NCBI GenBank assembly: GCA_963783375.1
Contig: CAWANH010000028.1
Location: 1,376,001 to 1,440,000 of the forward strand
Direction of reading: 5' to 3'
Length of the DNA: 64,000 bases
Source: Candidatus Eiseniibacteriota bacterium
GTDB taxonomy: Bacteria; Eisenbacteria; RBG-16-71-46; JABDJR01
Made by a program: the position numbers and the translations under genes. The notes under the pieces are model-generated. The model was given only the letters and a program-made list of their open reading frames with translations. It made no database searches and was not told the DNA's origin. Each line of letters begins with the position of its first letter. Position 1 is the stretch's first letter. Below, one piece after another: positions 1-64,000 of the stretch.

Positions 1-1
1 C

Positions 2-808
2 CAATGGGAGGAGATCCTCCGGTCCCGCTACAGCACCGGAACCGCCCGGTTCAGCGATCTCATCAAGGTCCAGGTGGAGTTGGGGAAGCTCCAGGACCGG
101 GTGACCACTCTGGAGCAGCAGCGCCCACCGCGCCGGGCCCGTCTCAACGCCCTGCTCGATCTCCCCGCCGACACCCCCATTGCCTGGCCCGATTCGCTCC
201 CCGAGGTGCCCCGGCCCGATCTCCGCGATTCCCTGGAGGTGCGTCTCCACGAGCAGAATCCCGAGCTCAAGGCGCTCCGGGCCATGGTGGAGAAGGAGAC
301 GCACGGAATAGGCCTGGCCCGGAAGTCCGGGCTCCCAAGCTTCACCCTGGGGGTGGACTGGGTCCAGACCGATCCTCGGGACGTGTCCGGCCTTCTCGAC
401 AACGGCAAGGACCCGGTCATGGCCATGGTCGGGGTCCGCATTCCCCTGTGGAGGGGAGCCGTGTCCGCGGGGGTGCGACAGGCCGAGGCCCGGCGGGCCG
501 CCGCCGAAGCGAACCTGGCCGACCGGAGCAATTCCCTTCAGACCGACCTCGAGGACGCCCTCTTCCGGTTCGACGACGCCGGTCGAAAGACCGTGCTCTA
601 CCGCGACTCCCTCGTCCCCAAGGTGCGGCAGTCTCTCGACGCCGCCTACTCCACGTTCGAGTCGGGCGGGGGCTCCTTCCTCGACGTGATCGACGCGGAG
701 CGCGTTCTTCTCGAGTTCCGGCTGATCCTGGAGCGCGCGCGGGCCGACCTGCTCGAAGCCCGTGCCGCGGTCGACGCCCTGACCGGAGAGGGAGGCCTCG
801 ACCGATGA
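2..808 (+). CDS. TolC/CusC-family outer membrane efflux protein (5' partial)
   Basis: Frame is open from base 2 (QWEEILRSRYSTG...). Has helical OEP-like repeats (LNALLDLP; Y/FESGGGSFLDVIDAER). Lies directly upstream of RND adaptor and pump genes. Confidence 0.85.
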   Translation, partial: QWEEILRSRYSTGTARFSDLIKVQVELGKLQDRVTTLEQQRPPRRARLNALLDLPADTPIAWPDSLPEVPRPDLRDSLEVRLHEQNPELKALRAMVEKETHGIGLARKSGLPSFTLGVDWVQTDPRDVSGLLDNGKDPVMAMVGVRIPLWRGAVSAGVRQAEARRAAAEANLADRSNSLQTDLEDALFRFDDAGRKTVLYRDSLVPKVRQSLDAAYSTFESGGGSFLDVIDAERVLLEFRLILERARADLLEARAAVDALTGEGGLDR

Positions 809-875
809 CCGCTTCCACTTCGCCGGCCCCGGCGGCCGGCCGGTCCGATCCATCATCGAAAACGGAGTCTTGGAC

Positions 876-2867
876 ATGAGCAACCACGAGAACCCGATTC
901 ACCCCGAGCCGACGCCCACGTCCCGGCCCCAGGACGTTTCAACGGCGCCTCCCAGCCCGCCCCCCCCGCGGGGTCCCCGGGTCGGGAAGCTTCTGCCGGT
1001 GGCGGGTCTGGTGGTGGTCGCCCTCCTGGTGGGCGCCTTGTGGGGGGGCGCGCTCCACAGGGGACTGGATGGGCTGTGGCATTCGGTGAAACCCGGTACG
1101 GAGGTCGAGGCCTCCTCGGATTCCAAGGAAGGCACCACCCAGTACTACACCTGCGGCATGCATCCCTGGGTGATCCTGCCCAAGCCGGGGAACTGCCCGA
1201 TCTGCGGCATGGAACTGGTTCCGCTCGATGCGAGCAAGTTCACCGGCGAGGTGACCATCGACCCGGTCGTGGTGCAGAACATCGGGGTCCGCATCGCGAA
1301 GGTCGCCGACGGCACCCTAACCCGCACCATCCGAACCGTGGGAACCGTGGAGTACGACGAGCGCCAGGTGCGCGACATCAACACCAAGGTCTCGGGCTGG
1401 ATCGAGAAGATCCAGGTCGACTATCTGGGCGCCGAGGTGAAGAAAGGCGAGCCCCTGTTCGAGCTCTACTCCCCGGAACTCTACGCGGCCCAGAAGGAGT
1501 ACCTCGTCGCCTACCAGAACCGGAGGAGCGGTGCGGCCGACTCGGCCGCGGGCATGGTGCCGGGCGCGGGCTCCCTGATGGAGTCCGCCCGCCGGCGGCT
1601 TCTCTTCTACGACATCACCCCGGAGCAGATCGCCGCCCTCCAGAAGTCCGGCGAACCGGCCAAGACCATGGTCATCCGGAGCCCCTACGCGGGCGTGGTC
1701 ACCGAGAAGCACGGAAACGAGGGGATGAAGGTCGATCCGGGAATGCGGGTCTACCGGATCGCCGACCTCTCCAAGGTCTGGGTGATGGCCACCCTCTACG
1801 AGTACCAGCTTCCCTACGTGCAGGCCGGACAGAAGGCGGTCATGACCCTGCCCTACATCCCCGGCCAGGAGTTCGAGGGCAGGATCGTCTACATCTACCC
1901 GTACCTCAGCGAGAAGTCCCGCGAGGTGAAGGTCCGGATCGAGTTCGACAACCCCTACGGGGTTCTGAAGCCCGGGATGTTCGCGAACATCGACCTCCAG
2001 AACACCCTCCCGCGGAAGCGGGTCCTGGTCCCCCGGGAGGCGATCATCGACACCGGGGAACGGCAGGTGGCCTTCGTCAGCCTCGGCGAGGGGCGCTTCG
2101 AGCCCCGCGAGGTCAAGATGGGGGCCGAGGACGGCGAGGGAAGGGTCGAGGTCCTGGCCGGACTCGAGCCCGGCGAGGACGTGGTGGTGAGCGGGCAGTT
2201 CCTGATCGACAGCGAGTCGAAGATCCGGGAGGCGCTGGCCAAGATGATCCGGGGAAACACGGCTTCGGACCAGAAGGCGGTGGTCGCCCAGGCGGCGCCG
2301 GCGCCGGCTTCGGACGAGGCGGTGAAGCTGCCGGATGCGGTCTCCGCGGCGCTGGGACGGGTCCTCGACCACTACCTGGCCATCGGAGACATCCTGGCCG
2401 GCGACGAGGTCAAGGGGATCGGCGGGCATGCCGGGCGGATCGCCGAGGAACTCCGGGCCGCGACCGCGGTGGAGATCCCCGGCCGGCCCGGATTCTGGAA
2501 GGAGCACCCCGAGGCCGCCGCCGCCTCGGCCGCCGCCCGGGCCCTGGCCGCCCCCGGAAACCTGGAAGAGGCCCGGAGCCGGTTCGCCGACCTGAGCGAG
2601 GCGCTGGCCGGGCTGGTGCAGACGACGGGAGTTCCCGCCTCCTATCCGAAGCAGGTGGACCGCCTTCATTGCCCCATGTTCCAGAAGGAGCAGGGCGGAT
2701 CGGTGTGGCTCCAGACCGAGGGGGACGTCCACAACCCCTACTTCGGGAAAGCCATGCTCAAGTGCCACGACGCGAGGAACGCGATGCCGGTCTCCGGCGC
2801 CGAGGCGACGGAGCCCGGTGGGTCCGACGACCGGGTGCATCAGGATGCCGGCGCGGGCGGGGAGTGA
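876..2867 (+). CDS. cusB: CusB-like efflux RND periplasmic adaptor with N-terminal heavy-metal-binding motif and C-terminal DUF3347-like domain
   Basis: TM anchor; YYTCGMHPWV...CPICGMELVP; MFP core (GWIEK, LYSPEL, LKPGMF, SGQFLIDSES); C-terminal CPM...NPYFG..MLKC. GGAG RBS before the ATG at 876. Confidence 0.88.
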   Translation: MSNHENPIHPEPTPTSRPQDVSTAPPSPPPPRGPRVGKLLPVAGLVVVALLVGALWGGALHRGLDGLWHSVKPGTEVEASSDSKEGTTQYYTCGMHPWVILPKPGNCPICGMELVPLDASKFTGEVTIDPVVVQNIGVRIAKVADGTLTRTIRTVGTVEYDERQVRDINTKVSGWIEKIQVDYLGAEVKKGEPLFELYSPELYAAQKEYLVAYQNRRSGAADSAAGMVPGAGSLMESARRRLLFYDITPEQIAALQKSGEPAKTMVIRSPYAGVVTEKHGNEGMKVDPGMRVYRIADLSKVWVMATLYEYQLPYVQAGQKAVMTLPYIPGQEFEGRIVYIYPYLSEKSREVKVRIEFDNPYGVLKPGMFANIDLQNTLPRKRVLVPREAIIDTGERQVAFVSLGEGRFEPREVKMGAEDGEGRVEVLAGLEPGEDVVVSGQFLIDSESKIREALAKMIRGNTASDQKAVVAQAAPAPASDEAVKLPDAVSAALGRVLDHYLAIGDILAGDEVKGIGGHAGRIAEELRAATAVEIPGRPGFWKEHPEAAAASAAARALAAPGNLEEARSRFADLSEALAGLVQTTGVPASYPKQVDRLHCPMFQKEQGGSVWLQTEGDVHNPYFGKAMLKCHDARNAMPVSGAEATEPGGSDDRVHQDAGAGGE

Positions 2868-2870
2868 GCC

Positions 2871-5800
2871 GTGATTGCCAAGCTGATCGAACTGTGCGTG
2901 CGGAACCGGGGGATGGTCCTTCTCCTGACCGCCTTCCTGGTGATGGCGGGGATCTGGTCCGCCTATCACATCACCATCGACGCCATCCCCGATCTCTCGG
3001 ACGTCCAGGTCGTGATCCGGACCGAGTACCCCGGGCAGGCCCCCCAGATCGTGGAGGACCAGGTCACCTACCCGCTGACCACCGCCATGCTCGCGGTCCC
3101 CTACGCCAAGGTGGTGCGGGGCTACAGCATGTTCGGCACCAGCTTCGTCTACATCATCTTCGAGGACGGCACCGACCTCTACTGGGCCCGGAGCCGCGTC
3201 CTCGAGCAGTTGAGTTCGATCACCGGCAAGCTCCCCTCGGGCGTTTCTCCCCAACTGGGACCCGACGCCACCGGGGTGGGCTGGATCTACGAGTACGTCC
3301 TCACCACGGGTAAGTACTGCCCGGACCATCCGAACGGCGCCTGGCACGACGCGGTGACCGACACGTGGTACGCCAAGCCCGAGGACGCCCCGGACGAACC
3401 CGAGGTGCGGGCTCGCCTGGTGCATCACCGGGTGTTCGATGACACCCGCACCGTCTACGTGGACCGCCGGGAGAACCGCCGCTACGAGACGCTCCAGGAC
3501 GTCCCGGCAGCCATGCGGGCCAGCGTGGAGCCGGTGGTTCTCCAGAAGGGATACGACCGGTGCCCCCTGGACGGAAAACCCCTGCTCCGCCCCGACGCCG
3601 ACCTCGCCGACCTGCGAGGGCTTCAGGACTGGTATCTGCGCTACGAACTCAGTTCGGTGGAAGGGGTGAGCGAGATCGCCTCGCTGGGCGGGTTCGTGAA
3701 GCAGTACCAGATCGTGGTCGACCCGGTGAAGCTCCTCGCCTACAACCTCCCCCTGAGCAAGGTGCGGCACGCGATCCAGCGATCGAACATCGACGTCGGG
3801 GGTCGGCTGATCGAGCAGAGCGAGACCGAGTACATGGTCCGGGGGATCGGCTATCTGGGATCGCTCACCGACTCCGAGATCGCCGCGGCCAGAAAGGCGG
3901 GGAAGTCGGTCAACGCCCTGCGCACCCGGAAGGCCCTGGATGAGCTGCGCAAGGTGTCCCTGGGAGCGACGACCGAAGGAACCCCGATCTACCTCTCGAG
4001 CGTGGCCGACGTGCGGGTGGGCCCGGAGATCCGGCGCGGGGTGGCCGACTGGAACGGGCAAGGGGAGACCGTCGGCGGCATCGTGGTCATGCGTTTCGGG
4101 GAGAACGCCCGCCGGACGATCGAGAACGTGAAGGAGAAGCTCTCGAGCCTCGAGGCGGGCCTCCCCCCGGGAGTGGCCCTGGACGTGGCCTACGATCGGA
4201 GCGACCTCATCGACCGGGCGGTTCACACCCTCAATCACACGTTGATCGAGGAAATCGCGATCGTCTCGCTCATCTGTATTCTCTTCCTGCTCCACGCCCG
4301 AAGCGCCCTGGTGGCGGCGTTCGTACTGCCGACCGGGGTGCTGGCCACCCTCACCATCATGAACCTGCTGGGCATCAACGCCAACATCATGAGCCTCGGC
4401 GGGATCGCCATCTCCATCGGGGTGATGGTCGACAGCTCGATCATCATGGTCGAGAACGCGCACAAGCATATCGAATACGAGAAGCACAAGGTGGAGGCCG
4501 GAGGACCCGTGCGGAGCCGGGCCGCGATCATCGGCGAAGCGGCGGCCGAGGTCGGGCCGAGCCTGTTCTTCGCCCTCCTCATCATCGTGGTGAGCTTCCT
4601 CCCCATCTTCGTCCTCGGCGAGCAGTCGGGAAGGCTCTTCAAGCCCCTGGCCTACACCAAGACCTTCGCCCTGGCCTGCGGGGCCATCCTGGCCGTCACC
4701 ATCATCCCGGTCCTCATGGTGTTCTTCATCTCTGAGCGGGTGGTGCCTGAGGCCTGGAGTCTGCGGAAGCGCCTGTCCCTATACCTGGGGATGATCCTGG
4801 GGCCCGCGGCGGTGCTGGCCCTGATTCCGCTGCCCCATCTCCATCCGTACCGTTGGGGTATGGTGCTGGCGTGGGTCGTCCTGAGCGGGTTGATGATCCT
4901 CCCCCAGAGGATCCCCTCCGAGCATCGGAACCCCCTGAGCCGGGTGCTGGAGGCGGGGTACCGGCCCTTCTTCATCCTGGCCATGAGGTTCCGCTGGCTG
5001 GTTCTGATCGGGGCCGTGGCCGCGGTGGCGGTGACCGTAGTTCCCCTCCGGCACCTGGGGAGCGAGTTCATGCCACCGCTCGAGGAGGGGGACCTCCTCT
5101 ACATGCCGACCACCGACCCGGGCATCAGCATGACCAAGGCCCGGGAGCTGGTGCAGCAGACCGACGCCCTGATCAAGGCGTTTCCCGAGGTCGAGACGGT
5201 GCTGGGGAAGGCCGGGCGGGCGGAAACCGCCACCGACCCGGCTCCCCCCAGCATGCTGGAAACCACGATCACCTTGAGGCGCGACAAGGACCAGTGGCGC
5301 CGGATCCCGTTGCACCGTTTCTTCAGCGGCTGGCCGGGAATACTCCGGGCTCCCCTGAGGGCGATCTGGCCGGAAGCGCGGCCCATCACCATCGACGAGC
5401 TGGTGTACGGCTACAACTGGCCGGACGGGACTCACGTTCCCGGTCTGAACGAGGTCGTGCACATACCCGGGTTGACCAACAGCTGGACCATGCCCATCAA
5501 GACCCGGATCGACATGCTCTCGACCGGCATCAAGACCCCGGTCGGGGTCAAGATCATGGGCCCGGACCTGGCCACCTTGTCCGGTCTCGCCAACCAGGTC
5601 GCCCAGGTGGTGAAGACCTCGAACGGCACCGGCCCCTACACGGTGAGCGCCTTCCCGGAGAAGAGCGTGGGGGGGAACTACTTCGACATCCATGTGGACC
5701 GGGACGAGATCGCCCGCTACGGCCTGACCGTGGGGGACGTCCAGGACGTCATCATGTCCGCGATGGGCGGAATGAACGTGAGCGGAACCGTCGAGGGCCT

Positions 5801-6671
5801 CCAGCGCTACCCCATCAACCTGAGGTATCCGAGGGAGCTCCGGGACAACGAGCAGGCATTGAAGCAGACCCTGATCTCCACCCCCTCGGGGGCCCAGATT
5901 CCGTTGGACCAGGTGGCGGAGTTCCGCATCCACAAGGGGCCGCCCATGATCAAGAGCGAGAACGCGAGGCTCACCAGCTGGGTGTTCGTGGACATCGCGG
6001 GCATCGACGTGGGAACGTACGTGGCCAACGCCCAGAAAGCGGTGGCCGCGCAGGTCGCTCTCCCCGCCGGATACAACATCGTGTGGTCCGGCCAGTACGA
6101 GTACATGCAGGCGGCGCGGCAACGGCTGATGATCGCCGTTCCCCTGGCCCTCGTCCTGATCGTGCTTCTCCTCTACATGGGCACCAGGAGTTGGGTCCAG
6201 GTCGCCATCGTGCTCCTGTCCCTGCCCTTCGCCCTGGTGGGGGCGATCTGGCTCCTGTGGGCCATGAAGTACAACCTGTCCCTGGCGGTCTGGGTCGGCA
6301 TGATCGCCCTGGCCGGTCTGGCCACCGAGACCGGAATCGTCATGCTCCTCTACCTCCAGACCAGCTACGAGCGGTTCAAGGCGGAGGGGCGGATGCGGGA
6401 CGCCAACGACCTCTGGTACGCGGTGTACGACGGAGCGGTCAAGCGGATCCGCCCCAAGACCATGACCGTGGTCGCCATCTTCATGGGCCTGGTCCCGCTC
6501 CTCTGGGCCCACGGAGCGGGGGCGGACACCATGCGCCGCCTGGCGGTGCCGATGATCGGCGGGGTGGGGACGAGCTTCATCCTGGAGCTTCTGGTGTTCC
6601 CGGTGATCTTCTACGTGGTCAAGGGGCTGAGTCTTCGCCGCCGGCTCCACGCCGAGTCGTCGAAGACCTGA
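2871..6671 (+). CDS. cusA: CusA/SilA-type heavy-metal (Cu+/Ag+) RND efflux pump with extra insertions
   Basis: DAIPDLSDVQV, LGPDATGVGW, MVD..IIMVENAHKH, GDLLYMPTT, SMLET, WTMPIKTRIDMLSTG, KRIRPKTMT. Conserved Met residues typical of CusA. Confidence 0.93.
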   Translation: MIAKLIELCVRNRGMVLLLTAFLVMAGIWSAYHITIDAIPDLSDVQVVIRTEYPGQAPQIVEDQVTYPLTTAMLAVPYAKVVRGYSMFGTSFVYIIFEDGTDLYWARSRVLEQLSSITGKLPSGVSPQLGPDATGVGWIYEYVLTTGKYCPDHPNGAWHDAVTDTWYAKPEDAPDEPEVRARLVHHRVFDDTRTVYVDRRENRRYETLQDVPAAMRASVEPVVLQKGYDRCPLDGKPLLRPDADLADLRGLQDWYLRYELSSVEGVSEIASLGGFVKQYQIVVDPVKLLAYNLPLSKVRHAIQRSNIDVGGRLIEQSETEYMVRGIGYLGSLTDSEIAAARKAGKSVNALRTRKALDELRKVSLGATTEGTPIYLSSVADVRVGPEIRRGVADWNGQGETVGGIVVMRFGENARRTIENVKEKLSSLEAGLPPGVALDVAYDRSDLIDRAVHTLNHTLIEEIAIVSLICILFLLHARSALVAAFVLPTGVLATLTIMNLLGINANIMSLGGIAISIGVMVDSSIIMVENAHKHIEYEKHKVEAGGPVRSRAAIIGEAAAEVGPSLFFALLIIVVSFLPIFVLGEQSGRLFKPLAYTKTFALACGAILAVTIIPVLMVFFISERVVPEAWSLRKRLSLYLGMILGPAAVLALIPLPHLHPYRWGMVLAWVVLSGLMILPQRIPSEHRNPLSRVLEAGYRPFFILAMRFRWLVLIGAVAAVAVTVVPLRHLGSEFMPPLEEGDLLYMPTTDPGISMTKARELVQQTDALIKAFPEVETVLGKAGRAETATDPAPPSMLETTITLRRDKDQWRRIPLHRFFSGWPGILRAPLRAIWPEARPITIDELVYGYNWPDGTHVPGLNEVVHIPGLTNSWTMPIKTRIDMLSTGIKTPVGVKIMGPDLATLSGLANQVAQVVKTSNGTGPYTVSAFPEKSVGGNYFDIHVDRDEIARYGLTVGDVQDVIMSAMGGMNVSGTVEGLQRYPINLRYPRELRDNEQALKQTLISTPSGAQIPLDQVAEFRIHKGPPMIKSENARLTSWVFVDIAGIDVGTYVANAQKAVAAQVALPAGYNIVWSGQYEYMQAARQRLMIAVPLALVLIVLLLYMGTRSWVQVAIVLLSLPFALVGAIWLLWAMKYNLSLAVWVGMIALAGLATETGIVMLLYLQTSYERFKAEGRMRDANDLWYAVYDGAVKRIRPKTMTVVAIFMGLVPLLWAHGAGADTMRRLAVPMIGGVGTSFILELLVFPVIFYVVKGLSLRRRLHAESSKT

Positions 6672-6681
6672 CACGCCTCCA

Positions 6682-6714
6682 AGAAAATCCCCCCGGGGCG
6701 GTGGCCCCGGGGGG
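6682..6714 (-). terminator. Rho-independent terminator between convergent cusA and S8 genes
   Basis: CCCCCCGGGGC-GGTG-GCCCCGGGGGG hairpin followed on the minus strand by ATTTTCTT. A second GC hairpin lies at about 6717-6745. Confidence 0.65.
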
Positions 6715-6777
6715 TGCCCCCCCCGGGCCGGGCCCGGGAGGGGGGTGCAGTTCGGCTGCGCGATGGTGCCTCGCCGG

Positions 6778-9700
6778 CTACTTCATGAGGAACATCCGCT
6801 TGGTGGCGGTGAAGGAGCCCGCGGTGAGGCGGTAGAAGTAGATCCCCGAAGCCAGGGAATGACCGGACCCGTCCCGGCCGTCCCAGGCACGGATGTGGGT
6901 CCCGGCGGGTAGCTGGTTCCGCTCCAGGACCCGCACCGCCCGTCCGGACACGTCGTAGATCACCAGGTTCACCGTCTCGTCCGCGGGCAGATCGAACGCG
7001 ATCCGGGTGGCCCCCAGGAAGGGGTTCGGAGCGTTCTGCCTGAGCGCGTGCGCGATCGGGAGGACCGGGCCGGTCCCGGTGAAGGCCCCGGTGATCTCGA
7101 AGGGATCGTCGCTCGAGTCGTACCCCATGATCCCCTGGTTGTCGTAGAGGTAGACCCGGAGCCGGGCCGTGCTCGAGATCGCGTCCGGGACCATCCAGGT
7201 GTAGGTCTCGGCCTGGATGTCCTGGGCGACCACGTTCCAGCTCACCCCGTCATCGGCGGTGTAGTAGAGATCGGCATGGTCCACGTTCCAGCCCTGGGGG
7301 TTGGTCCAGACCACGTCGACCGCTCCTCCGACCGGCAGGCGCTCGCCTCCGTTGGGAGACAGCACGTGCGGGTTGATGACCCGGATCACGTTTTCCGCCC
7401 GGAAGAACGCGGTGTCCAGGATCTCACCGGTCACCACCACGACGACCGAGTCACCCTCGCCCAGCACCGCCTCGACCGCGGACCGGCTGAACTTGAACTG
7501 GATAGCCGCGCCGATGTAGGAGACCTTGTTGGGATCGGCGGGCACGGTCCCGTTCAGGCGCACCGTCTCGATCACGATGTCGTGCGGATCGAACTCCGGC
7601 GGCAGCTCGACCTGGGCCGTCACGTACTTCCCGTTGCTGGACAGGTTCAACGTGTTCGGATTGACGCTGCTGCTGACGGCGTAGACCGTCCGCACGTGGA
7701 AGACCACCGCCATGTCCTCGCCGGCAGGATTGGCGGGGTCGTTGCTCGAGGCGTGAACGTTGCCGAAGTAGTCGTCCTCGGCCAGATCGGTGGCGTCCAT
7801 GGTCACGGTCAGATCGACGCACTCACCCGCCGCCAACACCCCGGACTCGGGGGAGACGGAGAGCCACTGCGGCCGGGAGCTGAACAGGATGGCCAGGTTC
7901 TCATGGGCGTAGGCGTCGTTGTACGCCACGGTCAGCCCGTCGTCCTGGGTCCCGTTCTGGATCCCGATGGTGGCACTGTCGAGCGGCCCCGTGAGGCTCA
8001 GGTACTGGTACAGGATGTTGCCGTTCGGATAGAGGATCACCTCGTACGAGAAGTACGGAGCGGTGAAGTACCCCAGCTTCCGGACGTGGTCGAACTGGAA
8101 GACGGTCCTGGTGCCGTCGTAGTAGTAGTACGCGGCGCCCCCGTTGCTCTCGTCGTAGACCATGTCGTCCCAGAACAAGGCCAGCAGGTTCTCCGGAGCC
8201 CCGCCGTTGGGCAGCGGCTGGTTCGAGTAGCTGGTGGCGCTCGATGTGAAGCTCAACCACCCGTTCGTGCAGGCGCGGACGTCCGAGAAGCTCTGCCCGT
8301 AGAAGGGGAAGCTGAACCCGATGGGCAGCGCCCCCGAGTTCGCGTCGTCCCGGTAGCTGCCGCCGAAGTCGATCGGCGTTCCGACCCCGCTGATGTCGAC
8401 CCAGTCGAAGGCCGGCCCGGTGGGATCGTCGCTGTCGATCCAGGTGTAGCCGTAGGCGTCGGGTCCACCGCTGCCCAGGATTCCGGGCCGGGGATCGACG
8501 GGTTGGGCGGCGCCCTCCACGTCGGTTCCCTTGGGAATCTCCTGGTAGCCGTAGGCCTGGACGCTCTGGCTCCCGCTCGTCTCACCCCAGGTCATGCTGT
8601 AGGTGAGGTCGCTCCCGCCGGTGTTGCAGAGGGTCATGGTCTTGGTCTGCACGTCGCCGGGGAGGGAGGCTCCGATCATGGTTTCCGGGGCCATGGTCAT
8701 GGCCGGCGGGTCCACTCCGACCCCGGCCAGATTGACCATGTGCGGCGAATCCGGATCGTTGCTCATCACCGTGAGCAGACTGTTCCGGGGTCCGGATGCG
8801 CTCGGGGAGAAGGCGACCCGGACGGTCTGGCTCTGGAGGGGCTCCAGCTCCAGGGTCGAGGGATCCACGCTGTAGTCCCCGAGTCCCGGCGTCATCGACG
8901 ACACCGAGAGGTGATCGGTCCCGATGTTGGTGACCACGAGGTCCAGGGTGTCGGGGTAGCCGACGTAGACGTCCCCGAAATCCACCGTGGTGGGATCGAA
9001 CCCGATCCGCGCCACCCCGGTGACGTCCAGGGTCGCGGCCACGCTCAGGAGCCCGTGGGCGGGATCGTTGGAGAGGACCTGAACCGCGCCCTCGTAGCGG
9101 CCGCCGAAGAGGCCGGCTGCGTTGAAGAGCACGTTGATCGTCGCGCTTCCGCCGGGGGGAATGATCCCCGAGGCCGGGTTGGCGCTCAACCAGTCCGGGG
9201 ACGTCGCGAGGCGGATGGCCATGGCGTCGTGCAGGTAATCGTCGTTGTACACGACGTTCAGGCCGTCGTCCCTGGCGTCGTTCTGGATCCCCACCGTGCA
9301 GCTGTTCAAGGTCGATCCGAGGGTGAGGTACTGGTAGATGATCGACCCGTTCGGGTAGAGCAGGATCTCGAACGTGTAATACGGCGGAGTCGTGTTGTTG
9401 TACTTCAGGACGCTGTCGTACTGGATGATCAGCTTGGATCCGTCGTACTCGTAGTACACCTCGCCGCCGTAGGCCGGGTCCACGACCATGTCGTCCCAGA
9501 AGGGGGCCAGCAGGTTCTCCGGCCCGCCCGCGCTGGGAAGCGGATCGTTGCTGAGATCGGTGGTGGTGTTGGTGAAGCTCACCCAGCCGTTGCTCGACAC
9601 CCGGAAGGTGTTGAACACGTTCCCGTAGAACGAAAAGTCGAACCCGATCGGGAACGGGCCGTGGTTGACGTCGTCGGACCGGCTCGAGAACACGGGAGTG

Positions 9701-12700
9701 CCCGTGCCCGAGATGTCCACCCAGTCGAACACCGGCCCACCCGGATCGTCGCTGTCCTTCCAGCTGTAGCCGAAGTTGTCCGGCCCGCCGCTCCCCAGGA
9801 TCCCGAGGCGCGGGTCGACAGCGTCCTTGGCCAGATCCAGGGCGTCGGCCACCACCACCTGGGTTCCGAAGGCGGTGAGGGAGCGCGTATCGTAGGTGAG
9901 ATCGCTCCCCCCGGTGTTGGAGAGCACGAAGCTCTGGCTCTCCGCCTCGCCGGTCAGGAGATCGGCGTAGAGGCTGTCCGGACTCACCCCGGCCACCGGG
10001 GCGATCAGTCCCTCTCCGGTGAGATCCACGACGACGGTGGCTTCGTCGGCGTCGTTGCTCCCGATGGAGAGATGCCCCACGTCCGGACCGGCCGAGGTCG
10101 GTCCGTAGCGTACGGTGATCAGAGCCTCCTGGAGCGGGCTCAGGTTCAGCGGCAGCGAAACGCCGCTGAAGTCCACCGTGAAGTCCGAATCGTCCGACGT
10201 GATCGAGCTCACGGTGAGGAGGTCGGTCCCCACGTTGGCGATCCGGAAGGTCAACAGGTCCGGATAGCCCACGAACACCTGTCCGAAGTCCAGGGCCAGA
10301 GGGTTCACATCGATGTCCGGAGCCCCGGTCACGTTCAGGGTGGCGGGCACCTCCACCTGGGGCGCCGCCGGGTCGTTGGTGTTCACGTTCACGAACCCCT
10401 CGTAGCGGCCGCCGAAAAGGCCCTCCGCATTGAAGCGAACGTTGACGTGGGCGGTGTCGCCGGGGGCCACGGTCCCGGCCAGGGGATTGGCGCTCATCCA
10501 GTCGGGGGAGGAGGCGATGCGGATGGCCATGTCCTCGTGTACGTAGGTCGCGTTGTACACGACGGTGAGCCCGTCATCCTTGGTCGCGTTCTGGATCCCG
10601 ATGGTGACGCTGTTCTGGATGGCCCCCAGGGTGAGGTACTGGTAGAGGATGGTGCCGTTCGGGTAGAGCTGCACCTGGAAGGTGAAGTAGGGCCCTCCCG
10701 ACTGGCCGTAGTGGATGACGTTGTCGTACTGGACGATCAGCTTCGATCCGTCGTTGTAGTAGAAGACCTGCCCGCCCTGGGCGAAGTCCACCTTCATGTC
10801 GTCCCAGAAGACGGCCAGGAGGTTCTCGGGAACGCTGGAGCCGTCGTTGGGCAGGGCCACGTTGGAATAACCGGTCAGGCTGCTCGTGAAGCTGATCCAG
10901 CCGTTGGAGCAGACCCGGAAATCGCTGAACGTGTTCCCGTAGAAGTTGAAGTCGAAGCCGATCGGGAAGGGACCGGTGTTCCCGTCGTCGGCGGTGCTGG
11001 TGAAGACCGGCGTGCCGACGCCCGAGATGTCCGTCCAGTCGAAGAGCGGCCCGCCGACTTCGTCGCTGTCGATCCACTGGTAGCCGAAGCTGTCGGGCCC
11101 CCCGCTTCCCAGCACGCCCGGGTTGGAATCCGCGGCGCCCTTGGGCAGCTCCCCGGCCGAGGTGTACTGGGTCACCTGGGTGCCCAGATCCACCGCGATG
11201 TCGTAGTCCAGGTTCGCCCCGCCGTTGTTGGCGATGGTGAGCACCTGGTTCTCGGTTTGCCCGGTCAGCAGGTTGGAGGTCAGCGACGCCGGGTCGACCT
11301 GGAACTGGGGCGGCTCCACCCCCTCGCCGGCCAGGGACACCACCACCGAGGGGTTGTCGGGGTCGTCGCTGGCCAGGGTCATGGTGGCCGGGTACAGCTG
11401 GACGAGGGTCGGCGCGAAAATTACGTCCAGCCCCAGGCTCGACCGCGGCGGTACCGCGAACGAGGTCATGCCCGGCGTGTACGCCGCATCGCTCATCGAG
11501 ACGCTCGACACGTGGAGGGTGTCGGTCCCCGGGTTCCGCACCGCGAAGGTGTGGCTCGGGGTGGCCCCCAGGAACACCTGACCGAAGTCGAAGGACAGGG
11601 GCTCCACCGCGATGTCGGGGGCGCCGATGACGGTCAGGGTCACCGGGATGTCGAACGGGTTCTCATCGGGATCGTTGCTCCCGACGTGGATGGTCCCGTC
11701 GTAGGTCCCGCCCAGGAGCCCGCCGGCGTCGAAGGTCACGCCCAGGGTGGTGTTCCCGGGGCCGAACACCGTGCCGGCCGAGGGGCTCACCGTCATCCAC
11801 TGGGGAACCGCCTGGATACGGACGGCCAGGTTGTCGTGGACGTAGGCGGTGTTGAAGGCGACGTTGAATCCGTCGTTCTGCGCCGCGTTCTGGATCCCGA
11901 TGGTGGCGCTGTTGTTGGGGCTCCCCATGGAGAGATACTGGTACTCGATGCTCCCGTCGTCGTGCAGGATGGCCTGGAAGGAGTACGGCCCGCCGCCGCC
12001 GTAGTGGGCGACGTTGTTCCACTGCACGATCAGGGAGGACCCGTCGCTCTCGTAGTAGACGCCGCCTCCCGCAGCCACGTTCAGGTCGTCCCAGAAGGGG
12101 GCGATCAGGGTGGGGGGAGCGCCGGTGTTGGGGAGCGGCTGGTTGCCGTAGGCGGTGGAGTTGCTGGTCAGGCTCACGAACCCGTTCGAGCACACCCGGA
12201 AGTCGCTGTAGTCGACCCCGTAGAACGGGAAGGTGAATCCGATCGGGAAGGGACCGTTGTTGGTGTCGTCACCGGTGGTGATCGCCGCGGTCCCCGTGCC
12301 CGAGATGTCGGTCCACTGGAAGACGGGTCCGTAGGACTCGTCGCTGTCCACCCAGCGGTACCCGAAGGCGTCGGGGCCGCCGAAGCTGTCGATCACCGGA
12401 TCCCCGGTCCGCGCGTCCACCCCGCCCTTCGGAACGTCCACGAAGGCCTGGACGACCACCGGGTTGGTGATCAGCTCGGGGAGCGGGATCTCGAAGTCGA
12501 GGGTGGTGTTGGAGTTGAGGTTGCTCAGGGTGAGGTTCTGGAGCGAGGTGGCCCCGGTGAGGAGAGTCTCGGTCAGCGAGGTCGGCGTCACGTCGATGTC
12601 CGGCGCGCCCAGGGTGGTTCCCGAGGGGACGTTGGACAGCGGGCCGGCGTTTCCGAACTCGTCCAGGGCCTTCACCGCGAAGTAGTAGGTGGTGCTGAAA

Positions 12701-14235
12701 TCGAGTCCCGAGACCTGCATGGATTCCGGGGTTCCGGCGGCGCCGGGATCCGGAGGATTGTCGGCCGAGGTGGCCGACGAGAAGTTGGCCGGAGTGATCG
12801 CGCTCGTGGAGTAGCGCACATCGTAGCGGCTGGCGGTCCCGGTGTTGCCGTCGTCGCCCGGGGCCGTCCACGCGACGGTCATCCAGTTCGAGGCGGTCCC
12901 GGTCACGGCCAGGTCGGTGATCGCGCCCGGCGGAATGCTGTCCGGTTCCGCGATGGGCAGGAACGCGTTCAGCCGTGCCCCGGTGATGCACTTCCCGGTC
13001 AGGGACGGAATCGGGTCCGCGAAGTTCATGAGCAGGTTCTTCGCGTCGAGCGCCCCGATGTTGGGGAAGCGCCCGAAGATGAGCCCGAGGGCCCCCGAAA
13101 CGTGCGGGGTAGCCATCGAGGTGCCGCTGATCGAGCCGTAGGAGTTTCCCGGGAAGGTGGATAGGATGTCCACGCCGGGAGCGCCGAGGTCGACCGTGGT
13201 GGCGCCGTAGTTGGAGAAGTCGGCCAGCAGGTCGTCGTGGTCGGTGGCGGCCACCGAGACGATGTTGGGAAGATCGTAGGCCCCCGGGTAGTGGGGGTTC
13301 ACATCCATGTTGGCCCCCTCGTTCCCGGCCGCGGCGACGAAGAGGATGTTGTGGGCCCCGGCGTCCTGGATGGCGTCGTAGAGGGTCTGGGAGAAGCCGC
13401 CGCCTCCCCAGCTGTTGCTGGTGAGCCTTACCCCCATCATGGTGGCGTAGTAGACGGCGTCCACCGCGTCGTCGGTATAACCGGAGCCGCTGGAGTCCAG
13501 GAACTTGAGCCCCATGATCCTGATGTGCCAGTTCACACCGGCCACGCCGATCCCGTTGTTCCCGACCGCCCCGATGGTCCCGGACACGTGGCTCCCGTGT
13601 CCGGCGTCGTCCATGGGATCGTTATCGTTGTTGACGAAGTCCCATCCGTGGATGTCGTCGATGAACCCGTTCCCGTCGTCGTCGATCCCGTTCCCGGGGA
13701 TCTCGCCGGGGTTGGTCCAGATGTTGGCGGCGAGGTCGGGATGGGTGTAGTCCACGCCGGTGTCGATGACCCCGACCAGCACCGAATCCGACCCGGTGAA
13801 GACGTCCCATGCGTTGGTGGCGTGGATGTCCGCTCCCGCGGTGCCCCCGGTCTGTCCGGTGTTCTGCATGCCCCAGAGCTGCGGGAACATGGGGTCGTCG
13901 GGCACCTCATCGGCGGTGAGGACGTAGTTCGGTTCCGCGTACTCGACCTTGGGGTTTCCCTGGAGGCGGGCGATGGCCTCTTCCACCGTCATCCCGTCCT
14001 CGAGGTGGTTGAGTTCCGAGCGGATCCGGCCCCATGCTTTCATCTTCTGGCCGTGGATCTCGCCGCGGATCTGGTCCTTTTCGGCATGGGTGGTGTTCAC
14101 CTTGTACTTGACGATGATTTCGTTCGATGCGTGCGGGATGCCTCCCTGGTCCGCGGGCACCGGCGTCGCCGGTATGATCGCGGCGACCACGAGGAGGGCT
14201 AGCATCAGGGAAAAGAAGATCCCCAGCCTGGACAT
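6778..14235 (-). CDS. Giant secreted S8 subtilase (2485 aa): propeptide, S8 domain, FN3, four nidogen-like/Ig-like repeats, FlgD-Ig/T9SS-like C-terminal domain
   Basis: Signal peptide; triad motifs VIDTG, HGSHVSG, GTSMATP; WTAPGDDG FN3; four GGPDxxGYxWxDSD repeats; PNPF...WDGRD...SGIYFYRL tail. GGAGG RBS before the ATG at 14235. Confidence 0.9.
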   Translation of the reverse strand: MSRLGIFFSLMLALLVVAAIIPATPVPADQGGIPHASNEIIVKYKVNTTHAEKDQIRGEIHGQKMKAWGRIRSELNHLEDGMTVEEAIARLQGNPKVEYAEPNYVLTADEVPDDPMFPQLWGMQNTGQTGGTAGADIHATNAWDVFTGSDSVLVGVIDTGVDYTHPDLAANIWTNPGEIPGNGIDDDGNGFIDDIHGWDFVNNDNDPMDDAGHGSHVSGTIGAVGNNGIGVAGVNWHIRIMGLKFLDSSGSGYTDDAVDAVYYATMMGVRLTSNSWGGGGFSQTLYDAIQDAGAHNILFVAAAGNEGANMDVNPHYPGAYDLPNIVSVAATDHDDLLADFSNYGATTVDLGAPGVDILSTFPGNSYGSISGTSMATPHVSGALGLIFGRFPNIGALDAKNLLMNFADPIPSLTGKCITGARLNAFLPIAEPDSIPPGAITDLAVTGTASNWMTVAWTAPGDDGNTGTASRYDVRYSTSAITPANFSSATSADNPPDPGAAGTPESMQVSGLDFSTTYYFAVKALDEFGNAGPLSNVPSGTTLGAPDIDVTPTSLTETLLTGATSLQNLTLSNLNSNTTLDFEIPLPELITNPVVVQAFVDVPKGGVDARTGDPVIDSFGGPDAFGYRWVDSDESYGPVFQWTDISGTGTAAITTGDDTNNGPFPIGFTFPFYGVDYSDFRVCSNGFVSLTSNSTAYGNQPLPNTGAPPTLIAPFWDDLNVAAGGGVYYESDGSSLIVQWNNVAHYGGGGPYSFQAILHDDGSIEYQYLSMGSPNNSATIGIQNAAQNDGFNVAFNTAYVHDNLAVRIQAVPQWMTVSPSAGTVFGPGNTTLGVTFDAGGLLGGTYDGTIHVGSNDPDENPFDIPVTLTVIGAPDIAVEPLSFDFGQVFLGATPSHTFAVRNPGTDTLHVSSVSMSDAAYTPGMTSFAVPPRSSLGLDVIFAPTLVQLYPATMTLASDDPDNPSVVVSLAGEGVEPPQFQVDPASLTSNLLTGQTENQVLTIANNGGANLDYDIAVDLGTQVTQYTSAGELPKGAADSNPGVLGSGGPDSFGYQWIDSDEVGGPLFDWTDISGVGTPVFTSTADDGNTGPFPIGFDFNFYGNTFSDFRVCSNGWISFTSSLTGYSNVALPNDGSSVPENLLAVFWDDMKVDFAQGGQVFYYNDGSKLIVQYDNVIHYGQSGGPYFTFQVQLYPNGTILYQYLTLGAIQNSVTIGIQNATKDDGLTVVYNATYVHEDMAIRIASSPDWMSANPLAGTVAPGDTAHVNVRFNAEGLFGGRYEGFVNVNTNDPAAPQVEVPATLNVTGAPDIDVNPLALDFGQVFVGYPDLLTFRIANVGTDLLTVSSITSDDSDFTVDFSGVSLPLNLSPLQEALITVRYGPTSAGPDVGHLSIGSNDADEATVVVDLTGEGLIAPVAGVSPDSLYADLLTGEAESQSFVLSNTGGSDLTYDTRSLTAFGTQVVVADALDLAKDAVDPRLGILGSGGPDNFGYSWKDSDDPGGPVFDWVDISGTGTPVFSSRSDDVNHGPFPIGFDFSFYGNVFNTFRVSSNGWVSFTNTTTDLSNDPLPSAGGPENLLAPFWDDMVVDPAYGGEVYYEYDGSKLIIQYDSVLKYNNTTPPYYTFEILLYPNGSIIYQYLTLGSTLNSCTVGIQNDARDDGLNVVYNDDYLHDAMAIRLATSPDWLSANPASGIIPPGGSATINVLFNAAGLFGGRYEGAVQVLSNDPAHGLLSVAATLDVTGVARIGFDPTTVDFGDVYVGYPDTLDLVVTNIGTDHLSVSSMTPGLGDYSVDPSTLELEPLQSQTVRVAFSPSASGPRNSLLTVMSNDPDSPHMVNLAGVGVDPPAMTMAPETMIGASLPGDVQTKTMTLCNTGGSDLTYSMTWGETSGSQSVQAYGYQEIPKGTDVEGAAQPVDPRPGILGSGGPDAYGYTWIDSDDPTGPAFDWVDISGVGTPIDFGGSYRDDANSGALPIGFSFPFYGQSFSDVRACTNGWLSFTSSATSYSNQPLPNGGAPENLLALFWDDMVYDESNGGAAYYYYDGTRTVFQFDHVRKLGYFTAPYFSYEVILYPNGNILYQYLSLTGPLDSATIGIQNGTQDDGLTVAYNDAYAHENLAILFSSRPQWLSVSPESGVLAAGECVDLTVTMDATDLAEDDYFGNVHASSNDPANPAGEDMAVVFHVRTVYAVSSSVNPNTLNLSSNGKYVTAQVELPPEFDPHDIVIETVRLNGTVPADPNKVSYIGAAIQFKFSRSAVEAVLGEGDSVVVVVTGEILDTAFFRAENVIRVINPHVLSPNGGERLPVGGAVDVVWTNPQGWNVDHADLYYTADDGVSWNVVAQDIQAETYTWMVPDAISSTARLRVYLYDNQGIMGYDSSDDPFEITGAFTGTGPVLPIAHALRQNAPNPFLGATRIAFDLPADETVNLVIYDVSGRAVRVLERNQLPAGTHIRAWDGRDGSGHSLASGIYFYRLTAGSFTATKRMFLMK
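7700..12600 (-). repeat. Four tandem ~1.3 kb intragenic repeat units (about 426-440 aa)
   Basis: GGPD motifs start at about 12381, 11103, 9789 and 8469. Each unit has PIGFxFxFYG, FWDD, IxYQYL and IGIQN, then SNDP-type Ig modules. Boundaries are approximate. Confidence 0.85.
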
Positions 14236-14638
14236 GGTTCTACCTCCGACTGGAATTGAGGGGATGCCGCAACAGGAATGCACCGATCCCGTGCAGGCAA
14301 GCACGTGGCATCACGACGACCCCCCCGGTGGGTCCTTGTTCGACGAACAGGTCGGGAGGCGGTTCAGGGGTCGGAGGCCGTTTCCGTACGGGACCGGGGA
14401 GGGCTATCCAAGTTGCCGGTCCCGGAGGTGAGGGCCCAAGCTTCGGGATCCGAAGCGCCTGACCAAACTCCCCAGCGTAGCCCATTCTTACTACTTTCAG
14501 GCTTGAACTGGCAATGATTTTTACAATCAGTACATACTTTGTCACCACCCCGCAGGAGCGAAGTCAATTTCAGCGCAGTTTCCGGCAGCGGAAGGAGTTC
14601 CCCGGCCGGGAGGCCGGCGCCGGACCGCCTGTCTCCGT

Positions 14639-15718
14639 TCAAAACAGGGTGAGCTGGGGGCCGGGAGGGCGCCGAAAGGCTTCGGTGGAGAGCTCCACCC
14701 GGGCCGAGTCCAGGCCGGCTCGCTTCCGGGCCAGGTCGAACAGGGTCCGGATTTCCCGGGCGTAGACCCCTTCCCCCTCCATGCGCGCCCCGAATCGGGG
14801 GTCGTTGAGCTTCCCGCCCCGCAGGGCCCGGATCCGGTTCAGCACCTTGTCCCGGCGGGCGGGAAAATGGGTCTCGAGCCAGCGCTCGAAGAGCGGCGCC
14901 ACCGCGTGGGGAAGCCGGAGCACGGTGTAGGAGACCCCGCTCGCGCCGGCCTCGGCGGCGGCGGACACCAGGGCGGGGATCTCCGGCTCGGTCAGCCCCG
15001 GGATCACCGGCGCCACCATCACCCCGACCGGGATCCCCGCCTCCGCGAGCGCGCGCACCGCGTCCAGCCGGCGACGGGGGCTCGAGGTCCGGGGCTCCAT
15101 CACGCTCCGCAACGCGTCGTCGAGGGTGGTGATGGACACCGACACCGAGACCGCCCGGTGGCGGGCCAGCTCGGCCAGAAGATCCACGTCCCGGGTCACC
15201 AGGTGGTTCTTGGTGATGACCGCGACGGGATTCCGGAATTCCGCCAGGACCTCCAGGCAGCGCCGGGTGAGCCCGAGTCGTTTTTCCACCGGCTGGTAGG
15301 GATCGGTGACCCCGCTCAAGGCCAGCGTCCTGGGTTCCCATCGGGGCGAGGCGAGCGCCTTCCGCAGGAGTTCCGGCGCGTCCTCCTTCACCATGATCCG
15401 GGTCTCGAAGTCGAGCCCGGCGGAGAGGCCGAAGTACTCGTGGGTGGGCCGGGCGTAGCAGTAGATGCAGCCGTGCTCGCACCCGCGGTAGGGATTGAGG
15501 CTGGCGTCGAATCCCACGTCGGGGCTCGTGTTGGTGGCGATCACCGACCGGCCGCGGTCACGGTAGAAGCGGGTGGGCACCCCCGCGCTCATCTCGTGCT
15601 CGGTCTCGGGGTCCGGGACGACCCCGATCTCCTCGAACCGATTGGGCGGGTTGGCCCCCGCCCCCCGGCCGCGGACGCGGGGGGGCGGCCCCGCGGATTC
15701 CTGGAGTTCTTCGTGCAT
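14639..15718 (-). CDS. Radical SAM protein, PA0069/Rv2578c (SPL-like) family
   Basis: SLNPYRGCEHGCIYCYARPTHEY (CxxxCxxC), TDPYQP, C-terminal QLTLF. Start set at MHEELQ. Confidence 0.9.
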   Translation of the reverse strand: MHEELQESAGPPPRVRGRGAGANPPNRFEEIGVVPDPETEHEMSAGVPTRFYRDRGRSVIATNTSPDVGFDASLNPYRGCEHGCIYCYARPTHEYFGLSAGLDFETRIMVKEDAPELLRKALASPRWEPRTLALSGVTDPYQPVEKRLGLTRRCLEVLAEFRNPVAVITKNHLVTRDVDLLAELARHRAVSVSVSITTLDDALRSVMEPRTSSPRRRLDAVRALAEAGIPVGVMVAPVIPGLTEPEIPALVSAAAEAGASGVSYTVLRLPHAVAPLFERWLETHFPARRDKVLNRIRALRGGKLNDPRFGARMEGEGVYAREIRTLFDLARKRAGLDSARVELSTEAFRRPPGPQLTLF

Positions 15719-15764
15719 GGTTCTCTTTCCGGGGGAAAGCCGGCGAGTCGGCGCGCTCCGGGTC

Positions 15765-15793
15765 AGGGTAGCAGGGACCTCCGAAAAAGCCAA
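15765..15793 (-). promoter_or_regulatory. Putative sigma70 promoter of the radical SAM gene
   Basis: TTGGCT-N17-TACCCT on the minus strand. Confidence 0.35.
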
Positions 15794-16076
15794 GCATGCG
15801 TTTAGTATTCCGCCGCCTCCCGCACCGCCCGCCGAGGCCTCGGCGGGGCGGACACCGCCGTTTGGGGTCGGGAAGGAATCGGAGCAACTTCTCCCGCGCT
15901 TCCCGCGTCTAGAACGAAGTCGAAGGAGAAGGTGCGCCGGCCGGCGGCGCCGGCGGAGGAGCCGGCGACGGCCGCCCGAAGGGCCGACGATCGCCGCCGG
16001 GCCGGGACGCGTTACCATCCCGACTTCCCGTCTACCCGGCCCAAGCCGCGTCGCCAACCGGAGAGAAGAGGTCGTC

Positions 16077-16991
16077 ATGCTCGAGATCCGCGATCTGGTC
16101 AAGGTCTACCCCGGCCCCGTGGTCGCCCTCCAGGACGTGAGGCTGGACATCCCCACCGGCATGTTCGGGCTCCTGGGCCCGAACGGCGCGGGAAAGACCA
16201 CCCTGATGCGCATCCTGGCCGGGCTCCTCGAACCCACCTCGGGATCGGTCACCCTGGACGGCGATCCGATCCTGGAGAACCCGAAGCGGCTCTGGGAGCG
16301 TCTCGGCTACCTCCCCCAGGACTTCGGGTTCTATCCGCACCTGACCGGGGACGCCATGCTCGCCTATCTCCTGAACCTGAAGGGGGTGCGGGGGAACGGC
16401 AGCTCCAAGGCGCTCCGCGCCGAGCTCCTGGAGCGGGTGAACCTGACCTTCGCCGCCAAGCGCAAGGTGAAGTCCTACTCGGGGGGGATGCGCCAGCGCC
16501 TGGGGATCGCCCAGGCGGTGGCCGGCGACCCGCGGCTGATCATCGTGGACGAGCCGACCGCCGGGCTCGATCCCGAGGAGCGCATCCGCTTCTACCGCAT
16601 CCTGGCCGAGCTGGCCGAGAACCGCACGGTGATCCTCTCCACCCACATCGTGGAGGACGTGGCCGTCCTCTGCCCCCGCTTCGCGGTCATTCGCGAGGGG
16701 CGGGTGATCGCGCGCACCACCCCCACCGCGGCCCGCGAGGCCATCGAGGGGGCGGTGTTCGAGGGCCGGGTCGCCGGCGGCGACCTGGAGGAACTCGGCC
16801 GGAAGCACGTGGTGACCCAGGCCATCCTGGTGGAGGGGAAGAACCGGGTGCGGATCTACTCTCCCGACGCACCCCCGCCCGCGGGCTTCGATCCGGTCCC
16901 CGCCACCCTCGAGGACGCCTACCTGGTCCTCATGCGGACGGGTAACGCGGGCCTGGCCGAGACCCTGGCCGCGGCGGGAGCGGAATCATGA
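16077..16991 (+). CDS. ABC transporter ATP-binding protein
   Basis: Walker [17 protein letters not shown] signature, IVDEPT, STH. Overlaps the next gene by ATGA. Confidence 0.93.
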   Translation: MLEIRDLVKVYPGPVVALQDVRLDIPTGMFGLLGPNGAGKTTLMRILAGLLEPTSGSVTLDGDPILENPKRLWERLGYLPQDFGFYPHLTGDAMLAYLLNLKGVRGNGSSKALRAELLERVNLTFAAKRKVKSYSGGMRQRLGIAQAVAGDPRLIIVDEPTAGLDPEERIRFYRILAELAENRTVILSTHIVEDVAVLCPRFAVIREGRVIARTTPTAAREAIEGAVFEGRVAGGDLEELGRKHVVTQAILVEGKNRVRIYSPDAPPPAGFDPVPATLEDAYLVLMRTGNAGLAETLAAAGAES

Positions 16992-19900
16992 ACCTCCGCC
17001 GGATCCGCCAGGAATTCGGGATGGAGTTCGCCCATGACCTGAAGCGCCCCCTGTTCTGGGTGCTGATCGTCATCCTGGGGCTCACCGCCTGGGGCCTCTC
17101 CTCGGGGCAGATGCGCATCTCCTCCGGGGATTCCACCGTGGGGGGCACCAAGGCCTGGATCACCTCGATGTACGCGGTGAGCCAGATGATCTCCATGGTG
17201 GTGATGATGTTCTACGCCTTCTTCGTGGCGGTGGCCGCGGGGATGACGGTGATTCGCGACGATGAGCTCAAGGTGGGCGAACTCCTCCATGCGACCCCCC
17301 TCACCCCCGGCGAGTACGTCTGGGGGCGCTTCGCCGGGGTGACGGCCACGTTCCTGGTCGCCCTGGCTCTCCAGATGCTCCTGATGATCTTCTTCGCCTA
17401 CGTCTTTCCCCACCCCGGCAAGGAGGAGATGTTCGGCCCCTTCACGGCGGTCCACTACGCGGTCCCCGCCCTGGTGTTCGCGCTCCCCACCATCCTCTTC
17501 TTCGCCGGGGTCGCCTTCGCCCTCGGAATCTTCACCCGGAAACCCATCCTGGTCTTCATGTTCCCCCTGGCCGCGCTTCTCATCGTGGCCTTCTTCATGT
17601 GGGATTGGTCTCCGACCTGGCTTGCCCTCCGGTGGAACCGGCTCCTCATGGTGCTGGATCCGTCCGGGTTCCGCTGGTTGAACGAGACCTGGCTCAAGGT
17701 CGACCGCGGGGTGGACTTCTACAACACCGCCCCCGTCCGCTACGACGTCTACTTCCTGGTGAACCGGCTGCTCTGTCTGGTTCTGGGGTTCGCGGCGGTG
17801 GCGCTGGCCGGGTGGCGCTTTGCCCGTACCCTCCGAGGCTCCGCCGCGCCCCGGGGCCGGCGTTTCGGCCTCGGGCGGGCGCACACCGGCCCGTGGGGCG
17901 TCTCCGAGACCGGGGGCGCGGCCGAACCCGCGACCCTCCCCACGGTCCGCCGTCCCCTGAGCGAGCTGGGGATGCGGGGCTCCGCTCCGGGTTTTCTCCG
18001 GGGAACCTGGGAAGTGCTGCGGGTGGAACTTCGCGAGCTTCGGAGCCAGCCCGGGCTCTACCTCTTCGTGCCGATCATCCTCCTCCAGGTGATCGGGACG
18101 GCCCTGGTGGCCAACGGGGCGTTCTCGACCCCGCTCCTCCACACCCCCGGCACCCTGGCGGTGCGGAGCATGAACACCCTGACCCTGTTGATCGTGCTCC
18201 TGGTGCTCTTCTACACCGTGGAGTCCCTGGAACGGGAGCGGAACACCGGCTTCGGATCGATCTTCCACGCCGCCCCGCTTCGCACCGGTTCGATCCTCCT
18301 GGGGAAGACCCTGGCCAACAGCGTGGTGGGGCTGGTGGTGGTGCTGGCCACCTTCGTGGCCTGCGCGATCGTGCTGATCATCCAGGGGCGGATCGCCTTC
18401 GATCTCCGCCCGTTCCTTCTCGTCTGGGGGGCGCTCCTCATCCCCACCGTGGTGGCCTGGACCGCCTTCACCGCCGCGCTCTGGGCGATCACCCGGAACC
18501 GGTTCACCACCTACGCCCTGGGTCTGGGCGTGCTGATCCTGACCGGCTACCTCCAGACCATCGGGAAGATGAACTGGGCGGGGAACTGGGACATCTGGTC
18601 GGCGCTCCGCTGGAGCGACATGGGGACCTTCGAGCTGGACCGGACCGCCATCCTCCTCAACCGGATCGAGGTCCTGGCCCTGGCCGCGTTCTTCCTGGGG
18701 CTCACGGTGAAGCTCTTCCCGCGCCGGGACCTCGACCCGATACGGACCCTGGGGCGGCTCCGGCCCGGCGCGCTCCTCCGGGGATCCCTTCCGCTCCTGC
18801 CGGCCCTGGCGGTGGCGGGGATCGCCGCCGGCATGCTGATCCACGACGTGAACGCGGGATTCCAGGGGGGCGCGGCCAAGAAGCTGGCCAAGGACTACTG
18901 GCGGAAGAACATCGCCACCTACAAGGACTACCCGCTCCCCTCGTTCACCCACGTGGACCTCAAGGTGGACCTCACGCCCCGGAGTCGCGGCCTGGCGGTC
19001 GAGGGCGCCTACCACTTCGTGAACCGGGACCGGAAGACCCTGGATCGGGTGCCGCTCACCGGCGGGCTCCACTGGAAGGATCTGGAGTGGACGATGAACG
19101 GGGAGAAGGCGACTCCCGAGGACCGCTCCCACCTCTACGTGTTCACCCCGCCCGCGCCCCTGGCCCCCGGGGACTCGCTCATCATCGGGTTCCGGTTCCA
19201 CGGCCGCTATCCGGACGGCATCACCAAGAACGGCGGCGGGAACGATGAGTTCATCCTTCCGTCGGGGGTGGTGCTCACCAGCTTCCGGCCCACCATGGCG
19301 CCGCTCCTGGGCTTCCAGGAGGGGGTCGGGGTGGACAAGGACAACTCCTACGACTCCAAGGAATATCCGGACGATTTCTACGTGGGACGAACCAAGAGCG
19401 CCTTCGGAGTCGACCGGCCCTTCACCACCCACATCGAGGTCTCGGGGCCGGCCGGGTACACCCTGAACTCGGTGGGGACCCTGGTGAGCGACACCGCGGA
19501 CGGCGACCGGCACACCGCGGTGTGGGTGAGCGACCGCCCGGTGACGTTCTTCAACGTGGTGGCCGGACGATGGGACGTCCGCGACGGCGAGGGGACCCGG
19601 ATCTTCTACCACCCCGCCCACCGCGTGAACGTCGAGGAGATGGGTGAGGCTCTGGACGCGGCCCGGAAATACTACTCGGAGTGGTTCATGCCCTTCCCCT
19701 GGAAGGAGCTGAAGCTGAGCGAGTTTCCGGACATGGCCCGCTACGCCCAGGGATTTCCCACCGACATCACCTTTTCCGAGGGAATCGGGTTCCTGACCAA
19801 GAGCGATCCCAAGACCAATCTCGCCTCCATGGTCACCGCCCACGAGTCGGCCCACCAGTGGTGGGGAAACATCCTGAACCCGGGGGAGGGACCGGGGGGG

Positions 19901-20632
19901 AACATCCTCTCCGAGGGCATGGCGCACTACTCCACCGCCCTCCTCCTGGAGCAGATGAAGGGGGAACGGGGGCGGATGGAATTCCTGAAACGAATCGAGG
20001 AGATCTACGGGGACAACCGGCAGGCCGACTCCGAGCGCCCGCTGGTCAAGACCGACGGCAGCCGGGCCGGCGACAACGCCGTCGTCTACAACAAGGGCGG
20101 CTGGGTGTTCTGGATGCTGTTGAACCACCTCGGACGGGAGCGCGACCTGGCCGGGGTGCGCGACTTCATCACCACCTACGCGGACAACCCGGACCACCCG
20201 GTGCTCCAGGACTTCGTGGCGGTGATGCGGAAGCAGTCGGCCGACACCACGGCCTACGACGCCTTCGTCCACCAGTGGTTCTTCGAGAAGGTCGTTCCCG
20301 AGTACCGGATCTCCGGGGTCAAGCGCGCCGAACTGAACGCGGTGGCCGACGCCTCGGGGGCGGCGGGAGCGTCCTGGGAAGTCACCGCCACCGTGGAGAA
20401 CGCGGGAACGGGAACGATGCCGGTCGAGGTGGCGGCCACGACCGGGAAGCGGTTCGACAAGGAGGGAAAGCCCGGGACGGACTATCGCGACGCGCGGACC
20501 ACGGTGACTCTGGCCGCGGGGGAGAAGCAGGACGTGACCATCCGGTGCGGGTTCAAGCCCGAGAAGCTGGTGGTGGATCCGGACGTGATGGTGCTGCAGC
20601 TGGAGCGGAAGCACGCGGAAGCGGGGCTGTAG
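16988..20632 (+). CDS. ABC-2 type permease / M1 aminopeptidase fusion
   Basis: Two multi-TM permease halves, then an extracytoplasmic zincin domain with AHESAHQWWG...LSEG and VVYNKG. Confidence 0.88.
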   Translation: MNLRRIRQEFGMEFAHDLKRPLFWVLIVILGLTAWGLSSGQMRISSGDSTVGGTKAWITSMYAVSQMISMVVMMFYAFFVAVAAGMTVIRDDELKVGELLHATPLTPGEYVWGRFAGVTATFLVALALQMLLMIFFAYVFPHPGKEEMFGPFTAVHYAVPALVFALPTILFFAGVAFALGIFTRKPILVFMFPLAALLIVAFFMWDWSPTWLALRWNRLLMVLDPSGFRWLNETWLKVDRGVDFYNTAPVRYDVYFLVNRLLCLVLGFAAVALAGWRFARTLRGSAAPRGRRFGLGRAHTGPWGVSETGGAAEPATLPTVRRPLSELGMRGSAPGFLRGTWEVLRVELRELRSQPGLYLFVPIILLQVIGTALVANGAFSTPLLHTPGTLAVRSMNTLTLLIVLLVLFYTVESLERERNTGFGSIFHAAPLRTGSILLGKTLANSVVGLVVVLATFVACAIVLIIQGRIAFDLRPFLLVWGALLIPTVVAWTAFTAALWAITRNRFTTYALGLGVLILTGYLQTIGKMNWAGNWDIWSALRWSDMGTFELDRTAILLNRIEVLALAAFFLGLTVKLFPRRDLDPIRTLGRLRPGALLRGSLPLLPALAVAGIAAGMLIHDVNAGFQGGAAKKLAKDYWRKNIATYKDYPLPSFTHVDLKVDLTPRSRGLAVEGAYHFVNRDRKTLDRVPLTGGLHWKDLEWTMNGEKATPEDRSHLYVFTPPAPLAPGDSLIIGFRFHGRYPDGITKNGGGNDEFILPSGVVLTSFRPTMAPLLGFQEGVGVDKDNSYDSKEYPDDFYVGRTKSAFGVDRPFTTHIEVSGPAGYTLNSVGTLVSDTADGDRHTAVWVSDRPVTFFNVVAGRWDVRDGEGTRIFYHPAHRVNVEEMGEALDAARKYYSEWFMPFPWKELKLSEFPDMARYAQGFPTDITFSEGIGFLTKSDPKTNLASMVTAHESAHQWWGNILNPGEGPGGNILSEGMAHYSTALLLEQMKGERGRMEFLKRIEEIYGDNRQADSERPLVKTDGSRAGDNAVVYNKGGWVFWMLLNHLGRERDLAGVRDFITTYADNPDHPVLQDFVAVMRKQSADTTAYDAFVHQWFFEKVVPEYRISGVKRAELNAVADASGAAGASWEVTATVENAGTGTMPVEVAATTGKRFDKEGKPGTDYRDARTTVTLAAGEKQDVTIRCGFKPEKLVVDPDVMVLQLERKHAEAGL

Positions 20633-20644
20633 CCCGGGAGCGGA

Positions 20645-20806
20645 TCAGCGAAGCCGCACGAGCTTCAGCGCCCCCGCGTCGAGGCCTCGGAGGCGCGCGT
20701 AGAAGACCCCGGAGGGAAGCGCCCGGCCGCGGGGGTCGTGGCCGTCCCGGCTCACCCGCCGCGATCCGGCGGAAACCGGGAGCAGCGCCACCGGGATCGT
20801 GAGGGT
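20645..20806 (-). pseudogene. Orphan fragment of a FlgD-Ig/T9SS-like C-terminal domain
   Basis: A 54-codon frame missing from the ORF track reads ...VSRDGHDPRGRALPSGVFYARLRGLDAGALKLVRLR*. It matches the WDGRD..G..L.SG.Y.RL...K..L tails elsewhere in the window. Confidence 0.6.
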
Positions 20807-20931
20807 TCAAGTCGGCGTCCATTCCAGGCACGGCGCGAGGGACGATCGAAGGCGTGACTTGAGAATTGTACCAGGGAGTGGGATCTTGTGTCCCGATCCG
20901 TTCCCGGCCGCGCACAGAGGAAGGACACGCC

Positions 20932-22275
20932 GTGAGACGCTGGACCGCATGGACCCTCGTTCTAGCCGGTGGGTTGCTCCTGGGAACCGCGGCGCCGGCT
21001 CGCGCCCAGGAGCGCGCCGATTCGGTGTCCGTCCCCGGCCCGGGCGGCACCCCCGGGCTCACCTGGCCGCTCGCCGCCCCCGCCTCCCCCGCCGCCGCCC
21101 GGCTGGTGCTGGAGGCCCGGAACCCCACCCTCCTCGCCCATTTCTACCGCGACGGCCTGCGCCTTCGCGTTCTCGCCGAAGACCGGGTCTCCGGGCGGAC
21201 GGTCCTCGCTGCCGGCGGAACCCAGCTCGTGATCATCCGGGGCGCCGGTGATCGCGATCCCGGCGTCACGCGTCTTCTTCTTCCCTCCGCCGACCTCGAG
21301 GCCTCGGCGCGTCTTCTCGCCGGACTGGAGCGCCCCTACCGGGAGATCCGCACCGTCGAAGGGGAACTGGTCGCGCTCCACTTCCGGGATCCCGAGGGAA
21401 ACCCCGCGGGCTACGTGCTGGGATCGCTTCCCGCCCGCGCCTGGCTGGCGCCGTTCGAGGCGCCAAGCGGCGGCCGGGGGCACGACCGGAGCGGGCGGGT
21501 CGGTCTCATGGTCTACGGCGGGATCTACGGCACCTGGCTCGGGGTGGCGGTCCCGGTCGGGCTCGGTTCGGAAGACGCGTCGGTGATCGGCCTGTCCATC
21601 ATCGCCGGAGGTCCCCTGGGCGTCCTGGCCGCCGACCGCTTCGCCCGGGGCCGTGATCTGAGCAAGGGACGCACCGGAACCATGACCCTGGCCGGGAACT
21701 TCGCAACCTGGCAGGGGATCGGTTGGTCGACGGTGGCCGACGCCGATGCCAGGGACGCGGTGCTGGTGGGCGCGACGACCGGGCTCGGGAGTCTCCTGGC
21801 CGCGGGGCTTCTCACCGAGCGCGTTTCGGTTTCCGAGGGCCAGAGCATCGTCATGCACGGGTCGGCCTCCTGGGGAGCGTGGTACGGGCTGGTGGGGGCG
21901 GAGCTGGGGGATCCCTCCGGAGACGGCGTCGTCACCACCATGCTCCTGGCCAGCTCGGCCGGATTGGCCGCGGGAACCCTGTGGGGACTCGGGCACGACA
22001 TGAGCCCGACCCGGGCCAGCCTCATCAACCTGGGGGGGATCCTCGGCACCGCCCTCGGCTTCGGACTCGATCTCGTGTTCCGGATCGACAACGCCCCCGC
22101 CGTCTTCACCGTGGCCGGGCTGGGAACGGCGGCCGGGTTCACCGGAGCCACCCTGATGACCCGGGATCGCCCGGATGACGATCGAAGCGAGGGCTTCCGC
22201 CTCACCACCCCCGCGCGGTTCGCCCTGGGTCCCGACGGCGCCCCCCGGGTGGAGCTCCTGAGCGCGTCGTTCTGA
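20932..22275 (+). CDS. Exported protein: VOC/glyoxalase-like domain fused to a Gly-rich hydrophobic C-terminal domain
   Basis: Signal peptide (APARA-Q); HFYRDGL...SADLEASA...LHFRDPEGNP; repeated GxxxG helices. GTG start after GAGGAAGGA. Confidence 0.7.
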   Translation: MRRWTAWTLVLAGGLLLGTAAPARAQERADSVSVPGPGGTPGLTWPLAAPASPAAARLVLEARNPTLLAHFYRDGLRLRVLAEDRVSGRTVLAAGGTQLVIIRGAGDRDPGVTRLLLPSADLEASARLLAGLERPYREIRTVEGELVALHFRDPEGNPAGYVLGSLPARAWLAPFEAPSGGRGHDRSGRVGLMVYGGIYGTWLGVAVPVGLGSEDASVIGLSIIAGGPLGVLAADRFARGRDLSKGRTGTMTLAGNFATWQGIGWSTVADADARDAVLVGATTGLGSLLAAGLLTERVSVSEGQSIVMHGSASWGAWYGLVGAELGDPSGDGVVTTMLLASSAGLAAGTLWGLGHDMSPTRASLINLGGILGTALGFGLDLVFRIDNAPAVFTVAGLGTAAGFTGATLMTRDRPDDDRSEGFRLTTPARFALGPDGAPRVELLSASF

Positions 22276-22280
22276 TCGCT

Positions 22281-22310
22281 TTGACGGAGCATCCATCCGC
22301 CTGCTAAGTT
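22281..22310 (+). promoter_or_regulatory. Putative sigma70 promoter of the glgE operon
   Basis: TTGACG-N18-TAAGTT with an extended TG. Confidence 0.45.
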
Positions 22311-22505
22311 CAAGTTCACATTGGTCATTGCCTCGAATGTCTTGATCGCCGCTCCAAAGGCGGCCGCGCGCGCCTCCCGGCGCGAATCGAGGGCCACTTG
22401 CCGGCCCCTGCGAGCCCGGGTCCCTTCCGACCCCTCGCTCTCGAGGCGGACTGGAGGCCCGGCCGGAACCCGTTTTCGGCCCGGGGGCCTCCGGGAGCGT
22501 TGTTG

Positions 22506-24494
<1,989 letters not shown>

Positions 24495-24522
24495 TCGGGC
24501 GGCCGGGAAGGAGATGCTAGGC

Positions 24523-27500
24523 ATGGCGAAAAAGGATTCAGTCCCGGTGCCGGACGATCCCCAGTGGTACAAGGACGCGATCATCTACGAGGTCCACGTC
24601 CGGGCGTTCTGCGATGCCGACGGGGACGGAGTGGGCGACTTCCAGGGCCTGACCGAGAAGCTCGATTACCTACAGGATCTCGGGGTGACCGCGATCTGGA
24701 TCCTCCCGTTCTACCCCTCGCCCCTCAAGGACGACGGCTACGACATCGCCGACTACACCGCGGTCAACCCGACCTACGGCACGCTCCGGGACTTCAATAC
24801 CTTCCTCCGGGAGGCCCATAAGCGGGGACTCCGGGTGATCACCGAGTTGGTCCTGAACCACAGCTCGGACCAGCATCCCTGGTTCCAGCGGGCCCGGCGG
24901 GCCAAGCCGGGGAGCCGGCTCCGCGACTACTACGTGTGGAGCGACACCCCGGAGAAGTACAAGGAAGCCCGGGTCATATTCAAGGACTTCGAGGCCTCGA
25001 ACTGGACCTGGGACTCCAAGGCCGGCGCCTACTACTGGCACCGTTTCTACTCGCACCAGCCGGACCTCAACTTCGACAACGCCGAGGTGCGCCGGACGCT
25101 GCTCCGGATCCTCGACTTCTGGCTCTCGCGGGGGGTGGACGGGCTCCGACTCGACGCCATCCCCTACCTCTACGAACGGGAAGGGACGAACTGCGAGAAC
25201 GTGTCCGAGACCCACGGCTTTCTCCGGGACCTCCGGAAGCACGTGGACCGGAACCACGGGGACCGGATGCTCCTGGCCGAGGCCAACCAGTGGCCGGAGG
25301 ACGCCATCGCCTACTTCGGGGAGGGGGACGAGTGCCACATGGCCTTCCACTTCCCGGTCATGCCGCGGCTCTTCATGGCGATCCGCATGGAGAACCGGTT
25401 CCCGATCATCGACATCCTCCAGCAGACCCCGACCATTCCCGAGAACTGCCAGTGGGCGATCTTCCTCCGGAACCACGACGAGCTGACCCTGGAGATGGTG
25501 ACCGACGAAGAGCGCGACTACATGTACCGGATGTTCGCCCACGACTCGAAGATGCGGATCAACCTGGGCATACGGCGCCGGCTGGCCCCGCTCCTGGGCA
25601 ACGACCGCAAGCGGATCGAGCTCATGAACAGCCTGCTTTTCTCGCTCCCCGGGACCCCGGTGCTCTACTACGGGGACGAGATCGGGATGGGCGACAACTT
25701 CTACCTCGGCGACCGGAACGGGGTCCGCACCCCCATGCAGTGGAGCGCGGACCGGAACGCCGGATTCTCCCGGGCCCTTCCCCATCAGCTCTACCTTCCC
25801 ATCATCATCGATCCCGAATACCACTACGAAGCGATCAACGTGGAGACCCAGCAGCAGAACCCGCACTCCCTCCTGTGGTGGATGAAGCGGCTCATCGGGC
25901 TTCGCCGGCGTTTCCAGGCCTTCAGCCGGGGGGAGATCGAGTTCCTCCAGCCCGAGAACTACAAGGTGCTGGTCTTCACCCGCACCTTCGAGGACGAGAA
26001 GATCCTGGTGGTGGCCAACCTCTCGCGGTTCGCCCAGGCGGTCGAGCTGGAGTTGGAGGAGTACAAGGGGCTGGTGCCGGTGGAGCTTTTCGGGGGCACC
26101 CGTTTCCCTCCCATCGGGGACCTGCCCTATTTCCTCACCCTGGGGGCCCACTCGTTCTACTGGTTCTCCCTGGAAAGCCAGCCGGGGGAGGAGATCGTCC
26201 GGGAGAAGCATCCGGACGAACGGCGGCTGTTGACGGTTTCGCGATCGTGGACCGAGGCGCTCCGGGGCCGGGGTCGGAGCGCCCTGGAGAACCTGCTCCC
26301 CGAATACCTCTCCGCCCGGCGCTGGTTCGGGGGGAAAGCGCGCCGCATCCGCGGGGTGGAGATCCTGGACACGGTTCCGGTGTCCACGGTAGGGGAGGCA
26401 GCCAAGACGTTCATCACCGTGCTGGAGGTGGAATACGCCGAGGGCGAGCCGGAGAGCTACGTGCTCCCTCTCACCTACGCGACGGGGAAGACCGCGGTCC
26501 ACGTCAAGCGGACCGCTCCCGAGGCGGTGGTGGCGCGGCTCCAGGTGAAGGGGGAGCCGGAGGTCGGGATCCTCTACGACGCGCTCCACGACCCGAAGCT
26601 GGCCGCGTCGCTCCTCGAAGCGGTGGGCAAACGCCGCCGTTCCAAGGGAATCCGGGGAGAGATCCAGAGCTGGCCCACCGCCGCCTATCGCACCCTTCGC
26701 CGGGAGGCGAAGAAGGACCTCGAGCCCCACGTGATGCGGGGAGAGCAGTCCAACACCTCGATCGTCTACGGCGAGCAGTTCGTGTTCAAGCTCTTCCGGC
26801 GCCTGGGCGAGGGTCAGAACCCCGATCTGGAGGTGGGCCGGTTCCTCACCGAAAAGACCCGGTTCGAACACATCGCGCGGGTGGCCGGGGCCCTGGAATA
26901 CCGGCGGCCCAAGCAGGATGCGCTCACCCTGGGCATTCTCCAGGCCTACGTCCCCAACCAGGGCGACGCCTGGAACTACACCCTCGATTCCCTGGGGCGG
27001 TTCTTCGACCGGGTGAAGACCTGGCGGCCGGACGGGGACGCCGACGAGATGCCCCTGCCCGCGGATTCCCTGGAAGAGGCGGCGCGGGAGGAGGTGCCGA
27101 AGGAGGCCCACGAATTCCTGGGGACCTACGAGGAGAGCGCGGCGCTCCTGGGGCGGCGGACCGGGGAGCTCCACCTGGCTCTGGCCTCGGAAACCGAGGA
27201 TCCGGCCTTCGCCCCCGAGCCCTTCTCCGCCCTCTACCAGCGTTCGCTCTACCAGTCCATGCGAAACGCGGCGCGGAAGACCTTCCAGCTCATGCGGGGA
27301 CGCCGGGCCTCGCTCCCGGAGGAGCTGGAGGACCGGGCGCGGAAGATCGCCGATCGAGAAGAGGACGTGCTCAAGCGCTTCCGGGCGGTGGTGGACCGCA
27401 AGCTCAGCCCCACCCGGCTCCGGGTCCACGGGGACTACCACCTGGGTCAGGTGCTCTTCACCGGGAAGGATTTCGTGATCATCGACTTCGAGGGGGAGCC

Positions 27501-27885
27501 GGCGCGATCCCTGACCGAGCGGCGGCTGAAGCGGTCACCCCTCGTGGACGTGGCGGGGATGCTCCGCTCCTTCCATTACGCGGCCTACGCGGGACTCCGG
27601 AGCGGATTGGAGTCGGGCCTCGTCCCCCGGGACCAGGAAACCCGGTTCGAGGCCTGGGCGGACTTCTGGTACCAGTGGGTGAGCGCGGTGTTCCTCCGGG
27701 GGTACCTCGACGCGGCGGGCGACGCCGCCTTTCTCCCCCCCGACCCGGAGGACCGGGACCTCCTTCTGGAGGCCTTTCTCCTGGAAAAGGCGGTCTACGA
27801 GCTCGGATATGAGCTTAACAATCGACCCGAATGGGTCAGGATCCCGCTCCAGGCGGTCAGCCGCCTCCTGAGGATCAGGATCTGA
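24523..27885 (+). CDS. treS: Trehalose synthase (TreS) fused to maltokinase (Mak/Pep2)
   Basis: [35 protein letters not shown]; kinase part [30 protein letters not shown]. Confidence 0.95.
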
Positions 27886-27914
27886 CGATCAAGACGCAGG
27901 CAAAGGATGGAATC

Positions 27915-29878
<1,964 letters not shown>

Positions 29879-29882
<4 letters not shown>

Positions 29883-30610
29883 TCCGGGAGCACCTGCGGG
29901 ACCCGGCGGGCCACGGCGTAGGAGATCCCGATCAGCCCCGCGTCCGCGCAGTTGCTGTTGTAGTCGACCGCCTGGGCGGTGAAGCAGTGGACCACCCACG
30001 GATCGAGATCGGCGCTCTCTCCCTGGTACACGGTCACCGAATCCGAGCCGTGGACCACATGGAAAGGGGCGTTCCGGATCGAGTCGTAGCACTTGTTGTG
30101 GGGACGGCTCTCGCAGGTGGCGGGAAGCAGGGTCAGGGTGAACCCCGGAACGCCGCCGGTGAGCACGGTCGTCCCCGGCCGCTGTTCCGAGGCCGCGGCG
30201 AAGAGCAGTCCCACCTCGTCGACGACCAGGATCCCCTGAGCGGTCGGAAACCCGCCGACGTGATCCAGGGTGACGGTCACCACGTCTCCGACCCGAAGGG
30301 GGAGGGGAGGCGCGTCGGTGGAAGGAGGAGCGCCGTAGGCCAGGGTGTCCGTCTCCGCGCTCGCGGTGTCCCGGACCACCACGGTTTGCATGCCGCTCCC
30401 GTCGAATCCGGAGATGGAGAGCACCCGGACCGTGGCCTGGAAGTGCATGATCTCCGGGTGGGCGACCACATAGGTCGTGATGCTTCCGGTGGGCTCGACC
30501 CCGCAGGCGGGGTCCGCGTCCTCGCAGGAACTGGGACCGCTGGCGGCAGCCATGGCTCCCAGTCCCAGCGCCAGCCCGGCGAACCAAGGCCTTCGAAGCA
30601 GGTGGGTCAT
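29879..30610 (-). CDS. Hypothetical exported/lipoprotein-like Cys-containing protein
   Basis: Hydrophobic N-terminus followed by GPSSC; six Cys; coding-like composition. Confidence 0.6.
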
Positions 30611-30818
30611 GATTGTTTCAACTCCCGCGGCCGGGTGATGGTGATTTCCCCGCACATCCGATCCTAGCAGGATACCCGGGGTTCGGTCCCGGGTTCCCTC
30701 CCAACCCTCCCGACCCGCGTCTCACCGCCTCCTGCTAGGATAGCCGGGCTGCGGGACCCCGGGATACGGCCCGGACACCGTCGCGGCGCACCGGGGAGCG
30801 AAGGACGGCGGGGGTGTC

Positions 30819-31613
30819 ATGGACCAGGATGTGCGGAACATCGAAAGCGCGGAGAATCCGGTCTTCAAGGATCTCCGGAAGCTCCTCGGCGCCCGCGGGA
30901 TCAAGAAGCAGGGCCGGGCGCTATTGGCCGGCCCCCGGCTCACCGCCGAGGCGCTGGCCCGCCACCCGGATCGGTGCCGGGCCTGGCTCGTCCCCGCCGG
31001 GAAGGACCCCGAGGCGGCGTCCGGAGCCGGTGCTCCGGTCTACCGCCTCGCCCCCGCCCTCTTCCGGGAGCTGGACCTCTTCGGCACCCGCGCTCCCATC
31101 CTGGTCCTGGAGGTTCCCGGGATTCCACGGTGGGATCCCGCGAAGGGGCTCCCCCCCGGGTCGAGTCTTCTCGTGCCCTTCCAGGACCCCGAAAACACCG
31201 GCGCGGTCATCCGCTCCGCCGTCGCCTTCGGGGTGGACCGGGTGATCCTGCTCGCCGAGTGCGCTCACCCCTTTCATCCCAAGACGCTCCGAAGCTCGGG
31301 CGGCGCGGTGCTCCAGGTCCCGCTCCTCGCCGGACCGTCGCTGGGGGCGCTTCCCCCCGACCCGGCGATCGTCCCTCTCTCCGCCGAGGGGACGGACATC
31401 GGGACGTTCGCGTTTCCGGAGCGGTTCGGGCTCCTCCCCGGGATCGAGGGGGAGGGGCTCCCTGCGCCCTGGCGGGAGCGGTCGGTGGCCGTACCCATCC
31501 GTTCCGAAGTGGAGTCCCTGAACGCGGCCGCGGCCACCGCGGTGGCCCTCTACGTGTGGTCGCGGGGGAGAAGCAGGGAGAGATCGTCGACCGAGAGCCG
31601 CGGCGGCTCGTGA
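30819..31613 (+). CDS. TrmH/SpoU family RNA methyltransferase
   Basis: IESAENP, QDPENTGAVIRSA, GIEGEGL, VESLNAA. Confidence 0.9.
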   Translation: MDQDVRNIESAENPVFKDLRKLLGARGIKKQGRALLAGPRLTAEALARHPDRCRAWLVPAGKDPEAASGAGAPVYRLAPALFRELDLFGTRAPILVLEVPGIPRWDPAKGLPPGSSLLVPFQDPENTGAVIRSAVAFGVDRVILLAECAHPFHPKTLRSSGGAVLQVPLLAGPSLGALPPDPAIVPLSAEGTDIGTFAFPERFGLLPGIEGEGLPAPWRERSVAVPIRSEVESLNAAAATAVALYVWSRGRSRERSSTESRGGS

Positions 31614-32398
31614 TCGGGATCGCACCGGTAAGGGGTGAAGTCGGTCCAGCCCCGCTCACGCAGGAAATCCTCGTCGATGAGCGCCCGCCCGGTGAGCTCC
31701 GCCGGCGCCGTGGCGACGATCTCAAGCACCGCGTCGGCCATGATCGCGGGTTTTCGCCAGGAGGCCGGTGAGCCGAGCCGGTAGTTGATGGTGGCCTGGC
31801 TCTCGACCGCGGTGGCCGGCCAGAGCGCGTTCACCGCCACCCCGCGGCCCCGAAGCTCCCCGGCCAGGCCCAGGGCCAGCATGGTCATTCCGAACTTGCT
31901 GATCAGGTAGGCGGTCTTTCCCGGCAGGGCGGCCGGTTCGACCGGGGGCGAGATCATGACCACGTGTCCGCCGCCCCCCTCCAGCATCGGCTCCAGGGCG
32001 GCCCGGGTGAGCGCGAAGGGCCCCCGGAGGTTGACCGCCATCACCAGGTCGAAGCGCTTCATGGGGGTGTCGAGCACCGGGGTCCACCACAGCGCCCCGG
32101 CGTTGTTGACCAGGACGTCGATCCGCCCGTACTCGTGCATGACGGTCCGGACCAGGCTCTCGATGTCGGCATCGATTCGAAGATCCAGCCGGACCGGAAG
32201 CGCCTCGCCCCCGGCGTCCTGGATCTCCTCGGCCACCGAGTGAATGGAGCCGGGGAGCTTCTCGCGGGAGCGCTCGCTCTTGGCCGCCACGACCACCCGC
32301 GCCCCTTCCCGGGCCAGGGTGAGGGCCACCGCCCGGCCGATGCCCCGGCTCGCTCCGGTCACCACCGCCACCTGGCCGTCCAGTCGTCGGGTGCTCAC
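31550..32398 (-). CDS. SDR oxidoreductase (HSDL2-like)
   Basis: TGASRGIG, NNAG, YLISK, VNALWP. Confidence 0.9.
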   Translation of the reverse strand: MSTRRLDGQVAVVTGASRGIGRAVALTLAREGARVVVAAKSERSREKLPGSIHSVAEEIQDAGGEALPVRLDLRIDADIESLVRTVMHEYGRIDVLVNNAGALWWTPVLDTPMKRFDLVMAVNLRGPFALTRAALEPMLEGGGGHVVMISPPVEPAALPGKTAYLISKFGMTMLALGLAGELRGRGVAVNALWPATAVESQATINYRLGSPASWRKPAIMADAVLEIVATAPAELTGRALIDEDFLRERGWTDFTPYRCDPDHEPPRLSVDDLSLLLPRDHT

Positions 32399-32426
32399 GG
32401 GATCTCCTCCGGGCCGGCGGGTCTTC

Positions 32427-33647
32427 CTACCGCTTCCGCGGCTTTCGTCCGAAGGTGGGGCGCGCAGGCTTGGCCCCCGGCTCCACCCGCTCGGTCTTCT
32501 CCGGTCGCGGGGTGTAGAGGGAGAGGATGACCGGCGCGCCGTCGTATTCCTTGCGGGGCAGGCGATGGCCCACCGCGATCTCGATCTTCTCCAGGGCGGA
32601 GTGATCGGTGGGGCACGCGAAGGTGATGGCGTCCCCCTCGGCGTCGGCCCGTGCGGTGCGGCCGATCCGGTGGAGGTAGTCGTCGGCGCTGGGGGGAATG
32701 TCGTAGTTGATGATGTGGGATACGCCCTCGATGTCGAGACCCCGGGCGGCGATGTCGGTGGCCACCAGGATCTTGAACTCCCCGTTCCGGAACCCGTCCA
32801 ACGCTTCTTCGCGCTGGATCTGGGAGCGATCCCCGTGGATCTCGCCCACGCTGTAGTTCGCCTTGTGCAGGGCGCGGGCCAGCCGCTCGGTGCGGATCCG
32901 GGTATGGAGGAAGATCACCGCGGAGTGGATCTCCTCCTCCTCCAGGATCTTGAACAGGAGGGTCATCTTGTCTTCCGGACGGACCGGATAGAGGATCTGG
33001 TGGACGCTGTCCACCGGCTTCCTCACGTGGCCCACTCGAACCCGGACCGGGTCCTTGAGCATGCGGTCGGCCAGGTAGGCGATCTCCTCGGGGAAAGTGG
33101 CCGAGAACATCAGGGTCTGCCGCATCTTGGGGAGCTTCCGCATGATGCGCTGGATGTCGGGGAGGAAGCCCATGTCGAGCATCCGGTCCGCCTCGTCCAG
33201 GACCAGGATCATGAGGTTCTCGAAGCGGATGTTCCCCCGGCCCATGTGGTCCAGGAGCCGTCCGGGGGTGGCCACGGTCACCGCGCGGCCCTGCTTCAGG
33301 GCCTGCTTCTGCTTGTCGAGGCTCACCCCGCCGTAGACCGCGACGCTACCGATCCCCAGAGGTCTTCCGACCTCCTCGATCACCCGCTCCACCTGGACCG
33401 CCAGCTCGCGGGTGGGGACCAGGACCAGCATGGAGTTTCTCTGAATACTTCCTTGGGCCAGCCGGGAGAGGCTCGGGAGGACATAGGCCAGGGTTTTCCC
33501 GGTCCCGGTCTGGGCCAGACCGATCACGTCGGTTCCTTCCAGGGCATGGGGGATGGCCTGCTCCTGGATCGGGGTGGGGGTGGTGATTCCCATCTGTTCG
33601 ATGACCTGCAGCTGGCGCGGGTCCAATCCAAAGGAATCAAAGGACAT
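32427..33647 (-). CDS. DEAD-box RNA helicase
   Basis: Q motif PTPIQ, AQTGTGKT, PTRELA, DEAD, SAT, ARGLD, HRIGRTAR. Alternative start at 33692. Confidence 0.93.
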   Translation of the reverse strand: MSFDSFGLDPRQLQVIEQMGITTPTPIQEQAIPHALEGTDVIGLAQTGTGKTLAYVLPSLSRLAQGSIQRNSMLVLVPTRELAVQVERVIEEVGRPLGIGSVAVYGGVSLDKQKQALKQGRAVTVATPGRLLDHMGRGNIRFENLMILVLDEADRMLDMGFLPDIQRIMRKLPKMRQTLMFSATFPEEIAYLADRMLKDPVRVRVGHVRKPVDSVHQILYPVRPEDKMTLLFKILEEEEIHSAVIFLHTRIRTERLARALHKANYSVGEIHGDRSQIQREEALDGFRNGEFKILVATDIAARGLDIEGVSHIINYDIPPSADDYLHRIGRTARADAEGDAITFACPTDHSALEKIEIAVGHRLPRKEYDGAPVILSLYTPRPEKTERVEPGAKPARPTFGRKPRKR

Positions 33648-33865
33648 AGAGGGACCTTGGGACTCTCTCTGGGAGAGCGTGGTTTCTGACATGTTGTTTG
33701 ATTTCAGTGTTGGTACTCAAGGGGATCAGGATGACGGATAACGGGGTCTCGAGGACGTTCCTCGGGTTCCGAGATTGCCGATATGACGCGATAGAGTTTA
33801 CGCCTTCGGAACCCCTTGTGCAATGGCCACTTCCCCTATTGGAAAACCGCCTTCAGAATAGCCCC

Positions 33866-34789
33866 ATGGCCGAATCCTCCCGAAAAGCGGTACTCGCGGC
33901 GATCGTGTCCAACCTCGCCATCGCGGTGACCAAGTTCGTGGCCGCCGGGATGACCGGAAGCTCGGCCATGCTCTCCGAAGGGATCCACTCGGTGGTGGAC
34001 ACCGGAAACGGCGCGCTGCTCCTTCTGGGCATGCGGCGGAGCCGGAAGCGTCCGGATGATCTCCACCCCTTCGGCTACGGCCAGGAGCTCTACTTCTGGA
34101 CCCTGGTGGTGGCCATCCTCATCTTCGCCCTCGGCGGCGGGATGTCGGCCTACGAAGGCATCAAGCACCTCCACGAGACCGGCGCGGAGATGCGGGACCC
34201 CCGGGTGAACTACATCGTCCTCGGCCTCTCGTTTCTCTTCGAAGGTGTCTCGTGGGTGGTGGCGGTCCGGGGGTTCCTCAGGGTCAAGGGCCGGCGGACG
34301 ATCTGGCGGGAGGTGCGCGCGAGCAAGGACCCGACCACCTTCGCCGTGGTCTTCGAGGATTCGGCCGCCCTCCTGGGGCTCATCGTGGCCTTCCTCGGCA
34401 TCTTCCTCAGCCACCGGCTCGACGCGCCGTATCTGGACGGCTGCGCCTCGATCGTGATCGGGCTGATCCTGGCGGTGGTGGCGGTGGTGCTGGCGGTGGA
34501 GTCCAAGGGTCTCCTGGTGGGGGAGAGCGCGGACCTCGAGGTCGTGGCCTCGATCCGGCGGATCGCCTCCGGCCACGACGGCGTGGAGCGGGTGCTGGAA
34601 GTGCTGACCCTCCACCTCGGGCCGGAAGACGTGCTCCTGAACCTCGACGTGCAATTCCGGCGGGGACTGGCCGCCTCGGACGTGGAGCGGGTGGTGGACG
34701 AGCTCGAGGAGGCGGTGCGGGCGGCCCACCCCGAGGTCCGGCGCATCTTCATCGAGGCCCAGGCCATCGCGCGGCGGGAGGGCAGATAG
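33866..34789 (+). CDS. Cation diffusion facilitator (CDF) transporter
   Basis: SEGIHSVVD, HPFGYG, FEDSAA; six TM segments plus a C-terminal dimerisation domain. Confidence 0.9.
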   Translation: MAESSRKAVLAAIVSNLAIAVTKFVAAGMTGSSAMLSEGIHSVVDTGNGALLLLGMRRSRKRPDDLHPFGYGQELYFWTLVVAILIFALGGGMSAYEGIKHLHETGAEMRDPRVNYIVLGLSFLFEGVSWVVAVRGFLRVKGRRTIWREVRASKDPTTFAVVFEDSAALLGLIVAFLGIFLSHRLDAPYLDGCASIVIGLILAVVAVVLAVESKGLLVGESADLEVVASIRRIASGHDGVERVLEVLTLHLGPEDVLLNLDVQFRRGLAASDVERVVDELEEAVRAAHPEVRRIFIEAQAIARREGR

Positions 34790-34858
34790 GGGTCGAGCCC
34801 CGGAACTCCTTCCGGCCGCGACCGTTCTCCGCGGCGACCGGCCGGTGATCGACGCGGC

Positions 34859-36538
<1,680 letters not shown>

Positions 36539-36595
36539 GGTTGAAGCTCCGTGTGGGTTGAAGAGGAGCGAAGGAGAATACCGGACGCGCGGGCT

Positions 36596-37507
36596 TCAGT
36601 CCACCCAGGGGGAGGTCGGGGGGGTGAGGAGCCACGCCAGCACCGCACCGAACGCCACCCCGGCCAGCTCCGCCCGCCAGGCGAGGCCTCGGCGGGCGCC
36701 CGCCGGGGCGGGGCCCTGGTGAAGGAGGGTGACGGCCACCCCCGCGGCGCCCCCGATCGCCGTCCCCGCCGCCACGTCGGTGGGGAAGTGGACCTCGGAA
36801 TCCACCCGGAGGATGGAGGTGGCGGTGGCGAGCCCGCCTCCCACCGCTCCCGCCGCGAAGTGGACCGGCCAGGGCAACTCCGGCCGCCGGGTGGCCAGGA
36901 ACCCCACGCCGGTCATCGCCGAGGCCCAGGCCGCGGCGGCGTGTCCGGAGGGAAAGGAGCGGAAGGCGTCCTCGGCCCCGACCTGGTAGGCGGCGCTCCC
37001 GGGGCGCCGGTCGGCCGGAAGGTAGGTGTAGGGCCGCGGCCGGGACACCGCGTTCTTGAGGATCAACGTCGCTCCCCCGGCCAGAAGCCCCGCCTCCAGG
37101 TGGTTCCGCGCCACCTCGGACTCGTTCTCCCAGAACCCGCGGCCGCAGTTCAGGGCCAGGGCGGCGGCTTCGGGATAGACCAGGGAGCCGGCGAGAAACG
37201 CGTCGGCGCCGGTGACCGCGCGGGTGGAAGGGCGCCGGAGGGCCCGGCGGTCCCAGCCGATCCCGATGTCCGCCCGGTCAAGACCGGCGGGGGGAACGTC
37301 CCTCAGCCGCGGGGAAAGCAGGAACTCCCCGGTCGCCGTGGCCGCCCCTCCGAGGCCGGCCAGCACCCAGTCCCGCCGCTCCACCAGGGAGCGGGCGGTG
37401 TCGGGGGAAGCGGGCGCCGCCGCCCGCGCCGGCGCGGCGAGGACCAGCGCAATCAGGATGAGGACGAGCGCGGAGATCGAGGAGCGGTTCAAGCGAGGGG
37501 CCTCCAC
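36596..37507 (-). CDS. PAP2 family phosphatase
   Basis: K...SRPRP, SFPSGH, LRV....HFPTDV. Confidence 0.85.
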   Translation of the reverse strand: MEAPRLNRSSISALVLILIALVLAAPARAAAPASPDTARSLVERRDWVLAGLGGAATATGEFLLSPRLRDVPPAGLDRADIGIGWDRRALRRPSTRAVTGADAFLAGSLVYPEAAALALNCGRGFWENESEVARNHLEAGLLAGGATLILKNAVSRPRPYTYLPADRRPGSAAYQVGAEDAFRSFPSGHAAAAWASAMTGVGFLATRRPELPWPVHFAAGAVGGGLATATSILRVDSEVHFPTDVAAGTAIGGAAGVAVTLLHQGPAPAGARRGLAWRAELAGVAFGAVLAWLLTPPTSPWVD

Positions 37508-37709
37508 AGCCGGTGGTTAGAGGACGAGCGATCATAGCCCACGCTCCGAGGGCCCGCCCACCTCCGGCCGACGACCGGTCGTGCGCGGGAGCGGGCGCAC
37601 GCTTCGCCACACCCCGGACGGCGTCGCGGGACCCTGGATTCGCGACGGGGGTCGGATGGTAGTACCCTTCAGGGGGAGGGCGGCAAACAATCGACAAGGA
37701 GAGACAATC

Positions 37710-38480
37710 ATGACGCGGCACCTCAAGACTTCACTCATCCTTCTGGCCGGAGCGGCCCTCGTGGTCCCCGGAACGGCGGCGCGGGCCCAGAGCCCCAAGC
37801 TCGAGCAGCAACAACAGGACTTCGAACCGTCCACCCAGCGCGACCGGGACACCTTCAACGGTGGGTTCATGACCCTCGACCAGGGGCTCTGGGAAGCGCT
37901 CTCCGACAAGCCCCAGGACGAGTTCCGGAACGCTCTCGACGACTTCGCCGCCGGGAAGAGCCACGAGATGGCGGGAAGCATCTACAACGCGGCCGCGGTC
38001 ACCCGACTGGCCGCCACGCGCGCCCTTCCCGAGCCGAAGAAGCGCCTGGTGGCCTCGCTCTTCGAGCTCAAGGACCTGGCCGAGCGGGCGGAGAAGGGAA
38101 AGATCGACTCCCGGGACCAGCTGATCCATCCCTTCGGCCGGACCCTGGCCGCCCTCTCCCAGTACTACGCGGCCCGGGCCGAGGAGGAGTGGACCCAGGG
38201 GAAGGCGGGAGACGCCGGGAAGTCGCTGGCCTCGGGGGTCAAGGATCTCGAACACGCTTTCGCCTGGGCGGGGTACCAGCCGGACCCCGATGAATCCAGC
38301 CAGGTCGAGGCCGCCCGCACCACCGCCACCCGGCTCAGCACCACCAAGGACTACGATCGAACCCAGGTAAACCACGCCCTGGCCGCGTTCACCGGGTTCG
38401 TCCGCGACTACACCGACGGCATCTGGAAAGGGGTTCCGGACCTGACCCCGGCCGAGACGGGGAAGCCGAAGCAATCCTAG
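37710..38480 (+). CDS. Hypothetical secreted helical protein
   Basis: AAGGAG RBS, signal peptide (AARA-Q), coding-like codon usage. Confidence 0.7.
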   Translation: MTRHLKTSLILLAGAALVVPGTAARAQSPKLEQQQQDFEPSTQRDRDTFNGGFMTLDQGLWEALSDKPQDEFRNALDDFAAGKSHEMAGSIYNAAAVTRLAATRALPEPKKRLVASLFELKDLAERAEKGKIDSRDQLIHPFGRTLAALSQYYAARAEEEWTQGKAGDAGKSLASGVKDLEHAFAWAGYQPDPDESSQVEAARTTATRLSTTKDYDRTQVNHALAAFTGFVRDYTDGIWKGVPDLTPAETGKPKQS

Positions 38481-38498
38481 AACACTGGAGGAGGACGG

Positions 38499-39539
38499 AT
38501 GCGATACCGGATCCTGGGACGAAGCGGGCTTCGGGTGTCGGAGCTGGCGTTGGGGACCATGACCTTCGGGGAGGATTGGGGATGGGGGGCCTCCCGCGAG
38601 GAGTCCCGCCTCATCTTCGACGCCTTCGCCGAGGCCGGCGGGAACTTCATCGACACCGCGATCAACTACACCAACGGGACCTCGGAACGGTTCGTGGGAG
38701 AGTTCCTGGCCTCGGACCGGGACCACTTCGTCCTGGCCACCAAGTTCACCCTCTCCACCCGGCCCGACGACCTGAATTTCAGCGGTAACCACCGGAAGAA
38801 CCTCCGGCGGTCGGTGGAGCGGAGCCTGGACAGCCTTCGCACCGACTACATCGATCTTCTATGGCTCCACATGTGGGACTACACCACCCCGATCGAGGAG
38901 ATCATGCGGGGGCTCGACGACCTGGTGCGCTCGGGGAAGGTGCTTCACGTCGGGGTGTCGGATACCCCGGCCTGGGTGATCGCCCGGGCCAACACCCAGG
39001 CCGAGCTTCGGGGCTGGTCTCCCTTCTGTGCGGTCCAGGTCCCTTACAGCCTGGCCCGCCGCGACGTGGAGCGGGAGATCCTCCCGGTGGCCAAGGCCTT
39101 CGACATGGCCGTCACTCCCTGGGGGCTCCTGGGGGGCGGGGTCCTGACCGGGAAGTACAACCGCGGCGGCGACGAGCCCAAACGGAGGGACCCGGCGGGG
39201 ATTCCCGAGGCGCAGCTGAAGCTGGCCGAGGAGGTGGTCCGGGTGGCCGGGGAAATCGACCGCTCCCCGGCCCAGGTCGCGGTCGACTGGGTGCGCCAGC
39301 AACAGGAGCGGGCCCCGATCGTCCCGATCCTGGGCGCCCGGAGCGTGAGCCAGCTCAAGGACAACCTGGGCTGCCTGGAGTTCGAGCTGGGCCCGGCCGA
39401 GCTGGAGCGCCTGGAGGCGGCCTCGGGGTTCGAGCCGGGATTCCCCCACGACTTCCTGGAATCCGAGAACATCCGGAAGCTCATCTACGGGGAGAACTTC
39501 GCGCTTCTGGACGATCCCCGGCGGGGGGAGCGGACCTAG
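38499..39539 (+). CDS. Aldo/keto reductase
   Basis: LGRSGLRVSELALGTMTFG, FIDTA..Y, LATK, DYIDL. Confidence 0.93.
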   Translation: MRYRILGRSGLRVSELALGTMTFGEDWGWGASREESRLIFDAFAEAGGNFIDTAINYTNGTSERFVGEFLASDRDHFVLATKFTLSTRPDDLNFSGNHRKNLRRSVERSLDSLRTDYIDLLWLHMWDYTTPIEEIMRGLDDLVRSGKVLHVGVSDTPAWVIARANTQAELRGWSPFCAVQVPYSLARRDVEREILPVAKAFDMAVTPWGLLGGGVLTGKYNRGGDEPKRRDPAGIPEAQLKLAEEVVRVAGEIDRSPAQVAVDWVRQQQERAPIVPILGARSVSQLKDNLGCLEFELGPAELERLEAASGFEPGFPHDFLESENIRKLIYGENFALLDDPRRGERT

Positions 39540-39653
39540 GCGCGCGCGGTCCGGGGACCGCCCCGGTCGCCTTTCCAAAAGCGAGAAGCGGTTTATCAGC
39601 GGTTTGTCGGTCGCCCCCGGCCCCGCTACACTCTGCGGCCGGAGGAAGCAACC

Positions 39654-41033
39654 ATGAGCGAACTCGGAACCGCCGCCCGGCCCCTGCGCGTGGCCGTGGT
39701 CGGAAGCGGTCCTGCCGGCTTCTACGCCGCCGAAGCCCTGTTCAAGTCGGAGAAGGTCGTGCACGTGGACATGTTCGACCGGCTCCCCACCCCTTTCGGG
39801 CTGGTGCGCGGAGGCGTGGCCCCCGACCATCAGAAGATCAAGAACGTCATCAAGGTCTACGATCGCATCGCCGCCGCCGACGGCTTCGCCTTCTTCGGGA
39901 ACGTCATGGTGGGACGGGACGTGGACGTCGAGACCTTGAAGCGCCACTACGACGCGATCATCTTCTCGAGCGGCGCCGAGACCGACCGGCGCCTGGGCAT
40001 TCCCGGCGAGGATCTCCCGGGAAGCCACACCGCCACCGAGTTCGTGGGGTGGTACAACGGGCACCCCGACTTCCGGAACCGAGAGTTCGACCTCTCCGCC
40101 GAGGTCGCCATGGTGATCGGCCAGGGGAACGTGGCCATGGACGTGAGCCGCATCCTGGCCAAGACGGTGAAGGAGCTCGAGGACTCCGACATCGCCGGCC
40201 ACGCCCTGGAGGCCCTCTCGCGGAGCAAGGTGAAGCACGTGCACATGGTCGGGCGGCGCGGCCCCGCCCAGGCCAAGTTCACCCCGCCCGAGATCAAGGA
40301 AATCGGCGAGCTGGCGGACTGCGATCCGGTGGTGGACCCGGCCGACCTGGACCTCGACCCGGCCAGCCGCGCGGAGCTGGAGCTTCCCGACGCCAAGCTC
40401 AACCGGAAGAACGTGGAAACGCTCCAGGAGTACGCCGCCCGCCCCGCTCCCACCAAGAGCCGCCGCTATCACATCCGCTTCTTCCTGAGCCCGGTGGAGC
40501 TTAGGGGCGACGGTCGGGTGGAAGAGGTGGTGTTCGAGCGGAACGCGCTCAAGGGCGAGCCGGGGAACCTCTGGGCCGAGGGGACCGGCGAGCGCTTCGC
40601 CGAGCCCTGCGGCATCTTCTTCCGGAGCGTGGGGTATCGCGGGGTGGCGATCCCCGGCCTCCCCTTCAACGAGCGGAAGGGCATCATCCCGAGCCGCGAG
40701 AGCCGGGTGGTCGAGGGAGAGGTGGTGCTTCCCGGGATCTACGTGGCGGGTTGGATCAAGCGGGGCCCCTCCGGGGTGATCGGGACCAACAAGCCGTGCA
40801 GCTACGAGACGGTGGCCTCGCTTCTCGAAGACCTCCCCAGGCTCGAGCCCTGCCCGGTCCCCGACTCCGACGCGCTCCGCGGTCTCCTGGAGGCGGGCGG
40901 GGCGCATGTGGTGAGCTTCGACGACTGGCGGAAGCTGGACGCGGCCGAGATCGCCCGCGGAAAGGAGCGGGGGAAACCCCGGGAGAAGTTCGTGACCATC
41001 GAGGAGATGCTGGCCCACCTCGCCCAAGGCTGA
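39654..41033 (+). CDS. Ferredoxin-NADP+ reductase (FprA/adrenodoxin reductase type)
   Basis: [45 protein letters not shown]. Confidence 0.92.
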
Positions 41034-41094
41034 TCGCCGCGGTCCGGCTCCGACCCCTTCACGCCCTGGCGATCCCCACGGGCAGGATGTCTCC

Positions 41095-42178
41095 ATGAGC
41101 GAACCGGTCTCCATCGAGCTGATCGAACGGGTGCGGGAGGCCGTTTCCCGCCACACCCGGCGGACGCGTGGAGAGAGGTTGCTATCATCCCGCATGTCGA
41201 ACCAAGCGCCGACGCTCCCACCTCGCCTGGTGAGAAGGTGCGGCCGACCGTCGACGCGGCGCCCGGCGCACCCCGCTCCTGCACAGTGAATGGCTCTCGG
41301 CGCTGGTCGGCGGGGAAGTTCGCCTGAAGTGCGAGAACCTCCAGGTGACGGGGTCCTTCAAGATCCGGGGCGCGATCGCGGCCCTGGCCGGGATGTCGCC
41401 GGAGGAACGCGCGCGGGGGGTGGTGGCCGCATCCGCCGGAAACCACGGCCTGGGGCTGGCCCGCGCGGCCTCGATCTTCGGCGTCCCCCTGACGGTGGTG
41501 GTCCCCCGCGGCGCCCCCCGGGTGAAGGCGGAGGGGATCGCCGATCTCGGCGCCCGCGTGCTCCGATCCCCTCACGACGGCTACGACGCGACCCATGCCT
41601 GGACCCTGGAACGCCTGGAGGAGTGGGGGGGCCGGTTCGTGTCGGCCTTCGAGGACCCGCCGATCATGGCCGGAAACGGCGGCACCACGTTCCTGGAGGT
41701 GCTGGAGGAGTTTCCCGACCCGGACGTGGTGATCGCTCCCTGCGGGGGGGGCGGGCTCTCGATCGGGATGGGGGTCGCGGCGCGCGCGCGAAGTCCCCGC
41801 ACCCGGATCGTGGGGGTGAACACCGACGCCTCGCCGGGGATGTGGCTCTCCCGCCGGGACGGCCGCGCCTACCTGGAGGTCGAGAGCCGGCCGACCATCG
41901 CCGAGGGCCTGGAGGGCGGGGTGGGGGAGCGGAGCTTCGCTCTGGGCCGGACCTACATCGACGACGTGATCCAGGTCCCCGAGGCCACGATTCGTCGCGC
42001 GGTGGTGGACGTCCTCCGTCACGAGCACGTGCTGGTGGAGGGCTCCGGCGCGGCCGGGGTCGCGGCGATCCTGGACGGCGCGGTGGATCTGGCCGGCCGG
42101 CGGGCGGTGGTGATCCTGAGCGGTGGGAACATCGATCCGCCGCTTCTCACGCAACTCCTCGCCGAGGCCTCGGAGTAG
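41095..42178 (+). pseudogene. PLP-dependent threonine/serine dehydratase interrupted by a 106-nt insertion
   Basis: The N-terminus MSEPVSIELIERVREAVSRHTRR and the body TPLLHSEWL...KCENLQVTGSFKIRGA, SAGNHG, GGGGL, LSGGNID are in different frames. Removing 41163-41268 gives one 325-aa ORF. Confidence 0.8.
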
Positions 42179-42263
42179 CGGGCGCGGACGCCGCGGACCG
42201 GCGTTCCACCGGGGGGTCCGCTGGGACGTCCCCGCCCGCCATGAACCCTGCCCCCATGAAGAA

Positions 42264-42292
42264 GCGGGCCGCGGGATGAACCCGCGGCCCGC
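42264..42292 (-). terminator. Hairpin terminator between convergent genes
   Basis: GCGGGCCGCGGG-ATGAA-CCCGCGGCCCGC, followed by TTCTTC on the minus strand. Confidence 0.6.
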
Positions 42293-42346
42293 CGTTCGTT
42301 CAACGCATCCGGTCCGGGCACGCTCCGGCGTCCCCGGCCCCGGAGT

Positions 42347-44908
42347 CTATTGGGTGAGCACCAGCTTCTGCACCGTGGTCTCCGAGCCGGCCTCGAGCCG
42401 GACCACGTAGAAGCCCGCGGCGGCCCGGCCGCCGGAGTCCAGACGACCGTTCCAGGTCGCGGTATGCGATCCCGCGCCCTGGATCTCGTCCACCAGCGTC
42501 GCCACCTTCCGGCCCTGGGCGTCGAAGATCGAGAGACGCACCGGGCTCGCCCCGGGGAGGCCGTAGGCGATGGAGGTGGAGAAGGTGAACGGGTTCGGCC
42601 GGCCCGGCGCCATGGTGAGCGCGCCCGGAACGGCCGAGGCCGCCTGGAGGGTGAGGGGGCCGTGCCACTCGATGCCGCCGGCGCGGCTGATCTCGGCCAG
42701 CCAGTAATCCACCCGGGCGGTGGGCGCGGAGGCGTCCACGAACTCGTAGTGGGTCTGCCCGGAGAGGAGGCCGGTGGAGATCATCTCCCGAGCGGCTCCG
42801 GGAAGCTGGCGGTAGACCTGGAACCCGGCATGGTCGACGGCTTCCGCCACCTCCCAGCTCAGCACCGCGCCGCGCGCGTCGCGCTGGACGGAGAACGCGG
42901 AGAGCTTGACCGGAACCGGGCACTCCACGGTGATCACCGCGGCGCAGGTATCCGAGCGCCCGCAGGCGTCGGTGGCGATCAGGAGCACGTTCGTGTTCCC
43001 GAGGGCGTAGGGCCCGGGGGGAATGAGGCTGAGGGTGAACGGGTCGCCGTCGGGATCGTAGCTCCCGTCATCCACGTCGGACGCGGTCACGTAGCGGGCG
43101 ATGCAGGAGACGGTGGAGTCCCCCATCACCACCACGTTCTTGCACAGGGCCACCGGCGGCGCGTTCAACTGGAACGCGCCCCAGCGGGTTCCCCACCGGC
43201 CGTATTCCCGCAGGGTGTCGGGAGGAGACGTGGTGATGCAGGCGGTGGGAGTGCCGCGGTTCAGGGCGTACTCGTTGAACACCCAGAACGTGCTCTGGTC
43301 GGCGGGATCCAGGGAGATGCCGCTGTAGTCCCCCCAACGGTTCCGCGACCCGCAGAAGGTCCGCCGGTAGCAGTCGGCGCCGGCGGCCAGGATTCCGCTG
43401 GACTGGACGGTGCCGGCGGCGTCGGTGACCCGGCGGCCGGTGTAGTAGGCGCCGGGGTGGATGGTCTGGTTCGATGCGGCGAACCCGAAGGCGAGGTTCC
43501 CGCACACGTCCACGTCCACCGACGGGAAGAAGGTCATCATGCCGGCGTCGATGTCCTCACCCCCGATGCTCCCCTGGTCGCTCAAGGCGATCGCCGCCAG
43601 GACCTGGGTGTTCATGTTCCACCAGTGCGCGGTGGCCTGGGCGGCGTCCACGCCCGCCGCGGGGCGGATGATGCTGGCCGCGTAGAGGTGGTTGTTCCTC
43701 CACACCACCGAGTAGGCCCGGCGGTCCCCGGTGTCCACCGGTGCGCTGGGGGGGAGCTCCTTGGGGTGGACGAGGCTGCAGCCCATCTGAGGGGCATCCG
43801 GCACGCCGATCCGGGCGTCCTCGATGTTCCCCACGAACACGAACTGCTGGCTGAAGCTCGGAGCGCCGAGGGGATTGTCCACCCGGGTGACGCTCACCGC
43901 CTCCTGGCCGGCGCCGGACCCGAGACCGAAGTCCTGGGACCAGCCCGCGCTCACCAGGAAGATGCCGTTTCCGGCCGGGTTGGGGCCGTACATGCGGCTG
44001 GGCATCTGGGTGAACTCGCCGGCGATGACCGACGGGTCGTAAACGTTCACCGAGGCCGCTCCGCCGGCGTAGAGGGGGTTCTTGTCGATGATCCAGAGGC
44101 GGGTGTCGGCGAAGTACCCCCGGTTCAATCCGCCCGGATCCTCCGAGGCGAAGTTGAACATGTTGGCGGTGATGTAGATGGCCTCGTCGTCCACCGCCAG
44201 GCCCGGATAGTCCGCCCAGTGGAGGAGGGGGACGCCGAAGGCGGTGCTGGTGATGGTCACCGCGCTGTTGACGGAGGTGTAGTACCACGTTCCGTTGGGG
44301 TCGCTGTCGTCGGAGACCGCCACCAGGATGTGCGAGGTGTTCGCGGCCGCCCCGAACGCGGTCTCGGTCTGGTCCAGGGCGATCGCCACGAAGCGGCCGC
44401 TGTACTGGTCGTAGATCACCTTGGGATCGAAGCAGGCGGTGAGGGGGCTCACCGGGGCGAAGAAGCTCGCCAGGTCGGTCCGGAACTGCTCGGTCCCGCC
44501 CTTGTCGAACGCCTGGATGATCGTGTTGACGATGTTGACCACGTGGCCCGGCCCCGCGGCTCCGTTCGGATCCGGGGGGATGAAGATGTAGCCGTTGAGC
44601 GGAATACTGGAGTCGAAGTTCACCCCCTCGATGGTGGTGAGGAGCGAGGGGGCGCCGGCCGGCGGCGCGGGAGGGGCGAGGTTGGGGATCTGGACCTCAA
44701 CCGCCCCCACCTCGGACTGGGCCGGGGGCGACGCGGCGAAGGCCTCCGGGTCGATCGAGGGGACGGGGGTCACCGAGGGCGCGGGATCGAGGGCGAAGGC
44801 CGGGGCCGCCGTGACGACCGCGAATACGAGGACCGCGAGGAGCCCGATCGCGACACGCGGTCGTGGGCCGGATCTGTGAGAGATTGGCAAGGCTAACCGG
44901 ATCGACAT
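42347..44908 (-). CDS. Secreted protein (PPDPxGAAG...RWGDYS type) with Ig-like domain and FlgD-Ig/T9SS-like tail
   Basis: Signal peptide, PPDPNGAAGP, FDPKVIYD, WADYP, RWGDYS, PVKLSAF, PNPF...WNGR...GFYVVRL. Confidence 0.85.
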   Translation of the reverse strand: MSIRLALPISHRSGPRPRVAIGLLAVLVFAVVTAAPAFALDPAPSVTPVPSIDPEAFAASPPAQSEVGAVEVQIPNLAPPAPPAGAPSLLTTIEGVNFDSSIPLNGYIFIPPDPNGAAGPGHVVNIVNTIIQAFDKGGTEQFRTDLASFFAPVSPLTACFDPKVIYDQYSGRFVAIALDQTETAFGAAANTSHILVAVSDDSDPNGTWYYTSVNSAVTITSTAFGVPLLHWADYPGLAVDDEAIYITANMFNFASEDPGGLNRGYFADTRLWIIDKNPLYAGGAASVNVYDPSVIAGEFTQMPSRMYGPNPAGNGIFLVSAGWSQDFGLGSGAGQEAVSVTRVDNPLGAPSFSQQFVFVGNIEDARIGVPDAPQMGCSLVHPKELPPSAPVDTGDRRAYSVVWRNNHLYAASIIRPAAGVDAAQATAHWWNMNTQVLAAIALSDQGSIGGEDIDAGMMTFFPSVDVDVCGNLAFGFAASNQTIHPGAYYTGRRVTDAAGTVQSSGILAAGADCYRRTFCGSRNRWGDYSGISLDPADQSTFWVFNEYALNRGTPTACITTSPPDTLREYGRWGTRWGAFQLNAPPVALCKNVVVMGDSTVSCIARYVTASDVDDGSYDPDGDPFTLSLIPPGPYALGNTNVLLIATDACGRSDTCAAVITVECPVPVKLSAFSVQRDARGAVLSWEVAEAVDHAGFQVYRQLPGAAREMISTGLLSGQTHYEFVDASAPTARVDYWLAEISRAGGIEWHGPLTLQAASAVPGALTMAPGRPNPFTFSTSIAYGLPGASPVRLSIFDAQGRKVATLVDEIQGAGSHTATWNGRLDSGGRAAAGFYVVRLEAGSETTVQKLVLTQ

Positions 44909-45031
44909 GGTGTCTCTCCTTCCCGATGTGCGAACGATGGATGGATGTGCGGGCCGCCGGGGCCGGGGACGTGGCGCCGACGCTAGGAACAGATACGAAG
45001 ATGTTCATACCATGGATCGCGCCTGCATAAT

Positions 45032-45047
45032 ATTACATTTTTGTAAT
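45032..45047. promoter_or_regulatory. Palindromic operator-like site in an AT-rich divergent promoter region
   Basis: ATTACA-N4-TGTAAT, lying between candidate TTCAAT and TATTAT boxes on the minus strand. Confidence 0.45.
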
Positions 45048-45147
45048 GCATTGAAAAAACAACGGTTACGCAAGCCGGTCCGCCTGCGGGCGAGGTCGTC
45101 TTTGGAAGACCGCCTGAAAGATTTCCGACACTTCGCAACTCTTGTCC

Positions 45148-45190
45148 TTGACCTTGCGTATGTATCAATATGATATCATATCGGTATCAA
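45148..45190 (+). promoter_or_regulatory. Promoter/operator of the SPFH-RHH operon
   Basis: TTGACC at 45148; perfect palindrome ATATGATATCATAT (45168-45181); TATCA at 45163, 45174 and 45185. Confidence 0.6.
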
Positions 45191-45236
45191 GCATCGGCGG
45201 TGCGTCTCCGCGACCGCCGTACATGGGAGGTGTGAG

Positions 45237-46103
45237 ATGGTTCGTGAACGTGAGGTCAAGTACAGCTCGGGTTACTTCGCGATCCTGGTGGGGTTCGCGC
45301 TCGGCGCCCTCGCCGTGACGATGTTCATCCACTCCATCAACCGGAGCGTACCCGAGCTCTTCGGCTCGTTCGGGGTGCTCTTGGTGGCGATCCTGGTGTT
45401 CGTGGGGCTCTTCCTGGTGAACCCGAACGAGGCCAAGGTGCTCCAGCTCTTCGGCAAGTACGTGGGGACGGCCCGGCAACCGGGGCTTCGCTGGGCCAAC
45501 CCGTTCTTCTCCAAGACCAAGATCTCCGCCCGGGTCCGGAACTTCGAGACCGGCAAGCTCAAGGTGAACGACAACACCGGAAACCCCATCGAGATCGCCT
45601 CGGTGGTGGTATGGCGGGTGGTGGACACCGCGGAAGCCATGTTCAACGTGAACGACTTCGAGGACTTCGTGCACGTCCAGAGCGAGGCGGCGCTTCGGAA
45701 CCTGGCCACCGGTTACGCCTACGTCTCCCACGAGGAGGAGAGCCAGTCGCTGAGCGGCCACACCGCCGAGGTCTCGGAAAAGCTCAAGGTGGAGATTCAG
45801 GACCGGCTGGCCCAGGCGGGGGTCGAGGTCCTCGAGGCGCGGATCAGCCACCTGGCCTACGCCCAGGAGATCGCCGCGGCCATGCTCCAGCGCCAGCAGG
45901 CCAGCGCGGTGGTGGCCGCCCGCCAGAAGATCGTCGAGGGCGCGGTGGGGATGGTGGAGACCGCCCTGGAGATGCTCTCCGAGAAGAAGGTCATCCACCT
46001 GGACGAGGAACGGAAGGCAACCATGGTCAGTAACCTCCTGGTCGTCCTGTGCAGCGACCGGCACACCCAACCCGTGATCAACACCGGCAGCCTCTACCAG
46101 TAG
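45237..46103 (+). CDS. SPFH (band 7) domain membrane protein
   Basis: Two TM helices, [46 protein letters not shown]. Confidence 0.92.
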
Positions 46104-46109
46104 GGCGTG

Positions 46110-46298
46110 ATGGCCGAGCGCAAGTCCTTTCCCCTCCGGGTGAGCCCGGAGATCTATGAGGCGCTCCGGGTGTGGGCGAACGACGAGCTGCGCAGCGTGA
46201 ACGCGCAGATCGAGTTTCTCCTCACCCGGGCGATTCGGGACGCCGGGCGGATGCCGGGACGGCGGGGGCCCCGGTCGGGGGATGCGCGGAAGGAGTGA
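46110..46298 (+). CDS. Arc-like ribbon-helix-helix DNA-binding protein
   Basis: ERKSFPLRV...LRVWANDELRSVNAQIEFLL, directly after the SPFH gene. Confidence 0.8.
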   Translation: MAERKSFPLRVSPEIYEALRVWANDELRSVNAQIEFLLTRAIRDAGRMPGRRGPRSGDARKE

Positions 46299-46367
46299 GG
46301 AGGGACGGCGGCACGCCGCTGCCCTGGGGGGGTGGCGGCGGGGTGCGCCGGGACCCGGCGGACACGC

Positions 46368-46395
46368 GAAACGAGGCGCCTCGGTGGCGCCTCGT
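46368..46395 (-). terminator. Terminator of the PEP-CTERM gene
   Basis: ACGAGGCGCC-TCGGT-GGCGCCTCGT with a short T run on the minus strand. Confidence 0.5.
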
Positions 46396-46459
46396 CTCGG
46401 AGCACGGATCGGATCACCAGCTCGCGCGCTGGAGTCGTCGTTCGATGTCCTTCAGGTTC

Positions 46460-47134
46460 TCAATGCTTGAAGCGGCGCCGGCTTCCCCACGCGGCAAGGA
46501 GTCCTCCCCCCAGGAGGAGCAGGGTCGAGGGTTCCGGGACCTCGGGGACGGAGCTCTCGTTGGGCCGCTGGGCCACGAGGAAAGGCTGGTTGAAGCCGCC
46601 GTTGTCGCGGAGCCCGTAGCTCAGCACGTTCGTGCCGCCGTCTCCGGCCACGTACCCGCCGTAGAAGTCCAGGAAGTCCCGCTGGTCGGTGAGCTCGTCC
46701 GCCAGGCAGCTCTGAAACGCCGTCGAGGTGCGGGGGATGTTGAACGCCTGGGCGAAACTCAAGCCGTCCTGGTCGTTGGAGGTGGTGAACCCCGACGGGA
46801 CCCAGGCCGGCTGGGGGCTGGGGTCGTAGCGGTCGAAGTAGTCGCCCATAGGATCCAGCAGTTCGTTGGCGAAGCGGCCCCAGCCGACTCCGGTGAGATT
46901 GGTCAGGTGCTTGTTGAGGGTGTAGTCCACGCCGGCGGCAAGGCCTGTGAACTCGAGGAAGCCGTAGCCCTGGGCCCCCCAGGTTTCGTAGACGTCGATG
47001 GTGTTGCCGCTCACCGAGTACGTCATGCTGGTGATGCCGACGTTGCTCGAATAGAGCGTCACGGTCACGGCCTGGGCGGGAACCGCCCCCAGAATTACCA
47101 GGGCGGCGCCCAAGACCAGAATCCTGGTTCGCAT
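46460..47134 (-). CDS. PEP-CTERM sorting domain protein
   Basis: Signal peptide; C-terminal VPEVPEPSTLLLLGGGLLAAWGSRRRFKH; AAGGAG RBS. Confidence 0.9.
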   Translation of the reverse strand: MRTRILVLGAALVILGAVPAQAVTVTLYSSNVGITSMTYSVSGNTIDVYETWGAQGYGFLEFTGLAAGVDYTLNKHLTNLTGVGWGRFANELLDPMGDYFDRYDPSPQPAWVPSGFTTSNDQDGLSFAQAFNIPRTSTAFQSCLADELTDQRDFLDFYGGYVAGDGGTNVLSYGLRDNGGFNQPFLVAQRPNESSVPEVPEPSTLLLLGGGLLAAWGSRRRFKH

Positions 47135-47201
47135 GACGATCATCTCCTTGCGCGAGGATGGGTAATCCGCCCTGACAGCGCACGTGCCCGCTGGCTGATA
47201 T

Positions 47202-47217
47202 TGCAATCCGCGGGCCA
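47202..47217 (-). promoter_or_regulatory. Sigma54 -24/-12 promoter of the PEP-CTERM gene
   Basis: TGGCCCGCGGATTGCA (GG-N10-GC), with a TTGT-N11-ACAA palindrome upstream at 47306-47324. Confidence 0.65.
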
Positions 47218-47982
47218 TCGGAGCAGAAAAGGTGCAGCTCTAACCCGATTCTGAACAACCGCTTAGGAATTGGTAGTAAATCAATCACTACAGTCTCCCT
47301 GAAAGTTGTAATCAATCTCGACAATGCGGGTCGATCAGGGCAAGTTCTTGAGCCAGCTAAATACTTAACGCTATGATTGTATGCGTGTTACTGGTGTTCT
47401 GGGTTCAGCATCGTTCCCATCTAAATTCGTAAACTTTGGAGACGGCTCGAATCCCCTAGGTAACCCGTGTTGCCGATGTGGGTTGTGGGCTCCCTGGTCC
47501 GGGGTAGGGTCCGGGGCCCCAGAGGGGAAGCACCCTAGGCTGCGGGTTGACCCCAGTGACCGCTTCCCCCTCCCGTAAGCACAGCAGATCCGCCCAGAGT
47601 GAGGACGCCCCGCGGCCGCGGTTTGGCGCGGCGAAGGGCGACTCACCTACCTCGACATACCGATGCTCGCCTCTCCGGTTTCCCGGCGTGAACGCTCCCT
47701 CTTCATCCAGCATGGAGGTTGCGATCGTGCTTTCGCCCCGGACTCGACTTCGGCCGGCCGGTTTTCGATGACTCGAGGTAGACCAGACTCTCCCGGGACC
47801 GTGCACGATCAGGCACGCATTCAGGACCATGCAACTCACCTTTCAAGGCGCCGTTTGTTACGAAGCTTTCGAGCGGACCGGGTAAAATAGCGGGGTAGAC
47901 CGGGGTCGCGCGGGGGGCTTGTGTCGCCTGAGGCACCCGCAGGGTAGAAGGGATCGCGCTTCGGCGCGCACAGGGAGGATGC

Positions 47983-49182
47983 ATGAAGTCGAACAACCTG
48001 GGATTTACTTCCAAGCTCGTTCACGCGGGAACCGAAAAGGACCCGATGGGAAGCGTGGTCACGCCGATCTACCAGACGTCCACCTTCGCGTTCGAGAACA
48101 CGCAGCAGGGAGCGGATCGATTTGCGGGCCGGGATGACGGTTTCATCTACACCCGGATCGGAAACCCCACCATCCGCGCTCTCGAGGACTGCGTGGCCGC
48201 GCTGGAGGAGGGGGTCGGGGGAGTGGCCACCAGTTCGGGGATGGGGGCGGTGAACACCGTGTGCATGGCCCTTCTCGAGACCGGCTCCCACGTGGTCAGC
48301 ACCGCCTCGGTCTACGGTCCCTCGCGGACGTTGATGGAGAAGCATCTGCGGAAGTTCGGAATCTCGGCCACGTTCGTGGATACCTCGGATCTTCAGGCCG
48401 TCCGCGACTCCCTCCGGCCGGAGACCCGCCTGGTGTACGTGGAGACGCCGTCCAACCCGATGATGCAGGTCACGGACATCGAGGCGATGGCCGCGCTCGC
48501 CCACGAGCACGGCGCGCTCCTGGCCGTGGACAGCACCTTCGCCTCGCCCTACCTCCAGAAGCCGTTGCTCCTGGGCGCGGACGTCGTCCTGCATTCGGTG
48601 ACCAAGTTCATCAACGGGCACGCCGATGTGGTGGGGGGGATCCTGGTGGCTCGTGACGAAGCCGTGCTCCGGCAGCTGCGGAACGTGATGGTGCTCACCG
48701 GGTGCAACATGGACCCGCACCAGGCGTACCTCGTCCACCGCGGAATCAAGACGCTGTCGCTGAGGATCGAGCGGTCCCAGGCCAACGCGGGGACGATCGC
48801 CCGGTGGCTCGAATCCCGCCCGGAGATCTCCTGGGTCCGCTACGGCGGCCTTCCCTCGCATCCCCAGTACGATCTGGGCCGGCGGCAGATGAAGGGCCCG
48901 GGCTCGATGATCAGCTTCGAATTGAAAGGCGGGCTGGAGGCCGGTATCCAGCTCATGAACAACGTGCATCTGGCCGCCCTGGCCGTCTCCCTGGGCGGGG
49001 TGGAGAGCCTGATCGAGCATCCGGCGTCCATGACCCACGCCGGCGTTCCCCGGGCCGACCGGGTGGAAGCCGGGATCACCGACGGCCTGGTGCGCTACTC
49101 GGTGGGCATCGAGGAACCCGTCGATCTCATCGCGGACCTCGAGCAGGCCCTGGAAGCCGTGCTCGAGCCCGCGGAGACCTAG
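47983..49182 (+). CDS. Methionine gamma-lyase / trans-sulfuration PLP enzyme
   Basis: PIYQTSTF, YTRIGNPT, SSGMGA, ETPSNP, HSVTKFINGHADV, LAVSLGGVESLIEHPASMTH. Confidence 0.9.
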   Translation: MKSNNLGFTSKLVHAGTEKDPMGSVVTPIYQTSTFAFENTQQGADRFAGRDDGFIYTRIGNPTIRALEDCVAALEEGVGGVATSSGMGAVNTVCMALLETGSHVVSTASVYGPSRTLMEKHLRKFGISATFVDTSDLQAVRDSLRPETRLVYVETPSNPMMQVTDIEAMAALAHEHGALLAVDSTFASPYLQKPLLLGADVVLHSVTKFINGHADVVGGILVARDEAVLRQLRNVMVLTGCNMDPHQAYLVHRGIKTLSLRIERSQANAGTIARWLESRPEISWVRYGGLPSHPQYDLGRRQMKGPGSMISFELKGGLEAGIQLMNNVHLAALAVSLGGVESLIEHPASMTHAGVPRADRVEAGITDGLVRYSVGIEEPVDLIADLEQALEAVLEPAET

Positions 49183-49399
49183 ACGAGGGTCCGGACGGCG
49201 CTCTTGGGAACCCGCCGGATGGCGGAGGGGGACGCCGCCGGCGCAGCGAAGACCGCCTTCACCCCTGGCGCCCGGCCACGCGGTTCGTGGTCGGGCAGAC
49301 GTGCCGATGCAGGGACCGCTCATCCGGGCCGCCGGATGGCGCCACCTCGCCGCGCACGGTCACCAACCAGAATCGAGCCCGTAGCTTGGAAACCCCCAG

Positions 49400-50280
49400 A
49401 TGAAGGCGCTTGTCGTGTTGAACCGGGCGGCCGGGCAGGAAGCCCACCAATCGGTGCGGGTGGCGCTCGGCCGGCGGTTCGGGGCCTCCCCGATCCGGTA
49501 CGTGGTCCACGAGACCGTGAAGGACGAGAAGACCGGTGAGATCGTGCGGGCCCGCCTGGGGGATGGCTTCGATCTGGTCGTGGCCGCGGGGGGGACGGGA
49601 CGGTTTCCGACGTCATCGATGGACTGGTGGGAACCACGGTCCCGCTCGGAATCATCCCGACCGGGACCGGGAACCTGATTGCCCGCGAGCTCGGTATTCC
49701 AACCGACGTCGACGATGCGGTCGCCCTCATCACCGCCCCCCACCGGTCGAGAAGCATCGACGCGATGCGGATCGGCGAGCGTGTGTTCATCCTGAACGTC
49801 AGTGTCGGGGTCAGCGCATCCGTCATCGGAGGCACGACGCCCAAGTACAAGAGCCGCTTCGGCCGCGTCGCCTATACCTGGACCGTCATTTCGAAGCTCT
49901 TCACGTTGAGGCCTCGGCGCCTCACCGTCGCGGTAGACGGTACCGCCCATGAGTATCACGCGTTCGAGGTGGCGGTCATGAACTGCGGGATCCTCGCCAA
50001 GATGCTGTATCCGAAGGGGCCCGAGATCAGCATCGACGACGGTCGTCTGGACGTTCTGGTCCTCGGGATCAGGACCATTCGCGACTATCCCCGCTACGTT
50101 CTCGGTGTCGTCTCGGGCCGGAGGCCGGACATCGTGTCGCGTTTCCTCACCGCGGAAAGAAGCGTCACCATCCGGAGCGCCCAGCCGGTGCCGGTGCAGG
50201 CCGACGGGGACATGATCGGTAGCAGCCCGATCGAGATCGAACTATTGAGGGGTGCGGTCAGCGTGCTCGTACCGCTTTGA
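49400..50280 (+). pseudogene. Diacylglycerol kinase (YegS/BmrU-like) lipid kinase, frameshifted in a G7 run
   Basis: MKALVVLN... and LGIIPTGTGN...QADGD are in different frames. One extra G at 49588-49594 restores the AAGGDGTV motif. Possibly a sequencing error. Confidence 0.8.
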
Positions 50281-50283
50281 AAG

Positions 50284-50313
50284 CGGGCGCGGGTGCCCTC
50301 CGACCCGCGCCCG
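50284..50313. terminator. Hairpin between convergent genes
   Basis: CGGGCGCGGGT-N8-ACCCGCGCCCG. Confidence 0.45.
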
Positions 50314-50393
50314 GCACTTCCCTTGCACCGCCCGGCCGCGCCGTCACGTGATTTCCGGCACCCTCATGGCCGCGACGTGAACGGCCTTGTCGC

Positions 50394-50753
50394 CTAGGAC
50401 GGCTTGCCCTTCAGGGCGAGAATCGTCGGGGCCACCAGGCCGATGAGGACGCCGGCCCCGACTGCGATCCCCAGGGCCATGAGCGGGTGGCTCACAACCC
50501 GGCTACGGAAAGCCGTGGTCGCGAGCCTGTCGTGCGCCCTCGCCGTCCGGATCGTGATCCGTCCGGTTTCCTTGACCGCGGCCGCTCCGGAGTCGGCCAC
50601 CTGGCGTGCATCCTTGGCCATTCTGACGAAGTCGCTCTGCAGCCGTCCGAAATCCATGCCGAGTGTCTGCATGTTGCTCGGGGGTTGTGTTGCGCTGGTG
50701 GGTCCGCCGTCGGTCCCCGGCTCGCTCGTGGTCAAAGTACTCGCCTTCGGCAA
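50394..50753 (-). CDS. Small membrane-anchored protein, DUF883/ElaB-YqjD-like
   Basis: C-terminal HPLMALGIAVGAGVLIG; GAGG before the TTG start. Confidence 0.55.
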   Translation of the reverse strand: MPKASTLTTSEPGTDGGPTSATQPPSNMQTLGMDFGRLQSDFVRMAKDARQVADSGAAAVKETGRITIRTARAHDRLATTAFRSRVVSHPLMALGIAVGAGVLIGLVAPTILALKGKPS

Positions 50754-50882
50754 GGAGTGCCTCTTCGTTCCGCGCGTTCATGGGCCGAGCACGCTGTCTA
50801 CCGTCTCCTGGGGCACCCGCGACTGCCCCCCGCTCCCTCGACGCAGCCCTCTCCGCGTCGGCGGTGACCGACGAACGGCCGC

Positions 50883-51911
50883 CTACGGCTTGACCGGGTT
50901 TTCAAGGACGATTTCGACTCGCCGGTTGTTGGCCCGCCCCTCGCTGGTGGCGTTGCTGGCAATCGGGTGTTCCTCGCCCATTCCGTTCGCCTGCACGCGA
51001 CCCGACGGATAGCCCTTGTGAATGAAGTAGTTGCGAACGGCGTCCGCGCGCCGCTGCGACAGCTCTTGATTGTATTGATCGGACCCCTGGGAATCGGTGT
51101 AGCCCTCTACCACGATGTTGCGATCGGGGATCGAGACCAGGGCGGCGACGACCTGATCGAGCTTCGACTCAGCGCCGGGCATGAGCCGGGCCTCACCCGA
51201 GCGGAAGAGCACGGTTCCCGAAAGGGTGATGATCATCCCGCGGGCCTCTTCCCTGACCGCGGCGAGCTTTGCGAGCGCGGCCTGGGCATCGGCCGCCTGC
51301 TTCTCGGCCTGGGCCCGGGCGCTCTGCTCCGCTTCGAGTTGAGCCTGAGTCGCCTGGCCGCTCTGTTCCGAGAGCGCCAACGCGGTCCGGGTCTGGTTCA
51401 GATCCTGCGCCACCCCTTGGGTCCGCATGCGTTCCGCCGCGGCCTTGTCATCCGCGACCGCCCGGGCCCTCTTCTCGGCCGCGAGTTGCGTCGCCGTCTC
51501 CTGGCGGTTCTGCTCCGACGCCGCGAGTGCGGTCTGCGTCCGGTTCAGGTCTTCGGTCTTCTCCTGGAGAAGATTCCCTTGAGTGGCCTGATAGGCCTTG
51601 TCCGCCTGCGCCGTGCGCGCCTGCTCGATGGCGATGGATGCCTGCGCCTCGGCGATCTCGGCCTTCCGCTGGGCTACATAAGCGAGGTCGCGGGTACGGT
51701 ACGACTTGGCGTCCTTGGAGAAGGATGCCTCGGCCTGGGCCAGCGCCTTCTCCGCGGTGTGCAGGTCCGCGGGGGCCATCTGGGCCGCCGGTCCCTCGCT
51801 GGCATGAGCGTAAGCCAGGCGCGCACTGGTGAGTTCGCTGGGGACGGTGGCGGCACAGCCGAAGAAGGAGGCTGCACACGCGATGGCGATCAATGCTCCG
51901 GTGATTCTCAT
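50883..51911 (-). CDS. DUF4398-like plus OmpA C-terminal domain lipoprotein
   Basis: Lipobox FFGC, coiled coil, VEGYTDSQG, NQELSQRRA, GRANNRRVEI. Confidence 0.9.
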   Translation of the reverse strand: MRITGALIAIACAASFFGCAATVPSELTSARLAYAHASEGPAAQMAPADLHTAEKALAQAEASFSKDAKSYRTRDLAYVAQRKAEIAEAQASIAIEQARTAQADKAYQATQGNLLQEKTEDLNRTQTALAASEQNRQETATQLAAEKRARAVADDKAAAERMRTQGVAQDLNQTRTALALSEQSGQATQAQLEAEQSARAQAEKQAADAQAALAKLAAVREEARGMIITLSGTVLFRSGEARLMPGAESKLDQVVAALVSIPDRNIVVEGYTDSQGSDQYNQELSQRRADAVRNYFIHKGYPSGRVQANGMGEEHPIASNATSEGRANNRRVEIVLENPVKP

Positions 51912-51931
51912 GAGATGCCCCTTCCGGGTGG

Positions 51932-52285
51932 TCATCGGTTATCGTTCTGAAGCTGGCGCACCCGCGCCATGGCCTCGGCGGCCGCCGTCTGCTCGGTCTG
52001 CTCCTTGGAGAGCAGGGCGGCCAGTTCCGCGTCAGCCTCGGCCCGCAGCAGCATCGAGTCAGCCTTGTCCTTGTCGCCCTTGTCCGCCAGGCTCTTGGCC
52101 TGAGCCAGCTCTTCCCTTGCAAGCTGCAAGTGGAGTGCGGCCTGGGGAACGTCCTTGGCTCCGACCGCCTCCGCCGTGCTTATGGCCGACGTGGACGACT
52201 CGGTTTGCAGGGGAGGATCACTGCCCGCGCAGCCGGCGGCGACGAATGCGAAGAGAAGAGCTCCGTACGTCAATCTGAATCTCAT
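51932..52285 (-). CDS. DUF4398-like lipoprotein
   Basis: Lipobox AAGC; AALHLQLAREEL...RAEADAELA. Confidence 0.82.
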   Translation of the reverse strand: MRFRLTYGALLFAFVAAGCAGSDPPLQTESSTSAISTAEAVGAKDVPQAALHLQLAREELAQAKSLADKGDKDKADSMLLRAEADAELAALLSKEQTEQTAAAEAMARVRQLQNDNR

Positions 52286-52317
52286 TCGGATTTCCTTCCT
52301 TACCGCCCATGGTGGCG

Positions 52318-52974
52318 TCAGAAGTTGTAGCCCAGCGCCAGCGTGGTGGTGAAACCGTTCAACTCGAATCCGTTCAGGGTGTATTCGGTATCGTTCAGCT
52401 TGATCTTCTGATCGCCGAACGACGGGTTGGCCCAGACGTAACGCCCTTCAACTCCCACGAAGAATGCGGGGCTTACGTTGACGTTGAGACCGACTCCGGT
52501 ATGAAGCCCGAAGGTCGTGCTTCCGTTGAACGTGTTGAGATTGTTGCTGACATCGACCTTCGTGAAATAGGCGCCGATGCCCAGCTCACCGTAGGGGTCG
52601 ACCGGTCCCGCCGGCATGAAGGCCTTGGCCGAAACCAGGACCGGAACCACGTCGAAGTCGACCTGATCACTGGTTGCGAGCGGGCCCGTTCCCGCGACGG
52701 AGCCCGTACCCCGGAAGTATCCGATGCCCAGCTCGAGGGCGAAGGTGGGAAGGAAGAAGTGCCCGATGGCGAGTTCCCCGTCCACGCCGGTTCTGGTATT
52801 GCTGTCGAAGGTGGTCTCGACGTTGACATTCGAGAGATTGAAGGACTTGCTGGGCGAGTAGATGCCGCCTTTGAGGGCAACATAGCTGCCGAGCCGGCCG
52901 GCCTCGGAAGCCCGGGGCGCAAGACCGATCACGCTGAAGATGATCAACAAGGCCAAAGAGGATTTCGTCCTCAT
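52318..52974 (-). CDS. Outer membrane beta-barrel protein (OmpA/OmpW-like, small barrel)
   Basis: Signal peptide, alternating strands, PYGELGIG, terminal LGYNF. Confidence 0.85.
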   Translation of the reverse strand: MRTKSSLALLIIFSVIGLAPRASEAGRLGSYVALKGGIYSPSKSFNLSNVNVETTFDSNTRTGVDGELAIGHFFLPTFALELGIGYFRGTGSVAGTGPLATSDQVDFDVVPVLVSAKAFMPAGPVDPYGELGIGAYFTKVDVSNNLNTFNGSTTFGLHTGVGLNVNVSPAFFVGVEGRYVWANPSFGDQKIKLNDTEYTLNGFELNGFTTTLALGYNF

Positions 52975-53127
52975 GGTCGCTCCTTTTGAGGCAACGCGTG
53001 AGTTGCGTCGCCGGGGGCTCCATTCAGGAGCCCTTCGCGGGGGGGATGCCGTGAGGTCAGCGCCGCCTGTTCTCAATCGCAGGCTTGGCGTGCCGCGCTC
53101 CATTCTCCCCGCACGCAGCATTCGTTG

Positions 53128-53143
53128 AGCAATTCGCGTGCCG
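53128..53143 (-). promoter_or_regulatory. Sigma54 promoter (leftward)
   Basis: CGGCACGCGAATTGCT, GG-N10-GC. Confidence 0.7.
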
Positions 53144-53205
53144 GGTGGGAGACCGCATAAGAATCAATACGGCAACCACTTGGAAACGAGGGGGTCCGGC
53201 TTGGT

Positions 53206-53240
53206 CCATCAAAACGATGGGGTGAGCATCATTGTGATGC
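53206..53240. promoter_or_regulatory. Tandem palindromic enhancer-like sites
   Basis: CCATC-aaaac-GATGG and GCATC-attgt-GATGC, 20 bp apart. Confidence 0.55.
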
Positions 53241-53456
53241 GGGTCGGGATGCCGCGGTGGGGCGGAAACCTGATCCCGAACGGCACGAACAACGGGTGGT
53301 CCGGCGGTCGACCGGGGGCCTGGTCGCGGGCAGTTCGGCGATGGCAAAGCCGGTTCACTCCTTGAGGTTGACCCTCATCCGGCGTCGTCGGGATGCTTCA
53401 GGCGTCCGGGGTTGGGGGTTGCGTTCCAACGAGTGGATTACGGGGCAAGGCCGTCC

Positions 53457-53472
53457 CGGCACACTGGTTGCA
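53457..53472 (+). promoter_or_regulatory. Sigma54 promoter (rightward)
   Basis: CGGCACACTGGTTGCA, GG-N10-GC. Confidence 0.7.
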
Positions 53473-53596
53473 GTACCGGATGGTGATCCAATCACGAAGG
53501 GCGCCGGTTCAAGGAGGACCGGGGCGCCCCGCCCGAAAGCATGCCGGGGTCGCTCCCGGACAAGGCTTCGGCCCAACCAAGAAATTGGAGCATCTC

Positions 53597-53998
53597 ATGA
53601 GAATGTACCAAAGGGTCACGTTGGCCTTCATTACCGCCGGGGTGGTTGCGGTCGGCGCCGCAGGGTCCTGCCTTGCGGGAGAGCCGCAACGCAACGTCGT
53701 CGGCGACCAGGAGATCCAGGCCACGATCGACCAGCAAGTCGGCCAGGCCGACGCCGACCGGCTGGCGATTCAGGTCCTGTTGCAACGGGAGGATGTCAGC
53801 CGGATCGCCGGGTCGGCCGGATTGGATCTGGAGCGGGCCAGCGCCGCCGCCGCCGGCCTGTCGGGACCCGACCTGGAAAGGCTGGCGGCTCAGGCCAGAG
53901 GGATCAATGAAGGGTTTGCGGGCGGAGACGGCACCGTCGTGCTTTCCACGACCGCGATCATCATCATTCTGCTGATTCTGATTCTTCTCCTGAACTGA
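53597..53998 (+). CDS. PA2779-like exported protein with a Gly-Gly motif and very hydrophobic C-terminus
   Basis: Signal peptide; LSGPDLERLAAQA...FAGG-DGTVVLSTTAIIIILLILILLLN; GGAG RBS. Confidence 0.75.
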   Translation: MRMYQRVTLAFITAGVVAVGAAGSCLAGEPQRNVVGDQEIQATIDQQVGQADADRLAIQVLLQREDVSRIAGSAGLDLERASAAAAGLSGPDLERLAAQARGINEGFAGGDGTVVLSTTAIIIILLILILLLN

Positions 53999-54009
53999 AC
54001 TCTTCGATC

Positions 54010-56086
54010 GTGAAATCGTGGCGGACAGCCGGCGTTTGCGTGGCGACGGCCGCTCTGGCCTGGCTCACTCCCGCCAGCGCCGAAGCGAAGTCGGTTCGGA
54101 AGAGCGCTCCGGAGACGGTGGAGCTTCTCGACGTACCGTACGTCCCCCAGAGCGGAGAGCTGTGTGGCGGAGCGGCACTCGCCATGGTTCTGCGCTACTG
54201 GGGGAAATCCGGCGTCCTGGCGGAGGATTTCGCCCCGCTTGCGGAGCCGGGAGCGGGCGGTATCCGTACCGGCGCACTGGTGAGGTGGGTCGAGGCCCAT
54301 GGGTGGTCCGCGCTCCGCTTGCCGGGAGCCCCGGCGGAGGTCGAGAGTCATCTTGCCCGGGGCCGCCCGGTCATCGCTCTGATCCGGACCGGTTCGGGCT
54401 CCTACCACTACGTGGTACTCGTGGCCTGGGCCAACGGGTGGGTGATCCTCCATGACCCCAACGTGGGGCCGTTCCGAACCGTTCGGGAAGGGGAGTTCGA
54501 GACCGCCTGGTCGGGAAGCGACGACTGGGCACTCCTGGTCCTGCCGCCTCCCGCGCCTCGGGAGCCGGTCCTGCCGGATTCCGGAGGCGCCGACCTCCCT
54601 CCCCGCGTCATCCCCGATGGATGCGGCGCCTTGGTGGACGCGGGGGTCCTCTTGGCCCGGGAAGGAGACATCGCGGAAGCGGAGCTCAAGCTTCGTGGCG
54701 GCTCAGTCCCTTTGCCCCGAGTCCGCCGTCCCCGCTTCGGGAACGGGCAGGGTTGAGATTTCGTGCCGAGGACTGGGAGGGGGCGGCCGGCTCGCGGAGG
54801 AGGCGCTGGCTCTGGATCCGGGCGATGCCCACTCCTGGCGGCTTCTGGCCGGAAGCCGCTTCCTGGCCGGGGACGTGGAAGGGGCGCTCACGGCCTGGAA
54901 TCACCTGTCCGAACCCAGGATCGACCTGACCCACATCGACGGCCTGAATCGCATCCGCTACTCCGCGGTGGCCGGCCAGCTCGCCTTGCCTCCCGGGCGG
55001 CTCCTCACGCCTCAGGCCTTCCTCCAGGCGCGCCGTCGTCTGGCCGAATTGCCCTCCCAGTCCGATTTCCGGCTGAGCTTGCGGCCCTTGCCGGACGGAA
55101 GGGCTCAAGTGGATGTGTCCGTGCTGGAGCGCCCTCCGCTGTTCGGCGGTTTCTGGGACGCCGGAAACCTGGGCATCCGGGCGCTCCTGGACCGGGAGAT
55201 CACCCTCGACGTCGTGAGCCCCACCGGGAACGGGGAACTATGGAATGCCGGATGGCGGTGGCAGAGGCAACGGCCGCGCGTCGCCCTGGACCTGGCGGTG
55301 CCGGGGGCCGGAGGCCGGCCCGGAATCTGGCATGTGGCCGGATTCTGGGAACGACAGACCTATGCCTATCCGGGGTTCGCCGGCTCGGGTGGCGCGACTC
55401 GTTCCCGGTCGATCCAGGAAGAGCGCCGGCGCACCGCCCTGTCCATTTCCGATTGGATCGGCCCGAATTTCCGGCTCGAGGTCGGGAGCGCCCTGGACGA
55501 GTGGGTGGGTCGGGGATCCCATCTTTCACTGGAGGGTAGCGTCGAGACCCGATGGGCACGAGACCGCCTGGCATTGGGGGCAAGGGGAGCAAGGTGGATG
55601 AGCCTCGCGGACGGCGCCCCGTTCGGCGCCGGCGGCCTCTCGCTCACCTGGTGCTCGGATGGTCTCGAGAGGCGCGAGGGGTGGCAGGGCGGTCTGGAAG
55701 TATCCGCCGCTACCCGGGAGGCTCCACTGGCTCTCTGGTCCGGAGCCGGAACCGGGTCCGGGCGTACCCCGCTCCTCAGGGCTCACCCGCTGCTGAACGG
55801 GGGGGTTCTGGAAGGGCGGGTGTTCGGGCGGGCGCTTGCTCACGGGACGATCGAGAGGCAGGTGTGGTCGCACAGCCTCGGTCCCTTCCGTCTCGGCTGG
55901 GCGGTCTTCGTCGACGGGGCCAAGCCATGGGACCTGGGGCGCCCGGGCCGGGTCCCGTGGCAGGTGGACGGCGGAACGGGGCTCCGGGTTCACGGTCCGG
56001 GAATGAAGGGGAAACTCAGGGTCGACGCCGCCCGCGGGCTTCTCGACGGGAGCTCGGCGGTATCCGTCGGTTGGAGCATTCCCTGA
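54010..56086 (+). CDS. C39-like cysteine peptidase-TPR-POTRA-Omp85-type beta-barrel fusion (frameshifts at about 54690-54790)
   Basis: VPYVPQSGELCGGAALAMVLRYWG, YHYVV, HDPN; TPR helix pair readable across three frames; POTRA (IDGLNRIR...ARRRLAEL...VDVSVLERP); barrel end FVDG...GTGLRV...LRVDAARG...VSVGW. Confidence 0.72.
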
Positions 56087-56172
56087 GCGGGGGCACCCTT
56101 CTCGATCTCGCCCAGAGCCTTCACGGGGCTGGCGACAATGCTGCTCCGCACACCTCCTGACCAGAGTCTCTC

Positions 56173-57336
56173 CTATCGCAGAAGTACAACTCTCCCCCGG
56201 GCAAGCGCCACGCCGCGGCGGGAGGCCTCGAGGAAGTAGACACCCTCCGCGAGACGCCGCCCCACACTGTCCCGTCCGTCCCAGGCAATCCCGTGGTCCA
56301 TGTCAACGCCGGCAATCGCTAGCCGACGAACGAAGTGGCCAACCGAGTCGTACACCACCAGCGCATCCAGGTTGCCATTCACGCCGGACACTCGAATCAG
56401 CGTGTGTCCGCGGAACGGATTGGGCCGGGCAGTCATCAGCATCGGCTGGGTAGGAGGTGCCAGATCCGCACCCAGCGTGGGAAGGGACAAGTCGGTCATC
56501 ACCCAGATGCCACCGGGACCCGCAAACGCGATCGCCGTTCCATCCGGGGACCAGCATGGCTCCCGGGCGAGGTCCTCGCTCGAGGCCTTGATTTGGACGG
56601 GATCTCCTCCGGACGCAGGAATGGTCCAGAGGGTGTAGCGCTCATTGAGTCCGGGCTGGTGGAATCGAATCGCATAGAGGATCCATGACCCGTCCGGGGA
56701 CCAGTCCGGATCGCGAACTGTGTAGCGATTGTCGGGATGAGAGTAGAGCCCGGTTGGGGCGGCGCTGCCGTCGGCGGGGACCGTAAACAGAGTGCCGCTG
56801 CTGGTGTTGTTCACAAAGGCGATCTTCGAGCCATCCGGTGACCAGGACGGTGCCGTCGACTGGTTGCCGATTCCCTCGATCGGGACACGCGCGGCATAGC
56901 CACCGGGGGTGGCGGGGCAGACGAATACGCGGGAGTTGACCGTGAATGCGAGCTGATCGCCGAGCGGCGACCAACTCAAGTAGTTCGTGTTGCCCCCGAG
57001 GCCGGTTCGCAGCGTGTCCCCGGCCTCTACTCCCGGGCAGATCACTGTCCCGCCCGGGGACTCGAAGGCAACGCTGCTGCCGCCGGGGGACCAGGTGGGG
57101 AACCACGCGATCGAGCCAGCGAGATCATAGGTGACCTCCACCGGCGCTCCGCCGGAGCTGGGGACGATCATGATGTGATAGCCACGCGTATAGACGATTC
57201 GATTGGATCCGTCCCGTGACCACTGAGGGTCATAGCCGCTGTCGAAGGTGATCTGGGTAAACGTGGCGGCGGTGGCGGGGCCGCTGACGAAACCGAGTGC
57301 GGCAAAGAGGAGAAAGAAGAAGGGCAAAGCACGCAT
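56173..57336 (-). CDS. TolB-like (PD40) beta-propeller protein with FlgD-Ig/T9SS-like tail
   Basis: Signal peptide, repeated PxWSPDG, PNPF...WDGRD...GVYFL. Confidence 0.88.
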   Translation of the reverse strand: MRALPFFFLLFAALGFVSGPATAATFTQITFDSGYDPQWSRDGSNRIVYTRGYHIMIVPSSGGAPVEVTYDLAGSIAWFPTWSPGGSSVAFESPGGTVICPGVEAGDTLRTGLGGNTNYLSWSPLGDQLAFTVNSRVFVCPATPGGYAARVPIEGIGNQSTAPSWSPDGSKIAFVNNTSSGTLFTVPADGSAAPTGLYSHPDNRYTVRDPDWSPDGSWILYAIRFHQPGLNERYTLWTIPASGGDPVQIKASSEDLAREPCWSPDGTAIAFAGPGGIWVMTDLSLPTLGADLAPPTQPMLMTARPNPFRGHTLIRVSGVNGNLDALVVYDSVGHFVRRLAIAGVDMDHGIAWDGRDSVGRRLAEGVYFLEASRRGVALARGRVVLLR

Positions 57337-58065
57337 CCAGACCTCCTCGAATCAACGCGATCTTGGGATCGCAACCCCGAGAGTGCGGAACCGCCAAGAA
57401 TTTATCATATCAAAGATGCGCAGGGGCACGATTGGAGACGTTCGAGCCTCGCGGGTCCGGATACCGAGATCTCTTCGGGCGGTCAAGACCGGGGCGATTG
57501 AGCCCAATTCCCTCCGGGGATGGCGCACCGGCGGGTTCCCGTCCAGAAGGGCCTCACTCCCGGCAATTCCGCGACTCCGGAGCTGCCAAGTTACTGGCCA
57601 GCCCCGAGTTCAGGCCCTATGGGAGCATCTTGAGGAGAGAGAGTATTTCCCAGACAGTTGGAATCCTGGCACCCGATCCTCAATCTCCAGACCTCCCGCC
57701 ATCAGCCGACCGAGCCAGGGGTACCCTCCAATCAGCTTCGGCTAGCGAGCCCGCTTTCCCCGTCAAGAAACTGTCGAGCTTCAAACTGCTCCCTGGGCCA
57801 GCCTCGGCCCCGGTGAACGCCATGATGACGTGGAGGGTCGAAGACCGGATGCACGATCAGAATGCGAATCCCGTTGCGAAGCAGCCTTCCTCTGACTCGT
57901 CTTACACCAACTCCATGCGACGAGGTCGGCCGTCTCGGTGAGGCCATCGTGCGATTGTGCCGATGCCTGCGGAGACCGCGGGAGCGACGAACCTCGACCC
58001 CCTGAAGATCGACTCTCGCCCCTGTACGAGATGCAAGCGCCGGATCGGTTGCGACGATGACCACC

Positions 58066-58454
58066 GTCCGGAGTGGGCCAATCAGAGGCTCTCGGAACTC
58101 CAGCACGAGAAGGCGGCACTGGAGCCCCAGGAGCCGGCCTTGAAGAAGCCGCCGAAACTAACGGCCGGAGACGTGACCGAGTACACCCGGAACCTGTCCG
58201 GGCTGCTGGGCCACGCTAACCAACGGGAAAGAAAGGAGTTGGTGGGTATGATCGTGGAGAAAATCAAACTGGCCCCGGAGCGTCGGGAGGTAGAACTCGT
58301 CTACCGCGCTCCGGAGCCAGTCATGAATAGGTTGGTAGCGGGGGTGCGTTACGGGGCCCGACAGAGGAATCTCGGAGGCGAATTCGAGGTCATCGAGCTG
58401 GCGTTCGAGCCCCGGGGGAACACGTTGGTCCTGGTGGGGGCGGCCGGCGGGTAG
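58066..58454 (+). pseudogene. C-terminal remnant of a large serine recombinase-like protein
   Basis: Coiled coil (NQRLSELQHEKAALE), then ERKELVGMIVEKIKL...VELVY...LVAGVRY. No catalytic N-terminus is visible. Confidence 0.5.
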
Positions 58455-58478
58455 GAGAGCGGGTTCGCCGGGACGTCC

Positions 58479-58542
58479 TTGACGTCTCGCGATGGCCCGG
58501 ATAGAATCACCAGCAGATTCGCATAACCGCTGGTATTTCTAT
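58479..58542 (+). promoter_or_regulatory. Sigma70 promoter and inverted-repeat operator of the AbiE operon
   Basis: TTGACG-N17-TAGAAT; inverted repeat ATAGAAtcACCAGC...GCTGGTatTTCTAT (58501-58542). Confidence 0.7.
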
Positions 58543-58544
58543 TC

Positions 58545-59171
58545 ATGAAGACAGAACATAACTCAAATCAGGACAGCACGTTTGCCAGGGCGGTGGCCGT
58601 CTTCCGCGACCACGGAGGGGTGCTCAGGACAATGGAGGCGGTCCGGCTCGGCGTCCACCCGCGAACGCTCTATGCCATGCGGGATGCCGGGGTGCTGGAG
58701 CAACTCGGGCGGGGGCTCTACCGGCTGGCGAACCTGCCGCCACTCGGGAACCCCGACCTGGTGGCGGTAGGCCTCCGCGTTCCGGAGGGGGTCCTCTGCC
58801 TGATCTCGGCGCTGGCGGTTCACGAGATCACGACCCAGATCCCTCATGAGGTCCATCTGGCTCTCAAGCGTGGCGCCGAACCACCACGGCTGGATCACCC
58901 CCCGGTTCGGGTGTTCTGGTTCTCGGGAAAGGCTTTCACGGAAGGGATCGAAACCCACGAGCTGGACGGGATCGAAATCCGCGTCTACGGGGCGGCGAAG
59001 ACCGTGGCGGACTGCTTCAAGTACAGAAACAAGCTCGGACTGGATGTGGCCCTCGAGGCGCTGGGACTCTACCTGCGAGAGAAGCACGGACCCCCCGACG
59101 ATCTCGTGCACTTCGCTCGCGTATGTCGTGTCGAAAAGGTGATGCGCCCCTACATCGAGGCCCTCCTGTGA
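58545..59171 (+). CDS. abiEi: Type IV TA antitoxin, AbiEi family
   Basis: wHTH N-terminus (G.LEQLGRGLYRL), CLISAL..HEITTQIP, KTVADCFKYRNKLG. Confidence 0.85.
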   Translation: MKTEHNSNQDSTFARAVAVFRDHGGVLRTMEAVRLGVHPRTLYAMRDAGVLEQLGRGLYRLANLPPLGNPDLVAVGLRVPEGVLCLISALAVHEITTQIPHEVHLALKRGAEPPRLDHPPVRVFWFSGKAFTEGIETHELDGIEIRVYGAAKTVADCFKYRNKLGLDVALEALGLYLREKHGPPDDLVHFARVCRVEKVMRPYIEALL

Positions 59172-60088
59172 AGCGCCGGCAGGTGGGAAACGTGGCGGTC
59201 TCCGTTCATCAGCGCCTGCTCAACGAGGCGCGTGCGTCCGGCCGGCCATTCAATGAGCTACTCCAGTACTTCGCCATGGAGCGATTCCTATTCCGGCTGT
59301 CCGCGTCGCCATACGCCGAGAGGTTTGTTCTGAAGGGGGCGCTCATGCTCGCGACGTGGGAGATCTCCCTCACGCGTCCCACCAAGGACATCGACCTACT
59401 GGGCAACGTGACCAACGACGTCGATCACATCGTGGCGATCGTGAAGGAAGTGTGCCGTCAAGAGGTCACGCCGGACGGCCTGGACTTCGACCCGGAGAGG
59501 GTGCGTGGGGAGCAAATCGCCGAGGAAGCCGAGTACAACGGGGTGCGTGTCCGCTTTCAGGGGCGCCTCGGTACGGCGCGGATTTCCATGCAGATCGACA
59601 TAGGCTTTGGTGACGCCGTGGTACCAGGCCCGGTGGCGGTCGAGTATCCCACGATGCTGGACCTTCCAGCTCCACGGATTCGCGCCTACACACAAGAGAG
59701 CGTGATCGCTGAGAAGTTCCACACCATGGTTCGCCGGGGACTCCTCAACAGCCGAATGAGGGATTTCTTCGATGTCTGGGCCCTATCGCGGCAGTTCGAC
59801 TTCGATGGGCCGGTTCTGGCGGCAGCAATCCGCGAGACGTTCTCGCGGCGAGGGCAAGGCTTTGCTCCACACCCCGTGGCGCTGACAAAGGAGTTCGCGG
59901 AGGATAGGTCGAAGGTGGCGCAGTGGCGGGGTCTTCTACGGAAGAGCCGCCTGCAGGGCGCGCCGGGCGAGCTGGCGGATGTGGTTGACGCCATTGCCGT
60001 CTTCCTCGGCCCGGTTGCAGAGGCCCTCTATGAGGATCGGGAGTTCCGAGGCCGTTGGGATGCGCCCGGTCCCTGGACGTTGGCGTGA
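59168..60088 (+). CDS. abiEii: Type IV TA toxin, AbiEii nucleotidyltransferase
   Basis: MERFLFRL, FVLKGA, RPTKDIDL, IAEKF, SRMRDFFD; GTGA overlap with the antitoxin gene. Confidence 0.88.
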   Translation: MKRRQVGNVAVSVHQRLLNEARASGRPFNELLQYFAMERFLFRLSASPYAERFVLKGALMLATWEISLTRPTKDIDLLGNVTNDVDHIVAIVKEVCRQEVTPDGLDFDPERVRGEQIAEEAEYNGVRVRFQGRLGTARISMQIDIGFGDAVVPGPVAVEYPTMLDLPAPRIRAYTQESVIAEKFHTMVRRGLLNSRMRDFFDVWALSRQFDFDGPVLAAAIRETFSRRGQGFAPHPVALTKEFAEDRSKVAQWRGLLRKSRLQGAPGELADVVDAIAVFLGPVAEALYEDREFRGRWDAPGPWTLA

Positions 60089-60186
60089 AGTCCGGTTCTC
60101 CCGCGGGAAGCGGGCGCCCATCTTCCCGGACGGGGGGACGACGCCGATGGGGTCATCCGGGGCGCAGAGCCAGCCCAGAAGGCAGC

Positions 60187-60236
60187 GGTTCCTTTCGGGC
60201 CCAGTTTCTCGCGGGTGCCGGCGACCTCGGCTTTCG
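60187..60236 (+). other. Lambda-like cos site (cosQ/cosN-like)
   Basis: GGTTCCTTTC followed by CGGCGACCTC...TTTCG. From memory this resembles the lambda end junction GGGTCCTTTC...GGGCGGCGACCTC. Lies immediately upstream of a terS-like gene. Confidence 0.55.
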
Positions 60237-60251
60237 TGGCGTGGGAGAGCC

Positions 60252-60833
60252 GTGAAACAAGTTCCCATCCGTACCACCGGTGCCGGGAAACGCCCTGCCG
60301 AACTGGTCTCCCTGCGTGAATACGCCCGCCGGCGGAGCATCTCCCACGTCGCGGTGATCCGTGCCATCCGCTCGGGCCGGATCTCGACCGTTGGCGGGAA
60401 GATCGACCCGAAAGTGGCCGACCGGGAATGGCGGGAGAACACCGACCCGTCGAAACCCCGAAGCCGGATCACCGGCAGGCCGAATCACCGGCGACGACCC
60501 GGGGAACCGTCCACCCCGATGAACCTCGACGGCTACGGGGCCAGCGACACCACAGCGGCCGGTTACGCGAGGGCCCGCGCGGCGCGCGAGCTTTACCGGG
60601 CCCAGCTCCCGAAACTCGAGCTCGATTGCCGACGCGGAATCCTCGTCCGGGCCGACGAGGTCCGGCTCGGCGCCTTCAACGTGGCCCGGAAGGCCCGGGA
60701 CCAGCTGATCGCTCTCCCGGGCCGTATGTCGGCCCGTATCGCGGCGGCCGGGGACCCGGTCGAGATTCGGCGGATCCTCAAGGAGGAAATCGAGCGGATC
60801 TGCCGGGAGATCGTGGACACAGGACCGCCGTGA
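60252..60833 (+). CDS. Phage terminase small subunit-like (Nu1-type) protein
   Basis: N-terminal HTH (SLREYARRR.ISHVAV..AI.SGRI...KIDP..AD..W), then ARARAARELYRAQL.KLE...G.LV..DEV...RDQL.ALP.R. Confidence 0.7.
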   Translation: MKQVPIRTTGAGKRPAELVSLREYARRRSISHVAVIRAIRSGRISTVGGKIDPKVADREWRENTDPSKPRSRITGRPNHRRRPGEPSTPMNLDGYGASDTTAAGYARARAARELYRAQLPKLELDCRRGILVRADEVRLGAFNVARKARDQLIALPGRMSARIAAAGDPVEIRRILKEEIERICREIVDTGPP

Positions 60834-60955
60834 GGTCGGCGAGGCGGCCCGCTGCCCCGACGGGGGAAATGGACCCAGGGGAGGGAGTACCCTCCGAGGC
60901 AGGGGCCGGCTCGGGTCACTATTGGGCGGACTTCCCCATCGAGCTGGTGTTCGTG

Positions 60956-61543
60956 CTACTGCGACGCTCTTGCCGACCGGAAGTAGAAGTCCAGCATGGC
61001 GCTCAGCGGGGCGGCATCCCGCTTCAGCCGGCTTCGAAGCGCCGCACCCTCCCAGCAGTCGACCAGTAGGCCCGCCATCTGCCGGGGATCGGAGCCGGCC
61101 GGGATGTCCCCGTTCCGGCGGGCCTCCTCCAGGCAGGCGGCCAGCCGCTCGGCGATCCCGGAGAAGCACTCCTCGATCCTGGCCCGGAATGCGTCGCTGA
61201 CCCCCGAGAGTTCCTGGCCGAGACCGCCGAGCAGGCAGCCCATGTAGCCCTCCTTCCGGTAGTGCTCCCGGGTCATCTCGAAGAAGTGACGCACCCGCTC
61301 AAGCGGGGGGCGGCGCGTGTCACCCAGGCAGGCATCCAGGCCGGCGTGCACCTCGCGCATGTACCGGTCGACGACCTGGAGCGCGAAGTCCTCCTTGTCC
61401 CTGAAGTGGTGGTAGAAGGAGCCCTTCGGGATCCCCGTGGCCTCCAGCAGGACCTGGACACCCAGCCCGTTGTACCCGTGCTCCAGGAGCATGGCCAACC
61501 CGGCGGTGAGCAGGCGATCCTTGGTCGGGTGCGTCGACTCCAT
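60956..61543 (-). CDS. TetR family regulator (NemR-like)
   Basis: GYNGLGVQ.LL.A.GIPKGSFYHHF..KEDF, GCLLG.LGQE, WEGA. Confidence 0.9.
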   Translation of the reverse strand: MESTHPTKDRLLTAGLAMLLEHGYNGLGVQVLLEATGIPKGSFYHHFRDKEDFALQVVDRYMREVHAGLDACLGDTRRPPLERVRHFFEMTREHYRKEGYMGCLLGGLGQELSGVSDAFRARIEECFSGIAERLAACLEEARRNGDIPAGSDPRQMAGLLVDCWEGAALRSRLKRDAAPLSAMLDFYFRSARASQ

Positions 61544-61557
61544 TCTCGTGCGCGTTC

Positions 61558-61944
61558 CTACTTCTTGACCTTCTCGATCATGTGGTTGATGACGTGGGTG
61601 TGTTCGGACTGGGGGCTGAACATCACGATCTCGGCATCGGCCTCGACGCGGACGTTGTGCCCGGGAGGCCAGTAGAAGAGGTCGTTCGCGTTGACCGACT
61701 CCTCCGCGCCGCTCGCGTCGATCGTGGTGATCCGGCCCCGGAGGACGTAGCCCCAGTGGGGGCACTGGCAGAGGTTCCCCTCCAGCCCTTCGAAGAGGGG
61801 GGTGGTATCGACACCCGCCGACAGGGTGAAGTACTCACCGCTGATCGCGCCGAACCCGCTCGCGTCTCCGAACCCCTTCTGCTGGCGGACCACGGCGCCG
61901 GGGATCTCCATCTGGACCTCGACATTGTCTTTCGCTATTCGCAT
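61558..61944 (-). CDS. Cupin-domain protein
   Basis: CQCPHWGYVLRG, FYWPPGH; AAGGAG RBS. Confidence 0.85.
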   Translation of the reverse strand: MRIAKDNVEVQMEIPGAVVRQQKGFGDASGFGAISGEYFTLSAGVDTTPLFEGLEGNLCQCPHWGYVLRGRITTIDASGAEESVNANDLFYWPPGHNVRVEADAEIVMFSPQSEHTHVINHMIEKVKK

Positions 61945-61978
61945 GCCGGACTCTCCTTCAACTGGTTGTGGGGGCCTG

Positions 61979-61998
61979 ACTAGACCGATCAGTCTAGT
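61979..61998. promoter_or_regulatory. TetR (NemR-box-like) operator
   Basis: ACTAGAC-cgatca-GTCTAGT, just downstream of TTGACA-N16-TACCCT on the minus strand. Confidence 0.7.
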
Positions 61999-62216
61999 GG
62001 GGAAGGGTACACCACGCTCTGGCCGTGTCAAGGAAGATGCGGGGTGACCCGGCGGACCCGGGCGGGGATGCACGCAGCTCCGATGGCCGCCGGTGCGATC
62101 CAGTATCCTCCACCGGTAAAGAGGGTTACGAGGTCGGGATGGCCGGATGACCGGGTGGCAATTGGCGAGCGCCGGCTCTCTCCGGGTGGAATACAAAGGT
62201 GCACGGGTGTACGTCG

Positions 62217-63276
62217 TCAACCCAAATGAGACAGCTCCGGTTCTGGGTTAAGAGAGACTTCGGTTCGGTAGAGCGCCGGCAGGATCCGTTCCTCCGGCGT
62301 GACCGACAGGCCCTGGTTCAGGCGGCACCGACGGCGTAGGGTCTGCCGCTTGAACTTCTCCCGGGCGGTCTCGATGTCCCGTCCCCGCCCGTAGTAGACA
62401 TCCGCCGGCGTCAGGTTGTTCAGCGACTCGTGCACGCGCTCGTGGTTGTAGTACCTCACGAACCGCTCCAGCTCCGCCTCCAACTCCCACGGCAGGTAGT
62501 AGTTCTGGAGCTTCACCACGTTCTTCATCGTCCGGTGGTACCGCTCGATCTTCCCCTGGGTCATCGGGTGATAGGGCTTTCCCCGGGTGTGGGTCATGCC
62601 ATGGCTCTGGAGGTACTCGGCCAGCTCCTTCGAGATGAAGCACGGACCGTAGTCGCTCAGGAGCCGGGGTCGGTGCCGGACCTCCACCCGGCGGACTCCG
62701 GTCCGCTCCAGGGCCACGTCCAGGACCTCGGTCACATCCTCGCTCGACATCCCGGTGAAGAGCTTCCAGGCCAGGATGTAGCGGCTGTAGTCGTCCAGCA
62801 CCGTGAGCACGTAGTACCAGCCCCAGCCTACCACCTTGAAGTACGTGAAGTCGGTCTGCCAGAGCTCGTGGACCCGCCGGGTCGGCTGGTCGAACTGGTC
62901 CTTGGCCGAGATCAGCACGTAGGCCGGGCTCGTCACCAGGTCGTAGCTCTTCAGGATCCGGTAGACGCTGGACTCCGAAATGAAGAACCCGCCCCGGTCG
63001 GTGATCCGCCAGGCCAGCTCCCGCGGGGACAGATCCGGCTCCGCCAGCGCCTCTTCCACAACCTTCTCCCGCTCCACCTCTGGGATCCGGTTCCAGAACG
63101 GCCGGGGCCCGGCGGCTTCGGCTCCAGCCCCGCCGGGCCGCCGTCCACGTACGCCCCGTCCGGCGGATCGGCGAAAAGGGGACATTTCAGTTCGGCGAAA
63201 TCGGGACAGCCGGGACCGGCGTTGACACCTCCACCAGGCGGATCGTCTACATCCGCTCCGCCGCCGTCGCCCTCAC
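62217..63276 (-). pseudogene. IS3 OrfB DDE transposase, 5' part disrupted
   Basis: WQTDFTY, LDDYSRY, LSDYG, TQGKIER, YYNHERVHESL. An early stop, a foreign insert and a frameshift lie in the 5' part. Confidence 0.8.
63152..63227 (-). mobile_element. IS21-family-like terminal fragment nested in IS3 orfB
   Basis: Begins TGTCAACGCCGG; two 17-bp direct repeats TGTCCC(GA/CT)TTTCGCCGA with 24-bp period. Confidence 0.55.
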
Positions 63277-63650
63277 CGCGCCCCCAGGTCCTCGGGGTCC
63301 TCCCCCAACCCGGCTAAGTTTCTTTTTAACAGCTGGTTCCGCAGCGATAGGTCCGCCACCAGGTGCTTCAGCCGCCCGTTCTCCCGGCGCAACTCCGTCA
63401 CGTCCCCGCTCGAGGCTTCCCGCTTGGTGTCGCCCATCAGCCGGCGCTTGCGCGCCTCCAGGAACTCCTTGCTCCAGTTGTAGTAGAGGTTCGGGCTGAT
63501 CCCTTCCCGGCGGCAGAGCTCCGCGATGCTCTCCTCGCCCTTCAACCCCTCCAGCACGATCCGGATCTTGTCCTCGGCGGATTACCGGCGGCGGGTCTTC
63601 CGGCGGATCTGACGAACTCGAGCCTCTGGATCGGTTTGCTTCTCGGCCAT
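63273..63650 (-). pseudogene. IS3 OrfA with in-frame stop
   Basis: MAEKQ...IRRKTRRR*SAEDKIRIVLEGL..EESIAELCRREGI; TAA at 63582-63584. Confidence 0.8.
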
Positions 63651-63872
63651 GAAACACTCCTTTCGTGGCACCAATGTACCGCAGAAGTGTCTCTTAACTC
63701 AGGCCCTGACTCTGTCCCACTTAGTCTGACGCCGAACAAGGGAAGAAAGCTCCTGCCTGACACTGTGCCGCCCCCCCGCCTATCCGCTACAATCCGGTGT
63801 CCGCGCCATCCGTAGACGCGAGCTTCCGTACGTCCGAAGACTCATCGTTTCCTTCTTGGAGACCAGCAGGCC

Positions 63873-64000
63873 GTGAATGTGTATACGGTCCTCTCAGCTC
63901 TGCCAGCTGTCCTGGCCTTGGCTGGATTCCTTGCATACCAATTGCTACGGTACACCCATGCTGGTGATAATATCACCAGGGACATTGTTGCGAAATTGCG
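63873..64000 (+). CDS. Possible membrane protein, 3' partial
   Basis: MNVYTVLSALPAVLALAGFLAYQLLR..., open to the window end, lower GC. Confidence 0.35.
   Translation, partial: MNVYTVLSALPAVLALAGFLAYQLLRYTHAGDNITRDIVAKL

What the first reader, a model, noticed from the sequence alone, without database searches (positions are those of the whole stretch)
53597..56086. Candidate new system: C39-like protease fused to TPR-POTRA-Omp85 barrel, paired with a Gly-Gly hydrophobic-tail protein
Seen: a 133-aa exported protein ending FAGG/DGTVVLSTTAIIIILLILILLLN. It is followed 11 nt later by a gene with a signal peptide, a papain-fold C39-like domain (Q..C, H, D), a TPR pair, one POTRA (~54917-55132) and a barrel with an Omp85-type C-terminal pattern. 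Established: C39 peptidases cut after Gly-Gly; PA2779/PA2778-like pairs link such small proteins to peptidase-TPR proteins; type Vd PlpD has a passenger-POTRA-barrel layout with a lipase passenger. Inference: a self-contained outer-membrane machine that cleaves the partner at GG and inserts or exports a product. I know of no description of this fusion. Caveats: three frameshifts in ~100 nt must be bridged (AELK-FVAAQSLCPESAVP-RERAGLRFRAEDWEGAA-RLAEEAL), and the protein ends GWSIP rather than in Phe.
Basis: partly seen in the sequence, partly recalled or inferred. Interest (0 to 1): 0.8.

Follow-up and report, generated by a model that had tools for sequence, protein, structure and literature searches.

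The report
Gly-Gly protease fused to Omp85-type barrel
Two adjacent genes encode a small protein with a conserved Gly-Gly site and a greasy tail, and a cysteine protease joined to an outer-membrane barrel of the BamA/TamA fold; the large protein is predicted to grip the small one and likely cuts it and passes the tail into the outer membrane through an altered side gate, an untested arrangement I did not find in print.

Summary
Real and conserved. The three frameshifts at 54691-54786 are single-base indels against short-read contigs from three studies. Correcting them gives 691 aa; 97 of the best 120 homologs are 660-720 aa. Architecture: signal peptide, C39 peptidase (Q/C/H/D in 137 of 139 diverse relatives), TPR, one POTRA and an Omp85-fold barrel (TamA Z 22.3). 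The model has 15 strands, with a helix where strand beta-1 belongs; alignment to BamA and 150 relatives agree. The PA2779-like partner accompanies the gene in 53 of 56 metagenome loci with upstream DNA, and GG is kept in 83 of 85 tails. A co-fold docks the partner's N-terminal part on TPR+POTRA (0.78 against controls 0.00), but does not place GG or the tail confidently. Best reading: dock, cut after GG, hand the 22-26 aa hydrophobic peptide to the outer membrane (0.42). Main rival: the barrel only anchors the protease (0.27). The type Vd analogy is outdated. No description found in the paper searches. This scan already noted the module in 21 findings from at least 20 other genomes. New variant of known kinds; function untested.

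The parts
53597..53998 (+). PA2779-like precursor, 133 aa: likely signal peptide (about 1-27), helical domain, Gly-Gly, hydrophobic tail
   Evidence: NF033919 E 2.5e-8, 34.1 bits, cut-off 40; homolog P0128 passes at 40.7; all-helical model, pLDDT 70; single copy in the genome
53690..53740 (+). Partner residues 32-48, main predicted docking segment for TPR+POTRA (with residues 80-89)
   Evidence: Co-fold of homologs P0003 and P0128; numbering colinear with the window protein
53921..53926 (+). Gly-Gly, inferred cleavage site
   Evidence: GG in 120 of 120 close homologs and 83 of 85 distinct tails from loci
53927..53995 (+). Post-GG peptide, 23 aa: beta-branched segment, S/T-x-T motif, about 12 purely aliphatic residues, at most one charged end residue
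   Evidence: 22-26 aa in 81 of 83 tails with GG
54010..56086 (+). Fusion gene, 691 aa once three single-base indels are allowed for
   Evidence: 97 of the best 120 homologs are 660-720 aa
54118..54549 (+). C39 papain-fold peptidase domain; Q47 (54148), C52 (54163), H133 (54406), D149 (54454)
   Evidence: Pfam above cut-off; matches 6mpz at Z 18.2, rmsd 2.2 over 133 residues; all four residues in 137 of 139 relatives covering the site
54619..54901 (+). TPR helices (residues 204-297)
   Evidence: Model pLDDT 79-97; profile hits to TPR structures
54691..54786 (+). Three single-base indels (one extra at 54691/2, one extra at 54726/8, one missing at 54784/6), most likely assembly errors
   Evidence: Contigs of three runs from three studies; P0001 intact here
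54917..55129 (+). Single POTRA domain (303-373)
   Evidence: Model; aligns to the last POTRA of BamA
55136..55192 (+). Pro-rich coil plus predicted amphipathic helix (376-394) in the slot of Omp85 strand beta-1
   Evidence: Model helix 381-394, pLDDT 73-83; slot position from HHalign; fixed length in 137 of 150, Pro378 in 102 of 150, no alternation
55196..56077 (+). Omp85-fold barrel, 15 predicted strands (beta-2 to beta-16), with loop L6 (55712-55831), LRAH (55775-55786) and FVDGA (55907-55921) lid-lock variants
   Evidence: Foldseek top hits BamA and TamA, E 6e-12; VIA Z 22.3 to TamA; Atlas hits Omp85, 0.97; R590 147, F633 144, D635 146 of 150

Best explanation
This is a two-gene envelope module in which a C39 protease-TPR-POTRA-barrel protein is predicted to grip a small partner protein, likely cuts it after its conserved Gly-Gly in the periplasm, and likely hands the released 22-26 residue hydrophobic peptide to the outer membrane through a side gate whose first strand is predicted to be replaced by a helix. 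Shown: one fused gene, intact catalytic residues, gene pairing, GG conservation. Predicted: Omp85 fold, helix in the beta-1 slot, docking of partner residues 32-48 and 80-89 on TPR+POTRA. Inferred: Sec export of both proteins, periplasmic position of the protease, cleavage, the helical domain acting as a leader and carrier, and the tail being the product.
For: Fusion is the norm: 97 of the best 120 homologs are 660-720 aa, and the 150 best representatives at under 50% identity are mostly full length. Q/C/H/D in 137 of 139. Partner present in 11 of 11 genome loci with upstream DNA, 53 of 56 such metagenome loci, and 34 of 35 barrel-bearing genomes among 206 of the phylum. GG is the most conserved feature of the partner (entropy 0.12 against 2.02 for the helical domain). 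Co-fold score 0.78, best control 0.00; the mark was reached by 116 of 157 solved complexes and 2 of 215 mismatches; runs agree in at least 63% of contacts, partner pLDDT at least 72. Lid-lock residues are kept and are of the F-x-D type that PMC4490367 (passages read) assigns to the insertases BamA and TamA. The tail keeps a fixed length and a motif beyond hydrophobicity (T119 83%, I129 86%). In L046 the protease domain and the GG are both absent while partner, TPR, POTRA and barrel remain together. A periplasmic C39 serving an outer-membrane barrel has a precedent in FapD/FapF (PMC5557850, passages read).
Against: No experiment. Seven related loci carry partner, stand-alone C39 (6 of 7 by HMM) and no barrel hit in the fetched DNA, so processing does not need a barrel. 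The tail is about 20 uncharged residues and folds as one helix in the model, which fits a plain inner-membrane anchor. Predicted interface residues of the partner are no more conserved than the rest of its helical domain (2.02 against 2.02 bits). L119 has G-E in place of GG with an intact protease. The leader spacing matches the classical double-glycine pattern only in part (pattern recalled). The periodicity test is not clean: strands beta-5 and beta-12 also scored helix above strand per sequence. I could not view coordinates, so where the helix sits is unknown, and loop L6 is poorly modelled (pLDDT under 50).
Confidence: 0.42

Rival explanations
1. The barrel is only an outer-membrane anchor or scaffold. 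The C39-TPR part sheds the helical domain from an inner-membrane tail anchor, as barrel-less relatives presumably do with a TPR lipoprotein.
For: Seven barrel-less loci with partner, 6 of 7 with adjacent stand-alone C39, several with a TPR gene. PlpD keeps its enzyme domain in the periplasm and appears to lack a gate (PMC11116518 Discussion). Tail length fits a membrane anchor.
Against: L046 keeps partner and barrel without the protease. L6 is the most conserved region (entropy 1.21 against 2.0 for the barrel). The beta-1 slot is remodelled to a fixed length. Barrel-less partners have a different tail with a basic cluster, though these loci are mostly one family.
Confidence: 0.27
2. Two-partner-like export: the cut frees the 80-residue helical domain from its anchor and the barrel passes it to the cell surface.
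For: The helical domain is what docks on POTRA at the barrel mouth. TpsB proteins FhaC and CdiB are among the fold matches, Z about 20. R55, L62, A71, G75, L88, L93 are at least 95% conserved.
Against: The strand-13 motif is F-x-D, not the G-x-D of FhaC-type translocases (PMC4490367). One POTRA only. The cargo is alpha-helical, unlike beta-helical TPS cargo (PMC11116518 Discussion).
Confidence: 0.13
3. Donor-strand completion: the beta-branched segment right after GG supplies the missing beta-1 strand and stays as a subunit or plug of the barrel, so cleavage matures the barrel itself.
For: Fifteen strands leave two same-direction edges. Post-GG residues often alternate hydrophobic and polar. 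PlpD's lid pairs with beta-1 through a short Ile-Ser-Phe segment (PMC11116518 Discussion).
Against: The slot is already filled by a conserved-length segment. The beta-prone part is only 5-7 residues. The monomer model makes it helical.
Confidence: 0.1
4. Sortase-like transpeptidation: the cysteine enzyme cuts at GG and links the helical domain to a lipid or other acceptor, as for C-terminal sorting signals.
For: Signal peptide, Gly-Gly and a C-terminal hydrophobic stretch resemble GlyGly-CTERM (abstract openings).
Against: No basic cluster after the tail. One partner gene per genome by full-length search, not many substrates. The enzyme is a soluble C39, not a rhomboid.
Confidence: 0.06

Closest known systems
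PA2779 / PA2778 gene pair (NCBIfam NF033919, NF033920; Pfam DUF6627)
   Same: Small exported protein with hydrophobic end next to a C39 peptidase gene; all 102 aligned partners match NF033919; C39 part matches NF033920 at E 2.5e-12.
   Different: The peptidase is fused to POTRA and a barrel and scores 46.7 against a cut-off of 150. The pair has no functional study in the library searched.
Omp85 insertases BamA and TamA
   Same: POTRA plus barrel fold (Z 21-22), periplasmic turn after beta-2, L6 arginine and strand-13 F-x-D.
   Different: One POTRA, N-terminal C39+TPR, LRAH and FxDxA in place of (V/I)RG(Y/F) and FxDxG, predicted 15 strands with a helix in the beta-1 slot. The genome has its own BamA.
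PlpD / patatin-like Omp85 (formerly type Vd)
   Same: Enzyme domain, one POTRA, Omp85 barrel; enzyme on the periplasmic side (PMC11116518).
   Different: Lipase instead of protease, no dedicated partner gene, 16 strands. None of the ten subfamilies in PMC4104836 is described with a peptidase or TPR (0 occurrences in the main text; supplement not seen).
FapD / FapF amyloid secretion system
   Same: Sec-exported periplasmic C39 whose active Cys is needed for secretion through an outer-membrane barrel; GG/GA sites proposed (PMC5557850 passages).
   Different: Separate genes, 12-stranded trimeric barrel, Asn/Gln-rich amyloid cargo; NF058616 score 16.7 against 330.
PCAT double-glycine peptidases (LahT 6mpz, ComA)
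   Same: C39 fold and catalytic residues; precursor of leader-GG-core form.
   Different: PCATs act in the cytosol on an ABC transporter; here both proteins carry signal peptides and the transporter part is an outer-membrane barrel.

Membership tests
C39 peptidase family | Family HMM above curated cut-off | tested here: met
   PF03412 38.7 (22), PF13529 44.9 (24)
C39 peptidase family | Papain fold with Gln, Cys, His, Asp | tested here: met
   Z 18.2, rmsd 2.2 to 6mpz; 137 of 139 keep all four
C39 peptidase family | Cleavage after Gly-Gly | not testable with these tools
   Needs an assay; GG conserved in 83 of 85 tails
Omp85 superfamily | At least one POTRA domain before the barrel | tested here: met
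Omp85 superfamily | Barrel fold like BamA, TamA, FhaC | tested here: met
   Foldseek E 6e-12; Z 22.3, rmsd 5.3 over 341 residues
Omp85 superfamily | Sixteen strands | tested here: not met
   Fifteen strands and a helix in one predicted model, backed by sequence patterns; a prediction, so filed as Omp85-derived variant
Omp85 superfamily | Lid lock (V/I)RG(Y/F) with (F/G)xDxG | tested here: inconclusive
   Central R and D are kept (147 and 146 of 150) but motifs read LRAH and FxDxA; L6 poorly modelled
Omp85 superfamily | Pfam Omp85 model above cut-off | tested here: not met
   No hit at E 1 for the C-terminal part; not among 7 genome matches
PA2779 family (NF033919) | HMM cut-off 40 bits | tested here: inconclusive
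   Window protein 34.1; close homolog P0128 40.7; 102 of 102 match
PA2778 family (NF033920) | HMM cut-off 150 bits over the whole model | tested here: not met
   46.7 bits, model positions 1-148 of 255, scored on the N-terminal ORF only
Patatin-like Omp85 (PlpD) | N-terminal patatin domain | tested here: not met
   N-terminal domain is C39
TpsB translocases | GxDxG on strand 13 | tested here: not met
   F633 in 144 of 150
GlyGly-CTERM sorting signal | Basic cluster after the hydrophobic stretch | tested here: not met
   At most one charged end residue

The most novel reading that the evidence does not exclude
A dedicated single-substrate maturation and insertion machine: an Omp85 descendant that traded strand beta-1 for a helix, so that its gate admits a protease-released hydrophobic peptide instead of beta-barrel substrates, placing an alpha-helical micropeptide in the outer membrane or on the surface. 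It would be a new Omp85 function and a Sec-dependent, outer-membrane counterpart of double-glycine peptide exporters.
Probability: 0.35. Interest if true: 0.88.

Novelty: new variant of a known kind. Interest (0 to 1): 0.72.

Why it matters
Omp85 proteins are defined by a 16-stranded barrel whose beta-1/beta-16 seam does the work. A widespread family (782 representatives at E up to 1e-30, some of them partial matches) with that seam remodelled and with one identifiable client would be a simple system for asking what the gate does. It also gives a testable function to the uncharacterised PA2779/PA2778 pair. Standard Omp85 models miss this barrel, so it is hidden in current annotations.

Tried and rejected
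Pseudogene or two separate genes: rejected for the family and unlikely for the window; the runs laid are close relatives or possibly the source, not proven the same strain. Missing terminal Phe as a sign of damage: rejected. The co-fold placed neither GG in the active site nor the tail at the barrel seam with low expected error; this is uninformative either way. Fold search of the partner gave only common helical bundles, best Z 7.9. Nif11-like leader homology: 1 of 102 members at E 0.029, not accepted. An obligate third gene: none; the largest neighbour cluster is in 17 of 114 loci and is clade-specific. RNA run X16 has contigs over the partner and two short pieces of the fusion; contig depth cannot rank expression, so not used. 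No sigma-70-like promoter or terminator found. No plasmid match for the partner. NF033919 rang in 0 of 14 control genomes. The BamA beta-1 control returned nothing through a pattern error; one search recovered 23 of 27 segments. Phage collections were not searched.

Full report
Observation. The partner runs 53597-53998 and the large gene starts 11 nt later at 54010 and ends at 56086. Short-read contigs from runs X1, X2 and X3, three different studies, each show one base fewer at 54691/2, one fewer at 54726/8 and one more at 54784/6. Allowing for these gives 691 residues. Of the best 120 homologs, 97 are 660-720 aa, and a near-identical relative, P0001, reads through this stretch. These runs are not proven to be the same strain. 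The missing terminal Phe is normal: 0 of 97 close homologs and 7 of 150 distant representatives end in F.

Anatomy of the large protein. I folded intact homolog P0003 with a 90-row alignment (mean pLDDT 80, pTM 0.71). It gives a C39 domain, a disordered linker, TPR helices (204-297), one POTRA (303-373) and a barrel. The C39 domain passes Pfam cut-offs, superposes on the double-glycine protease 6mpz at Z 18.2, and keeps Gln47, Cys52, His133 and Asp149 in 137 of 139 representatives that cover the site. The barrel has no Pfam Omp85 hit, yet its fold matches are BamA, TamA, FhaC and CdiB (best Z 22.3, rmsd 5.3 over 341 residues), and the Atlas returns Omp85 clusters at 0.97. Profile alignment to BamA sequences of the same phylum is weak overall (probability 51-88%) but lines up the landmarks: end of POTRA, the turn after beta-2, the L6 arginine and the strand-13 motif.

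The altered gate. The model has 15 strands, ten before loop L6 and five after, and a helix at 381-394 where beta-1 belongs (pLDDT 73-83). Across 150 representatives at under 50% identity the segment from the end of POTRA to the turn after beta-2 is 37 residues in 137, has Pro at 378 in 102, and shows the weakest strand-like alternation (0.13 against 0.20-0.73 for the 15 strands); the BamA segment has no Pro in 23 recovered of 27. The test is not clean: per sequence, beta-5 (121 of 161) and beta-12 (116 of 159) also scored helix above strand, against 138 of 161 for the slot. I could not view coordinates, so whether the helix fills the wall, plugs the lumen or lies on the periplasmic face is open. 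The lid-lock residues are kept (R590 147, F633 144, D635 146 of 150) and are of the F-x-D type that PMC4490367 assigns to insertases.

The partner. It is PA2779-like: 34.1 bits against a cut-off of 40 for the window protein, 40.7 for homolog P0128, and 102 of 102 aligned members match. GG is present in 120 of 120 close homologs and 83 of 85 distinct tails from loci. The exceptions are L046, which also lacks the protease domain, and L119, whose protease is intact. The peptide after GG is 22-26 residues in 81 of 83: a beta-branched segment, an S/T-x-T motif, about 12 aliphatic residues and at most one charged end residue. The monomer model is all helical and of modest confidence with no informative fold match.

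Pairing. The partner is present in 11 of 11 genome loci that have upstream DNA, of 13 fetched. Among 71 metagenome loci, 15 start within or at the gene; of the other 56, 53 carry the partner (51 upstream, 2 downstream) and 3 show none in the DNA held. Among 206 genomes of the phylum, 35 carry the barrel form and 34 of these have a strong partner match; the exception has a contig break. Named loci come from records labelled Krumholzibacteriia, Eisenbacteria, Gemmatimonadota and Vicinamibacterales. Kin are not independent. No third gene is shared across clades. The window's genome has its own BamA.

Binding. A co-fold of P0003 (36-691) with P0128 (28-133), both with alignments, scored 0.78 against a best control of 0.00. 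The mark was reached by 116 of 157 solved complexes and 2 of 215 mismatched pairs, counts that hold only roughly with my alignments; runs agree in at least 63% of contacts and the partner's pLDDT is at least 72. The interface is the TPR groove and POTRA against partner residues 32-48 and 80-89. TPR-peptide complexes are common among solved structures, so likeness may contribute. Interface residues are somewhat more conserved than their surroundings on the large protein (1.60 against 1.84 bits) and not on the partner (2.02 against 2.02).

Mechanism. I commit to: both proteins cross the inner membrane by Sec (inferred from signal peptides seen by eye); the barrel sits in the outer membrane with protease, TPR and POTRA in the periplasm (inferred, as shown for PlpD); TPR+POTRA grip the helical domain (predicted); the flexibly linked C39 cuts after GG (inferred); the hydrophobic peptide enters the outer membrane at the remodelled seam (inferred, weakest step). 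Confidence in docking and cleavage is about 0.8; in the whole chain 0.42. The main rival is that the barrel is only an anchor: seven loci hold partner and, in 6 of 7 by HMM, a stand-alone C39, with no barrel hit in the 2.8-9 kb fetched. Against it, L046 keeps partner and barrel without the protease, L6 is the most conserved region, and barrel-less partners have a different tail. Export of the helical domain, donor-strand completion and transpeptidation are lesser rivals.

Literature. Nine searches were run. Three papers hold both C39 and Omp85 as whole words; passages of all three show no such fusion (one text is held only to 300,000 characters). PA2778/PA2779 appear only in passing (passages). 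I read passages of PMC5557850, PMC4104836 and PMC4490367, the abstract and Discussion of PMC11116518, and only listings for the GlyGly-CTERM papers. No supplements were read; Table S2 of PMC4104836 lists Omp85 domain architectures and could bear on novelty. Most subscription journals are outside the library.

Earlier findings of this scan. After recording my reading, a word search returned 21 findings in at least 20 other genomes, 8 shown. They agree, including the helical gate and the grip on the partner. Two report split three-gene forms that I did not test. These notes are not independent evidence.

Verdict. A real, widespread and apparently undescribed two-gene module built from known parts, with one surprising structural feature and a clear experimental route. 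New variant of a known kind; interest 0.72.

Noticed in passing
L046:3165-5343 (G018): Natural variant without the C39 domain: partner with G-A in place of GG, followed by signal peptide, TPR, POTRA and barrel. One case only.
   Followed up: partly
L047, L048, L159-L163: Barrel-less type: partner with a different tail (membrane helix, basic cluster, terminal beta-branched segment), stand-alone C39 and often a TPR lipoprotein-like gene. The beta-branched segment lies after the helix here and before it in the barrel type.
   Followed up: partly
L097:4868-5500, L101:5123-5602: Partner gene lies downstream of the fusion instead of upstream.
   Followed up: no
L003/L035 (G015), L164 (G048), P0001: Other frameshifted copies, at different places, in large-contig assemblies. 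G048 holds two copies of the module.
   Followed up: partly
window 50394-53121 (-): Divergent envelope cluster: outer-membrane beta-barrel protein (PF13505), DUF4398 protein, DUF4398+OmpA protein, DUF883-like protein. The barrel gene neighbours the module in 13 of 114 loci.
   Followed up: partly
window 56173-57336 (-): TolB-like propeller protein with a C-terminal FlgD-like Ig domain, convergent with the fusion gene.
   Followed up: partly
window 58545-60088 (+): Gene pair resembling an AbiEi/AbiEii type IV toxin-antitoxin module; judged by eye, name recalled, not scanned.
   Followed up: no
window 62217-63557: Pieces resembling an IS3-type transposase; by eye, name recalled.
   Followed up: no
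window 46460-47218 (-): Exported protein ending in a PEP-CTERM-like sorting signal; by eye, name recalled.
   Followed up: no
G000, loci L049-L055: The genome has seven Pfam Omp85 matches above cut-off, not counting this barrel.
   Followed up: no
PMC10155442, Table passage: A PA2779-family gene is listed among candidates for strong constitutive promoters in Pseudomonas stutzeri.
   Followed up: no
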